The notes beneath the pieces are model-generated. The model did no database searches. It saw only the letters and a program-made list of their open reading frames with translations, and was not told where the DNA came from. Below are positions 1-64,000 of a stretch of DNA of 64,000 nt, one piece after another (within the stretch, counting starts at the first letter, position 1; each line of letters starts with the position of its first letter). The DNA is from Trichodelitschia bisporula (taxonomy: Eukaryota): positions 1,630,691 to 1,694,690 of the forward strand of contig ML996689.1 of assembly GCA_010356995.1 (NCBI GenBank), given 5' to 3'. A program made the position numbers and the translations under genes.

Positions 1-38
1 ATCCGATTTCGCCCGAAAGAAGGGATAAAAGACCATAC

Positions 39-116
39 ACTTTCGAGAAGCTGAAGCAGCTCCCGCCGCGCCTTCTCGCCGACTTCGGTCGTGCTCAACG
101 GGGTATGCGGCGCCAT
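39..116 (-). CDS. VPS33: First exon of Vps33 (HOPS/CORVET Sec1/Munc18 protein); the gene continues off the left edge
   Basis: Hand translation MAPHTPLSTTEVGEKARRELLQLLES followed by donor GTATGG. Resembles the N-terminus of filamentous-fungal Vps33 (MAP...KARxxLLxLLE-VRGKK). Only 26 codons are visible. Confidence 0.7.
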
Positions 117-428
117 TTGCAGCTCGTTGTCGTTGCTGTGCTACATCTGCTTGGGCATCGGGACTCGAGCAGGAGTTGGCGTCACCGAATCATGGGCCGT
201 AATCGGAGGAGCTGCTATCCGAAGAGCTTCTACGGTACTCTTTTCAACTCAAGCTTAATTTGATGTAGTCGACAGTATCAAATCCCAATGGTCGTCACCT
301 TAACTCCAAGCCACGCCCGTGATGTCGCGCACCTCGCGCCACATGGCCCGTGCGCATCCAAGCTTCAACCTCAACTTCGCCATCACGAACTCCATCTCCA
401 ACCCCTCCACGCTCAATTCGTCCTCACC

Positions 429-1888
429 ATGCCTCCCCGCCCCCAATGGCGGCCCAAAAGGCCCATATTCCTCCGAACGCCCTGCCCCCGGCACCTCCGC
501 TTCACCTCCACCACCACCGGCGCGCCAGAACTCTTCGACGTAGTCTGCGTCGGCGGCGGCCCGGCAGGCCTGAGCCTGCTGGCTGGACTCCGTAGGCCCT
601 CCCCCTCCAAATAAAACCACCTACCTAACCCCCAGGCTCCAACCCTTCAACATCCCACCTCAAACTCGCCCTCATCGAAGCCCAGGACATAACGCAGCCC
701 CCCCGCCCCGTCGCACCCGGAAGTTACTCAAACCGCTGCTCCTCCCTAACCCCCTCCTCCGCCGCCTACCTCCAGCGCATCGGCGCCTGGTCGCAGCTCG
801 ACCGCTCGCGAGTCCAACCTTACACCCACATGCGCGTCTGGGACGGTCTCTCCAGCGCCGCCATCACCTTCGACCCCCCCAGCACCTCCCCCATCGCATA
901 CATGGTCGAGAACACAAATCTCACAACCGCCCTATCCTCCCTCATCACCTCTTTGGGCGGAGTACACACCTTCAGCCCCGCGCGCGTCTCCCATATCGGC
1001 CACGGGCCCACAACCCCCACCCACGACCTCTCCTCCTGGCCCACCCTCTCCCTCTCCACAGGCGCGACATTATCCGCCCGTCTCCTCATCGGCGCAGACG
1101 GCGCGGCCTCCCCGGTGCGCTCGTACGCAGGGATACCGAGTCGGGGGTGGGACTACGGGCGCGTCGGGGTCGTGGCCTCGCTGCGCCTGTCTAGCGACAG
1201 CGCACCCAAGACCGCGTTCCAGCGCTTTCTCACCACGGGGCCCGTGGCGCTGCTCCCGCTTCCCGGGCCGTATGCTACGCTCGTGTGGAGCACGACACCT
1301 GAGCGTGCCGCGCGGCTGCGGGGGCTGAGTGGGGAGGATTTTGGCGCGTGCGTGGATGCGGCGTTTAGGCTTGGTATGGTTGATATCGACTATCTCCATA
1401 CCATGTCAAGGGGGCAGGTGGAGGAGGTGGCGTGGCGAAAGAAGCACACTGCTTACAGCGAGGCCGATATGCCAGCGAGTGTGGAAGCGGTGCAAGACGG
1501 AAGCGTAGCCGCCTTCCCTCTGAAAATGCGCCACGCAGACACGTACATATCCAACCGGCTCGCGCTCGTCGGCGACGCGGCGCACACAGTACATCCACTC
1601 GCAGGCCAGGGACTGAATCTAGGCCAAGCAGATGTAGCGGCGCTTGTCGACGTGATCAGCGACGCCGTGAGCACGGGCGGGGATATAGGGAGCACGTTGG
1701 TGTTGGAAGAGTATGTTGCTAGGCGATGGGGCGCGAACCATGCCATGCTCGGCGTGTGTGATAAGTTGCATAAGCTGTATAGCGCGGAATGGGGACCGTT
1801 GGTGGGGTTGAGGAGTCTTGGGCTTAGGGCGGTGGATAAGTTGGGCCCTGTGAAGGGGTTTTTGATGAGGCAGGCGGCGGGGATGTAA
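429..1888 (+). CDS. COQ6: Ubiquinone biosynthesis FAD monooxygenase Coq6 (2 exons; intron 592-635)
   Basis: DVVCVGGGPAG Rossmann motif, LLIGADG, QRFLTTGPVALLP, LVGDAAHTVHPLAGQGLNLG. Intron GTAGGC...CTAAC...CAG joins the frames. Arg-rich N-terminal presequence. Confidence 0.95.
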
Positions 1889-2114
1889 GAAATGCAATGA
1901 GATGTAACGGTGCGGAATGGCGTACGAAAATGTAGACAGAAGAGGATATGATTCCGCCCGCCTGTCCACCAGGCGTAGCTGATTTTGCCTGTCCGGCATC
2001 AAACACGACCAAAACGCTCCAAACCCAGCGCCCACCCGAAATGCTAATGTACAAATCCCCAACACCCAGCGCCGTCCCAACCATGGTATCAACGCGCCTG
2101 CTCCCTAGCTACTT

Positions 2115-3953
2115 TCACACCCCTCTCCTCTTCTTCCCCTTCCCCTCCCCCTCATTAGCCTCCCGATTCATCCGCCTCCTCTTCCGCGCCCTCGCCCTCA
2201 GAACCTCCTCCGTGACATACCCCGCCGGGAGCTCAAAATCCCGCGTCTCGGACACCTTACTCGGAAGTGGCTGTCCAAACGCCAGGGTGGAGCGACTGGA
2301 CCTCCGCTCGCCAATGGCAGCAGCGCGCTGGTGCGGCTTCGCGAAGAAGCTTATGAAGGGCTCGGCCGGGGCGGGAGGAGCGGGCGGTGCGGCGGGAGCA
2401 TCGAGTGCAGCGGCGGTGCGCTTGCGGCGGGGCGGGACGCGCGCGATAATAGCCTCGCGCTGGAGCTGGCGGGTCGGCTCGTCGGTCTCAGCCTCGTCGT
2501 CCTGAGCTTCTTCCGGCTCGGCGGAGACGAGGGACATAGATGCCGTGGTGTTCGCGCCGCGGTGTCGGGCTTTCTCCTCTCTCACTCGTTTTTCCTCTTG
2601 CTTCATGCGGGCGAATTTGTCCACCAGGGCTGAGACCTCGTCTACGAAATAGGTGCGCTTCGGTTCCCAGTCTTTCCTCTCGCCGTCGGTGACACCTGTT
2701 ATGCCCATTACGCGTAACCAGTCCGGGCCCTGGAGACCGTCGAGTAAGCGGTCTAGCTGAGCTTTTTCATGCTGGGCGCGCTCGCGTTCGATGTTGCGTA
2801 GCTGTTTTTCCTTGCGTTCGAGCTTGCGGTGCGGCTTGATGTAGACGTCATCCGAAAGAGGGTCGATTTCGGGGGGACTGGAAGACGGGCACTCGAACAG
2901 GATTGTCTTCGCATTGGTGGTGATTTTGTGTGGCGAAGGGAGAGGAGGGAGCTTTGCCTTTGCGGGGGTGGCGAGCTTGATGGCCTGTTTGCTGTTGGGA
3001 GAGGCATCGTCAGGTGGGGAAAGCGGTTGGTCAACAATGAGGATCGGTTCGTCCGGTTCGATGAACACTGTATGCGCGTTAGCATAGCTCATGTGAAGTT
3101 TGTCTAAGCTTAGCTCACCAGGAGCCTTAGGTGCATCAGTAATGATGTCATCGTAATTAGAAAAGTATGTTGCGAGATCGCTCTTCAGCCGCGACCCGCC
3201 GTCCTTGGACCGCAGCGCGCGAGATTCGCGCACCTCCTCCCCGCCCGACGTACGCGCATTGCGGCGCGCGGCCGGCTGTTCAGGCGCGTTGGTTACGGAA
3301 GGTGGTGGTGCAGCGACGCCATTACTTGCGCGCGACGCGTGCGAACCGCTTACCTTGGGATCTGGCTGCACAAACTTGCTATTCGCCTTGTTCTCCCTGG
3401 GCGTAAATTTTGCTGCGACCGCGGTCGACTCCGACGTGTCCGCAATCGATTGTGATTGCGAGGTATCAGCCTGCGCGGCGAGTTTGCGACGCCGACCGGG
3501 TGCTGTGAGAGGGTGCGCGGACTTCGTTACAGGGCTGTTTGTAACCCCCTCCGACTCCGAGGCGACTGTGTTCAGGTGCGACGGTTCAGCGCCGGCCTGC
3601 GCAGCGGTCTTGCGACGCCGGCCGGGCATTGCGAGAGGGTGTCCGATCTTGACAGTGAGAGGTGAGGTTGATCGAGGGAAAAAGTGTGTTATTGTGGATT
3701 GTATTGGAGATGCGGGGTGTGGTGTGGAGAGCATGGTGGAGGGCGGGATGGGAGGGGAGCGACGGCGAAGGGCGGAGGCCGTCATCTGCGGGTGGGTGGG
3801 ATGGGAGGAGGAGGAGGCATGGTGAGGGGATTTGCCAGGAGGTGGTAGAGACAATTGCTTTGAGGGTAGATGCGACGCGTGCAGGTTGAGATGGGAGTGA
3901 TGGGGAGACAGGGACGGAGGAGGCGGAGGGAGGCGAGTTGTGGTGGTTGACAT
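2115..3953 (-). CDS. SAS4: SAS acetyltransferase complex subunit Sas4-like protein (in-frame intron 3068-3118; start ATG 3953 or 3785)
   Basis: DPLSDDVYIKPHRKLERKEKQLRNIERERAQHEK...LQGPDWLRVMGITG is the Sas4 domain signature. C-terminal AFGQPLP...DFELP. Confidence 0.85.
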   Translation of the reverse strand: MSTTTTRLPPPPPSLSPHHSHLNLHASHLPSKQLSLPPPGKSPHHASSSSHPTHPQMTASALRRRSPPIPPSTMLSTPHPASPIQSTITHFFPRSTSPLTVKIGHPLAMPGRRRKTAAQAGAEPSHLNTVASESEGVTNSPVTKSAHPLTAPGRRRKLAAQADTSQSQSIADTSESTAVAAKFTPRENKANSKFVQPDPKVSGSHASRASNGVAAPPPSVTNAPEQPAARRNARTSGGEEVRESRALRSKDGGSRLKSDLATYFSNYDDIITDAPKAPGELSLDKLHMSYANAHTVFIEPDEPILIVDQPLSPPDDASPNSKQAIKLATPAKAKLPPLPSPHKITTNAKTILFECPSSSPPEIDPLSDDVYIKPHRKLERKEKQLRNIERERAQHEKAQLDRLLDGLQGPDWLRVMGITGVTDGERKDWEPKRTYFVDEVSALVDKFARMKQEEKRVREEKARHRGANTTASMSLVSAEPEEAQDDEAETDEPTRQLQREAIIARVPPRRKRTAAALDAPAAPPAPPAPAEPFISFFAKPHQRAAAIGERRSSRSTLAFGQPLPSKVSETRDFELPAGYVTEEVLRARARKRRRMNREANEGEGKGKKRRGV

Positions 3954-4642
3954 TGGCCCTGTGCCTGGGGGTGGGAGAGAGGGGAGGAGAGAGGAGGGTT
4001 GAAGAGGGCGACGGAGAGCACGAGAAGGGGATGCGCGTTTCCCTCTCTCTTGGGGCCGAAGGGAGACGAAAGCGTTGGTGATACTTTTCCGCGAGGAGAG
4101 AGAGATGGATTCTAACAAACAAAAAATGACAAAGATGGAGGCTGATGAGGGTTGAGGTTGTGATGGAAAAAAGAAGCAAAGCAGAAGAAAGAAGAGACGT
4201 TTCGCATCCAATTCCTTCCCTCCCCTCCCTGTTCTCCTCTCACCGCACGACTCATCCAGCGCCCCGGCAAGTCTTCTCCCCTCCCTCTCGCCGACAGCCG
4301 ATGAGGAGAGAAAGCGAAGCGGCCGAGCTGCAGTCAAAACACTCAATTCACTGCGCTTTACGGATTAATGCTTCTATAACAGGTCCTTCAATGCATTGCA
4401 GGCTAGCAAGTTGATAGGGCTGATTCTGAATCTGTATCTTGTAGATTCCCATTTGCCATTCTGGTACGGTAAGGTTACCTGGAACAATTTTTTTCTGGCA
4501 TCAGGGCTGCCTGCATGGCCATTAAAAGCACTTGCCATCATCGCATCGTCATATCATCCACAGTGACTATGTAAACACCGTAACACGAGCTTCGCACTAC
4601 TGTACATGTGCCTGAACTTATTCACGCTTTTTTTCCGCTAGA

Positions 4643-6352
4643 TCACAACTCGTCGCGCTTGGGCTGCACTGGCTCGTCATCAAGAACCTCAACCTTGAGT
4701 CCCTCGGGCGACTCAAACTTGAGCTTCTCAATCGGCTCCTCCTTCTTAACCTTCTCCTCCGGTGCATCCTTTGGCTCGCCCGTCTTCTCATCCACCACCG
4801 CGTCCTTAACACCGAGTGCCTCCTTCGCCGCCTTGACCGCAGCTTCAGGCCGGCCCTCCTCCGGCGTCATGACCATCTGCTCAGGCAGCTTCTCCTTCTT
4901 GCCCTCATTCATGCGAATGGCATCAATCCAGTTCTCAACGCTGTTGCGGCTGAAATCCGCCCCAGAGTAGCGGCGCCACCACAACCTCTTCGCGTTGACA
5001 GCAATGACCTCGAACTCTTGAGGCCCTTTAATGCCCAGCGTCTCGCGCACCACCAGGCCCGCGACATTGTCCACGGGTACGGCGTAGAAGGGGAAGATCG
5101 AGCCGCGTTTGCTGTGCTTGGACTGCACTTCGGCGAGGGAGAGCAGCGCCTGCGTCGCGGGCTTGGGAAGATCGGCGTCGTCGGATGCCTTGGCCGGGAG
5201 GAGGGCGAGAATGCAGATGGGCGATTTCTTCGTTAGGCACGTCTCCTGCAGGTCTTCAGGGCCGGAAAGCATGCGGAGACGCGGGGGCGCATCTTCGGTG
5301 GGTTTGGCGGCGGGCGCCTCGGTGGATGCGGACTCTTTGGCCGCTTTATCTTTGCCAGCTTTGTGAGGACATTCCCCAGCCTTGGAGTCAGAATCCTTAC
5401 CAGCCTTGTCCGCCTTCTCGCCCTTGTCAGCCTTCTTGTCCTCTTTCGCCTTCTTCTCCGACTTCTTCTCTTTGTTTGCCTTCTTCGCCTTGGGCTTCTC
5501 GGGCTTCGGGTCTGGGTTGGGAGACGCAACTTGCTTGAGGAACGCGACGATAGCGTCGCGCTTGAGCTCGCCGTCGTACAGCACTGGCTCCTTGTCACCA
5601 CCTGGCACAAGGACGAGCTTCGGGAACGACGTGACGCCAAACTTCTCCGCCGCCTTTTTCTCCTTGTTGCGGATCTGCGCAAACGAGATACTGCCCAAGT
5701 AGTCAATAGCCAGCGCGCGAATCAGCGCACTCGTCGTGCCCTTCTCCGTGAACAAAATCGCCTTCGCACCCTCTCCACCCACAAACTCTTCCACGTCCTT
5801 GTCCGTCACGCGCTTCACATTGTTGGGGATCTTCTCGACGACAGCGTCGACAATGGCCTTGGCTGCGCGTGCGCCCTGGTAGTCTTCGATGACGGGTTTG
5901 CCGGGCTTCTTGCTCGGCCGCACGATCTTGAGCGTCGGGAAGCCCTGCACGCCAAACTGCCCGCACAGCGGCTTGTTCTCGTCCTCATCGCAGTTGACGG
6001 CGGCGACCTTGGCGAGCCCGGCGAGGGATTTGGCGGCTTTTTCGTAGGCGGGCTGGAGGTTCTTGCAGTGGCCGCACCAGGGAGCGTAGAATCTGGGGTT
6101 GTTAAAGGACCGAAGCGCTGGATGCAATTGTGGATACCTACTCGACGATCTAAAGCTGCATTAGCCCAGGCCTACCATTTGCTGGCTCAGAAAACTCACT
6201 GAAGTATGATTTGACTGGGCAATCAGCTTGTCGTATGTCTTGCTGGTGACTTGCAACACAGGAGAGTTCGCAGAGTAGAGCCCCGCATTTACAGGCATGC
6301 AGAGCAGAAGTGCAGCGGCCGAGACGGCGAGAGGTGAGAAGTGCCACGTCAT
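4643..6352 (-). CDS. MPD1: ER protein disulfide isomerase-like protein (Mpd1/PrpA type); exons 6200-6352, 6142-6149, 4643-6092
   Basis: Signal peptide, GLYS..SPV, IVEFYAPWCGHC thioredoxin site assembled across an 8-nt micro-exon, GVQGFPTLK, C-terminal RDEL. Confidence 0.9.
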
Positions 6353-6719
6353 GGCTGGATGATGGACAATTGAAGCATCAAAAGAGCGAGGTTGGATCAG
6401 CGGGGGAGGGACGAGGTGAGGGCAGATGATTTGTCTATATACGATTCACGGAGCGTTGCAGTGTCGCAGGTGCAAGGTGGCCTGTTCCGTGTTCCGATCC
6501 CCATCGCCGCACAGGAGCACAAAGACCCGTCAGCCTTGCCAGCCACTGCAGACATGGTCAGCCACCGCCGCTTGGAATGCGACTTTCCGACTGCGCCACA
6601 TGTGGGGCACCTTCACCTTCATCCCTGTGCGACTTCAACCGCTTCTCTTGTCAACAATCACCACAGCTCATAACGTATCCACACTCCCCCGACAGCCCGT
6701 ATCGTCACAGCCATCCACC

Positions 6720-7966
6720 ATGACGACTCCGCTGCCAGCTCCGCTGCGAGCGGCAGATATCTCACGTTTCGCGCTGCGCGCAGCCCAGCTCGAGAAGTTC
6801 AAGCCCGTGGTAGCCTACTGGTGTCAGTCTTCAGCTTCAGCATCCGACCTCTACTGACCCTATCTCTAGGCGACTACTTCATTGTCAACCAGATCCTCAA
6901 CAAGGGCCTACACACCGAGTCCGACGAAGCCATGACCTACACAACCAACCTCATGGACAAGCTCGAGCGCTGGAAGACAGATCACCCCGACAACGACGCC
7001 ATCCACGACGACGTCGCCGCGCAAGCCTACATCGAGCAATTCGCTCTCGAAACCTTCACCCGGGCCGACAACACCGTCCGCGCGAACAAGGCCACCGCCC
7101 AGACAGCAGACACCTTCCGCGCCGCCGCAACCTTCATCGACCTGATCACCATCTGGAAGTCCCCGCTCGACGCCGACCTAGCCGCGAAATCCAAATTCGC
7201 CAAATTTCACGCCCTCCGCATTGCTAAAGCCCTCAAAGCAGGCGAAGACCCCAATCTCTCCAACCCCGTCCAAGAAGAACCCGCCCCCGAACTCGACCCC
7301 CTCAGCCCTAACGACCCCGAAGTCCGGCGCCTGGGCTTGCAACCCACCGTCGAGGAAGCCAGCGAACGCGGCGTCTCCCCACCAATTTTCCCCGTCGAAA
7401 CATACAATTCCCAACCCCATCAACCCGCCCATGGCGATGTCTCCCCGCTAGAAACCTCGCCGGCCGAGGGCTACTTCCCCCACGTGCCCACCTTCACCGC
7501 AGACACTCCCCCTGTCCCGCACCCCACCGCAACCATGGCCCCGGACGCCGACGTGGTCATGGGCTCCACCTCTCCCGCACCCCCCTCCCAACCGCAGGAT
7601 TATTATGCCAATACTCCCGCATACCGCCCTCCGCCTACCCAATCCCCGGCCCCGTTTCCCGCCCAGACACCGCAGCCACCTACTCCGCGCGCACCGCCCT
7701 CACAAGCCCCAACCCAACCACCACAACCCCAATACCACCCCATGCAACAACCTCAACTTCCTACCCCGCAGCCGCTCCAGCCACCTCCACAACAGCAGTC
7801 CTACTCGAGCGGATACGACGACCCGCGCACCTACCGGCGAGACGACGAGGCGATCCTCGCGGCGCAGAAGCATGCCAAGTGGGCTATCTCAGCGCTGAAC
7901 TTTGAGGATGTTGATACCGCGGTTAGAGAGTTGAGGATTGCATTGGGCAGCTTGGGGGCACGATGA
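6720..7966 (+). CDS. VTA1: ESCRT/Vps4 cofactor Vta1 (intron 6823-6869)
   Basis: N-terminal MIT region (RAAQLEKFKPVVAYWC; KFAKFHALRIAKALKAGEDPN), Pro-rich linker, C-terminal VSL motif AQKHAKWAISALNFEDVDTA. Confidence 0.95.
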
Positions 7967-8215
7967 GGCTGTGGAAGTGACGGGGCGTGTTTGTAGGAGT
8001 ATGTAATCTAACTGGTTTGTTGGAAAAGCTTTTTGGGGGTTGCTGGGTCTCACGTTCACCAGTTGCGATCTCACTCCCAATCCTGTCATGACCACACTCA
8101 CAACCCGCCCACCTGGTACATATCTCTCACCCGAACCACTCCAAACTCCCTCTCCACCCGCTTCCTCGCCCTTCACAGCAGACCCCCCTCTTCACCCAGC
8201 AGCTCGCTTATCAGC

Positions 8216-8422
8216 ATGTGCGTCTTCACAGATCTGAAGTTTAAGTGCGGACACCGTTTCCGTGTAGCGGAGAAGCATTGTGGGCCTGCCGACCCGCAGA
8301 AGCACGCAGTATTTATGGAATTCTGGGAAGCGCAGGAGCAGTGCCCCTCGTGTGCGCAGACCTTTGCGGTGATGTGCCGGGTACTGGTTCGGCGTGCTAG
8401 CCACTGGGTGGTTTTTTACTAA
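8216..8422 (+). CDS. Cys/His micro-protein, array copy 1 (68 aa)
   Basis: MCVFTDLKFKCGHRFRVAEKHC...QCPSC. Paralogous to five downstream ORFs and shares their upstream module and AATAAA-like 3' element. Confidence 0.7.
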   Translation: MCVFTDLKFKCGHRFRVAEKHCGPADPQKHAVFMEFWEAQEQCPSCAQTFAVMCRVLVRRASHWVVFY

Positions 8423-8471
8423 CTAGGAAATAAAAATCGATATGTTGGATCTATTACTTTTACTTTTGCCT

Positions 8472-8812
8472 GTTGTGATCTCGTCTTCTAACCCTCTTGT
8501 GTGTCTTATTTCCAATCCGGTTTGTGATGCTCGCTTACAGCCCAATTGTGATCTCGTTCCTGATCTAGTTGTAACCTTACTTCTAACCTGCTTGTGGTCT
8601 CACTCCTGGCTTAGTTATGACATTACGCCTAGGCTAGTTGTAACTTTACTCCTCACCTAGTTGTGATCTCACTACTAGCCAGTTGGGATCTCAGTCCTGG
8701 CCAAGGTGTGATCTCACTCCTAGCCAAGTTGTGATCTCACTCCTAGCCAAGTTGTGATCTCACTCCCAGCCAGTTGCGATTCACTCCCAGCCACTTGTGA
8801 TCCCACTCACAA
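8472..8812. repeat. Degenerate minisatellite, about 15 x 21-25 bp, consensus GTTGTGATCTCACTCCTAGCCAA
   Basis: Units read directly. Near-identical at about 8660-8772 and more diverged to the left. Confidence 0.9.
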
Positions 8813-8814
8813 GT

Positions 8815-8840
8815 TGCCCAAGCGGTATATATCCCTCACC
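8815..8840 (+). promoter_or_regulatory. TATA-like core promoter (GCCCAAGCGGTATATATCCC); related boxes at about 8115, 9220, 9592, 10226 and 11012
   Basis: The same element follows the last dyad repeat about 70-150 nt before each array ATG. It is clear for copies 1, 2, 3 and 6 and degenerate for copies 4 and 5. Confidence 0.6.
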
Positions 8841-8876
8841 CGCACGACTCCAATCTTCCTCCTCACCTGCTTCCTT

Positions 8877-8966
8877 ACCTTCAGCAGATCCCCCCCTTCA
8901 CTCACCTTCTCAGCAGATCCCCCTCTTCACTCACCTTCTCAGCAGAACCCCCTCTTAACTCAGCAG
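8877..8966. repeat. Three tandem ~27-29 bp units (CTTCTCAGCAGATCCCCCTCTTCACTCAC) in the leader of copy 2
   Basis: Read directly. Copy 1 has a single equivalent unit (cttcacagcagacccccctcttcac, about 8171-8195). Confidence 0.85.
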
Positions 8967-8971
8967 CAATA

Positions 8972-9124
8972 ATGTGCATCTTCAAACAATCGAGATGCGA
9001 GTGCGGAGACAGAGTCCGTGTAGGAGAGATTCGGTGTGAGGACGCCGATCCGAAGCATGTAGTGCATATAGAAGGGTGAGAATCGTAGGGGCAGTGTACC
9101 CTGTGTACGCTGCCCTTGTTGTGA
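8972..9124 (+). pseudogene. Array copy 2, interrupted
   Basis: MCIFKQSRCECGDRVRVGEIRCEDADPKHVVHIEG*ES*GQCTLCTLPLL*. Stops at 9077 (TGA) and 9086 (TAG); CGH has become CGD. Confidence 0.75.
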
Positions 9125-9306
9125 GATTACTTCCTTGTTGTCACCTTACTCCCAACCTTAATGTGATCTCACTTCTAACCTAGAACTAGTGGTGACTTCA
9201 CCCCTGAGTCGCCTAAGCGGTATATATCCCGTAGCCACCCCACTTGACATTCCCTCTCCAGACCTTCCCTTCCACTCCTCTCCACACAACCTCCTCTTCA
9301 CTCAGG

Positions 9307-9528
9307 ATGTGCTTCCTCAACGAACTGAAGTTCGCGTGTGGACATACCCTCCGTGCGAACATCTCTCGGTGTTCAAGGAGCGGCCGCCGGCGCGCGGTGA
9401 TCATAGACGGATATGAATCAAAGGCCCAGTGTGCCAAATGTGGGCCGACTCCTTTCTGGGCAGATATTCCTGATTATGGGGACTTTCTGTTGATAGTGGA
9501 GGACGCTCGTAGAATCAATAGAAAATAG
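9307..9528 (+). CDS. Cys/His micro-protein, array copy 3 (73 aa)
   Basis: MCFLNELKFACGHTLRANISRC...AQCAKC, with no hydrophobic tail. Confidence 0.7.
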   Translation: MCFLNELKFACGHTLRANISRCSRSGRRRAVIIDGYESKAQCAKCGPTPFWADIPDYGDFLLIVEDARRINRK

Positions 9529-9663
9529 ACGATTGTTGGACTGAGACCCGCACCTTTGCTGTTTGTGACCTCACTCTAAGACCACCCGATGTCTACATTA
9601 ACCGCACCCGTACCACTGGATGCTCCCTTCCGTCGTCTCCATACCCCCCTTCTTTGCTCCAAG

Positions 9664-9903
9664 ATGTGCCTCTTCATCGTCCTGAAGTTCGAGTGCGGAC
9701 ACGGCGTCCGCGTTGCGACCTTCCGGTGTTCGCGCGCCGAGCTGCCATCTACGGACCCGGAGCACTTTGTGATTATGGGCCAGACGGTTGAATTCCACGA
9801 GTGGTGTCCGCCCTGTGTGCAGACCCGCTGGGCAGTGTGCTTGTTGCTAGTCTTAGGAGCGTGGTACTGGGCGATTACCGCTAAGCTTGCTGCTAGAAAA
9901 TGA
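9664..9903 (+). CDS. Cys/His micro-protein, array copy 4 (79 aa, hydrophobic C-terminal tail)
   Basis: MCLFIVLKFECGHGVRVATFRC...EWCPPC followed by WAVCLLLVLGAWYWAITA-KLAARK. Confidence 0.72.
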   Translation: MCLFIVLKFECGHGVRVATFRCSRAELPSTDPEHFVIMGQTVEFHEWCPPCVQTRWAVCLLLVLGAWYWAITAKLAARK

Positions 9904-10296
9904 ATAAAATCGATGTTTCTTGAATACTACTCCATGTTAGTGATGTATATAAATGTGAGTGATGGGAGCAAAGGCTCTGGCACGTGCAACGGCGAGTGTG
10001 CAAATTGAAGATTGAAGTAGAAGGCGAAGAGAGGAAGAGAGGAAGAGACTCCAGAGACTAGATATACAACATTAAGTATCCTCCATTGCTCCTTCCTTCT
10101 ATCATTTGCTCATTACGTCATGTCCCTTGGTATGCTCCTTCCATGTCTACATCAGTGAGGAACAGTATTGAAGCTATGATATCACATTCTGTCAGTTGTG
10201 ACCACACTACAACCTCCCCGCAAGGGGTATTAGAGACCTCTCCCGTTCCCCCTGAAAGCTCTCTCCACCCATCCCATCCGCCCTTAGCAAACAAAT

Positions 10297-10530
10297 ATGT
10301 ACTTCTTTCATCAAGCAGAGTTCTCGTGCGGTCACATCGTCCCTGAGGTGATCTGTCCGTGTAAAAGGGCGGCGCCGCCATTTACGCACTCGGCGCAGTG
10401 TGTGATTATGGATGAGGAGGGTAGATGGGACGACCGGATCTGTCCCGCGTGTGAGCGGAACCTCTGGTGGGTAGCGTACGCGTTGTTCATCTTGGGTGTA
10501 TGGTACCGGGTGTCTGGTACACTGCGCTAA
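10297..10530 (+). CDS. Cys/His micro-protein, array copy 5 (77 aa, hydrophobic C-terminal tail)
   Basis: MYFFHQAEFSCGHIVPEVICPC...ICPAC followed by LWWVAYALFILGVWY-RVSGTLR. Cys2 is replaced by Tyr. Confidence 0.7.
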   Translation: MYFFHQAEFSCGHIVPEVICPCKRAAPPFTHSAQCVIMDEEGRWDDRICPACERNLWWVAYALFILGVWYRVSGTLR

Positions 10531-11101
10531 CTGCTAAGTTAAAATAATAGACATGTTAAATGTTACATCTGCTTGATGCTATGAATGTGAGAAGCAAGGT
10601 GAGTTTGATTTGACATCCAGTACGGTTTCCAAAGGTCGATGTAGACGGCCTACTGTCTATTTAGCATGCAACCCGAATTCTAAGCTCATCGAGCTCTTCA
10701 TCTAAGCCAGAAAATGCCCACGTGAGGAAAATGATTCTTAAGGAAGTCTCTCTGGACATTCCCCGGAGCGTGCTCCGTGGAGTTGCGCGTAGTGCGCTCG
10801 TCTAGATTATCTGGAACCACCTGAAGGTTCAGGCTCTGTAGGGTCGCTGTTCGTGTCCCATTTCTCTTTCCTGACGTCATAGTAGCACGCTTGAAACTTC
10901 CTGGCGTGCCCCGAGAGGTGAGGAGCAATTGAGGTTGTCGGATATCACTTCCACCAGTTGTAACCTTACTCTCAACCCAGCTGTGACCTCACTCCAAAAC
11001 CGCCCAAGGGCGATATATACACTCCCCCGCCCGCCTAGAGACACTCCCTCGATGTCCTTCTCCTTACCTCCTCTCCAGACCCCCATCATTCCCTTAGCAA
11101 G

Positions 11102-11407
11102 ATGTGTTTCTTCAGGCTACAGGTGTTCACGTGTGGTCACGCCGTTCATACAGTCGTTACTCCATGTGAGCGGGTCGCGCTGCCATTGATAGACAAGGCG
11201 CACTTCGTAATTATGGACAGGACTATTGAACGGGATGATAAATGGTGACCCGAATATGCGCATACCGTTGAGAAGGGGACCGATGAGGGGGAGAGCCATT
11301 GGGCAGTATCTGTGACACTAGTTTTACTCGTAAGCGCAGTCTGCTGGGTGCTTATTGTTGGACTGGAGAAGCTGAGAACAGATGAAACAAAGGTTTCTGT
11401 TGACTGA
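11102..11407 (+). pseudogene. Array copy 6, single in-frame TGA at 11246-11248
   Basis: MCFFRLQVFTCGHAVHTVVTPCERVALPLIDKAHFVIMDRTIERDDKW*PEYAHTVEKGTDEGESHWAVSVTLVLLVSAVCWVLIVGLEKLRTDETKVSVD*. Confidence 0.7.
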
Positions 11408-11995
11408 CGTAGACTGAACTGTCGAGTGTACCATGTGGGCAACTCGTACTATATAGGAAATATGAAACAGGAGTGGTGTCGAGCCAAAGATACGATGAAA
11501 CAAGACAACGGAGGTAAGCAATCCCGAGCACTAACGGATACCGGCTACAAAGATACCGAGCGCGAAGTGATACAGGAGCTTACAATATCAGAAGGCTGTA
11601 ACAAATGGGAATCCGTCTAACACTTATTTATTGGGCTGGTTCTGGAAAAAAATGAAAACCGATATTTGCTGGATGTTACACTGCGCGATGAGGCATGTGA
11701 AAATGTGACCCGTTCGACGCCTGTACGATTGATAGGTCCTTTGAACGGCGAGGCTCGAGTACTATCACCACAAGAAGCTCGACATGTCAGGAAGTCGTAA
11801 TTAGCAGGTTAGAATCGCCCTATCTCGCCTTACTGTACCCGATCGAGATACATGTACACCCATCCGTCCATCCGGATCCCACCTAACCCACAAATCCCAT
11901 GCCGATCTCCCACATCGATCTCCCATGCCGATCCATCCACAGGTCATGGCAACCCACAACCGCCGAAATGCCACCCATCCATATGTCCATCCGTT

Positions 11996-13909
11996 CTAGA
12001 GATACCCATACTCATCATACGCTCTCCCCCCATCATCATCCTCGAGGACAACAACCTGGCCACTCTCTCTTCTAACCTCCGCAGCGCCCTCGTCCTCCCC
12101 ATGCAGTAGCTCGCCCACCTCCGCGCTCTCAGCCATCATCTCGCGAGCCCGCTCCGCGTCCACCTTAAGGTCCTCCATGATGAGCAGCGTCGTCATCTCT
12201 GGCGCCAGGACCATCTGCACGTAGCCGGCAGGTCCCTGCGCAGCGATGACGCGACCCCGCATCTCGCGGATACGCGGCGCGAAGGCTTCCTCGAAGAAAT
12301 CCATGCTGTGCAAGCGCAACCGTCAGCTCAAATCAACTCACACACACACTCGAAGAGCGTACGACGTACATGATCTGCATCCCCCGGCTCCCATAATACC
12401 CCATACTCAACCCCTCATCCTCCCCCCCCAGAATACTCTTAAGCAGACTCCTCGCCTTCCCCTGATCCACCGCGCTCTCCATTCTCCGATGAAAATACAT
12501 CTCCCCAGGATTATCCATCAGCTTCCCCATCTTCCTCTTCATCTTCTTCAATCTCCGCGGCAGCGCCTCAAAATCAATCTTCGGATACCCGCGCTCGGCA
12601 TAAATGACCTTCGCTTCGGCGGTCTTGTGCTGCGTACAAAACCGGCTTTGTTGGCGGTACGTCATGCGCGGATTCTCGAGCTTGTAGTCCGCAAGAGCTT
12701 GCTCGTCGACGGTAGCATGACAAATAGGGCACTGGTCCGCGCGCAGGGCCTCTATCTCATCGTCGGACAGCTCCGAGAGCTCCGAGGAGTCGTGCTCGAG
12801 AGCCGCCGCCGCTGCCTTCTGTTCGTCCGTCAGGGGCGGACCCAGCAGGGCGGTGAGGAGTTCGATTGTTTCGGCACCGCGAGGGACTTGGAAGGTCTGC
12901 TTTGGCTCATCTCGCTTTTTGATGAAGGTTTTCTTGGCTCTGCCGGCCTTGGACTTGGAATTGGGGATTTTCTCGGAGACTTTGGGCTTCGTTTGCTTAT
13001 CGGATGCCTCGGGCGTGTCGCGCTTCGGGGCAGGTACTCCTGTCCATTTCGGGAGGTTCGTGGGCACGGATGGGGGGATTCTGAAACCGTTGAGTGTCTT
13101 GGTGGAGCGGAATTTGTACCCCAATTCAGTCGACGATCCGCTTGATTGATCCATCTCTGCAGCTGCTTCTGTCGAGATACTCTCCTGAGACTCCCCCTTG
13201 ACTTGGGATGACGTAGGCACGTACGAATCGACACCACTGTAAACCGCTTTCGCTGCAAGAGTGTTAGCTGCATGAACAGATATCCAACTGATGCAACCTT
13301 ACACGCCATGGCCTTCGCCCGCTTAGTCGCTGGACCATCGGCGTGAATATTCGCAGCTGCGCGTCGCTTACTCTTGCCGAAGGTCTGGCCGACAAAAGAC
13401 TGGCGAGTTGCGTCGAAGAGATCGTCTGTAGGGCTTGACTGCCCAGCTTTCTTGCCAGCCGTCTTGTCCGCTGCCTTGCCAGCAGTCTTGTCGGCCTTCT
13501 TGCCAGCAGCTTTGTCCTGCGCCTTCGCCTTCGTCTTCCGCGGCTTAGCAGCAACAACCTCTTCGTCCTCTTTATTACTCTCCGAATCAAGCACCACCAC
13601 GGGAGCCTTGTTCGTGCCCCTTGCCGCGCGCGTGCTCCCCCGCTTCGCCTCCTGTGTCACCTTTTCGGGCCTGGGATCCGGCGGCGGGGTAGCCTTCTTG
13701 AACTGAGTGGCTGGAATGTTGGCGCGGGAGGGCAGGTCATCATCGGTGGAGAGCGGGTCGTCGTGGATGTCAGGAGAGGCCTTCTTGGGAGCTGGCTCGG
13801 GGGTGGTGGAGGTGGTGGGCAGGTGGTCGTCGTCCGTGGCGTAGGGTTTATTGCTGACCGTCCTGAGCAGCTTAGGGGGAGGATTTGACTTGCTCAATTG
13901 GGTCACCAT
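11996..13909 (-). CDS. RTC4: RTC4-like domain protein (introns at about 13255-13302 and about 12306-12368)
   Basis: CPIC...FCxxHK, RGYPKIDF, GYYGSRG and YVQMVLAPE...LIMEDL....AREMMAESAEVGELLH are typical of the fungal RTC4 domain. Long low-complexity N-terminus. Confidence 0.85.
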
Positions 13910-14355
13910 TGTAAGGTGAGCTTGCGGCTAGCGCCGCTGGTGTTTGTGTGAGATGCTATGCGATGGCGAGGTGTAGGCGTTGATGCGTGGGAGCTGCAGA
14001 GTTTGTGGGTATCGCAAATGTACAGTGCGGAGAGGAACGCAGAAGATGATGCGTCAATGAATTAACTAAGCGGCAAGAAGCAAACGACGAGAAAATGACA
14101 ATGGCGAAATGCGTACTGTAAATGTGGATGTGCAGTCTGGTGTTGTAGGAGAGTGGAGAAGGGTAGCGTGGGTGGGTTGGGGTTTGGGTCCCGGCGTAAG
14201 CTTGTCGGTGGTTTGGTCGCGAAGAGCTTCCGCAAAACGCCCAGGCCACGCGTCATCATATGATCACATGCTGATAGAAACACCACAACCTCCACAAGCA
14301 TAACCAGACGCGCGTAGCCAGCACTTTCCGACGATTGGCAGAGTCAAACGGAATA

Positions 14356-15570
14356 TTAGGCCACCTTTCGGCCGACATTCCCTACTCCTCTACCCACAAT
14401 GCTCACGATAATATCCTCCGATCCCTCTCCCGCATCCCGCAGCCCCCATCCGCTCAACCCAAACGTCTTAAAGTCCCTCGCCAGCTGCACAATATCCTCG
14501 CTTCCCAACACATCCCGCCCAATCTGTATCCGTCCCACATCCTCCGACCCCATAGCCATGAGTGTAAGCGCCGTAAACGCTGCCACTACATCCACACACC
14601 CGCCCTTCTCCACCGCCTCCAGCAGCTGAAATGCGCATTTCCGCCCGATATCCTCCGGCGGAACTCCACCCTCCACCGGCACCGCAACATCTGCCGAGAA
14701 CCGCACCCCCGTAGACGTCTCCGCCACGAGACTGAGCCCAAACCCAACCCCCATCTTCCGCTTCGCCGCCGCATTATTCCTTTCAGGTGCAGGCACGAAG
14801 CCCGCTGCCGTATTCTCTGAAAATATACGCGTGTCCGGCACAAAGGGGTTGAGCACTCCACGCGCCGCCTCAATCATCCGCGCATTATTCGCCCCCGACA
14901 CACCCGTCGCGTATGCCACGCCGCGGATGCTCTTCACCCGCCCCGGGTTGAGCAAATGTACCGTCTTAGGCAAGCGCACCTGGTGTCCAAATATGAGCTG
15001 GACCTCGCCGGTACCGCCCTTTCCTCCCGGTCCCGGGTTTGACCGTTGTGTTGTGCGGATCTCGAGCTTGTTCATAATGCCGAATTGTTCGTAGATAGGG
15101 AGGATGGCCGTGCGCACCGTGTCGACGGAGACGTCGCCCGTGGGCGTGGCGGAGGTAATGACACCCGGTCCGGTGAAGAGCACATTGACTGGGGACTTGG
15201 AGAACGGTGCGAGGAGACATAGCGGGAGGAGAAAGTAGCTCACGCCGCGCGTGCAACTCGCCGGAATCTCGTGACGCAGCACGCCGTCGATGCTTGCGCC
15301 GTGGCCAGCGGCGCTGCCGGTGATTAAGCCCGGCCTGTATGCCAGCGCCGTGCCGGTGTATGAGAATTCGATCTGCGAGCCATTCGTTACGGCTTCGAGT
15401 AAGCGTAGAAAGGACACTTCGTATGGCGCGAGTCCTGGGTCTGTGACGGATGAGGAGCGGATTTTTGTGACGCGGATGGGACGGCCGGTCAGGGTAGAGA
15501 GGACGAGGCGTTCAACCAGATGGCGATGGCCCGTAAAGTGTAGGGCCGGAGGGGAGGATGTGTCAGCCAT
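14356..15570 (-). CDS. RCL1: RNA 3'-terminal phosphate cyclase-like protein Rcl1 (18S rRNA processing), single exon
   Basis: RLVLSTLTGRPIRVTKIRS...PGLAPYEVSFLRLLEAVTNGS, SIRGVAY, GFGLSLVAET, PEDIG. Confidence 0.95.
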   Translation of the reverse strand: MADTSSPPALHFTGHRHLVERLVLSTLTGRPIRVTKIRSSSVTDPGLAPYEVSFLRLLEAVTNGSQIEFSYTGTALAYRPGLITGSAAGHGASIDGVLRHEIPASCTRGVSYFLLPLCLLAPFSKSPVNVLFTGPGVITSATPTGDVSVDTVRTAILPIYEQFGIMNKLEIRTTQRSNPGPGGKGGTGEVQLIFGHQVRLPKTVHLLNPGRVKSIRGVAYATGVSGANNARMIEAARGVLNPFVPDTRIFSENTAAGFVPAPERNNAAAKRKMGVGFGLSLVAETSTGVRFSADVAVPVEGGVPPEDIGRKCAFQLLEAVEKGGCVDVVAAFTALTLMAMGSEDVGRIQIGRDVLGSEDIVQLARDFKTFGLSGWGLRDAGEGSEDIIVSIVGRGVGNVGRKVA

Positions 15571-16144
15571 GGTGATGGTGCAGAGAATGGTGTATGATTT
15601 GACTCAATGTGGAGGCATCGTGGCAAGACTTGAAGTTCGAACTCATGCGGCTCGTTGCAGAAAAAACTTGCGCACAGACCAGGTTCCCCAGATCTCGTTC
15701 TCGCGCTAACTTTTTAGTGCCCATCTCTTAAAAGCATGAGATAGCGCAGATCACTTCGACATCTCAAGTAGGAGGGGACGACTGTGATACGATTGACGTT
15801 ACAGTTCACGATTAGAAATTTCAACATAAATGATATTCTTTCATTCGTGTCAAATCAAGTTCCGATGGCCAGCGTTCTGAGACTGACCACGCAACCTGGG
15901 TATCTCGGGTGTGCGGTAGACCACAAACTCCTCCATCCTGCGACTAGTTACAAACACCTCACCACCCCAATGTAAACGCCATCCATTCGATCCGAGAAGA
16001 TACGCCATGCCATGCCAGACAAGTGCCCGCAACGCCAGATGCTAATGCCCTGACCATCAGAGCCCCATAAAACCGCCTAACGCCGTGTTCAGTCGAGGTA
16101 GAGAAATCAGCTTTTGTAAATGCAGGTTAAGAAGTAGAGAAGTA

Positions 16145-19100
16145 TCACTTGTTCAGTTTGATTTTGAGCTTGAGCTTCCCAGGAGCCGGTGGTGCGCTTG
16201 AAGATGGAGCTGAGGGGCGCCCACCACTAGTAGGAGCAGGCTTAGAAGCGTTGGCCGACGGCCTACGTAGAATCGCTTCGACTTGTTCGAATTTTTTAGG
16301 GAAACGCAATTTAACGATTTTCCTGCGGGGAGATTTCGGAGGGCCGAAGCGTGGTGTTTGCGGTGAAAGCGACAGGAGTACCGGTCGGGTTGGGGGAGGA
16401 ATCAGCAGGCCATTTCCGCTTATCGACGGGCGCGCTTCGCTGGTGGCTTTCGGGTTCCGGGCTTCGGTGAGGTCGCTCGCCGTCTTTTGGCGCTTGGTTT
16501 CGGGGAATTCGCCCTTGATGAAATCATTAGCCTCGCGGATTCGCTTGCGTTCGATTAAAGGTTCAGCCTCGGCGATAAGGCCGACAGTAGGTAACGAAAG
16601 GGCGGGTAGCGGTGTTGTACGGAATTTGTCGGTCCGAGTGAAACGGAGTTTCGCTTGACCCAGATGTTCGGCCTTCAAGTACCTCGGCAGTTTGAGTTTG
16701 ACCGCCAGTTTGTTACGGGGTTTGTAAAGAAGCTGACAGAGATAGAGTATGTCCTTGAACTCGTCCATGCCAATGACTGGCGATCTACACCGTTGTTAGA
16801 TCCGTTGTAGGTTTGTTGGTGGCTACATACCCCAAGGCTTCACGAATGGAGTCTTTTAGCGCCGAATTGTCGACCAGTTTCTTGCACAGCATGTCTTTTG
16901 CACCTTGAATCGAAGCAACCTTCGTAAGAGCCTCTTGTGCTGTCTCGGCCTCGTCGCCGACGATGACCAGATCGGCATCTGGATTGCTTTCCTTCGCCCC
17001 AGATCCACGATCAAGTGCGAGCATGCCGAGTGCCCGCTCGATGATTTTCCAGAGTTGGCTCCTCATGTACGGCGAAGGTTCACTGAAGTATGAGAAGATG
17101 AGGTAGTTTCGAAAAAGGTTGCGCGTGAAGAAGCCCAATCCGACCAAGCAACTGAAGGCCTCGAGACGGACGACATCCGAATTTCCGAGGGCCACGTACG
17201 GCATGAAAACCGCCCTCGGAATAGGCGCAACTTTGGCTTCGATAAGCTTCGCCAAAGCTCGCAACGCGGTAGTCGTGTAGCGGTTTTGGTAGGATGGAAT
17301 CCATTCGTCAATCCGCCGGTACCGGTCAATCTCATTCATTGCGGCCTTGAGAAAGTCTGCTTCGGCAATTTCAGCATCAGCGTCCTCGAAGCCGAAGTTC
17401 ATTTCCCCATGTGCGTCAGTAAGTGACTCCGCCAAACACGTAATCAAGACTGCAACGTAGGTGGCATCAGAGTACTGGATGCATCAGCACTCAACTCCCA
17501 AGCTTCGAAGCTATACATACCTGATTATTCGAGTTGTCGTTGAACTTCAACTTCTCAAGGAAGAACCGCTTGATGCGGCTCGGGGTGCGTCCTCGCATAT
17601 CACGCACCCGCGAAAGGGCCTTCGGAATGGCACACTGGATGAAGTACATCCTCCGGTCAGAAAAATCGTTGGACCGCGTCATGGGTGAGTCGGGGAAGCA
17701 GAAAAACTCCTGGAAGGCCTTTTCGAGATGGAAGAGTCCGATCCAGTCCAGCTCTTCAACAGCGCAGACAGACAAAGCCTCTATTGCCAGAATACGAATG
17801 CCATAATAATAGCGGCTGTCCATAAGCGTGCGCAGCAGGACGGTGGATATCTGTGGTGTCGGCTTTAGCCCCCTTAGGTACTGAATTGCCTGCGACAGTT
17901 AGCCATACGACCAGCACATCCCACGCCCGATCGACTGACCTCCATCTGGGCAACCACATCGGTATCCTGTTGGAGCTGTGAAGTGTACATGTACACAGGT
18001 TGCCCAAAGTGTATTCTACCGATCCATTCGAAGTCCGCGTCAACTCTGATCCACTCGTAAGACTCATTGTTCATGACTTCTTCATCCTCTTTTGACCAGT
18101 CGGCGAGCTTCCACTCTTGAACATCGGCTTCGGATTGCAGAACATCTCCGAGGCAATAGAGAAGCACTTCTTCTTGGGATTCGCCCGCCAAGTCAACACC
18201 TGCTGCGGCTGCCGCGCGCTCCTTTTGCAGTCGATTGCGCTTCAAGCGCTTGTACTTGGTATTGTACGGGATCTCGAATTTCTGTGTAGTCTCTTTGACA
18301 TCGACAATATGTTCGTAAGGGGTACCGTCAGCCTCGTGTATGCGAATGGTAATTGGTCCCTAGACAGTCAGCAACCTTTCAGACTGTAACATGGAAAGCT
18401 CACCGTAAACAAGGGCTGTATCGGGCCTGCGTACACAGCACGGTCTTCCTCCTTTGCTTCGCGCATGAAGATGTCCGGCTCCAGCCGCGTTCCGGGAGCC
18501 GAGTGCATGCCTTGCACTTGAGAAATTGTCATTTCGATGACCAGTTTCTTCTTGTTGAATCTCTGGGAGACATCAAAGATGGGGCATCCGGCTCCATACA
18601 CCCACTGATTGAAGAAGGTTTCGAGCTTTGCATGCCCGACCTTGTCAGATGTACGGCGAAAATACTCGGTGTCCAGCTCATTCTTGTCAATCCTGCCCAC
18701 CTGCGCATCGAGAAAAATCCGCCAGATGATCCTGTTCACGCCGTTACGGCCGCTCGCTTTGATAAGCCGCTGGTGGAGAATGAATAGAATCAAAGGAGCC
18801 TTCAACTTCATGAATTCCAGCTCCGTGGCGTCGATACTGAGTGATGGGCCTAGGTCATAAACTGATGGTCTCTGGATATCCAGCTCAACGACCCGGTTAG
18901 CATTCAGCTTTTGCCTGAACCGGTATTCATTCTTGCCACACAGTGTTTGCATGAAAGTATCCGCCATGAAGTATGATGCGGCAACGATCAGCCAGTAATC
19001 TTGTGGAGTCTTCGGGATAATGTTGACACCAATCCATTGGCTGGCCACGGCATGCACCAGCTCACGAGTGGTCGGATAGATAGGATCCAACACACTCTCG

Positions 19101-20351
19101 GGATACAGCAGACGCGTGCTGCAGATAGACAAAGTTGCCGTATCGAAGACATCGCGGGGCAAGTCGTCCACGAAGCAGATCTTGTAGCTAGTGGATTCCG
19201 ACTTGAACGGATAGGAGCCAAACTGTCGAATGAAGTGGTCGATGCACATAGGAAGAGGCATGCAGCAATTCCGGACTTCATCGGCTCGACCCGGAAGGCA
19301 AAAGCCATGGACTCCCACAGCGTTCTGCCCGAGCATCTGGTCCTCTTCGCTTTCGCGAAACTCCGCCAGATCCACTTCTTCGAACGGTCCGACGACGAAC
19401 CCAATGTGATGCGGCGCAACGGGTGTCGTGCAATGGAAGATGAACTTCCGCTTTGATTCACGGCCCGTAAAAGGAGCCTGTAAGCTGTCAGTAAGCGAAA
19501 CGGTATGATGATAGTGACCTGACATCGCTGTCTTCCATCAAACCGGAGCCAATGACCGCCATCTCCAAGTTCTTCTCTTCCGGTGTGAGGTCTAGGTCAC
19601 CATGACTCTCAACACCTTCGTTGCTGTGCACATTTGCGCCGTTGGAGTCCCCGTTGGTACGCTCGTTAGTGGCCTGCAGTCCGGGTTTCGTGATGTCTCC
19701 GAGCAATCGAGGACAAGTGATGGACAACCTCCAGGTGCACCGCGCATTGAGGGTTCCAACGCAAGGGAAGACAAAACATGGCGAGGTCTCAGGCAACGAA
19801 GACGTGTAAGTGTACACGTGAGGATATCGGAAGTCGTTTTCGCCCAGCCCAACCCAGTGCACGCCGTCACGGGAACCTTTGACCGAGTATTCAATGCGCA
19901 GCGTCAGGGTCTTGAAGCCCGGAGAAGAGTCATCCTTCAGAGCCGCATTGGCAATCTCCATCGAGTCTGCGGCGCTTGCTTCCCGGATGCGCACTTGCTT
20001 GGGAATCTGGATCTCCAGATCTTCAGTCTCCGCGTCTTCGAGCGATTTACGGAGGGAGTGGTATTGCTCAACACCGTAGCCATGATGAATGGTAGCGTAA
20101 TCGTAGGCATCAGTGTGCGTGAGGAGAGCGCTGTGTTTGTCGACGGTCACGCCGTGGACCTCGAGCTGGCGGCAGAATAGATTGATGGAACGGAGATCCT
20201 TTTTCATAGGCAAGATGACCATCTCAGTTGTGCCAGTGAGCCTCTGCGTGACGAAGTCCACCTCCAAGTCCACCTCTTGATGCAGCACCTGAAAGCCGGG
20301 CGCCATCTGCGCAGGTTGCGCCTGATCCCCAGGCTCCACAATACCAGGCAT
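16145..20351 (-). CDS. TAF2: TFIID subunit Taf2 (M1 aminopeptidase-like fold), about 6 exons
   Basis: LVHAVASQWIGVNIIP, LKAPLILFILHQRL, FFNQWVYGAGCP, QRFNKKKLVIEM, YEWIRVDADFEWI, SNDFSD, WIPSYQN. Confidence 0.95.
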
Positions 20352-21321
20352 GGTGGAGGCAAGCCCGCTACCACGCGAAACGGCGCAAAATGTGGGAGCG
20401 CAGACTCATTTCCGGGAGTTTGCGAAGGGTTGTAGACGGGCGGTGGTTAAAGGTGCTCGAAGATTGGGTGAAGGATGCGGCGACAGAGCGCGTTGCGGAG
20501 AGTGGACTTGAAGGTCACGCTTTGGCGAGGGTTCGTACAGGCGCGGCGCGTTCGCTATTGAAGGAGTCGAGGTTGCGAGATAAAAAACAGCAATGATCCT
20601 GTTCAGTTGGCGGTTGAGGTGCGGTTGTTTGGAGTTTGGAAGCGCATTCGGGGATGCACGTCTTCAGAGAACGGAGCCTGGAGGTTGCGCAGCTCCCGAA
20701 GTTTTTCCGGGACGCGCCTCGTTACCTCGTGGCGGAGCTCTAGGTGCCAAGACCGTTACACCATCAACCGTATCACAGCACACGCGAAAGCAAGAGCACT
20801 TGATCTCTCTCAGTCGTACTCATCGCATCTTTAACTACTCTACTCTCTTCTATTTGGGAACTTATGGGATGGCTTTCCCATAACTTGTCCCATCTTCTGT
20901 TTTCCCGATGTCATCCCAAGGCGTCCGAGTCAGTGACATCTTACACGGAGTGGTTCCGTCCCGATTGCACAAGTAGCAATAAGAGTGAGAGCAAGCGCAG
21001 ATTACGAGTATTGCCTCCTCGTAGGTAGTTCAGTATTACAGTACGCACTCCCACAACAGAGTGGACTAGCCCTCTCGCTCGCTATCTCCTTCGACAAACC
21101 ACAGCCTCTTCCACGGCATCGAGAGCGCTGGCATCAACATCAAAAGCAACCATGCAGACCACGGCCATGACCGAGCAACAAAACACCAGGATGAAAGAGG
21201 GAAACCAGCGAGAACGCTATGCGATGGGACCCTAGGAGAATGCAAGAGAAATATACAAGCTCGGCCTAGTTTGCAAGTTTTTGGAGAACCCTATCCCTCG
21301 TACAACCCCACAATCATACTC

Positions 21322-22097
21322 TTACAAGAGAAGACCGAAGCCCGCGAAGATACCGGCAGCCACAACAGCCAAACCATACGTCTGACCGATGCTGACAGCA
21401 GCAGCAGCGCTCTTGCTCCCAGACTTTGTGCCCGAGTTGGCGCCGCCGAAGGTACCGGCATCAGTGGCCGAAGCTGAGCTGTCACTGCCCGACCCAGCCT
21501 TGGTAGCCGTGGGGCTGATGCTTGAAGTGTTGACCCGGGTAGGGTGCTGGGCACCGCAGGGGTGGTTTTGGCTACATGCTGTCAGCAGCCTTCTATAAAG
21601 CTCATGGCCGTCCATAGGAATCGGAAGGCGAAACCCTGGGTATGGATTGCCTAAGCGGCATTTTCCGCGACGTACCGGCAGTCGGACGAGCAGGCGTTGT
21701 TTTGGCCGCAATTCTTCACGCACTGGGTGCCCCACTCCGTGCATTCGTAGTATGGGATCGTCTGCGAGTATTCCGTCATATTGGGCGTCTTGCCGCTTCC
21801 GCAAACACAGGTCCAGGCAAGAGTCTTGGGGTCACAGGTGTTGGAAATGGTTGTGGCGATGTTGGATTCTTGAAGGCAGAGGAGAGGGCACGACGAGCGT
21901 TGGTCGCGGCACCATGACTCTAAGTAGTGTTAGCAAAGCAATGACTATGTTCCCATCAGGCCTGATGAGCTCGTCGTGGGACTGAACGGAGGACTCATAC
22001 CCCTCAGAGACGAAGACACTGTGCTGGGGTCGATGGTCTGGGAGTTGGCAAAGCCGGCGACGGCAAGGAAGAGCGACAGTGCAGCTGTTGAACGCAT
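21322..22097 (-). CDS. Uncharacterised Cys-rich GPI-anchored cell-surface protein (3 exons)
   Basis: Signal peptide MRSTAALSLFLAVAGFANS. WCRDQRSSCPLLC...CVCGSG..PNMTEYSQTIPYYEC...HPCGAQHPTRVN, Ser/Thr-rich stalk, hydrophobic GPI-type C-terminus. Confidence 0.85.
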
Positions 22098-23966
22098 TTT
22101 GGCGGTTTACGGAGTACTATGATGAACTGCAGGCAGTGAGCTTCATGAACGGAACAAACAACGCTTCAATGTTTCCACGCGGTTCCAGCCGAAGGCCGAG
22201 GAATGCTAGAGTGACATACCGGCAATCAAATGACCCTGACGATGCAAGTTTTCGGAATGTCACAGCAAGGAAGAAAGGGTTTGGAAGGGACGAAGCGAAT
22301 GGAAAACTGGCAGGCGGTGAGAATTAGAAAGTACTACCAACGAAGGAGAAAGCTGCCGGTGTGCTTGCTGAAAGGGAAGAAGAGTCTGGGGAAGGGGGCA
22401 GCTTCGGCGGACATCTGTGCTTTTAGAAGTCCGTGTTGACCTGGGGAGGCGGCTAGCTAGCACATGCATGGCATGGGGAGCTCCATTGAAAGGAGCATTA
22501 GCGCGGTTCCAGACCTCTCGATCATGCAGTTAAATACAGAGAACCCGAGCTACCTACGATGCGTAATCACGTGGTCGAGTTGGGGAGCGAGTCGATGGTA
22601 GGATTTGAGAGAGAAGCGTCTGTAGATGGTGCCGACATGTCTATCTCACGATGCAGATGTTGCTCCTGGGCCGTTGACCTTTGCTCCCGGAAGTCTTTTA
22701 ACTTTCCAGCGCTGACTGAGAGTTGAAAAAACCGTTGCGGTGCCACATCCAGCAGAAGTGAGTACGGAGTAATAGCAAACCTACGGTTAGAAACTTGGGA
22801 TTCTAGAGGTGCAAACACCTGTTTTCAAATTAAGCTCTGCTCCCGAGAAACATCGTGGCGTCAGCTCAAGCCACCTGGGCGTCACATCCTTGCCACTTGG
22901 TATTGGGAGGTCCAAGAAGAGCAAGACGGCAAGTTCGGCGAACAAAAGTCTCGCAGCGCACTGCAAAGCTACTGCGTATGCCATGCAGCGGAAGAGCCGG
23001 CCGACAGAGACCAGCAATCACGGCTGCAAGAGTCGCCTCAACAGTCTTCAGCTGACAGTTCATATATTTTTCTTCCGCTTCTCTAGCTTCGGCTTCAAGG
23101 CTGGTCGTCGTTCCAGCGGGTCTATCCATCTGGCCAGGCCCCCCCGCAAGAGTCGCGGCCAAAGGGGCCGTTCAAGTCGTCCCTTTTTGACGACCAGACC
23201 CTGTACTAGCGACGCCATTCAGCCTGTGTTTGCCCGTCGTTCACCAAACACTTTCGACTCGACGTCAATTGGCCAACAACGCTCAGCCGAGCAAACGCAA
23301 GCCCTCGTAAATCGAAGCGCGGACAGACGAGCTGTCTGAGCTTTCCGCCTTCTTGCCCAATTCGTGCGATCCCGGTTGCGCCGCAACGCCCAGTGGTAAG
23401 GAGTTGCTAAAAAAATGGCCCGACCGATGCAGACGGTTGTGCAGACGCCTTTTTTTCCCCACATCGACATCTCACAAAGACACCCAGCGGTGGCGCTTCA
23501 CCTTTTCGACTTCTGGTGTTAGCCATTTTGATACCTCTCTTTCATGAAAGCGCACTCATCGTCATCAAATATCTTCCAGCACAATTCTTCCATGGCCTGA
23601 TCATTCGATTGTTCACGTCGCACGGTAAAAGGCTCACGCCTTCCCCTGCTGGTCTGCGTCTCCACGCCCCGCACTTCCCGCTCCCCCGCTCGGCTTTGCG
23701 GCTCCCCTCCAACACCGGTTCGGTGAGACAAACATCCTGCTGCATGTACGTGGATCCTCTGGCAGACGGCCTTTACAACGAAACACGATCCGCAGCATCC
23801 AAGCCTTCTTGTAGTGCATGACGAATCCTTTGGCCCGCCTTGCAAGCTGCACTCCCCGAGAGCGAATTCGATAAAGCAATTGTGACCGTCCTGGTGGGCC
23901 TCCTGCCCACCATCTCCATCTTTAGCGCTCGGACTGCCTAAATCCGCAGTCCAGTAGCATGGATGA

Positions 23967-24787
23967 ATGGAGTCAATGACACCAAATCCCGCTTCTACCA
24001 ATATTCATGCCGGCTTGGATACCACCCCACCCAAACCTGCCAGCGACACCATTGTGCCGCCGTACTGGCAACGCCATGTTCGCAACAATTCTTCCTTAAA
24101 CACCGGGGATAGTCGCCGGTCTGCCATCCAGCTCGAAGACCACACCGAAGAGGATTCCGAGCAGAGCAAAGCGTTGTGGGCGAGATCGGCTAGAATCGAC
24201 GACTATGTGATAGTTCGTGGAACCCCACCAGGCATTGGTGCTTACGTGGTCTGGAATTGTTTGGTCGACACTTTAGATGTGAGTTGAACTCCGTAATCGC
24301 AGCATCAAGCTGTGAGGGTTCCCCGCAGTACTACCCTGGCGCGAGCCTATTTTGGATGTGGGATTGTGGGTACAGTTGCTAACATGCGTAGGGCGGCTCC
24401 ATCACGCTACGGAAGAGGTAATGCGGTTTATCACCGTGCTGCAACGACATGTGTTAATCGCCGCTAGATACTCTGAATTTCTGACTCTTCGGAAGAACCT
24501 CGCTCGAACATTTCCCAAGTCTGAGGGCGCGATGCCCCCTCTCCCCCCAAAAAGCATCATATGTACAGTTCCAACCTAAAAGGACTGGGCTCGTCTTTCC
24601 ACTAACCTTTTAGCAAACTTCAAGCCCAAATTCCTCGAGAAGAGGAGGGAAGGCCTGTCGTACTTCCTCAAGTACGTCGTACACTTCCCCCTTACTTCGC
24701 CCTGAGGACTAACTCGGATCCAGCTGCATCCTCCTAAACCCCGAGTTCTCCGGTTCACCCGTTTTGAAAGAGTTCCTCTTTTCTTGA
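23967..24787 (+). CDS. YPT35: Small PX-domain protein Ypt35 (5 exons)
   Basis: IDDYVIV..GAYVVWNC, RKR/YSEFLTLRKNL...PPLPPKS, FKPKFLEKRREGLSYFL, CILLNPEFSGSPVLKEFLFS. Confidence 0.85.
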
Positions 24788-25744
24788 TTATCATGATGAA
24801 TCATGTCTCCCCTTCGGAGGTGCCGAGCGATGAGCTGGATGTCCTATATCTGTACGGCAGCATGACTTCGGTGTTGGGTGTTGAGCTCCATGCTGGGGTA
24901 CAACTAATGTATAGCTCCTGTTCGGAATAGCATGTTCAGACAGACAGCTGCTTGCCACTTTTTGTTGAGCGGTTATATGGAGCTGCTTATGATAACCTGA
25001 TTTCCTCGCCGATGAAGAAGATATCCAGCTCTGGACACTGATACGAACAGTACTTCAATTTCCTTAGAAGCTATCTATTCGGCGGCCTTCCCAATAGCGA
25101 TGACGCTGTTGTAAGTCAGAAAGGGAACATGGACCAGGGGCACCCGAAAAAATCGCGGCCCCCTTCCTGGGCATTTTTGCGGACCGGAGCGGCCACGATC
25201 TTTCCTGGTGGCCTTTGGATGATGCACGAGGATCTGAAACACAAATCGGCTATCACAGTCCACACCCTTCCCTCACCCGTTCGTGTCGATACATCCATCA
25301 ACAAACATTGGCGCACAAGCTTAACCTCCCAAATGACAGGGTTTCCTCAACTCCTCGAGCAAAATGTTTCATATGACATCAACACAACCTTCACTGAATT
25401 TCGGAAGCTTTCCTCGGGCATTCCATGGGAACGGGTTCTCCTCATCCATTTATCACGGCATAACCGCTCTTTCGGCCTTGATATCCCGTGACAGTCACAT
25501 GTGCCGATCTCCCACCCTCGGAAGGATCAGTCAAGTTTCACATACACGAAACGGCCATACCACGCGCCACTCACACTGTGGCTCGGGCACATCACCAAGC
25601 AAAGATGAGTAATATCAAGGTATAATCAACTTAGTTACAGATGAAGAGCAGTCTAGGCACCATCATATGTACATCAGGGTCTCCGGAACAATATCCCCCC
25701 TTTTAAGCGTAGGCACACGCTCACGCACCCGACCCGCTGCTTGT

Positions 25745-26368
25745 CTACCTGCACCAGAAGGGGCGCTGGCCGCGGCTGTTCGCGCACTCGCGCTGGCAAC
25801 GCCTGGTATAATCAGCCTCGCAACTCTTACCTCGGATTTGGGGGAAACATACTCGCTCAGCGGCTCATTGCGCCTAAAGTCCTCACAGCGGCGATCATTC
25901 CACCCCGGGTTCCCAGGATTGAACCCCGGGTTCCCAGGATTGAACCCCGGGTTCCAGCCCGGGCCATTGTTGTTCCCAACATTCCCGCGCTGGCTCTGGC
26001 AATCGCGGCGCTCACGCCCGTCGAACTTGTTGCAGTAGTTCGGGTCGCTCTGGCACTCGCGACGCTCGCGGCCCTCGTACTTGTTGCAGTAGTCGTTGCG
26101 CGGAGGCGCGCGCTGGCTCTGGCAATCGCGGCGCTCGCGCCCGTCGAACTTGTTGCAGTAGTTGGCGTCCGACTGGCAGTCGCGACGCTCGCGGCCCTCG
26201 TACTTGTCGCAGTAGTCGGCGGGAGCTGCCGGGGTGGCGGCTTCGGCCGGGGCGGCGTCGGCGGGGAGGGCGAGGGCCACAGCGCTTGGGGGGGTTAGAG
26301 GGGCGGTGGGTGGGGTGGAGGGCTTACCCGAAGCTGAGGACGGCGAGGAGGGCCTTGGTGAGATGCAT
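25745..26368 (-). CDS. Small secreted Cys-rich repeat protein, 176 aa (exons 26328-26368, 25853-26284, 25745-25802)
   Basis: Spliced signal peptide MHLTKALLAVLSFGAVALA; 4x YCxK(Y/F)(E/D)GRERR(D/E)CQS; NPG repeats; ends RCQRECANSRGQRPFWCR. Both introns have GT/branch/AG signals and the spliced length is a multiple of 3. Confidence 0.85.
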
Positions 26369-26467
26369 GGTTGCTGGTGGATTGGTGGATTGGACTAAAG
26401 AATGGTGGTATGGGATCAAAGGAGTGGTTGTGCTGGATGAAGATTGAAGAGTCGGGAGATACCCGCC

Positions 26468-26474
26468 TTTTATA
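26468..26474 (-). promoter_or_regulatory. TATA box (TATAAAA) of the secreted repeat-protein gene
   Basis: Canonical TATAAAA 100 nt upstream of the ATG at 26368. Confidence 0.55.
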
Positions 26475-28633
26475 AGTACGTCATCTGTTTTCCCACTGCT
26501 CGCCTTCTATTTTTGCCTCTCATTTGTGCTTAATGTATTCTCTTGGACACAATCTCGAGGTCATATTCCGAAAGGACATCTGTCCCGGTGTGCGGCCATC
26601 ATAAATTGGATCAACCATCCCGTGGATTTGGTCGGCCACTTTCGCCGGCAGCCCACACACTCTACGGCCCGTCCCAGTTCCAGGAGAGCGACAGTTTCCA
26701 GTATATCACCGAGTTGTTAAGTCAAAGCTTGCACGGGGTAATTTGGAAGTGCCAAATTTCGTCGTATGACCCAGCATTCGTATTCACGAGCGAGTATTCT
26801 GGAGGGCGGACGAAAGAACAAGCGGAGCACACAACACATATTAGCACATCCTCGCTCGATGATATCAAAGCCAGATGTAAAGCACTCATTTCCTCCACTG
26901 AAAGGAGTGATGATGAGCCAGAACGTTGCAGCCCGTGGTTGCATTGGTGGCCATCTCGAACTTCATCTGCCGATCTGGTCAATTGAGATTATCACTTCGT
27001 CAGAAGCATCATACCTCGTTCAGATCGTACTAAATCGAGGTTCCAAGACATACGGCTCTATGCCCAACCAGGTACCGAGAGGATATGGGGTTGGGATATT
27101 GCGCGAATCCTGATTGTGGCGTTAATGTAGACAACCACCTGAGACTGCGGGGAAACCTTGAGATCAACTACTCTCCGTTGCTTCAGTTGCGTCACTCCAC
27201 CTCCTGCCACGCCCTTGGAAATACTTGGCCTTGTCGTGGACGCCAGGGGACAAAGAAGCACTTTTGCGCCGAGTCTCGTCTGCCCTAATCTAAAGCCTTG
27301 GTCCATCCTCTTATTATCACGGGAGACAAGCTTGCTCAGGGACTGGAGAGGCCATAGCGGAAGCCAACGTACACGTAGTTGTCTGGTAGGCATACGTAAA
27401 CACCATGTTCACAGATCTCCGAGAGCAACGGCAAGGCCGAAAGCCAAGCATCGTGAGCAAAATAAGTGTCACACGGCCGGAACATGACAAGAAGGCAAAT
27501 CGCATCTCAGCAGACCAAAAATGATATTTGCAGTATGCCACGGCTTGGAAAATTGTGGGCATGAAATACCGAAGGATCAGTTGTCCGACGGGCAGTCAAG
27601 CCAATCTACCCCTGATGGCCTCCCAAGCATACCAAAGACCGAACTTTTTTTCGGGTGAACCTTGAGGCCACGAAGATGCTTGACGCGGTCCAAGAGGGGT
27701 GTGCCCGTTTGCAACGGAGAAAGGTTTAAACGGATGTCGCAGGTGCGTCGTCATCGTCATATATGTCAGACCCCAGTCTCTGGCGCTGAACGGAGCCGTT
27801 GGGTCCAGAAGGTCTATTGTATTGCGGCGCTGGGAAATCGAACCGCAATCACAATCGTGATCCGCCCCATAGAGTATGCAACGGATGTGCTATTTTGGTT
27901 TATAGGGTTTGTTATTCCGTAGAACAGTCCAGGCCATGGAGAATTCTGCGCGAGCAACTTATGCCTGTACGCCACGATTAGCCGCCACAATATAGGGTAT
28001 AGAAGCTACGATATTCGACTGTGACATGTCCAGCGACTGAAGAGGCAAACCTACCGACCGTGGCTAAGGCTTTTAAGCTAAAAGTGAGTAAAGCCACGGT
28101 AGTTAAGGCTCAAGTATCAAATGCCCAAGCCATACGTTCGTGTATGGCGTTTCCCCCACGAAAAGGCTTAAAAACCAGGTACCGTAGACAAGAGCGCCGA
28201 TTTTGAGGGGATAGGACAATTCGAAAGCGTCACCGGCTTACCAGATCTTATCTGATAATGAGATTTGACGCTGGAAAGCTCCCGTGACACGGGATGAGCA
28301 AGGTATGGGAATACAATGGAACTGTGTTTACCGCTCCATTCCAGCCTCAGATAAAATTTCACTGTCATCATCACACCAGTGCTTGAACATCACCAGCTTG
28401 CTGCTTGGGTCCCAAGCTTAAGGCAGTAGCAAACGCGGAAGGATACTCACCCAGCTGGTCTACGAATGCTCCCTCGAAGGCCGCGAGGCTGGGAGGCCTA
28501 ACATGGGGGACTTCACTGAGCCGAGTGTTCGAAAATGGAACCTGGGACTAGTTCGGTGTGCGGTCAGCCCGAGCTCCTGAAGGCTAGATTTCACCACGTC
28601 GGATTGCGGAGGGCATAGATAGATGGCATCTCT

Positions 28634-28900
28634 ACCTTTGGCAGTCTGTCAGCTGCCATCGCTTCGGGCATCTTAAGTGTTGTCAGATTGAGAATCGTAC
28701 GTTGATGCCGCAAGTGTCTTCGGGCAGGTCAGGAGCACCGGATGTCGAGACGAGTATCACCTTTGGCACTCTGTCAGCTTCCATCGCTACGGGTATCTTG
28801 AGCGCTGTCAGGTTGAGAAACGTACCGGGATGTTCAGATGATGGCGAAGAGCTGATGCCGCAAGTGTCTTCGGACGGGTTAGGAGCACCGGATTTTCGAC
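28634..28900. repeat. Diverged tandem duplication (150-nt unit; left copy has a 25-nt deletion), probable coding relic on the minus strand
   Basis: acctttggca..ctgtcagct at 28634 and 28759; tgatgccgcaagtgtcttcgg at 28703 and 28853. Confidence 0.75.
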
Positions 28901-31900
28901 GTGTGCTCCTGGGCGAGGTGGCAAACCATCCCTTCGCTCCTCCCTCGGTGAGAGCACTGGAGGCGAGGGGAGGAAAGCGCGAGGCAGGGTGATGCCCGGG
29001 GCGTCTTCCAAGCGCTTCTGCACCCTTTGACCCCATGATGGAGCGTGACTTCCTCGTTAAGCGGGTTGCTCCTGACCGACGCTGCATTGGGTCTCGGCTG
29101 TCATGAGTGAAAGCCAGGGGGTATGCCCCAGTGGGAAGCGACGACTAAAGGCGAGCGGCTGAGGGCACGCTGGGGTCGGCGCTTCGGTGAGGAATGAGGC
29201 AAAAGACTCAACGCAGTTTCCGCCTTCATGGACGTATTGGACTTGCTGACGTGGTTTGTCAATACCTCTAGCTGGTCATGGACAGGAATAACTACTTGAC
29301 GTACCTCTCATCCAAGACTGTACTGTGTATATCGACAGCGGACGGAGCCACGACGATGAAATCATTATGTACTCTGCAGGGCGACAAGACAAAGCACACA
29401 TCTCAAGCACCATCGTGGACACTGTCGCTTCACGTACGTATACTGAAGAGGATACCAAAGAGTACATCATGCTGGTCGTCCTATCTGAACGCGAAGCATC
29501 TCAGTTCTTTCCTCACCAGCCGCAACACGCCCGTCCAAGGCCTAATTCAGCCCAGTACCCCTTCGGGAATATCGATCAACTTCATTCGAGCCCAACGATC
29601 CTGGTGGGAGCCTTGTGTCACCCACCAAAAGGTTGGCCTTGCCCCGTGGCATCGTCAGGACGGAATACGTAGACGTAGAGGCGACGCGTGGATATCGAAG
29701 GTGGAAAACACTGTCCTCGGCACTACAGTGACGGACACGAGGGAAGCCGGAAATTAGTAACCGCTGTGCAAAACCAGGCGCATATGCCCAACGCAGCTGA
29801 GTCATAGATTTCACCAGTCGTCGTGAGCTCCGTAGCACATGTGTAACCAGTTCTTTCCAACGCCTGCGTCTGGATTGGAGAGAAAATCTCGAGGATCCTC
29901 TGGACTGGGTGCCCGCGGAAACGGACGGCGTTATCCCAAGAAAAGCGTCTTCACCAGTGGAGCATCTAAGAAAACAGGCCGGCGGTTGTGAGTTCAAACG
30001 GTGCGAAACTGACTATGTCGATCGGGGAGCAAGGGGGGAAATATCGTGGCGAACTTCGGGTATAAGCTCGGATTTTGCCATCGATGAGTTACTCTAAAGT
30101 AACGTATACGTAGGAGAATGCTTCGACGTGGGGGTGATTCAACTCTCGGTCTAGTTCTAGACACACACCGGCTGCTCGGCTAAGGGTAAACGAAATCGCA
30201 AAAGAGGGGCCCAGTCGTGTCGGGGTCGGGACCAGACTCGGCTTCCTCTGCGCCCGGGGGCGGGTTCCAACGTTGCTGAAAACATGGGAAGCGATGATCT
30301 CTCTCGCCTGTCATCTGGGCGTTACGTTCGAGGGAAGCAAGTCGGGCCTATGGTGCGGTTCCTCCCATGGCTCCGGGGCATTTCCGAGCTGCTGTGGAAC
30401 GTAGGACGAGGTATCCCGGATGGTGCCCTACTAAACGCCAGAACGCGAGCTGAGTTGTTCATCGTGTCATGTGCCGCAGAGGGGTCGAACAGGCGGGCAG
30501 ATGAACAACACTCAAGCTGTTCGGGCATCCACTAACACTCTCCACCAAGCGAGGTGTTGATGTTTCGTCAAAGGATGCCTGAGGAATCTAATTGGTGCCG
30601 CACCCGGCTTGCGGGGTGGGGGATGGAGGGGCGAGCACTGGAATCTGATAGGTACGACGCGGGGACTGAGTGGCTCCCGACTGTTCACCTTCTTCCCCGT
30701 GTCACGACATGGACCTTCGGAGCCTCCAGATGATTGGTTTCCAATATGCGAAGCGGCCGCGGGATGGCGCCGGGAAGTTTGCACGGCACGCCTATAACAA
30801 CCTGGCACCTCGAGCTTTACCCTTTTGTTGGACGAAATGGTTGACGAGTGCACATGGCGGGGTACGTACCAGTAGGCCTTGTGTCGACTGCTCAACTCAG
30901 AATGGCTGTGGACTCTGCCTTCAAAGCACCAGCCGCATGCGGATAACCTTTCCAATTCCCGCACTTGTCGCCCCTGGCTCCTCACCCTCGCGACCGCCTG
31001 CCTGATGCGCTGCAGTTTGTCACAGATATTCTACCCACCCTAAAGGCAATGAGCAACTGATCGGTGTGGCGTATGAACTCCGTGATCGTGCGACGTCAGG
31101 CACATACAGATCCATTGCACAGAACGGATAGAGCCCTCACCTCATCCGTAAGAGCCTCTAGCCCGTACAGTCACATGGCTTGCCGAATCCTCACTCACTA
31201 CGCCAAACTGCAGGTGCGCAGGATAAATCGGCAAGTCTACCACAAGGAGAGTGCAGCAAGAGGCGTGGATCCAGTGAAGTTCTTTTGAATTACGCAGGAG
31301 GGCGTACCGTGGCGTTCCTGCTAGCACCTAGGAAACATGATCGCGGTATGGTTGTCCATGATGCACCACAGCACATTATTGCAGACTCTGCTACATGCAC
31401 TCAGCACATATCGCCAGGGAGAGGACATTTTTGGAGTTAAACCTTGTTAGGCAAAGCGCCTTCAGATGCAAGTCATCGCGAGGGACTCGATTGGGACACG
31501 CCACCTGTGCTTTTTGCGGGGTGCTAGCGCGTCTTGCCAGGTTCCCCTGGACATTACAGTTGAGGAACGTGCATTTCCGCTGTCTCCGATGCCGGCGAGG
31601 AGAAACGAACGGTACCGTAATTCGAATGGAGAAGCGCTCACGAAGCCTTGCGCTTCAAGCCAACAGGACGAATAGTCAGCACCGGAGCAATGTGAAGCAG
31701 AGGGGGAAGACTGCGGCTCGCGAACCCAACTCCTACGGTAGAACCAACTCCGTATCCTTGTCAAAAGGTGTGTTCAAGTGGGGAAAGGTCAGGCGCTGCG
31801 GTCGTCTTTGTGTCACCGTTGCTGCGCGCCAAACGCCACTACAAATTCGAGTACTGGGATGTGGAGCCGGATTGCTCACCGCGCCGAGATGCAGAGGCAG

Positions 31901-34900
31901 AAGCAAGAGTCGGATGAGGGCAGACGGAGATGGAAGAGACGGCAAAGACACATTTCGGAGATGGGGGGCGTGGTGGGGGTACTTCCTGCGAGCGACTCCC
32001 CGGGCCCGTGTCCCTGATGCGGGGCTCAGGCTGTCGGTGTTGCGGCCTCTTCTTGAGTAACAAAGAACCGGGGCAACGAGGCCGAGAAGCGGTCCTATTT
32101 TCGGTAATCGCGTGGGGGTCAGCGTACCTGAGACGAGGCAGTGGCGGTCAAGAGGTCGCAGCGGTACCTCGAGATACCCGCGGGATGTTTGCCGCACCGA
32201 GAAAAAATCGCTGCCCAAAAATTGTGAACATCAAAAAGAGCCAAGAACACGCTCCGCGCTCTGACGGGACGCGAGCTGAGAATGTGTGTGCCTGCGAAAT
32301 GGCTCTTCGAGCCAGGAACTGTTGGTGGCGTTCGAACAACATGGCAAGCCGGCCAAGTTGGCCAACCCACGAGAATGGCTGGCAGCGCAAGGGAGGAGAA
32401 TGGGCAAAACCCTTGTCGGAAACAAAGCAATTCTTGCTCCAGGCCGGCGGAATGGAGAGGAGGCGCCCGGTGGGCTCGTGGTCATCCTTTGCCCGCCTTG
32501 TCGGGCCCATTTCTCACGACACATGTCCTATTGCCGCTGTTGACTGAAGAACTTCCCAGCTTGATTCGCCAAATGGCCGATCCAGCGCGATCCCGCTCTT
32601 ATCCTTGCGTCAACGCGTCAGCCGGATAATCCTTTACCTACGCCGTTGCGCGCTGACAACCGCCATGGCACCACGTAAGGCAACAGCACTTGACTCAAGA
32701 CGGACATCAAGTCCACCGGCTTGGCTCTTGAGTCCCAAGGCGCGCAATGCCTGTCGAGCTGTGCTGGAGGTCGCACAGCGCAAGATATGGGGTACGTCTG
32801 GCAGATCCTGCTACGTAGTACATGCTTGCCCTCTGCGCGAACAATGGCCGTCCCCGAACCAGCTCCGTTACACGGCGATGCCGGTGGTGGTGGCGGGGTA
32901 GATCGGTGTTTCCCGTTCAGGTGCCGATTTTTTATGGAGATTGAGATACGCAGGACCGGGCGGTTCAAAGGCGAGGGGGTACAGCTGGGGGTGAACGTCG
33001 AACAGTAACATCAACGACCACATACGACGAAGGAATCAAGCCGCCGGCCCAGGGCTTAGAGGAGCGGCGTTTGAGCATCCCGGAAAACGTGGGGGTCGAT
33101 CGTGGTTTGCTGCCGCTGCCGCGTCGCCGGGTGCTCATGGAGGTGCTTGCGCCGCCCCATTGTGCGCACAGGGCGCCACCGTTCAACTCCGCAGTCTATC
33201 TCCACATCCGATGGTAATATCAATGTCAATTTCGCCTCTCAAGTCCTCGAGGCAGTTTCAGGGCTCCCAGTAAGCAGCGGGCAGCTGAAGAGCAATGGAG
33301 GACGCGACGCCACGATACCTCTGTATGAGGGACGGCGATGTGATTCGGCGGCCTCCACCTAACGGAACCACCTATTGACGTCGGGGACGTCTTACTGACC
33401 TCACGATGGCTATCAGGTGATAGTTCATGGTCCGAGCTGGTTCAGGGCTGACCGACTCGGAGACAACCACGGCGCACGGCATGCGGTGTGCGTGAGTTGC
33501 AGTCGGGATCCGTGGAGTCCCTTTTCTAGGGCGTTTTTCTTACTAGGAGGGGAGTAAAAGGCGAAAGGCAGAAGGGGAGTTGTGTAATTGCTCAGTAAGT
33601 GCAGAGGACCGCGGACAGTGGACAGTTGAGGGGGAGTTGATGGGGGGGGAGGTGGTGTCCATCAAGAGGTGGTTACCCGCAAGCACAGTTGGTCGTCACA
33701 GAGGCGTTTCGACCTATGAGAAGGACGGAAAGCGGGATGAAAGGCGATTTGCTGATTTGCTCCACCCTCAGGGTTGCCGCCCTTTTTTTCCCCAGTCCAT
33801 GGCGGTTGTCGCACAAGAAACCCCCACACTAAAAAACCTTGCCAACGTCGCCTGGCATCCGCCGACTCCGCGTCTCCGCGCTTCACAGCCACCCTCCACT
33901 TATGCCTCCTAAGCCGTCTTCTCTTTTGACTTACAGGCCCTCTCTAGAACTCTGTCATGATTATTTCCACTATTTCGGCCTAGATTGCTGCGGCCCCACG
34001 ATGCGTGGTGCCGTGGTCGTTTGTCTGGCCTTGACGCCAGCGTGGATGTCGGTGTCTTGAGCATCACATGTCCACCTGCCGATGCGTACACGGCTAAAGG
34101 AGAGCCAGCGCAAAAGACAAACGAACGGGGCAACCTGAATGTGGGTTGTGGAGACCCGCAATGAGGCGGGGAGTGAGTGGGGTGGGGGAATGGGAGAGGG
34201 GCCATCGACGGCGACCAGCATCGTCAGCCTGGCCGAGTCCACGCCTTGACCGAAAAGGGAGCAACCAGCGTCGTGTTTACTGTGTAGTTCCTTACTTTCG
34301 AGTCCCATGGCGACGTACATGCGTCCTGCTGTTCGACGCCCAGCGGAAGCGCCGCACGCAGCATCAAGCACTCCAGCAACACCAGCAGAAAGGCTAGCAA
34401 CGCAGCCAGGCGGTCGCCATGTGCCTGCAGGAGTGGCATGGCTCCCCCTGCTCATGATCGCCCTGCCCTGGCACAGCCGTACGTTACGGAAAATGTGTGC
34501 TGAATATCCTCTCTCCCCTCTCTCCCTCCTCTCTCCATCTCTGCTTAAGCCCAATGGAAGGGGAATTGGACAGCCAGGAAAAGGAAAACACGCACACAGG
34601 CGCAGACGCGCTGCGCGTGCCCAGGTCAATTGTGCCCGTCATTCCATTGCCTTGTCACATCACAGTTCGCTAGAACTTGGAAGCGCAACTCGTCTCGGCT
34701 GCGCGCGCCTGCTGCCTCACGGGGCCGACGCCATACGCCATACACCTACGCCATCACCTGTCATCAAAAGTAGACCCAATTTTCCGCCCTTTTGCAACAT
34801 ACGCCGCCCTGCGCCGCCTCTTTTTTTTGTCTTGCGCATGTACTCACCGTTGATTTGCCCCGGTCAGCCCCGTAGCAGTGACAAAGCCAAGTCACCTGCA

Positions 34901-35020
34901 CCCCCACACGTTGCCTTTCATCATCATCTCATGCTTTCTAGAATTTCTGCTAGGATATTCAGGACTACTTAAAGCTGGAGTTCCCTCATCTTCCCCCTCT
35001 CATCTTGAGCTATTCTTTAC

Positions 35021-35048
35021 CATCATCATCATCATCATCATCATCATC
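35021..35048. repeat. (CAT)9 microsatellite upstream of the aldolase
   Basis: Read directly. Confidence 0.9.
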
Positions 35049-35224
35049 GTTGAGCGTGTTTGTCTTGCCTTTTGATATCCCACCCAAGCCTCACTTCACA
35101 TTGCTTATCCCCCCCACCTCCCATATCCTCATTACTCCGCCCAACGCCAAAGGCTCGCTTACCATATCCCATTTCTTTGGGACCGCAATCGCAGAGCACC
35201 TCCTTCAAATCTCCTTGCTCCAGA

Positions 35225-36331
35225 ATGGCGCCTCATAATGATTCCCACTCGCCGGCAGGCAGCTTTACCACTTCCCACTTCCGCTCCGCAATGATCTCCG
35301 GTGCTGTCCAATCCACCCCCCTCTACTCCTTGCCACGCACCTACCACAACGACCTGTCAGACTCCAGCTCTGTCGAGGACATGGCACTGCGTCGACCGCT
35401 CATCCCCGGCATCTACGTGCCTACTGTCACCTTCTTCGACCCTGTCACAGAAGACCTCGACCTGGAGACCATCGGCAAGCATGCCGTGAGGCTGGCCCTT
35501 GCTGGCGTGCAAGGCATCACAACGCAAGGCTCCAACGGGGAAGCGGTGCACATGTCCCACCATGAGCGGAACCTCGTCACCCGGACGACGCGCAAGGCTC
35601 TGGACGAGGCTGGCTTCAGCGACATGCCCATCATTGTTGGCTGCGGCGCCCAGTCGACCCGTGAAACAATCGAGCTCTGCCACGACGCTTACCTTGCTGG
35701 GGGAGACTATGCCCTGGTGCTCCCGCCGTCGTACTACAGCGGCCTGCACGCAAAGGACACCGTCATGACCTTTTTTCGCGATGTCGCCAGCGCCTCTCCC
35801 ATCCCCATTCTCATCTACAACTACCCTCCCGCGGCATCCGGCATTGACCTCACGTCAGATGCCATCATTGAGCTCTCGCAGCACAAGAACATTGTCGGCT
35901 GCAAGCTTACGTGCGGCAACACGGGCAAGCTGGCGCGCGTCGCGGCCGGCACTCGCGCCGCGACGCCGTCCGAACCTGGATCGGGATTCATGTGCATGGG
36001 CGGAAGTTGCGATTTCACGCTACAGACGCTGGTTGCCGGCGGGTCGGGAATCATTGGCGGCTTTGGCAACATTGCGCCTAAGACGTGCACGCGTGTGGTC
36101 CAGCTGTTCGAAGCAGGCGATCTGAAGGAGGCGCGCAAGCTGCAGGCGGTGGTAGCTCGAGGCGACTGGGCGGCCATCCAAGGCGGCATTATCGGCACCA
36201 AAAGTGCTCTGCAATCGCACTATGGATACGGCGGATACGCTCGCAAACCATTGCCTCGCCCGAACAAGGAGGAGGCGAAAAGGTGGCGGGACGGATTCGA
36301 GGAGGTGGTCAAGTTGGAGCGTTCGTTATGA
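35225..36331 (+). CDS. DHDPS/NAL-family class I aldolase (related to GaaC/Lga1 and HOGA-like enzymes; substrate unknown)
   Basis: GIYVPTVTFF, QGSNGEA, PILIYNYP, NIVGCKLTCGNTGKL (Schiff-base Lys). Confidence 0.9.
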   Translation: MAPHNDSHSPAGSFTTSHFRSAMISGAVQSTPLYSLPRTYHNDLSDSSSVEDMALRRPLIPGIYVPTVTFFDPVTEDLDLETIGKHAVRLALAGVQGITTQGSNGEAVHMSHHERNLVTRTTRKALDEAGFSDMPIIVGCGAQSTRETIELCHDAYLAGGDYALVLPPSYYSGLHAKDTVMTFFRDVASASPIPILIYNYPPAASGIDLTSDAIIELSQHKNIVGCKLTCGNTGKLARVAAGTRAATPSEPGSGFMCMGGSCDFTLQTLVAGGSGIIGGFGNIAPKTCTRVVQLFEAGDLKEARKLQAVVARGDWAAIQGGIIGTKSALQSHYGYGGYARKPLPRPNKEEAKRWRDGFEEVVKLERSL

Positions 36332-39300
36332 TTTCTTCCGCGCACTTTTTGGCACGATTCCTCAGTTTCCCTGTGATTGTTTTGTTTGCTTTTTTCATGT
36401 CCTCCCCCTCCCCCTCATCCTTCACATGTTTTGTCTGAATTTTGTTCATGGTTTCTAACGACTTTTGCCCACCAACCAGGCGCTATTTTTGCTCTTCCTT
36501 CCCCTGCCCCTCCTCCACCTCATCCTTCGCATCCATCTTCCCCGACGCTATCATCCTTGTCGCATCCGCCCCCCCTTGTTTCTCTCACCACCACCCCCTC
36601 CCTCCCTGCATTATCGTCCCCGCTATCTTCCCCGCAATCTGCTGCACCACCACCGCCGCCACCACCACCTCCGTCTTCGACATCATCGTCTTCAGTCAAG
36701 CCACTTCCTCTAATCACTTCGGCCACTACAATTTCTAATACCGGTACCGCCTGGCTCAAGGCCTTCTCCGCTCTTCTCTGGATCCCGCTCTCCATCCTCA
36801 GTTTCCTCCACATCTTCTCCACCTCGACCACCTCTCACCCCGACAAGGAGGCTCACTCCCTCCCCACCTCTAATTACTCCGGGCCCGAAGACCAGAAGAG
36901 CAAGGCGTTCGTTCTTGGTGACATTTTTCGCTTGGCATTTGGCGGCGTCGGCAGCGACGCGCATGAGAGCAAGAATGGCGCAGGCGTCAACAGGCAGCGC
37001 AAGGATTACAAGATCGGTTTCTGAAAAAGTTTTCTTTCTTTCCTGCTTTTGAGGGGAAAGCTTTGCAGGATGTAGCGGGGCCCGCTACTGCTTCTCTTTC
37101 TCTTTCCAGAGATGATACGGCAGGACACATTTCTCCGAGCAATCGGGCCAAAACATTTTCCTTCACTTCGTTGGCGAGCACAAAAGTTCGGGGACATCGG
37201 TCGTTTGGGTAGAGACGGGGAAACATGTTTTTCGCATTTCGCATTTCGCAGCTGGGCAACAGGCACCTTGAGTTTTCTTTTACGTTTTTTGTTACTGGGG
37301 CCGGGAGGCAACGGGAGCGCTCTCATCGAGATGTTTTTGGTACTTACGGGAATTGGAAAGGACAATGTGCCGGGGCTTTCGGGTTTTTGGGATCATCAGC
37401 TTCTTGTTGCCGCTTCAACGTTGCATTTCTTGACTCAGCCTCGTCGGTTGCTTTGCCCCGCTGCGATTGTGATGTGTAATGGCCCTGGGTCTGCTGCGGT
37501 AGAAGGTACCTATAGACGGGAATTGATGATGGAGCTTCTCAATTGCATATGTCATCCCATCTAGGGATCGGTTACGTGTGTGCATGCCTCTTCTGCTCTG
37601 CTATCCACTTCGTCCATCCCCAATCTGTCCTGCCATGCTTCACCCTTCGGCCCTTCTTTCCATCACCATCCCCGCCAAGGCATCCAAAACTCAAAAGCTC
37701 AAACGGCCCTTCCAACCCCACAGCGCCTCCAGCTTCCGCGCTCATGCAGTCGAGACCCCATCCGTACCCCACAATCTCGATGCCCAGCACGACCACCGCC
37801 GTCAAACCAACGGAGTCAATTCCATCTCCCAGCGGCGCGCCACGTATTTCGCGCCGTCGGCCCACCGGCCGGCCACAATGCGCTCACTCACAACCACGGC
37901 ATTCGGCACCGCCGCGCAGCTCAAACGTCCGCCACTCCGCGCATCGGCGCCGCAGAGTGACGAGCAGGTGCTGCGCAGAGTACATATCTGCAGCGGCGCG
38001 TGGTACAAGTCCAGCCGGTGGGCGGGGGCCACGCACGGGTACATGAGAAGTGTGGAGGAATCGGGTACTGTACTACATTCTTTGGAGTCGAGTGCGTTCC
38101 AATCGCCGCTATGTCGGCGAGGTCGGCCAAGCTAGATGCGCATGGCGGGGCCGAATCAGCGGTGCCGGGCGGGGCGGGTGCGCGGGTACGTGGATGGTTG
38201 TTATTGCGCCGTGGTCGGCTGCACGGCGGTGCAGTGGTGTGTTTGATGCGGTTGGGCTAGTTATGGTACTGTTACTATCGTGAGATGCGGGGCGGGGCTA
38301 GTGGGAAGAGGAATGGGCACGCGGACGAAGAAGTTGCGGGTGATGGAAGGTTGCTGTTCGCGATGCCTAAGCCCCGAGCTAGAGCGCGAGGTACATGAGG
38401 TGGGTATGGGGTACGCTGCTGCTACTGCTGCTTGCGCATGTCATGTGTGTACCCTGCGGTGGACGTTAAGACGCGCGGTTGTACGCAGTATGGCCGATTG
38501 ATGTTCCACGACATGGATTGCGTCATGCGCACGTAGTGTACATCCGTACTGCGCGCCGATGGACGCGGGACGGGTGCGGGTGGGGTAATGGAGGGGACAA
38601 CAACCACGGCCGGATGTTTTGATATTGAACTCAGTGACAACAAACTGTACCATCGTCAGCCCGTATTCCCACAGCAGCAATCTCCTCCAAGCCCAGCCAG
38701 CGCCTTCAACGCGGCTACTTACCCCTTCCCATCTCCACCATCCCCAAATTCATCAACCAACAACCATAATAACCTAATAGCGAAAATAATCCCCCTTACC
38801 CTCCCCAAAAAAAAATTCCCATCCCACACGCGCCGCTCAAGCTTTGCTCCCGACCCCTCGGCTCCCGTACCAAGCCTCCGCATCCCGCCTTCCGGGATCG
38901 CACCGAAGCCCCAGGCCCCGCGCCCAAGCCGCAGCGTCAGACTTGCCGCACTGCCGCCTCCAGGCAGGCGCCACACCGCATGCCGCAGCAAGCAACATCC
39001 AGGACGAAGTCCGCGACGCAAAGCTACCTTACCATAGGCCACGATCGCCAGTGCAGACAACACCACAGCATGTCACTAGCCCGCCGCTTATTACCTAGGG
39101 GGCCGGGAGATCGGAGGCGGGGTACTATGGGACCAAGACCAAGTGGGAGCGGTGACCCCATCATGCCACGATGGGGTAATGGATCATGTAGCTAGGCCCG
39201 CTGTACATACGTATATGCCCGCCGAGGTCCGGTGCTGCGAAAAGATTTTCCTAGCACATACATCCCCCGCCCTGGTTCGAGATTTGCCGCCCTGGTTCTT

Positions 39301-42300
39301 GTGAGATTTTGCTCGGACGCGGGGTGGGGGCGCGAGGGGTAGAATAGAGTAGATTGCCTCCATCCCGCGGGATGTTGAGGCCGCTGTGGGGCCGCTGGAG
39401 CGGTCAGGACGCGGGCGCTGGTGGCATCGTGGGCGTGGGGTGGGTGCAGAAGGGCATCAAAGGAGCGGGGCGTTGGGGAGTGGTTGAACGCCAAAAGGCC
39501 GGCTAGAGATCGGCGAGGGGAGTGAAATGCAAAGCGACGAGGTCGTAAGGCGGACGTTGAGGAGCCAAGGACTCGAGGCTATGAGGCTGTGAGGCAGGGC
39601 GCCCAGCAAAAAAAGCATAGTCTGAGTGGAGCGACTATCGCAGCTTCATGCAAACACCTGGACGGTCTGCCGCACATATGCATATTGCGTTGGCTCAAGT
39701 CGATTACAAGCATGCGCGTAGGCAGCGTCAGGCTCTGTAATTACCGCGCGGGACATGGAGAGGCTGCGAAAGGCTGAAGATAAGATGCCCTTACGCACAA
39801 ACTGCACCGCAATTATTGAGTATGGCGTAATATGGAGAACAGCGGCCTCTCTCATACCGGAGATTGTAAGGAAGCCCACTCGGATCAATGCCGAACCTTG
39901 TGCTCAGCCCTGATGCTGATGTCCGATAAGCCAGTCACCAATTCACGCACCATCGCTGATTGTCAACTCAACGTGGTGCCAGAATGTCCAACTGCAGTCA
40001 GTGATCGTCGCGTCGCTTGATCCTTCCAGGATTTCCTTCCCTGCTGTTTTCCACCCTTGCTTCAAGACAATGGTGGACACTAGCAGAGGGAGCTCAACCT
40101 CCGTCCATCTTACCGCGTCAAGTCTACTGCGCGATGCCGATATTTCGTGCACCAGGCGCACTTGGCCCAAAATGTGGTCTGATGTGTGAGGGATGTCTAC
40201 GTCATTGGAGTGCATGAAGATGCCGGTACAGCCTTGTAAGGGGCTGTCATATGGTGCTAATTGGCAGCCTCGCCGATCATTGAGAGGTAAGATGCCGAAG
40301 AGAGAATGAGCTGGGAACGGCGTAGCAAAAGATAAATCGGAGCTATATCTTATGCAATGCGGTGCGCAGCGAGAGGGATCAAACATGCGCGCAAATAATC
40401 CAGGTTGTCGCGCGCATCCAGTCGGGACGCGTACCGTCTCAATTCTCGCATCCATAGGATTTGACGGCGCCTTTTCCTGCATTGCCGTTGGGCTGGATAT
40501 TCCGCTGACCATATTGAGTGTTTACCGCATAACCTGGAGCGCATTCAGATATTGGCAACTGAGTTGTCGCGCGATTTATGCGCAAAGTTTCAATTTCGAA
40601 GTTGTGAGTGCGCGATCGCCCGATGTGTGGATTCCAAGTTCCGGTAACGCATAGGAAGCGAGCTGAGTGGAAGTTCATGAGATGCGTGTCAGATGGGAGT
40701 GGCCTGCCGTAGTACGAATTGGCATATCATATGCATTCGGTGACCAACCCGGATCATCGATGCGGGAAAGGCTGACGCACTGCAGCGGGCGACGAAACAA
40801 TCCTTGCCAGCACGGAAGTTGCCAGCTGACGAACACATGAAGGGCTTGGAGGGGTCATGTAAGACGTAGTAGCTTGAGCCGCTTAAAGGTCAGCCAGTCT
40901 GCAACATGAACCCGCATGCAGTACTTTTCATGCGGCAGGCCGAAAGTTGAACATTAATCGGGCCGAAGATGGCATTAAAATCCTGAACCATTTCCGAATT
41001 CGGCTGCAAATTGGGAAAGCAGCCAATTTGCCAGCGGCGGCGAAATACCAATCCTCCTCAAGGCGTAGAGGTGTGAGAAGATTGAAATCATGAAGTGGCC
41101 TGGGGTTGTCGAGAGATCTCGAAAAGGAGGGGAAATCGGAGATCTGCTTGGATCTCGATTGGCGGTGGAGCCGACTACTAGCGGAACGGCGGGAAGTGCG
41201 CTAGGCGAAATTGTGGATCGCTATGATAGTGTCGTGCTCCACTTCGTTCTCGACGTTAGTAACGTCCGCAGTTTCTATGAGTTAAAGCCCGAGAAGATAC
41301 GAGCCGCAAGATCGCCAGGAACGCCGATTGCATAGGAATTACTTCTTTCGTATTCTTTAGCGCTGATGACGGGATATTCACCGGAGCAAGCACCGCAGCG
41401 ACGATCAAAAAAGCAATGATGCCGAACTACTGAGCGAGGCGAGCGGATGTACCTCCGGCGGCGCAACTTCGATGTCATCAGTCGACGAGGGGAGTTGACT
41501 CAATGTTGCAGATCCCACAATACTGCGATAATAAGTTGTGGCTGACGACGGCTTAGCTTAGATCATACGGTAAAACCATTGATAGAAAGAAAACGAGACG
41601 TCGCAATTGGGAACAGAACATCAACGCGGAGGACTGGTGACATCATTCGATCGCGGTACCTGACATACACGATAGGGCAGAAACGTTGTGCGATCTGCAG
41701 CAATGCATGTACCGTATGGTAAAGCCAAGCATACACGACAGAGTAGGTGAAGCGGCAAAGGGAGGTAGAGACAATAGAGAAGACGTGAGGTCAAGATGTT
41801 GGTGACACGACGGCAGGTCGGGGTGGCCGAGAAGGTACGTACTTGGGTGTACACATCTCAAGCCTCCGGCCACAGCCCAGTGTGGGGAAGATCTGAGCCA
41901 CCCCACGTGCTAGATAAGTGCACGGCCACACCGACGCGCGCAAAGGGTTGTGACTCCTGCTCAATGACGTCGATGATAATGCCAGGGAGGCCTGGATCTT
42001 CTCAGCCGATCGCTTGGGCTTGCATAAGCATCAGGCTATCCACCAGCATGTCACGCAGTCATCTTTCGAGAACAACCCCGCCCCACGAGAGCCTGGGGGC
42101 GGTGAAAGTGTGGGGGTGGCATTCCGCTTTGACCCCCTGTGGCGGGCATCACGCGCGGCTCTCACTCTCCTCTGCCTACCGCCTCTCGGAGTCGCAACCG
42201 AAGGAAGAGTGCTGATCTCACGCTACTGCACATATCTGACTCGAATCACAATTGCTCCGTTGGACTACACTTTTGATACATGGGCCAATTGGCGCCCGAG

Positions 42301-42316
42301 ACGAAACAATACGCCC

Positions 42317-45300
42317 TTAATCGCGATGGCGACCGTTGTAGCCGCGATCTTGGCCTCTATCTCCACCCCCACGTCCTCCGCCGCCGTACCCACCCCGCCT
42401 GTCGCCTCCTCCCCTATCGTCTCTCCGTCCTTGCCCACGGTTATCGTAGTTTTGGCCATACGGGCCTTGACCTTGAGCCCCGTATCCTCCCTGGCCTTGA
42501 CCGCTGCGACCGCCATAGCCGCCTTGACCACCGCCATAACCTCCCTGGTTCCAGTTCTGGCTTCCCGGAGCCTGAAAGCCGGGGTTGTAGTTCACGGGCG
42601 GCTGCTGTCCTCCACGGCCTCCCGCATATTGCGGAGGTGGCGGAGGAACCCAGCCGGTCGCAGCAGCAACATGGGGCGGGGGCGGTCCATCCTGACCGTT
42701 CGCTGGATTGAAACCAGGGGCGATGAAGGGTGCGAATGGGTTGGCATAGTTGATTTGATCACGCCCACCGCCGTTGTTCCCGTGGCCATTGTTGTTGCCA
42801 TATCCCCCATTCCGGTTGTTATTATTGTGCAATGGAGCACCGCCATAGCCGCGACCAGACTGCTGAGAGCGCCTACGGGATGCCTGAATATCTGATTCGT
42901 TGAGCTCTGGCGGTGGCATGTTGACCCCACGGAGAAGCATCGATTTGTGGATGTTCTTCGATTGAGGCATTTCATATATCACACTACGGGATTGGTTAGC
43001 ACATGCCATCATATGATTATCCTGATAGCGAACATACCTCATCGACTGGTCTTCCGGGAGATCGGGCATACTTCCACCGCTGAGAGGGGAGACCAGGCTG
43101 CTTTGGGGCAGGTGATCCTCATTCTTCTCCACATTCCCCGTAAGGCCATGCGACCGCTTAGGGTCAAGCTTGAGCTGCGATTCCGTCCGCTTCTTGGAGT
43201 AGAATTTCATCACGAGGTCTTCGTACAAAGGGTGGCGATTGGAAAAGAGAAGGACATCCTTGCCGAACTCGTTCCGGGCCCTTTCCTCAGGTGTGAGTGA
43301 GGGATACTTTCTGCCCATCGCAGCTAGCAGGCGCTTCTCATCAATGAAAGGTAGAAGCGCAACACCTTGCCATTGAAACTTCTTCCCGTTCAAATCGATC
43401 GGGAAATCTTCGGGGTAAAAGTCAAGGATGTCGCTGTCTTCCTTCATCATGAGCTCCCTGAAGGGCTCTGGAATGGCATGTGAAGAGGCAGCAGGCATGA
43501 CAGCCATAAGCTGCTCATAGGCTCTGAAGGGCGTTCCAGTCTCAAAGGAAATCTTCATGTCGGCCATGTCCACGAAATCTGCGGCGAAGGGAGCGTAGTG
43601 GTAGGGGTAGTACCAGGTCCACGATGGGCACCCTTGCATGTAGTACAACAGCACCCAGCAGCAGCCTTCGACGTATGCAGCAGCAACCTTGTGGCGGAAG
43701 GCGATATCCTTGGGATCGACCTGGAATTTCTGTTCGTAATATCGGTCCGCATACCCATCTTCCCAAAGACGAACGGTGTCAGGGGCCATTTCTCCCGACT
43801 CAGCTGGCTTTGGGGTGCCAACCACGATGGGTGTGTTGCGTCCGGGAGTACCTTCCTCCTCGTCGACTTCATCTGCTTTACGCTTGCCGAGTGTACTGGG
43901 GGTGGTCGGCAAAGCCCCCGTAGCTTCGGGAGTACCGGGACCGGTCGGAGTGGGGTCAGCGGTCTCCGTATCGGCTGTAGAGTCTTCTGCAAGTTGAGAC
44001 GTGGAGGCTTTCTTCTTAAGAAGCGTTTCTCTCAACACAGCAGCAGCACTCTTGTTGGCAACGTTCGACTGCGCAAGGCTTTCCTGGAATTTGGCCTTCT
44101 TGTTGACAAACTGCTCATGCGTAAGCCTGCGAACTTCCGTCTTGGCCTGTGCTGGGTCGAAGAGCGGAATGTCATCATGGTTTTGGGCTCCTTTTTTGCC
44201 GTAGCTTGGATTGACCGGAGGGTTAATGCCGGACCAGCTGCTGCTCCCTTCATCCCCGCCGTTGCCCTTGTTGTTCCTGTCGTTGTTGTTACCGCCGGCG
44301 CGGCGGTCGGCCTCCAGTTTTCTCCTCTTAGCACCTGCCTCTCGCCGCTCGTCGATTTGACGACGCCGCTTAAAGATAGCGTCCTCCTGCTTAGCTAGTC
44401 CGCTGAGGATATGCTGTGCTCTAGGAAGATCGACGTGGCCATCCTTGGTAACATATCCACCCATTATAGGCAGATTGTCCTTCCAGCAAGCAACCAAGGT
44501 ATCGATACCTTCCTCTCTGATGCTCAAGCTGGGAAGGTGAGGGAGAAAATCGTTACCGACGAAAAAGCACATGAAGACCCAGTCATCTATTGCACGCTCC
44601 AAGTCCCACTTGAATGGGAGGCGGTGTACGGCCAACTCTTCCGCAAGGTATTCGCGGAGGACATTGAGTTTGAGCCAAATAAAGGGCTTTTGGACAGGCT
44701 TCCCCTTTTCGTCGAACTCTCCCTCCTTGACCTTTGCCTGGCCACGGCATTCGGCAGCCAAATGACCGGCTTGTCCGCAGAGCCTGCAAGTGTTGGGCTT
44801 GGTGGACTGGAAAAAGACGTCTTCACGGAGGACCCTGAAATGAGGCTCGTGCGTTGCGAGACCAAGCATGATGAGATCGGCGTCGAGGCCGTAGATGACA
44901 TGGCGCGTGTTGGGATCATGGTCGGGCGACCGGCGCTGTGAACGGACAAACTCCATGATCTTATGTTCGCCTTCACCCGGGACAGTAGCATCAGAAATGA
45001 TGACCTTGAGATGTGCCCACCCAGGATCCGTAGACAGCTTGTAAGCCACCCAATACCTCAAGCTAGCAGCAAGGGTGTCCATGAACGGAGTGCCTGGTGT
45101 AATGACGTTGCTGTCCCATGTCTTGACGGCCTCCGCAGGCTCTTCGGCACCTGCGCCGGACTTGTCCTTGCCCGACATCATCGTTCTCCGGAACTCTTCC
45201 TTCTCCTCATCTTTCTCCTTGGCATCTTTCGCAGAACGAAAGCGACGAGACCGCTGCTGATTCATCTTGGCTCGAGGGGCGACACCATCTGTTAGAGTAA

Positions 45301-45744
45301 GCAAACATTCTGCATTCGGGAGGTAACCAGGGTTCAGAGAGAGCAGCCATACCCCCACTCGAGATGTAGTAAGGTGATACTGCACCCTGGACAAAGGAGC
45401 GGGAGTCATTGTTCAGTGAGGTTAAGTCGTTACATACCAATAGCCATCATCAAGACTTTCCGAGGGCGAACCATGTTCACTACACGATCTGTGTACTTGA
45501 AGATCTCCAACATCATCTCCTCCTCATCACGCGGAGGTGGGCGGTCTTCCGGATGTGAACATGGGTGGACAATGCCATTCATATCCAGGTACAAATTGTC
45601 GAACTCTTCGCCGTTCGGATTTGGACCCGTATGGTCAACGGGGATCTCTTCGCCATGGACCTCAACTGGGCGCTCCTCGATGACCGGGGTGATGATTTTG
45701 GGATATTTGGTGGAGAGCCACCTGAAGAAGGCGGGAACACCCAT
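42317..45744 (-). CDS. RAT1: Nuclear 5'-3' exoribonuclease Rat1/Xrn2 (introns 45289-45437 and about 42988-43038)
   Basis: [60 protein letters not shown] knuckle [14 protein letters not shown], Gly/Arg-rich tail. Confidence 0.97.
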
Positions 45745-46363
45745 AGTGATAGAGAAATAGACGTCCGGTGAGAAAGAGATAAATCTGTGGAAGAACTAGC
45801 GAAGGTGACGTTCGCAAAGGAAGCGAAGTGCAAACAGCCAGCGGGACTGCGTAGGAGCGCAGTAAATGGCTTTCCTACACGAGCGAGCACATTCACAAGT
45901 GTAAGGTGACGTGCTGACGTGATGAATCGTGACGGAGTTGCGTTGTGTTCGCGGAAGTTGACGCGAGGAAGTACTTGAAGCGCGAATGTCTCGTTGAAGG
46001 CTGCAGTCTGGGGGCATGCATGCGGCGATTTGCCGCCAAGGGATTTATGGGCCCTTGACCTTGTGCATGGACCACGTCTTCCACATTATTGTGACCTACG
46101 TATTGCTTTGGGCTCGCTCTCTTCTTTGTGCAGCATAACAGCAAGGTCATTTTCGCTTGGTGTTTGCTGTGTACAAGCTTTCAGATGCAGTAATATACCC
46201 AACGTATGTATTCTGAGATGCTCAAACACCAGAAACTTGACTAACGATCTCTGGATAGCTACCAACCCTTTTCATTCCGCCCACATGCACGAGTGATACA
46301 CGAACCCATTGACCTTCAACCTATGATCGTCAGAGTATCTGCCAGGGAACGGAGCTCGCAGGC

Positions 46364-49300
46364 ATGTTGCGCATGCTGGAGGCTCAGGCGCCTGCCAAAC
46401 AGACCGCGACGGACACCATACGCACGCTCGGGGACCGCCTCAACACTGCTACTCTCCTCGAAGACCGGCGCGCTGCCATATTCGGCCTGCGTAGCTTCGC
46501 AAAGGAATACCCAGCTTCAGTAGCATCGGGGGCGCTCCGCGGCCTCATCGGCTGCCTAGCGAGGGATGTGGAGGATGTGGATACCGTCAAGCCTGTGCTC
46601 GAAACACTTCTTATGCTATTTAGTCCCAATGAAGATAGCGTAGGATGCCCTGCTTCAAGTCCATTTACGCGTGTACTGATTTAAATAATAGCCAGAGGCC
46701 TCCGAGGACATCGCGCTGTGGTTAGCAGATGAGTTCACTCAGGTAAGGCCCTGTATTGCATCCGCTTTGCCCGTACTGAGCTTATGTTAGCGACAAGATA
46801 ACATCCAAATCCTCCTCGACCTTCTTGATACCCCCGATTTCTACTCCCGCCTGTATTCTCTCCAGTTACTTTCTGCTATTTTTGCCGCACGTCCGGAGCG
46901 AACACAGGAATGTGTCCTAAGTGCGGCTTTGGGAGTTTCGAGACTTGTTGCTACGCTCGATGACTCACGCGACGCCATTCGGAATGGTAAGTGAAGTGTT
47001 CGCTATGAGGAGCCGGTTCTCACATCATCTAGCCTGCCTGCTCCTCCTCAGCGATGTGGCACAGTCATCCACGGAACTTCAAAAGCTGATCGCCTTTGAA
47101 AATGCATTTGAACGAATATTTGCACTCATCGACGTGGAAGGCTCCCTCAACCTCGGCGGAATTGTCGTTCAAGACTGCCTAGATTTGCTGGCTAATCTTG
47201 TCCGGCATAACGCTTCCAACCAGTCGCTCTTCCGGGAATCGGGATGTGTTGCAAAGCTCAGCAAGCTTCTCCAAAGCGTATCCAAAGCACCAGAGAACCG
47301 AGATGAGGAGACGTGGCCGAGCCAACAGAGTGCGAAAAATGTCTGGGGACTTCTAGCTGTCATACGGCTTTTCCTGGTGGAAGGAAACTTTGGTACCGAT
47401 GAGAACCAAACGATATTTTACAAGCACGGAATGCTGCAGCAGGCCTTGAATCTTGCCTTTAATGGCGCCACCGAGTTGCCAATCAAAGCAGAGGCTCTGT
47501 CGACATGCGCGGATATGATCAGGCGGAACCCCGAGATCCAGACGTCCTTCGCCCAGTTGCAGGTTTCGCCTGTCGTCGAAAAGAGTGCGCATCCTCCCAA
47601 TGGAATGAATGGCATCGGCAAGGTCTACATTATTGATGCTCTACTGGATCTCGTCATCTCCCCGACATCAAAGGTCAGCTTTGATATTCGACTAGCTGCT
47701 TGCGAGTGCATCAAGGCCTACTTCGACAACCACGCCCAAATTCGGCTGCACTTTCTCAACCGTGCCATTGATGGGCACATGTCCGGCGAGGATGAGACTG
47801 CAAATGTGCTAACAACTCTGATCCGCGGAAGCGGAGAGTTCCGTCAAAAGAACACCGACCCCTACCGCATCTGGTTCGCGTCCGTCATCGTCTTCCATCT
47901 CCTCTGGGAAGACCCAGAGGCAAAACACCGCCTCCAGACCGTCTCCGAAGGCGACGCTTCCAGCGGCGAAGAAGTAATCACCTGCATTCAGAGTCTCGCC
48001 GCAAACCTGATCACGGGCATCCAAAACAACGACGATGAGCGCACCCTCATCGCCTACGCCACCGTGTTAACCGGCTGGCTCTTCGAAGACCCACCAGCAG
48101 TAAACGACTTCCTAACCGAAGCCTCAAATGTCCAAATCCTCAAGCACGCCCTCTCCTCCCCGCACCCCCTCACCCGCGGCCTCTCCGCCATCCTCCTAGG
48201 CACCCTCTACGAATTTTCAACCAAAGACTCGCCCCTCCCCCGCCGCTCTCTCGCACCCCTACTCACAACGCCCCAGACCCGCACCTTGTACCTCGCCTCC
48301 CTCACCGCCCTGCGCCACCTCCCCCTGATCCGCGACTTTGACCTCCTCCCGAGCCACCCTGATGACCCCGCCCCTCGCGCTTTCTTCGACCCCACTTTCG
48401 TCTCCTTCCTAAAGGACCACGCCTTCTCCCGCCTTACACGGGCTATCGACCGCGATCCCCGTCGCGAGGCCGCGCTCCCCACGCACGAGGGCGGCATCGA
48501 CCGCGACGCCCTCGACGAGCTGCGTGCACGGCTTGGCGAGGCCGAAGCCAAGGCGCGTGAATTCGAGAGCAAAGCCGTGGAGCTGGAGCGCGGGCTGGGG
48601 ACGGAGCAGGCGCTGCGGCGTAGGGAGGGAGAGACGGCGGCGGCCGAGGTGAGACGGATTACGAGCGTGAATGAAGCGCTAAGGCGGGCGCATGAGGAAG
48701 AGATTGTGGAGACTAAGGGACGGCTGGGGGCGGAGATTGAAAGTGTTAGGGTTGAGGGGGAGAAGGTATTAAAGAGGGTGCGTGGGGAAGGGGAGAAGAG
48801 GATTAAGGAGCTTGAGAGGGAGGTGGAGGAGATTAGGGTGGCGGCGAAGAAGGAGGCTGAGCGCACGAAGGAGTATTATGAACGGATGGTGGGGGGGTTG
48901 CGTAGCGGCAAGCGCGATGTGGAGGCTAGGCTTCAGGAGGCGCTGGATGGGCATGAGGGGCTGGCGAAGGAGTTGGATGAGGCGGAGCAGGCGCTTAAGG
49001 AGGCAAGGGAGAGCGAGGCTAACGCTAGGACTGAACTTGGGGCCGTTAAGGCGGAACTTGAGAAGCGTGTCAAGGAGGTTGAGGAGTTGAAAGCGAGCGA
49101 GACGACACTGAAGGAGGGGCTCGAGGATGAGAAGACTAAGGTGTCGATGTTGGAGAAGGAGGTTGCAGAGTTGGAGAAGGAGGTCGCTCAGTTGGGGAGT
49201 CGGACCGATGGCTTAAACAAGGCCGTCGAGAAGGAGAAGAAGCTGGCGGCCGAGAAGGAGGAGGCCCGCAAGGCGGCGCAGACTGAGCTGGACGATTTGT

Positions 49301-49481
49301 TGCTTATTTTGAGCGAGTTGGAGGAGAAGCGGGCGAAGGATAAGGTGAGCATCCTGGTGATACGGCAGTGGATATTGGCTAATCATCGCAGAAACGGCTC
49401 AAGGAACTGGGCGAGGAGGTCTCGGATGGGGAAGACGAGGACGAGGATGAGGAAGAAGAGGAAGAGGCCGATGTGGAATGA
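46364..49481 (+). CDS. USO1: ER-Golgi tether Uso1/p115 (5 exons)
   Basis: ATLLEDRRAAIFGLRSFAKEYP, LQKLIAFENAFERIF, NASNQSLFRESG, coiled coil, ELDDLLLILSELEEKR and acidic tail. Confidence 0.93.
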
Positions 49482-49762
49482 GTCCAATAGCAGGATGTTA
49501 ACTTCAGCGCACTACATCATCTGCCCACATGCACGAGCAAGGAGTTGTCAAGCACAATTTTCGGCTGCATTACCTGACCATTTCCCATAACCGTACATGC
49601 ATTTAGAACCTGGAATCAAGCACATAACCTTTCCCGACGCCAGATATCCCATAAGTTGCCATTTTACTTCCCACCCAAGCACCCCAGCAGGCCTAGCTTT
49701 CCTCCAACACCATCTTTCCATAGTGAAAACAGTCTGAAGGGCCCAACAATTCAGTCTGAGCA

Positions 49763-51658
49763 CTAATCCGAGCTCTGGCCACCGTTCCGGTGGCCGTCAT
49801 TGTCCGTCGTACCATAAGTGGCCTGGCGCTTCTTCGAGCGGCCCGTGATGTCCTGCCAGGTGGCGTTGAAGCGGCGGCCGGTGGTCGCAAGCAGGCCCTC
49901 TTCTTCCTCTTCTTCCAGGTCCGCGTCCAGCTGATCGATGTCGAGACGGGGCGTGCGGAAGAGGGTCGTAATGAAGACGGTGAGGTAGACCCCTGTAAAC
50001 GTCCGTTAGTAACACGATACTTGCAATGAAGGAGAGGGTTCACGTACCGAGGAAGGCAAACTGCGCCCAAAACGCGACAACCCCAAAGAAGGGGAAGTTG
50101 ACCGTGATGCGGTTGATGAAGGTGCTAACCACACTGGGCGTGCACACGTCCTTCGCGACCGGATTTTCCGCCAGTTCGGTGCAGTACTTGATCGCGGCGC
50201 GGTTCTGGCTGCAATCGGGTTGCTCGCCGGGGTGCTTAGCGGGCAGATCGCAGTACTTCTGGGAGCCCCAGGTGGTGTACTGCGGGGCGACCATCATGGC
50301 GATAGAATAGTTCATTGCAAGTACGATGAGGGTTAGGAGAACGGTTGCCAAGAGGAGAGCCTGCGGGCTGGTGTGTCCCTTGCGGATGCGGAAGATGGTG
50401 ACCCACAGGAAGCGGATGCCGACGGTGGCGATGCCCACAACTGAAGCCGAGAAGAAGAACGCTGTTAGGAGCAGGAAGATGACGTAGTCGATGGGAAACA
50501 CCCGCGACGACACGACGAAGATCCAGTTGATTGGCTGGAAGATGTTGATATGCCCAAGGATGTAACCACAGTTGTGCTTGCAGACCGAGTTACGAGCCTT
50601 GTCAATGCCGGTGATCAACATCGAGGTCCAGATGATAAGCGCAATGATCATCAGCAAGAAGCCCCCGATGAGCTTGAGGGGTCGGAACACAGCTTCGATT
50701 TTGTGCCACGCGCGGATCAGCCAGGTACGGCCCTCGCCCCCAGCTTCGGCAGCAAGGCGCTGGCGGCGGACAAGCGTGCGTTCTTCGCGCACCAGAGCCT
50801 CGAGCTCGCGCCGATCACGAGAATCCATGTGGTCACGGCCTTCGGCGCGGCCTTCAAGCTGCCGCTGGCGCTCACGGTTCTGCTCGAGCTGCGAAGATGT
50901 ATCCTCGGCGAGGCGAGGCACAGAGATGGCGGGCGCAGACTTGATCATAGCTACCGGGAGAAGTGCTAGGCCCGAAGCAGTGTAGATGACGTATAGGAAC
51001 GTTCCGACGACAACCAGGAGTCCCAGTGAGAAGGTCAAGGCACGTTCGCCATCTAGCATGGGGTCAGTAGAATGCCCATTGTGTAATGAGCAGACTCACG
51101 GTTCTCCGACAGCAGCTTCTTAAAGTAGTCCAAGTCCATGTGCTTGCCATTGCGCATACCCTTCCCGAATGGAATGAAGAATCCAACCAGGAAGAGTGTG
51201 AGAACAATCGCGATAAACGCGGTGGTGTACTTGAATGCACCCCACAGCCGGGAGCCAACAGTTTGTGTGCCGTCCTCTTCCGCGATAGGGTCATATTCCT
51301 CATACCAGAAATACGTGAACGGGACCACGAGGAGACACAGGACCGCGTCCAGCGAGTAGAGCGTGTAGTAGACAATCTTCAAAGTAAACAGAATGCTTTC
51401 CACCTGATCCGGTGTAGCCCAGTCCTTCTTACGGCCATCCTTGGAACGGGTCGTTGACGAAACAAGGGCGACATCAACAGGCACGAGGAGGACGGTCGCA
51501 AGAAGCGCGCCGATGGTGAAGATCGAGACGACGGTAACGGAAATAGCGCGGTCGCGAGGAGCTTGGTAGATGAAGACAAAGATCGTTGCAATGGCAAGGA
51601 GAAGCGCGATCGCAACGGCGTAGGTCACCCATATCAGGCTGGTCTGGATGAGCGCCAT
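49763..51658 (-). CDS. LMBR1-family membrane protein (LMBRD1-like 'probable lysosomal cobalamin transporter'), 3 exons
   Basis: Many TM segments; [60 protein letters not shown]. Confidence 0.88.
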
Positions 51659-52095
51659 GGTGGGTGGCTCGCGGAGCTTCACGCGTCGCGCGACGTGTTT
51701 TGAGGGTTCGATGGGGGGGGGGTGGACGATGAACAGAGAGGACTCTCACAAATGCGAGAGGGAGGTGTGGAAATGCGCACCAAACACTGCGAATTCAACG
51801 AACACAATCAGTATGTTTGTTGGCGGTGCACAGCTATGGTGGCGGAGCAGGTTTGAGGAGCGAAGCGGCATGACGTTGATATGCTTGGCAAATTGGGGAA
51901 GCGCGGCGCTAATTTACCACGTGCCTAGCCTCCTTGCGCGTGAACGATTACCCGTTCTAGAACCGACTGGTTGCAATTCGGGAACTGGCCTAGGCCCTTT
52001 TCATCAGCTCATAACACGTAACTCATGCCGTCCAGTATCCAATGGTATTCCGTACACTGCTCCATCAATATCCAGAAGCCGCCATCTCCTCTATC

Positions 52096-55000
52096 CTATA
52101 TATACCTTCCATGCTTCCCGTGGCCGCTTGGCCTCCCACTAGTTCTACCCCCTTCCCTAAGTCCCGCACTGTTGAGCCTCTCTCGGGGCTCAGTACTCAC
52201 TTCTTCACTATCCTCATATCCTTCTTCTTCCCAGTCCTCCGTCTCCTCGTCATATTCTCTTTCCCCGTGGTGATAGTCCTCAGGAGTATGAGGCGGGCTC
52301 GCCGCCCGCCTTGGTCCAGTCACTCTATCGAGAAATGACTTGACAATGCTTTTCCTCCTGCCCTGCCCACCGAAGAAACTCCCTCTCTTCTGCGGAGCGC
52401 CTGGTTCATCCACATAATCAGGCTCGTAATCGCCTTCGTCATCTCCCACAGCGCGGTCATCAACCACCTCGCGACTGTCTCTGGGCCCGTGCTCATCCCT
52501 CACCGGATGGTCGTCTCTCGCTCCAGCCACCACCTGCTCCTCCTCCTCATGACTCTCCTCGTCTGATTCTCTTGCACCATCCAGATGCACCATGCTCTCG
52601 CGGAACTCAAGCGCCGGAACAAGCAGCCTGTACTCCGTCGTGGTGCCCGCCGGCTCACCTTTCACATTCTCCACATTGAGCCGGATATCCAAGCCACCAC
52701 GCAAATCCACTGGTCGCGCGAACTCGCCCAGCCCCGTCGGACGCCGCAAGAACTGCCCCGGACGTGGTAGCGGCCCAGAAGAGGCACCCTCAACAGTAGC
52801 CTGCGAGTCACGCGGGTGTTGTGCAAGTTGTGCGGCAGCACCAGGCGCACGGATTATGTCGGCAGACTGGCGGGGCATTCCCGGTTGTGGAGGCGTGGGC
52901 TGAGCGGCCTGCGGAATGGCTCGGCTGGATGATGAGTCGTTGTGTGGGGAGTAGTAGCCGTCTTCGCCCTCCTCGCCCGGGTAGCTTTGGTATGAGGCCA
53001 CTTGCGCGGAGTGTCGGCGTTTGCTCAGACGCCTTAGCAAACCTCCGGCGCGGGCTGTAGCGCCACCTAGCGACATGGTGCGCTGAAGTTGGGGGGCCGA
53101 TTCGGCATGATGGGGCGGTGTCGGAGGAGGGGTTAGCGCGGGTGCGTATGTACGAATTGAGCACCAGTTGCGGCGGGGCAAGAGACGGCGGTTGTTGCGA
53201 GGCTTGTCGTTGACGTCTGCTGTGAAGAGCGGGATCATGTCCTCATCCGTCAGGCGGTTGAGGTGATGCACCTTGTTGCGGCGGTTAAGAACGTCAGCAA
53301 CCATATCGGCGGGCGGAGTGTTGACGATGGCTGACGAAATGACGTTAGGCATGTATCTGTGGTCATGGTCCTTGGGGACGTTCAGCTGCTTTTTGCTGTA
53401 GAACTGGCCGATGCCACAGAGATGGACGTCGCCGCCGAGAATAGTGATGCGGACAGACTTTTCAGCTGCCAGCGTCTGCAGTTCCTCGATGAACCAATTG
53501 CGCTCATCCTTGTGATGGCGTGCTGTCCAGTGGTCGTCGAGGTCGTCGAGGATCTCAACTCCGCCATCAAATTTGTTAACAAAACCGCCTAGCACACCTG
53601 TACGGCCGATGGCCTTGACCGGATCCATGATACGGGATGTGAGCACATTTTCGAGGAAGTTGAGGCGAGGGTAAGCAATTGGCTATCCTATTAGCTTGTG
53701 TCCAACTGACCGAAGATCTGCTTACCACTCCAGTCATGACAATGAGGTGCTTCGTCTCGCCCTTGACAAGTTCCCGCCTGCATCGATCGAACACACGATC
53801 CCACGTGTCCTGCGCCATTATTTCGGTCCGCTGTGGCATGTTAGAAGTGTCCCCACAAGGGAAAGGTCCGGCATACCGTTCGCTCCGTCCTGCAGTCCAA
53901 ACCCAGAAATGCGACAGATTTCCCCAAAAACATGAATACGCTCCGGCTTAGATACTCGATATACGGTCCCGGATGCGCCCCAAGCAGCCACGACGGCTCT
54001 ACCTTTTCGTCCTCGATTGGGAGTGCTTGATGCTGGAACAGCATGTAGTACTTGAAGGCTACATTTCCGAGCCCGCTGAACACCGGGCTGGCCATTGTGT
54101 GGTGCGGATAGGACCCGAACCCATCGATGATGTCGTGGTCGTCCCAGATGTTCACCATCGGAATTTGCGAATTGGCCATTCCAAAGAGGCCCTGCGAGAA
54201 CCACATGGAGTAACGATCCAGGTAGAAGCGCTCGAGCTCGTCTTCCATCTCCTCGGTGAACGGTGCCTTGTGTTTGTGCGACGGATTACGCATCCTACTC
54301 CACTCTCCAAAGTGTTCGGTCTGGATAGAGACTGCGTCATTGTAGATCTGGTCACCACCCCCCAGCATGACATGGAACGGCCTCGTCTGGTGAGTATTGA
54401 GCACGTCGCGCCAGAGCGGATCCGGGCCGGAAAACTCGTTCGGGTTGACGGACAAGCTGAAGCCATTGCAGCTGTAGAACATGATGTTCATCGCCTCCCC
54501 ACGTCCAGGAACCCAAAATCCAATAGCATGGCCATGGTTGATGCGGTAGGCGATCCGTGTCTGCTTGTCTCCCAGCTCGATATCCAGATCCCAACGCCAA
54601 AACGTCGCACCGCGCTCGGCATACAGCTTTGTGGCGGGCATTTCGACGAAGCGGCCACGCCTCTCATTGTCCTTGGCGGCGCCGGGGCCTGTCGTGGGTG
54701 ACGGAAGGGGGGTACTCCGGGCTTCTTCAAACAGTCCGTTGTCATTCTCCACGCGCGATATATCCGTGCCCTCTGCCAGGTTCTCCACTGGCCGAACATA
54801 GAGAGTTTTGCCCACACGGGACACCTTGACCTGGCCGGCTATGGGGTCTACATACTCGGGCGGGAGTTGCTGACCCCCCGGCAACTCTGCCGGAGGTGGC
54901 GGATGCAGCTCAATGGGCTGCTTGAACACTCGGAGGGTCGGTGGCTTTTCGTACGAACTGCGACTGTCGGTGGTGACAATCATAATGGTCCCGGTCCAAA

Positions 55001-56255
55001 ATTCGCGCTCCGGTCTCGATCCACGCGTGGAGCTTGACGTGGGCTGCTTATCTTTGCGGATGCCGGTAAATCGCAATAGCGGGCCGCACTTCAGGAATAA
55101 CGGCGGCTGAAAGTAGGTCTGTCCGACGGCATTCTCATAGCTGCCATCGAATGCCGCCGGGTCCGGGACTCGGGCAGTTGTGGAGCTCCGTCGCCGCGTC
55201 GCAGTGCTCTTCTCCCACCAGGCTGCTCCTTTGTCGAGCGTCGTATCTTCCAATCCCACTTTTGCGATATGGATCTTCTTCGTATAATCGTCGAATTCAC
55301 GGTGCTGAAACCGACGCGCCCCGTCCCGGTGGTGAAGCAAACCAGCCGAAAAACGGGCTCGGCGTCCGGCACTCGGTCCATGATGGGCCTCTTCGTGATG
55401 TAGATGCTCTGTGTCGGATGGAAGATGCGACTCGCTCAAATCTCGCGAGGCCACTGGCTCATTGGCCGCTGCGGGCTGGACCTTGGGTGGTACCGAGGGA
55501 CCCGACGGCCCCAGATCGGACGGCTTGACATACGGCTTCCAATCGGGACCTGGAGGCACGAAAGCGTCTTTCGGCACCGGTGCGGTCGCGTACGCGCCGC
55601 CCGACACTGCACGCGACACCTTACGCAATGGAGCATCGTCCGGCACAACACGGGACGGATGTCGGTTGCTGGACGTCCTACCTGGTTGTGAGGCGACGGG
55701 CGGAGCATAAGCATTTTGCCCAGGTATACTTCGCGCCGGTGCCCCATTCTGTGTACGCGAGCTTGTGCTTGTGCTTCCATGCCTGGCAACACCCGTCGAT
55801 GTTCCCGAAGACCCCGACGCAAGCGCTGCAGCCCTGGCAGCTCGCGCCTCGCGCCTGGCACGGTCTGCTCGATCGGCTAGGTCTGCATCGGGCCAGCGGT
55901 AACTCTCGTCGACGGGACTCGAAGGGGTGTCTGCGGCGGCCTTCTGCGCGGCTCGAAGACGAGCGGCTTGCCGGTCCCGCGCGCGGAGTTCGGCCTCTTG
56001 CACCCGAGCGCGCTTCTCCTCCTTACTGATGCTGTCCAGCGTAACCTCGAGCTTTTGAAGAGGGGAGCGTTCCGGCGCGTAGTCTTCTTTGGCGGAGTCG
56101 TAATGGTGCTTCGGGACTGGAGAGGTTGGTGCTTGCGTTTGCGGCTGGGGTAGTGGTTGCGGTTGCGGTTCTGGTTGCGTTTGCGCCTGGAGTTGCGACT
56201 GTGGGTGCGCCTGTGGTTGCGCTTGCGCTCGAGGACGGCGCGCGGATGTGTTCAT
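52096..56255 (-). CDS. PhoD-like metallophosphatase-domain protein with long disordered termini (3 exons)
   Basis: FYSCNGFS, HVMLGGGDQIYND, IWDDHDIIDGFGSY, LDCRTER, DDLDDHW, ILGGDVH. Confidence 0.85.
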
Positions 56256-57669
56256 GGTCTTGAGAGTACAAAGATATGCTGAACACTATTGAGATGTGGG
56301 GGAGCAACAAGGAAGGGCCCAGCAGCTGTGCTATACTTTAATGCGGTGGCTGGAGGTCTCGGAGGGCAGTTTGCTGCGCTGGAGGGATGAGCGGTGGGAA
56401 AAGCTCGTCCGAGCTTAGCAGCAGCACATAACCCCCGGTAAAGGCCTAACAAAAGTGGGAAATGCTGGGGAAGTGGGTTTATAAACTATGGTTCGCAGAA
56501 AAGCTAGCTATCTCGCAGCAAAGACGCAGCAAAAGCTCTGGTGGAGCAGCGGACCCGCCGCGGATGTCATGCTGGCTTAAAAGTAGCGCAGCATGGCGCC
56601 GGATGGGAGCATCAGCCGCTTTGCCAGCACCAGCATTCGCCAGCCACTTGGTTTTTCGTGTGCCCACCTGGGATTTGGGTGAGCGCCAGTTGGCAGGCGG
56701 GCAAAAGCGGACATGCTGGTGGGGGGAGGCGCTCAACATGATAATTGCAGGCGGATCAGAGGCGTCCTCTGCGTGAAGCTGACGGGACTCGTTTACAAAA
56801 GTTCGTTGTAGTCTTGACTTGTACATCCGTAGAACTAGTTCCGCTGGCCATTCAAACAGTGGGGAACATACGGTAGGGAAAACCGGGGAAGTGTACCGCG
56901 TGCTAGAAGATACGTGCCAGTTGTGATCTTCAGACTGGCCAATGTGGAGAAAAGGGTACGGGCACAATACAATATGAGGCGTCAATGGGGCATTCAAGAG
57001 CCACACGTCAGGCAGAAATATCATGCACCGCCGCATCTCGGACCGATCCTTGTGGCGTACGAACGCGGAACCCCGAGGCCGATAGTCCGGAACCAACCAG
57101 TTCTTCTTAGCCCTTGTCAATTCCCGGGTGGCTCGTCCCTTCTCCCCCCTGGTCTAGACTGAAGCGCCCGGTCCCCAGTTAAGCTCCAACGAAACCAACA
57201 AGGGCGGAGAGGCCACTCTTCGAACATTCCGACAGACCAACAACTTGTACAACTCCCCCGCATCATCTTTTTCTCTGTAGACACTCTTCATCCTTCCGTA
57301 CTGTGTGCCCTTTCATACCTTCGGCAAACCCTCAGTTGCTGGCCGGTCCGACCCAAGACGATTGGCCGCTGCTCCTTTTACATGCGCGGCTTGCCTCCAT
57401 CTCACCACCTCCTCAGGGTGTAGGCTTCCGCCACCCAGGCCGGATAGAAGCCAACGTAGCCTGTTCACGTACCACTTGACGTCGAAGCATACTGCGGGAT
57501 ACCGTTGAAGCGTACCGCGGTACGGATATCGTCACAGCGCTGCAAACTGAATGGGAGGCGCATCGTCTGGTATACTTCTGCGAGACTCCGGCATTACGTA
57601 GCCATGAGCTAATTCAGCGCGCGCAGATTGAAGCCTTCTCTTCTCGTTCCCCTTTCATCCCCAGCTGCC

Positions 57670-60153
57670 ATGCGTAAAGCTTTCTTATGGGCGCTGCTCT
57701 GGGCAGGCGCATGCTCTGTCTGCTCAGGTGCAAAGTCGTCGCGTCCGCGGAACTACGAGACACATGACTACTACGCCCTGCATCTCGACTCGTCCACGTC
57801 ACCCCAGGAGATAGCGGACTACCTCAACCTAGAACATGATGGGCAAGTAGGCGACCTGCCCGACCATCACATCTTCAAAGCGCCCAAGCACGCCGAAGAC
57901 ATCGTCCAGGATGCGATCCAGGACTTGAAACGCCGGCGGAGGCGGAAGCGGGATCTGGAGCCACATGTGCTGGATTCCATCAAGTACGACCAGAAGCAGG
58001 TCTTGAGGAAGAGATTGGTGAAAAGGAGCGTGATACCGCACTTGGAAGAGAGGGCAAGATCGGGAGTTGAAGCCAAGGAGGAGCGTGCAGCGGTCGCAAA
58101 GGAGCTGTCGATCGCCGATCCCATCTTCGACGAGCAGTGGCACATCTACAACACTCAAGAAGTCGGGAATGACCTTAACGTCACTGGTGTCTGGCTGCAA
58201 GGCATTACCGGTCATAATGCCACTGTCTGCATTATCGACGACGGTCTGGACATGGACAGTCTGGATCTTAAACCCAACTACTTCGCCGCTGGCTCCTATG
58301 ACTTTAACGATCAGGTCAAGGAGCCCAAGCCACGCTTGTCGGACGATTTGCACGGCACTCGCTGTGCTGGCGAAGTGGCCGCCGCGCGAAACAACGTCTG
58401 CGGCATAGGCGTCGCCTACGATGCCAAGGTGTCAGGGGTGCGCATCCTCTCCAAACCCATCTCCGATATCGACGAGGCCGAATCTGTCATCTATGGCTAC
58501 CAGGATAACGACATCTACTCGTGCTCGTGGGGCCCGCCTGACGATGGCCAAACTATGGAGGCGCCTGGCATCCTCATCCGCCGCGCTATGGTCAAGGCTG
58601 TCCAGGCCGGTCGCGCCGGCAAGGGTACCATCTACGTCTTTGCGGCTGGGAACGGTGCCTTGAACGATGACAACTGCAATTTTGACGGATACACCAACAG
58701 CATTTACAGCATCACCGTGGGCGCCGTCGACAGAATGGACCGTCACCCGTATTACTCGGAGAAGTGTTCTGCACAGCTCGTTGTCACATACAGCTCTGGA
58801 AACACTGACGCTATCCACACAACCGATGTTGGCGTCAACAAGTGCACTAAGACTCACGGTGGCACCTCCGCCGCCGGTCCACTCGCCGCGGGTGTCTATG
58901 CTCTCGTACTGTCTATCCGCCCGGATCTGACTTGGCGCGACATGCAGTGGCTGAACGTCATGACTGCTGTGCCAATCTACGTCGACGGGACGGAATGGCA
59001 AACCACCGCACTGGGCAAGAACTACTCACATCAGTACGGCTACGGCAAGCTTGATGCCTACGCGATTGTCGAAGCGGCAAAAACTTGGAAGAACGTCAAA
59101 CCTCAGGCGTGGTACTTTGCGCCCTGGATTCACGTCAAGGCCCCGGTCCCTCAGGGCGACAAGGGACTGGCCAGCATCTTTGAGATCACAGAGCAAATGC
59201 TGACAGACGCAAACCTGGAGCGCATCGAGCATGTTACTGTCACGATGAACGTTGAGCATACACGTCGTGGAGATCTCAGCGTCGAGCTGCGCAGCCCGAG
59301 CGGCGTTGTCAGCCACCTCTCCACTTCACGCAAGACCGACGAAGCTCATGTTGGCTATGTCGACTGGACCTTCATGTCGGTAGTACACTGGGGCGACTCT
59401 GGCGTGGGCAAGTGGACCGTTGTCGTCAAAGATACGATTGAAAACGAGCACACCGGCACTTTCATTGATTGGAAGCTCAAACTTTTTGGAGAGGCTCGTG
59501 ACGAGAAGGTGGCCAAGCTCCTGCCGCTCCCGGGCGAGCATGACGACGATGATCACGATACCAGCACAACTGCGGCTGTTAGCATCACTTCAGTTGAGGT
59601 CCCACAGCAGACCGGCCCTGTACCTGACGTTTCTGCCATTCCGACTAGACCTGCCATTGCGAAGCCGAGTGGTACTGCAGCGGTTACCGCACCTTTCGAT
59701 ACTCCTATTGCCGCAAAGCCAACCGCTTCTGCTGCACCCGACGATAGCTTCCTGCCTAGCCCCTTCCCGACCTTTGGTCTGTCGAAGCGGACGCAGGTGT
59801 GGATGTACGGCGCTTTAGCGTTGATCCTCGCCTTTTGTGCTGGCGTTGGTACCTATCTCTATGTGCAGCGTCGGAAACGGTTGCGGAATGCAGGCAGGGA
59901 GGGGTACGAATTTGAGATGCTGGATGAGCAGGACGATGAAGAGGTGGCGCTCGTTGAGGGCAAGCGCAGCGGGGGTGCCGCGAAACCTAGCCGCCAGAGG
60001 AGAGCAGGGGAGCTGTATGATGCCTTTGCTGGGGAGAGTGACGAGGAAGAGCTTTTCTTCAGCGATGGCGAGGGAAGCGAGGACCGGAGGTACAGGGACG
60101 AAGACGAAGGCGAGGAAAGCGATGCGAATGAAAAGGCTGGGTCGCCACGGTAG
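57670..60153 (+). CDS. KEX2: Kexin (Kex2) dibasic pro-protein convertase, single exon
   Basis: Signal peptide and propeptide; catalytic IIDDGLD, HGTRCAGE, HGGTSAAGP; P-domain; Ser/Thr region; TM segment; acidic tail with YEF and LYDAF. Confidence 0.97.
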   Translation: MRKAFLWALLWAGACSVCSGAKSSRPRNYETHDYYALHLDSSTSPQEIADYLNLEHDGQVGDLPDHHIFKAPKHAEDIVQDAIQDLKRRRRRKRDLEPHVLDSIKYDQKQVLRKRLVKRSVIPHLEERARSGVEAKEERAAVAKELSIADPIFDEQWHIYNTQEVGNDLNVTGVWLQGITGHNATVCIIDDGLDMDSLDLKPNYFAAGSYDFNDQVKEPKPRLSDDLHGTRCAGEVAAARNNVCGIGVAYDAKVSGVRILSKPISDIDEAESVIYGYQDNDIYSCSWGPPDDGQTMEAPGILIRRAMVKAVQAGRAGKGTIYVFAAGNGALNDDNCNFDGYTNSIYSITVGAVDRMDRHPYYSEKCSAQLVVTYSSGNTDAIHTTDVGVNKCTKTHGGTSAAGPLAAGVYALVLSIRPDLTWRDMQWLNVMTAVPIYVDGTEWQTTALGKNYSHQYGYGKLDAYAIVEAAKTWKNVKPQAWYFAPWIHVKAPVPQGDKGLASIFEITEQMLTDANLERIEHVTVTMNVEHTRRGDLSVELRSPSGVVSHLSTSRKTDEAHVGYVDWTFMSVVHWGDSGVGKWTVVVKDTIENEHTGTFIDWKLKLFGEARDEKVAKLLPLPGEHDDDDHDTSTTAAVSITSVEVPQQTGPVPDVSAIPTRPAIAKPSGTAAVTAPFDTPIAAKPTASAAPDDSFLPSPFPTFGLSKRTQVWMYGALALILAFCAGVGTYLYVQRRKRLRNAGREGYEFEMLDEQDDEEVALVEGKRSGGAAKPSRQRRAGELYDAFAGESDEEELFFSDGEGSEDRRYRDEDEGEESDANEKAGSPR

Positions 60154-60621
60154 ACAGATACGAAGTCATTCAGCCGGCGTTCGGCTGGGGACAGACTTGC
60201 TCTTGGGTACTTAATTTTGCCCCAAGAGATACGGGATAATCGGCATTGCGGCTCACTGGCGCGGAGCATTGTATGTATATTTCTTTTTTTTCGGCTATGG
60301 GGCGGGCGGTTAGATCGGTCATTCATGGGCTCCAGTGTTCAGACATGCATGGTGCATACATTTATCCCGCTTCTCTGAACCTCGAAATGGTGTGAAACGC
60401 TGTTTAGCATTTGAGAGTCTCGAGTCGATTTGGAGTCGATTCGGCTGGGCGCCTCAGGCATACATGACTCACTGCACACCGCCCGGCAATATAAGGGACC
60501 CACCTGTCGGCAAGACTCGTCATCGCCGGCGTGACAGAGACAACCGATTCAGAGCACCGCCAAAGGAAGTCAAGAAGTATAGCACAGTCAAGACTGCCGC
60601 GGGTGCGCGAGATCCGCAATC

Positions 60622-63600
60622 ATGTCTATCGACTTTCCGCGCGAAGAAGAACGCATCCTTGCACAGTGGAAAGAAATCGACGCCTTCCGCCGCCAGGTCG
60701 AGCTCTCGCAAGGCCGCAAACCGTATGTCTTTTACGATGGGCCACCGTTTGCCACCGGCCTCCCCCACTATGGCCATCTGCTCGCATCGACTATCAAGGA
60801 CATCATCCCGAGGTACTGGTCCATGAAAGGTCGGTACGTGGAGCGTAGGTTCGGCTGGGACACCCACGGTGTGCCGATTGAGCACGAAATTGACAAGAAG
60901 CTCGGTATCTCGGGCAAAGATGCCGTTATGGAGATGGGCATTGCGAAGTACAATGCCGAGTGCAGGGCCATTGTCATGAGGTTTGCCGGCGAGTGGCGGA
61001 CGACCATCGATCGCCTCGGGCGGTGGGTGGACTTTGATAACGACTACAAGGTGCGTCCTCACTCTGCCTTTGTATTCTCAGGTCTAAATTCAGTAGACCA
61101 TGAACTCTACCTTCATGGAGTCCGAGTGGTGGGTTTTCAAGCAGCTCTGGGACAAGAACGTGGTGTACCGTGGATACCGCGTCATGCCCTACTCCACCGC
61201 ACTGTGCACTCCCTTGAGCAACTTTGAATCGCAGCAAAACTACAAGGACGTGCAGGACCCGGCCGTCGTGGTCTCATTTCCGCTGCTGGATGATCCCCAG
61301 ACTAACCTCCTGGCTTGGACGACCACCCCTTGGACGTTGCCGTCGCATACCGGGTTGGCCGTGCACCCCGACTTCGAGTACATCAAGCTTCATGATGAAG
61401 CCTCTGGCAAAAAATACATTCTCATGGAAGCCCTCCTGAAGACGCTGTACAAGGACCCCAAAAAGGCCAAGTATAAGATCCTGGAGAAGTATAAGGGCAA
61501 GGACATGCTCGGCTGGAAGTATGAGCCCCTCTTTGATTACTTCTACGAGGAGTTCAAGGATGTGGGCTTCCGCGTACTGAATGCTACATATGTTACCTCG
61601 GACAGCGGTGTGGGCATCGTTCACCAGGCCCCTGCCTTTGGTGAAGAGGATTACAAAGTGGCCGTTGATGCCGGCATTGTCACTAGCGAACGTCTGCCAC
61701 CAAACCCGGTTGATGAGAAGGGTTGCTTCACGGCCGAAGTACGCGACTTTGTTGGACAGCACGTCAAGGCTGCCGACAAGGGCATTATCAAGCTGCTGAA
61801 GGGGAAGGGCCGCATTGTCGTCGACAGCCAGATTACGCATAGCTACCCGCTTTGCCCGCGCTCCGACACTCCGCTTATCTACCGCGCCGTCTCATCCTGG
61901 TTTGTGAAGATCCCGGAAATCATCCCGGAGCTGCTGGAGAACATCGAAGGGTCGCACTGGGTGCCGGACTTTGTCAAGAAGGGCCGCTTTGCGAGCTGGA
62001 TCAGCAATGCGCGTGACTGGAACGTCTCCCGCAACCGGTACTGGGGCACGCCGATCCCGCTATGGGCGAACGAGGACTTTTCCGAGATTGTCTGCGTTGG
62101 GAGCGTAGAGGAGCTCAAGGAATTGAGCGGATACAAGGGCGACCTTACGGACCTCCATCGTGACGTGGTGGACGACATCACCATCCCGAGCAAGACCGGC
62201 AAGGGTGTGCTGCGACGCATCGAAGAGGTGTTTGACTGTTGGTTTGAGTCTGGCAGCATGCCATATGCGTCAGTTCACTATCCGTTCGAGAACAAGGAGA
62301 GCTTTGAGAAGGCGTTCCCCGGAGACTTTATCGCCGAGGGCCTGGACCAGACTCGCGGCTGGTTCTACACGCTGGCGGTTCTGGGCACGCATCTTTTCGG
62401 TAAGCTGCCTTTCAAGAACTGCGTGGTAAACGGCATTGTCCTTGCGGAGGATGGCAAGAAGATGTCCAAGCGGTTGAAGAACTACCCGGATCCTATGCTC
62501 GTTATGGACCAGTACGGTTCCGATGCGCTGCGGCTGTACATGATTAACTCACCTGTCGTGCGCGCCGAGCCTCTCCGGTTCAAGGAAGCCGGTGTCAAGG
62601 AGATTGTCGGCAAGGTCCTGCTCCCGCTGTGGAACAGCTACAACTTCTTCGAGCAGCAAACGGCCCTGCTGAAGAAGGTGGCGGACGTAGATTTCATCTT
62701 CGACCCGACGTTGGAGAAGACGAACACCAACGTCATGGACCGCTGGATCCTCGCCAGCTGCCAGTCGCTTCTGCAGTTTGTCAACACAGAGATGGAAGGC
62801 TACCGGCTGTACACGGTGGTACCGCGGCTGCTGTCACTCATCGACAACACGACCAACTGGTACATCCGCTTCAACCGGCAGCGCCTTAAGGGCGAATTCG
62901 GTATCGAGGACACCAAGCACGCGCTCAATACTCTTTTTGAGGTGCTGTACACACTGTGCCGTGGCCTTGCTCCCTTCACCCCTTTCATCACCGACAACAT
63001 CTACCAGCGTCTGCTGCCGTACATCCCCAAGGAGCTGCAAGCTGAGGATCCCCGGAGCGTACACTTCTTGCCCTTCCCCGAGGTGCGTGCCGAGCTGTTC
63101 GACGAGGCCATCGAGCGCCGCGTGGGCCGCATGCAGGCCGTCATTGAGCTCGGGCGCGTGTGCCGCGAGCGTCGCGCCATCGGGCTCAAGACGCCGCTTA
63201 AGGAGCTCGTCGTCATCCACCCGGATCAGCAGTACCTGGATGACGTCAAGAGCCTGGAGGCGGAGATCTGCAACGAGCTCAACGTGCACAGTCTCCTGCT
63301 CACAGCTGACGAGGAGACGTACGGCGTGCAGTACTCGTTCACTGTCGACTGGGCCGTGCTGGGCAAGAAGCTGAAGAAGGACGCGGTGCGGGTCAAGAAG
63401 GCGCTGCCGGGGGTCAAGAGCGAGGAGGTCAAGGCGTTCTTGGAGTCGGGCAAAATCACGGTCGATGGCATTGCGCTTAGCAAGGAGGACCTGGTGGTGC
63501 AGCGCGGGCTCCAGGAGAGCGCGGCGAGCAAGGACCAGGAGTTCAACACGGACAATGACGTACTCATCGTGTTGGATGTGAAGTCGTACCCGGAGCTGGC

Positions 63601-63907
63601 GGAGCAGGGTCTGGCGCGCGAGATCATCAACCGCGTGCAGCGGCTGCGTAAGAAGGCAGGCTTGGTGCCGACGGATGATGTGGGCATGGAGTACCGTGTG
63701 CTCTCGGATCCGGAGAAGGTGGGGCTAGAAAAGGCGTTTGAGGCACAGACGGGCATGATTGAGAAGGCGCTGCGGCGGCCGCTGGACAAGCATGTTGTGA
63801 CGGAGGTGGAAGGCAAGATTCCCGAGGGGAGCAAAGAGGAGGTCATTTTGCAAGAGGAGCAGGAGGTGCAGAAGGCTACATTCTTGCTTAGGCTTGTGAA
63901 GTTGTAG
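60622..63907 (+). CDS. ILS1: Cytoplasmic isoleucyl-tRNA synthetase (intron 61051-61095)
   Basis: FYDGPPFATGLPHYGH (HIGH-like), WTTTPWTLP, SRNRYWGTP, EGLDQTRGWFY, KMSKR. Confidence 0.97.
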
Positions 63908-64000
63908 AGGCCTGGTGGGTTAAGGAATAAGGCATGGTATGGGGCTATACCGAGAAATGGAAAAGTGAAATGGTTCATGGCTAAATGATTTTGCCTTGAA

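Follow-up and report, generated by a model that had tools for sequence, protein, structure and literature searches.

Zinc-ribbon and treble-clef mini-domains (Zn_ribbon_8, eL43, the C-terminal Zn(Cys)4 site of Fur/PerR) are small folds with a ligand pair at a beta-hairpin turn and a CxxC at or near the start of a helix. Tail-anchored membrane proteins, a class inserted post-translationally, for example through the GET pathway, end in a hydrophobic helix and a few basic residues. Fungi carry lineage-specific tandem families of small, secreted, effector-like Cys-rich proteins, whose hallmarks are a signal peptide and disulfide bonds, as well as small orphan killer and meiotic-drive genes, which are very small, lineage-restricted, fast-evolving and often missed by gene callers. 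Metallothioneins have a very high Cys content, with CxC and CxxC clusters throughout.

Here we describe an island of six tandem micro-gene units in Trichodelitschia bisporula (assembly GCA_010356995.1, contig ML996689.1), lying in a stretch of 64,000 nucleotides that we call the window. Its predicted proteins are likewise small and, in a structure model, likewise place a ligand pair (C-G-H) at a hairpin turn and a CxxC at or near a helix start. They differ from zinc ribbons in a first knuckle that is C-x-H, not CxxC, in two further conserved cysteines (2 and 22) and in a fused hydrophobic C-terminal helix. Copies 4, 5 and pre-insertion 6 appear to share the single extreme C-terminal helix and basic residues of tail-anchored proteins, a topological class rather than a homologous family, whereas copies 1 and 3 lack a convincing hydrophobic segment. 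The array resembles the effector-like families in its small, quickly diverging proteins with a Cys scaffold, in its clustering and poor annotation, and in being interspersed with pseudogenes and repeat elements; unlike them, it has no signal-like N-terminus on inspection, carries an anchor-like tail at its C-terminus instead, and is low in cysteine, copy 4 having 6 among 79 residues. That content, together with the 5-7 cysteines of the other open copies, sets it apart from metallothioneins. With killer and meiotic-drive genes it shares size, restriction, speed and a tendency to escape gene callers, which fits the conflict role raised by the sequence-only reading; a link to drive or killing would be a functional analogy only.

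The island sits in the gap where the 3' ends of two genes converge. Its left neighbour encodes Vta1 (PF04652, E 4e-33), and the right one is RTC4-like by a weak match to one exon piece only (E 0.0047, under the Pfam cut-off); the sequence-only reading had placed the array between housekeeping genes. Across the whole window, a regex scan in six frames matched the pattern M-x9-CG[H/D]-x8-C in six places only, all on the plus strand and at the six ATGs previously proposed, which are the first positions of the coding entries in Table 1. Likewise, an nhmmer profile of the unit recovered six full units and the upstream-motif array in the 64 kb, and nothing besides. The VTA1 stop occupies 7964-7966 and the first upstream motif begins 97 nt on, at 8063, close to the roughly 100 nt estimated before; the island is indeed more AT-rich than its surroundings, with a GC content of 0.47-0.55 against 0.56-0.66 in the flanks. 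As also noted then, the default ORF track omits two copies (2 and 6) and mis-starts three (1, 3 and 4, at 8033, 9244 and 9589), and the database gene call for copy 4 (P0001, 104 aa) has the same wrong start at 9589. The end of the array, formerly set at 11410, has to be moved to about 11690, since a 267-bp element interrupts copy 6.

Table 1. Features of the island, in window coordinates; hydropathy is the maximum Kyte-Doolittle value of the tail
Feature	Position	Strand	Description
Copy 1 promoter module	8063..8124	+	Two upstream motifs (8063-8076, 8088-8097), TATA-like box 8117
Copy 1 ORF	8216..8422	+	68 aa, intact Cys/His scaffold
Copy 1 tail	within 8216..8422	+	3 Arg, not clearly membrane-spanning, hydropathy 1.04
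23-nt unit array with upstream motif	8464..8808	+	Precedes copy 2
TRF, copy 2 upstream array	8592-8808		23-nt period, 9.6 copies
TRF, copy 2 upstream array	8542-8808		46-nt double period, 5.9 copies; weaker copies back to ~8464
Copy 2 TATA box and leader	8826..8962	+	TATA box 8826; 29-nt x 2.8 tandem repeat at 8881-8962
Copy 2 pseudogene	8972..9124	+	35 codons, then in-frame stops, CxxC past them in the same frame
Copy 3 promoter module	9138..9228	+	Three motifs (9140, 9163, 9192), TATA box 9221
Copy 3 ORF	9307..9528	+	73 aa, intact scaffold
Copy 3 tail	within 9307..9528	+	Position and length as in copy 4, now acidic, hydropathy 0.66
Copy 4 promoter module	9563..9601	+	One motif (9563-9576), TATA-like box 9594
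Copy 4 ORF	9664..9903	+	79 aa, full scaffold and hydrophobic C-terminal helix, hydropathy 1.98
Copy 5 promoter module	10196..10235	+	One motif (10196-10209), TATA-like box 10228
Copy 5 ORF	10297..10530	+	77 aa, Cys2 = Tyr, extra Cys20, hydrophobic tail, hydropathy 1.45
Copy 6 promoter module	10958..11021	+	Two motifs (10958, 10981), TATA box 11014
Copy 6 pseudogene, first part	11102..11355	+	TGA 11246-11248 at first Cys of CxxC
Copy 6 after CxxC position	before 11355	+	~10 added residues, then strongly hydrophobic tail interrupted by the element, hydropathy 2.74
Solo-LTR-like element	11356..11622	.	267 bp, TG...CA ends, CTTAT target duplication
Copy 6 remainder	11628..11690	+	Last codons of tail, TGA 11653-11655, then 3' element

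The units are laid out alike, with a 14-nt upstream motif (1-4 copies per unit near the TATA-like box), the box itself, a C-rich leader, the ATG, an ORF of 68-79 codons and a 3' element, the last common to copies 1, 3, 4, 5 and the split copy 6. The distance from proximal motif to TATA-like box is 29, 29, 29, 29, 30 and 31 nt across the six units, and A stands at -3 in 6/6 ATGs. With up to two mismatches allowed, the upstream motif, TTGTGAYCTCACTC, matches the window 15 times, every time on the plus strand and within 8063-10994; shuffled sequence gave 0.92 matches on average and never more than 5. From the upstream motif and TATA-like box through the leader to the 3' element, the units can be aligned with one another: the tandem family spread by copying complete transcription units, as had been proposed along with a shared promoter module. 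Because one promoter architecture recurs in all six units, we infer a single DNA-binding factor that would turn on all six promoters jointly. The functional unit might instead be DNA or RNA and the ORFs incidental, if the motif arrays serve for regulation, as a boundary or to promote non-coding transcripts: no feature of the island is more regular than the motif array, promoter architecture and coding sequence are equally conserved, and one RNA contig (run X3, 6674-8402) links VTA1 with copy 1. Yet Met1, five cysteines, Gly12, His13, the reading frame and A at -3 have all been retained, which is unexpected in non-coding DNA, and an Rfam search gave no match at E up to 1, so that we regard this possibility as very unlikely.

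Cys11, Gly12 and Cys22 are invariant in all six copies, and Cys2 and His13 are each lost once, to Tyr in copy 5 and to Asp in copy 2, in agreement with the earlier account. The distal CxxC ascribed there to five copies is found in five, but that of copy 2 lies beyond stop codons and survives as DNA only. Copy 5 reads C-P-C at 20-22 through an added Cys20, so the loss of Cys2 leaves its number of ligands unchanged. In neutral-drift simulations the five Cys columns were all retained in at least 5/6 copies in 0/2000 cases at each of four divergence levels; furthermore, frames of 68-79 codons are open in 4/6 copies, and the neutral probability of at least 4/6 open frames is at most 0.0003. These simulations reject non-coding drift, and since at the observed divergence such drift would hardly ever leave this many open frames or five Cys columns, selection acted after most of the duplications. 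Pairwise dN/dS, which the sequence-only reading had proposed to compute alongside RNA evidence and a structure prediction, is below 1 in all 15 pairs (0.28-0.89), values that are soft because dS is saturated (0.68-2.25) and that indicate weak purifying, not positive, selection. The case for constraint draws on six paralogues of one genome, because searches gave no homologue.

Nucleotide identity is almost flat across codon positions (0.59, 0.54 and 0.53), and the coding part is conserved no better than the 200 nt upstream (0.52). With the 13 near-invariant columns excluded, identity is 0.42-0.49 at every codon position, in line with the notion of a fixed scaffold and a variable remainder. Copies 4 and 5, which alone retain scaffold and hydrophobic tail together, are 35% identical. 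The flat profile is what one would expect of a relic family, a formerly coding Cys-scaffold array in which all copies now drift without function and the open frames are those yet unhit. The dN/dS values of 0.8-0.9 in 5/15 pairs, the stops in 2/6 copies (one also with a repeat insertion), the loss of the hydrophobic tail in 2/4 open copies and the transcription of pseudogene copies just as of open ones point the same way. At the same time, the neutral probabilities for open frames and Cys columns argue against it, as does the compensating Cys20 of copy 5, which suggests that the ligand set is still needed; on balance we consider such a relic unlikely.

In copy 2, an in-frame TGA (9077-9079) and TAG (9086-9088) come ahead of the CxxC; in copy 6, a TGA takes the place of the first CxxC cysteine and Tyr that of the second. 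By these lesions 2/6 copies are pseudogenes, which the sequence-only reading had overlooked but which accords with the local birth and death suggested there. The element that splits copy 6 begins TGTTGG... and ends ...TAACA, and its 5-bp target duplication CTTAT stands at 11351-11355 and 11623-11627. The DNA contig depths over it add up to 27895, against ~200-250 alongside, which indicates a high genomic copy number, and many DNA contigs stop at its borders (loose ends 11350-11356 and 11622-11623). TG...CA termini, a 5-bp duplication and many copies are the marks of a solo LTR, and we call the element solo-LTR-like on the strength of its ends, duplication and copy number. Once it is removed in silico, copy 6 reads through into a few closing basic residues, followed by the common 3' element.

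A second dispersed repeat lies at ~10050-10155 within the island. Both repeats, the AT-rich composition and the break in a run of housekeeping genes could also be explained if the island were cargo or debris of mobile elements and not a resident gene family. However, the LTR-like element is bordered within copy 6 by a target duplication of its own and was therefore inserted once the array already existed, and DNA contig depth marks the units as single-copy (in run X1, 243-257 for the units and 197-207 for the flanks). In addition, Pfam scans of 27 window ORFs revealed neither a transposase or integrase nor any other domain of mobile elements, and RIP indices give no positive signal (CRI -0.23); we give a mobile origin very little credence.

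Structure was modelled with AlphaFold2, on the full protein and on the N-domain alone. The full-length model (pLDDT 72.7) has strands at residues 2-9, 14-20 and 37-44 and a helix at 49-77, with pLDDT of 82-93 across the last three 10-residue blocks of the helix and block means of 53-63 in the loop at 21-40; the N-domain alone gave an identical topology (pLDDT 69.8). On this model the ancestral product would be a protein of ~75-80 aa without an obvious signal peptide, whose first ~55 residues are modelled as a three-stranded sheet and the start of the helix. Six Cys/His ligands would lie there at structurally suggestive positions, C-G-H at the first hairpin turn, CxxC at the helix N-terminus, and Cys2 and Cys22 where the hairpin opens. 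Given this ligand pattern and the medium-confidence model (pLDDT ~70), we infer that the mini-domain would chelate metal, with zinc the likeliest ion, much as zinc ribbons or treble clefs do.

The helix would continue into a hydrophobic segment at the C-terminus, closed by a few basic residues, as the tails of copies 4, 5 and pre-insertion copy 6 suggest; in copies 1 and 3 the segment is eroded, its hydrophobicity lost (Table 1). Such a segment would insert post-translationally as a tail anchor and leave the metal domain in the cytosol. A cytosolic zinc-binding mini-domain had been put forward earlier; that reading overlooked the tail-anchor-like helix and its erosion in copies 1 and 3, and the protein is unlikely to be purely cytosolic. 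The same genes may serve another chemistry (an iron-sulfur cluster, a redox switch, or disulfides in a lumenal or extracellular protein), given that six ligands exceed the four needed by one zinc, that the entry title of the weak look-alike PerR names a Zn(Cys)4 site redox switch, and that the analyses run do not tell metals apart. We judge this improbable: inspection of the six N-termini revealed no evident signal-like hydrophobic run, residues 2-9 being a predicted strand with charged residues; a C-terminal anchor would leave the domain in the reducing cytosol; and Pfam iron-sulfur families gave no match at E up to 1.

Runs X3 and X4 are RNA, as their contigs skip GT..AG introns (6823-6869, 12306-12369 and 13253-13302) that the DNA runs do not. 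They represent one sample from one study, and the contigs are strandless. RNA contigs cover 5/6 copies: copy 1 (X4, 8173-8426, the VTA1 contig of X4 stopping at 8169), copies 2 and 3 together (X3, 8873-9424; X4, 8879-9518), copy 4 (X3, 9610-9984, beginning downstream of the miscalled start) and copy 6 (X3, 10937-11329; X4, 10987-11277). Word depths of the island contigs are 4.8-16.6 against 65-352 for the flanking genes, although such depth measures expression poorly. Since pseudogene copies are transcribed as well, transcription by itself is no proof of function.

Pfam, PDB, fold and sequence searches returned no relative, and no named family fits, as had been anticipated. In Pfam at E up to 1, copy 1 alone matched, to Zn_ribbon_8 (PF09723), with E 0.5 and 10.9 bits against a cut-off of 34.4 bits, and it is not a member; the other 5/6 copies hit no family. 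The predicted topology fits a zinc ribbon or treble clef, but the best Foldseek E-value was 0.3, and VIA reached a Z of at most 3.0 with the full model and 2.8 with the N-domain, none of these significant; PerR/Fur aligned with the N-domain at Z 2.5 and rmsd 7.5-8.7, on a model of pLDDT ~70. Mini-domains of the zinc-ribbon and treble-clef kind alone surfaced, and weakly (Zn_ribbon_8; eL43, E 0.76; Zur/PerR/Fur and zinc-ribbon ribosomal proteins in Foldseek and VIA), but no score for the array proteins is significant and no test supports membership of the zinc ribbons or treble clefs. The array motif also resembles the CSL zinc finger (DPH3/Kti11) and the CDGSH iron-sulfur domain; neither matched any of the six copies in Pfam at E up to 1, nor did a profile search of the PDB list them with E-values up to 10.

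The sole outside lead comes from the ESM Atlas, where copies 4 and 5 each score 0.90-0.92 against the same two unnamed Ascomycota clusters (79 aa, 117 members; 82 aa, 55 members; 197-203 of 256 features in common), a language-model likeness to proteins of similar size. A bolder and rather doubtful extension would make the array a local expansion of a widespread, unnamed Ascomycota family of ~70-80-aa micro-proteins, mostly missed by gene callers, with a metal-binding hairpin domain on a tail anchor. One dedicated transcription factor would then act through the 23-nt repeat, and fast surface turnover would reflect a role in recognition or conflict, be it self/non-self, killer/immunity or a stage-specific membrane event.

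We favour, at a probability of roughly 0.55, a lineage-restricted, co-regulated family of small tail-anchored proteins that probably bind zinc. It would have grown by tandem duplication of a complete transcription unit between VTA1 and the RTC4-like gene, and would now be turning over through birth and death.

In our preferred reading, to which we give a probability of roughly 0.55, the six tandem units of the island at 8040-11700 are a co-regulated birth-and-death family encoding small proteins that carry a tail anchor and a head that probably binds zinc; metal binding, insertion, co-regulation and role are what we infer here. The island lies between the 3' ends of the Vta1 gene and an RTC4-like gene, in ordinary housekeeping territory. 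It is preceded by genes for an FAD mono-oxygenase, SAS4, a protein disulfide isomerase and VTA1, and is followed by an RTC/Rcl1-like cyclase, TAF2, an Xrn exonuclease, Uso1, PhoD-like phosphatases, a Kex2-like subtilase and an isoleucyl-tRNA-synthetase-like gene. Two direct repeats were recorded elsewhere in the window, at 25986-26218 (110 nt x 2, 93% identity, spacing 123 nt) and at 28703-28893 (41 nt x 2, 93% identity, spacing 150 nt).

Much of what a sequence-only reading had claimed for these units holds. Each of its six ATGs starts M-[C/Y]-x8-C-G-[H/D]-x8-C, a pattern that a six-frame scan of all 64 kb found at six island sites only. Alignment of the copies bore out the invariance of Cys11 and Cys22, to which Met1 and Gly12 can be added, as well as the single-copy losses of Cys2 (Tyr in copy 5) and His13 (Asp in copy 2) and the presence of a distal CxxC in five of six copies. 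The island is indeed richer in AT (GC 0.47-0.55 versus 0.56-0.66 in the flanks), and the default ORF track does omit copies 2 and 6 and start copies 1, 3 and 4 too early. Protein databases contain one of the six copies, copy 4, with a wrong start (the 104-aa entry P0001).

Features of the island and its borders (window positions)
Feature	Position	Strand	RNA contigs	Remarks
Vta1 gene, left flank	stop 7964-7966	+		PF04652, E 4e-33
Copy 1	ATG 8216	+	X4 8173-8426; X3 VTA1 contig extends to 8402	
Copy 2	ATG 8972	+	X3 8873-9424; X4 8879-9518 (with copy 3)	pseudogene
Copy 3	ATG 9307	+	X3 8873-9424; X4 8879-9518 (with copy 2)	
Copy 4	ATG 9664	+	X3 9610-9984	
Copy 5	ATG 10297	+		
Copy 6	ATG 11102	+	X3 10937-11329; X4 10987-11277	pseudogene
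Repeat element, 267 bp, splitting copy 6	11356-11622			TG...CA ends; perfect 5-bp CTTAT duplication both sides
RTC4-like gene, right flank		-		weak Pfam match, E 0.0047, one exon piece

An nhmmer profile of the unit recovered six units and one upstream-motif array in the window, and no more; together with a DNA alignment of the six units, this upholds the earlier proposal that whole transcription units were duplicated. The upstream motif, TTGTGAYCTCACTC, occurs 15 times in the window with at most two mismatches, always on the plus strand and always within 8063-10994, whereas shuffles averaged 0.92 occurrences and never had more than 5. One to four motif copies stand near a TATA-like box, usually spaced by 23 nt (the three exceptions being 22, 21 and 29 nt), and the gene-proximal copy precedes the TATA or TATA-like box by 29, 29, 29, 29, 30 and 31 nt in the six units. 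A C-rich leader follows, and the ATG, with A at -3 in all six cases, lies 69-146 nt beyond the point where the TATA-like box begins. Upstream of copy 2, the motif forms a long array with a 23-nt period (TRF, 9.6 copies over 8592-8808; at the 46-nt double, 5.9 copies over 8542-8808), and the leader of this copy is extended by a 29-nt x 2.8 repeat. A 72-aa ATG ORF at 8442-8660 overlaps the motif array and is most likely an artefact of repeat periodicity, not a gene.

Of the known sites PacC GCCARG, E-box CANNTG and CRE TGACGTCA, considered as identities of the upstream motif, none is kept in all six promoters, and we therefore name no factor. Two sequences of the CRE/bZIP type, a perfect TGACGTCA palindrome at 10872-10879 in the spacer before copy 6 and TTACGTCA at 10113-10120 upstream of copy 5, are not kept in the other units. 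The spacer between copies 4 and 5 also carries a short dispersed repeat (about 10050-10155; DNA contig depth about 2600 versus about 250), with contig breaks at 10076-10105, joints 10048>10132, loose ends at 10154-10158 and an adjoining GAAGAGAG microsatellite.

Four sequencing runs of one organism were available. X1 and X2 are DNA, perhaps the runs from which the assembly was made; X3 and X4 derive from a single sample in a second study. Contigs of the latter pair are spliced at the canonical introns 6823-6869, 12306-12369 and 13253-13302, which DNA contigs retain, and X3 and X4 are therefore RNA; the GT..AG introns removed in RNA contigs are short (47-64 nt). Both RNA runs also omit 107 nt at 6092-6200, but show 8 additional letters at the joint. 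This gap reads CT..AC, and thus as a minus-strand intron of the disulfide-isomerase-like ORF, and the additional letters may stem from use of another splice site or from a minor discrepancy in assembly.

RNA was found for five of the six copies, both pseudogenes included, in one condition. The contigs over copies 2 and 3 have their first base 47-53 nt past the TATA box at 8826, and the copy 4 contig begins downstream of the database ATG at 9589, which supports 9664 as the true start. No contig of either RNA run covers copy 5 (10297-10530), which is not evidence of silence. Word depth is 4.8-16.6 in the array RNA contigs, 65-352 in contigs of flanking genes and 0-2.3 in uncovered island bins, although contig depths do not rank genes and contigs carry no strand information. 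At the left border, a single X3 contig runs from VTA1 through copy 1 (region 7967-8402) and could reflect read-through or merely overlapping transcripts, which contigs cannot tell apart; the X4 VTA1 contig stops at 8169, within the promoter region of copy 1.

Two of the transcribed copies are disrupted. Copy 2 has two in-frame stops upstream of its CxxC, TGA at 9077-9079 and TAG at 9086-9088, where copy 1 has TGG and CAG, respectively; in copy 6, a TGA (11246-11248) falls exactly at the first Cys of CxxC and the second Cys has become Tyr. Copy 6 is further split by the 267-bp element. With the element and one copy of the duplication deleted by script, the copy 6 frame stays open across the hydrophobic tail and closes, after a short basic end, with a stop at 11653-11655; beyond this lies the 3' element common to copies 1, 3, 4 and 5. 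Since the repeat interrupts the tail of copy 6, the array ends near 11690 and not, as originally placed, at 11410.

In its behaviour the inserted element is like a solo LTR. The genome has it in very many copies (summed DNA contig depth 27895 versus about 200-250 alongside), many contigs break at its borders, and its summed depth is very high in RNA contigs as well as in DNA contigs. It was inserted later than the array was formed. That the genes themselves travelled as mobile-element cargo is highly unlikely, as the units are single-copy by depth and the LTR-like insertion is secondary to the array. Three copies of TGAAACA, the word known in yeast as the pheromone-response element, occur in the repeat near 11383, 11463 and 11496, and one X3 contig has a GT..AG joint, 11329>11393, whose far side of 42 letters lies within this high-copy sequence.

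Once 13 near-invariant columns are set aside, the copies look almost random relative to one another, with nucleotide identities of 0.49, 0.42 and 0.49 at codon positions 1, 2 and 3. Across the whole N-domain (the first ~55 residues) the corresponding values are 0.59, 0.54 and 0.53, and the 200 nt upstream, at 0.52, are no worse. Pairwise dN/dS, proposed earlier as a check, is 0.28-0.89 in all 15 pairs (Nei-Gojobori) with dS saturated at 0.68-2.25. By themselves, the codon-position identities and dN/dS are weak coding evidence. The flat codon-position signal, along with damage to half of the copies, speaks for a relic family that is now drifting, which we consider unlikely. No clear signature of RIP was seen as a cause of the divergence: the composite index of the island is -0.23 (flanks -0.63 and -0.75), no 1-kb window exceeds 0, and ts/tv is 0.73.

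Clearer than the codon-position and dN/dS figures are two neutral-drift simulations, which allowed only substitutions, let copy 4 stand in for the ancestor and took branch lengths that bracket the observed identity. They assume a star tree, a reasonable choice given that the copies are about equally far apart in every pair (identity to copy 4 is 29-46% across three alignments). All five Cys columns were kept as Cys in at least five of six copies in 0 of 2000 neutral runs at each of four divergence levels, the runs keeping means of 0.2-0.9 such columns and at most 4. The neutral chance that one copy retains its ATG and an open 79-codon frame is 0.027-0.069, and that of at least four open frames among six is 0.0003 or less. 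On these results, selection acted on the Cys/His scaffold and the frame after most of the duplications. They contradict a function at the DNA or RNA level with incidental ORFs, which is accordingly very improbable. In copy 5, which lost Cys2, a new Cys20 has arisen close to Cys22, and the number of potential ligands is thereby kept.

AlphaFold2, given copy 4 with the six-row alignment (pLDDT 72.7), placed strands at 2-9, 14-20 and 37-44 and a single long helix at 49-77, the last three 10-residue blocks of which have mean pLDDT of 82-93; residues 1-56 modelled alone adopted the same topology (pLDDT 69.8). In the model, C-G-H would form the first hairpin turn and CxxC the helix N-terminus, with Cys2 and Cys22 adjacent at the hairpin's open end, a layout that suggests a zinc knuckle followed by a helix, as in a treble clef or zinc ribbon, plus an additional pair of Cys. 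A copy 4 homodimer predicted with two zinc ions scored 0.07 against a mark of 0.32. The same genes might employ another chemistry, such as Fe-S binding, a redox switch or a disulfide, a version we find distinctly improbable.

As regards the tail of the putative zinc-binding protein, the helix becomes hydrophobic towards the C-terminus in copies 4, 5 and 6 (maximum Kyte-Doolittle 1.98, 1.45 and 2.74), and a few basic residues come after it. The copy 1 tail contains three Arg (maximum 1.04), and that of copy 3 matches copy 4 in length and last two codons, but is acidic (0.66). Every feature of scaffold and tail is still present in copies 4 and 5 only. The ancestral product thus looks like a membrane protein held by a tail anchor, with a small head that would bind metal in the cytosol.

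The family belongs to no named family by any test run, in keeping with the sequence-only reading, which could assign none, and would most resemble a zinc-ribbon or treble-clef mini-domain placed on a tail anchor. CSL fingers, CDGSH domains and metallothioneins, which bear some resemblance, failed Pfam or composition tests as relatives. For copy 4, a word-indexed search and exhaustive phmmer against 1.84 billion representatives returned only P0001. The six-copy profile search suggested earlier was run on proteins, where it matched one of ten candidates of near length, again P0001, and none of 1991 longer candidates at E up to 10. Three metagenome loci (L001-L003) found with copy 4 share only the search word QTRWAVCL, without the Cys motif, and are chance matches. 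Nothing was significant in Pfam (sole match Zn_ribbon_8, E 0.5, copy 1), in a PDB profile search (best eL43, E 0.76), in Foldseek (best E-value 0.3) or in VIA-align (top Z 3.0 with the full model, on the helix alone, and 2.8 with the N-domain), sequence, profile and fold searches being insensitive for proteins of 70-80 aa and the sister copies being absent from protein databases. The weak Foldseek rows include a cyanobacterial zinc sensor, PerR, Fur and zinc-ribbon ribosomal proteins, and VIA-align gave Z 2.5 for the N-domain against PerR/Fur. Rfam yielded no match at E up to 1, and the titles and abstract openings returned by full-text paper searches mentioned neither such a family nor the motif string GTGATCTCAC.

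One positive lead on relatives comes from the ESM Atlas, in which copies 4 and 5, only 35% identical, fall to the same unnamed Ascomycota clusters of like size (79 aa, 117 members; 82 aa, 55 members), with scores of 0.90-0.92 and 197-203 of 256 features shared; the clusters are candidate relatives, alike by language-model features. Together with the short introns, these look-alikes indicate that the DNA is from a filamentous ascomycete.

Clusters of small lineage-specific Cys-scaffold genes are common in filamentous fungi, and the array is for that reason of moderate interest; at present it ranks as an orphan family, if a well-documented one. Fungal annotation systematically loses small genes of this kind. 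If the products are membrane-anchored metal-binding micro-proteins, they would define a protein family without a named relative, and the array, with six paralogues, one common promoter motif and natural pseudogenes, would be a compact study system that could show the birth, regulation and loss of micro-protein families.
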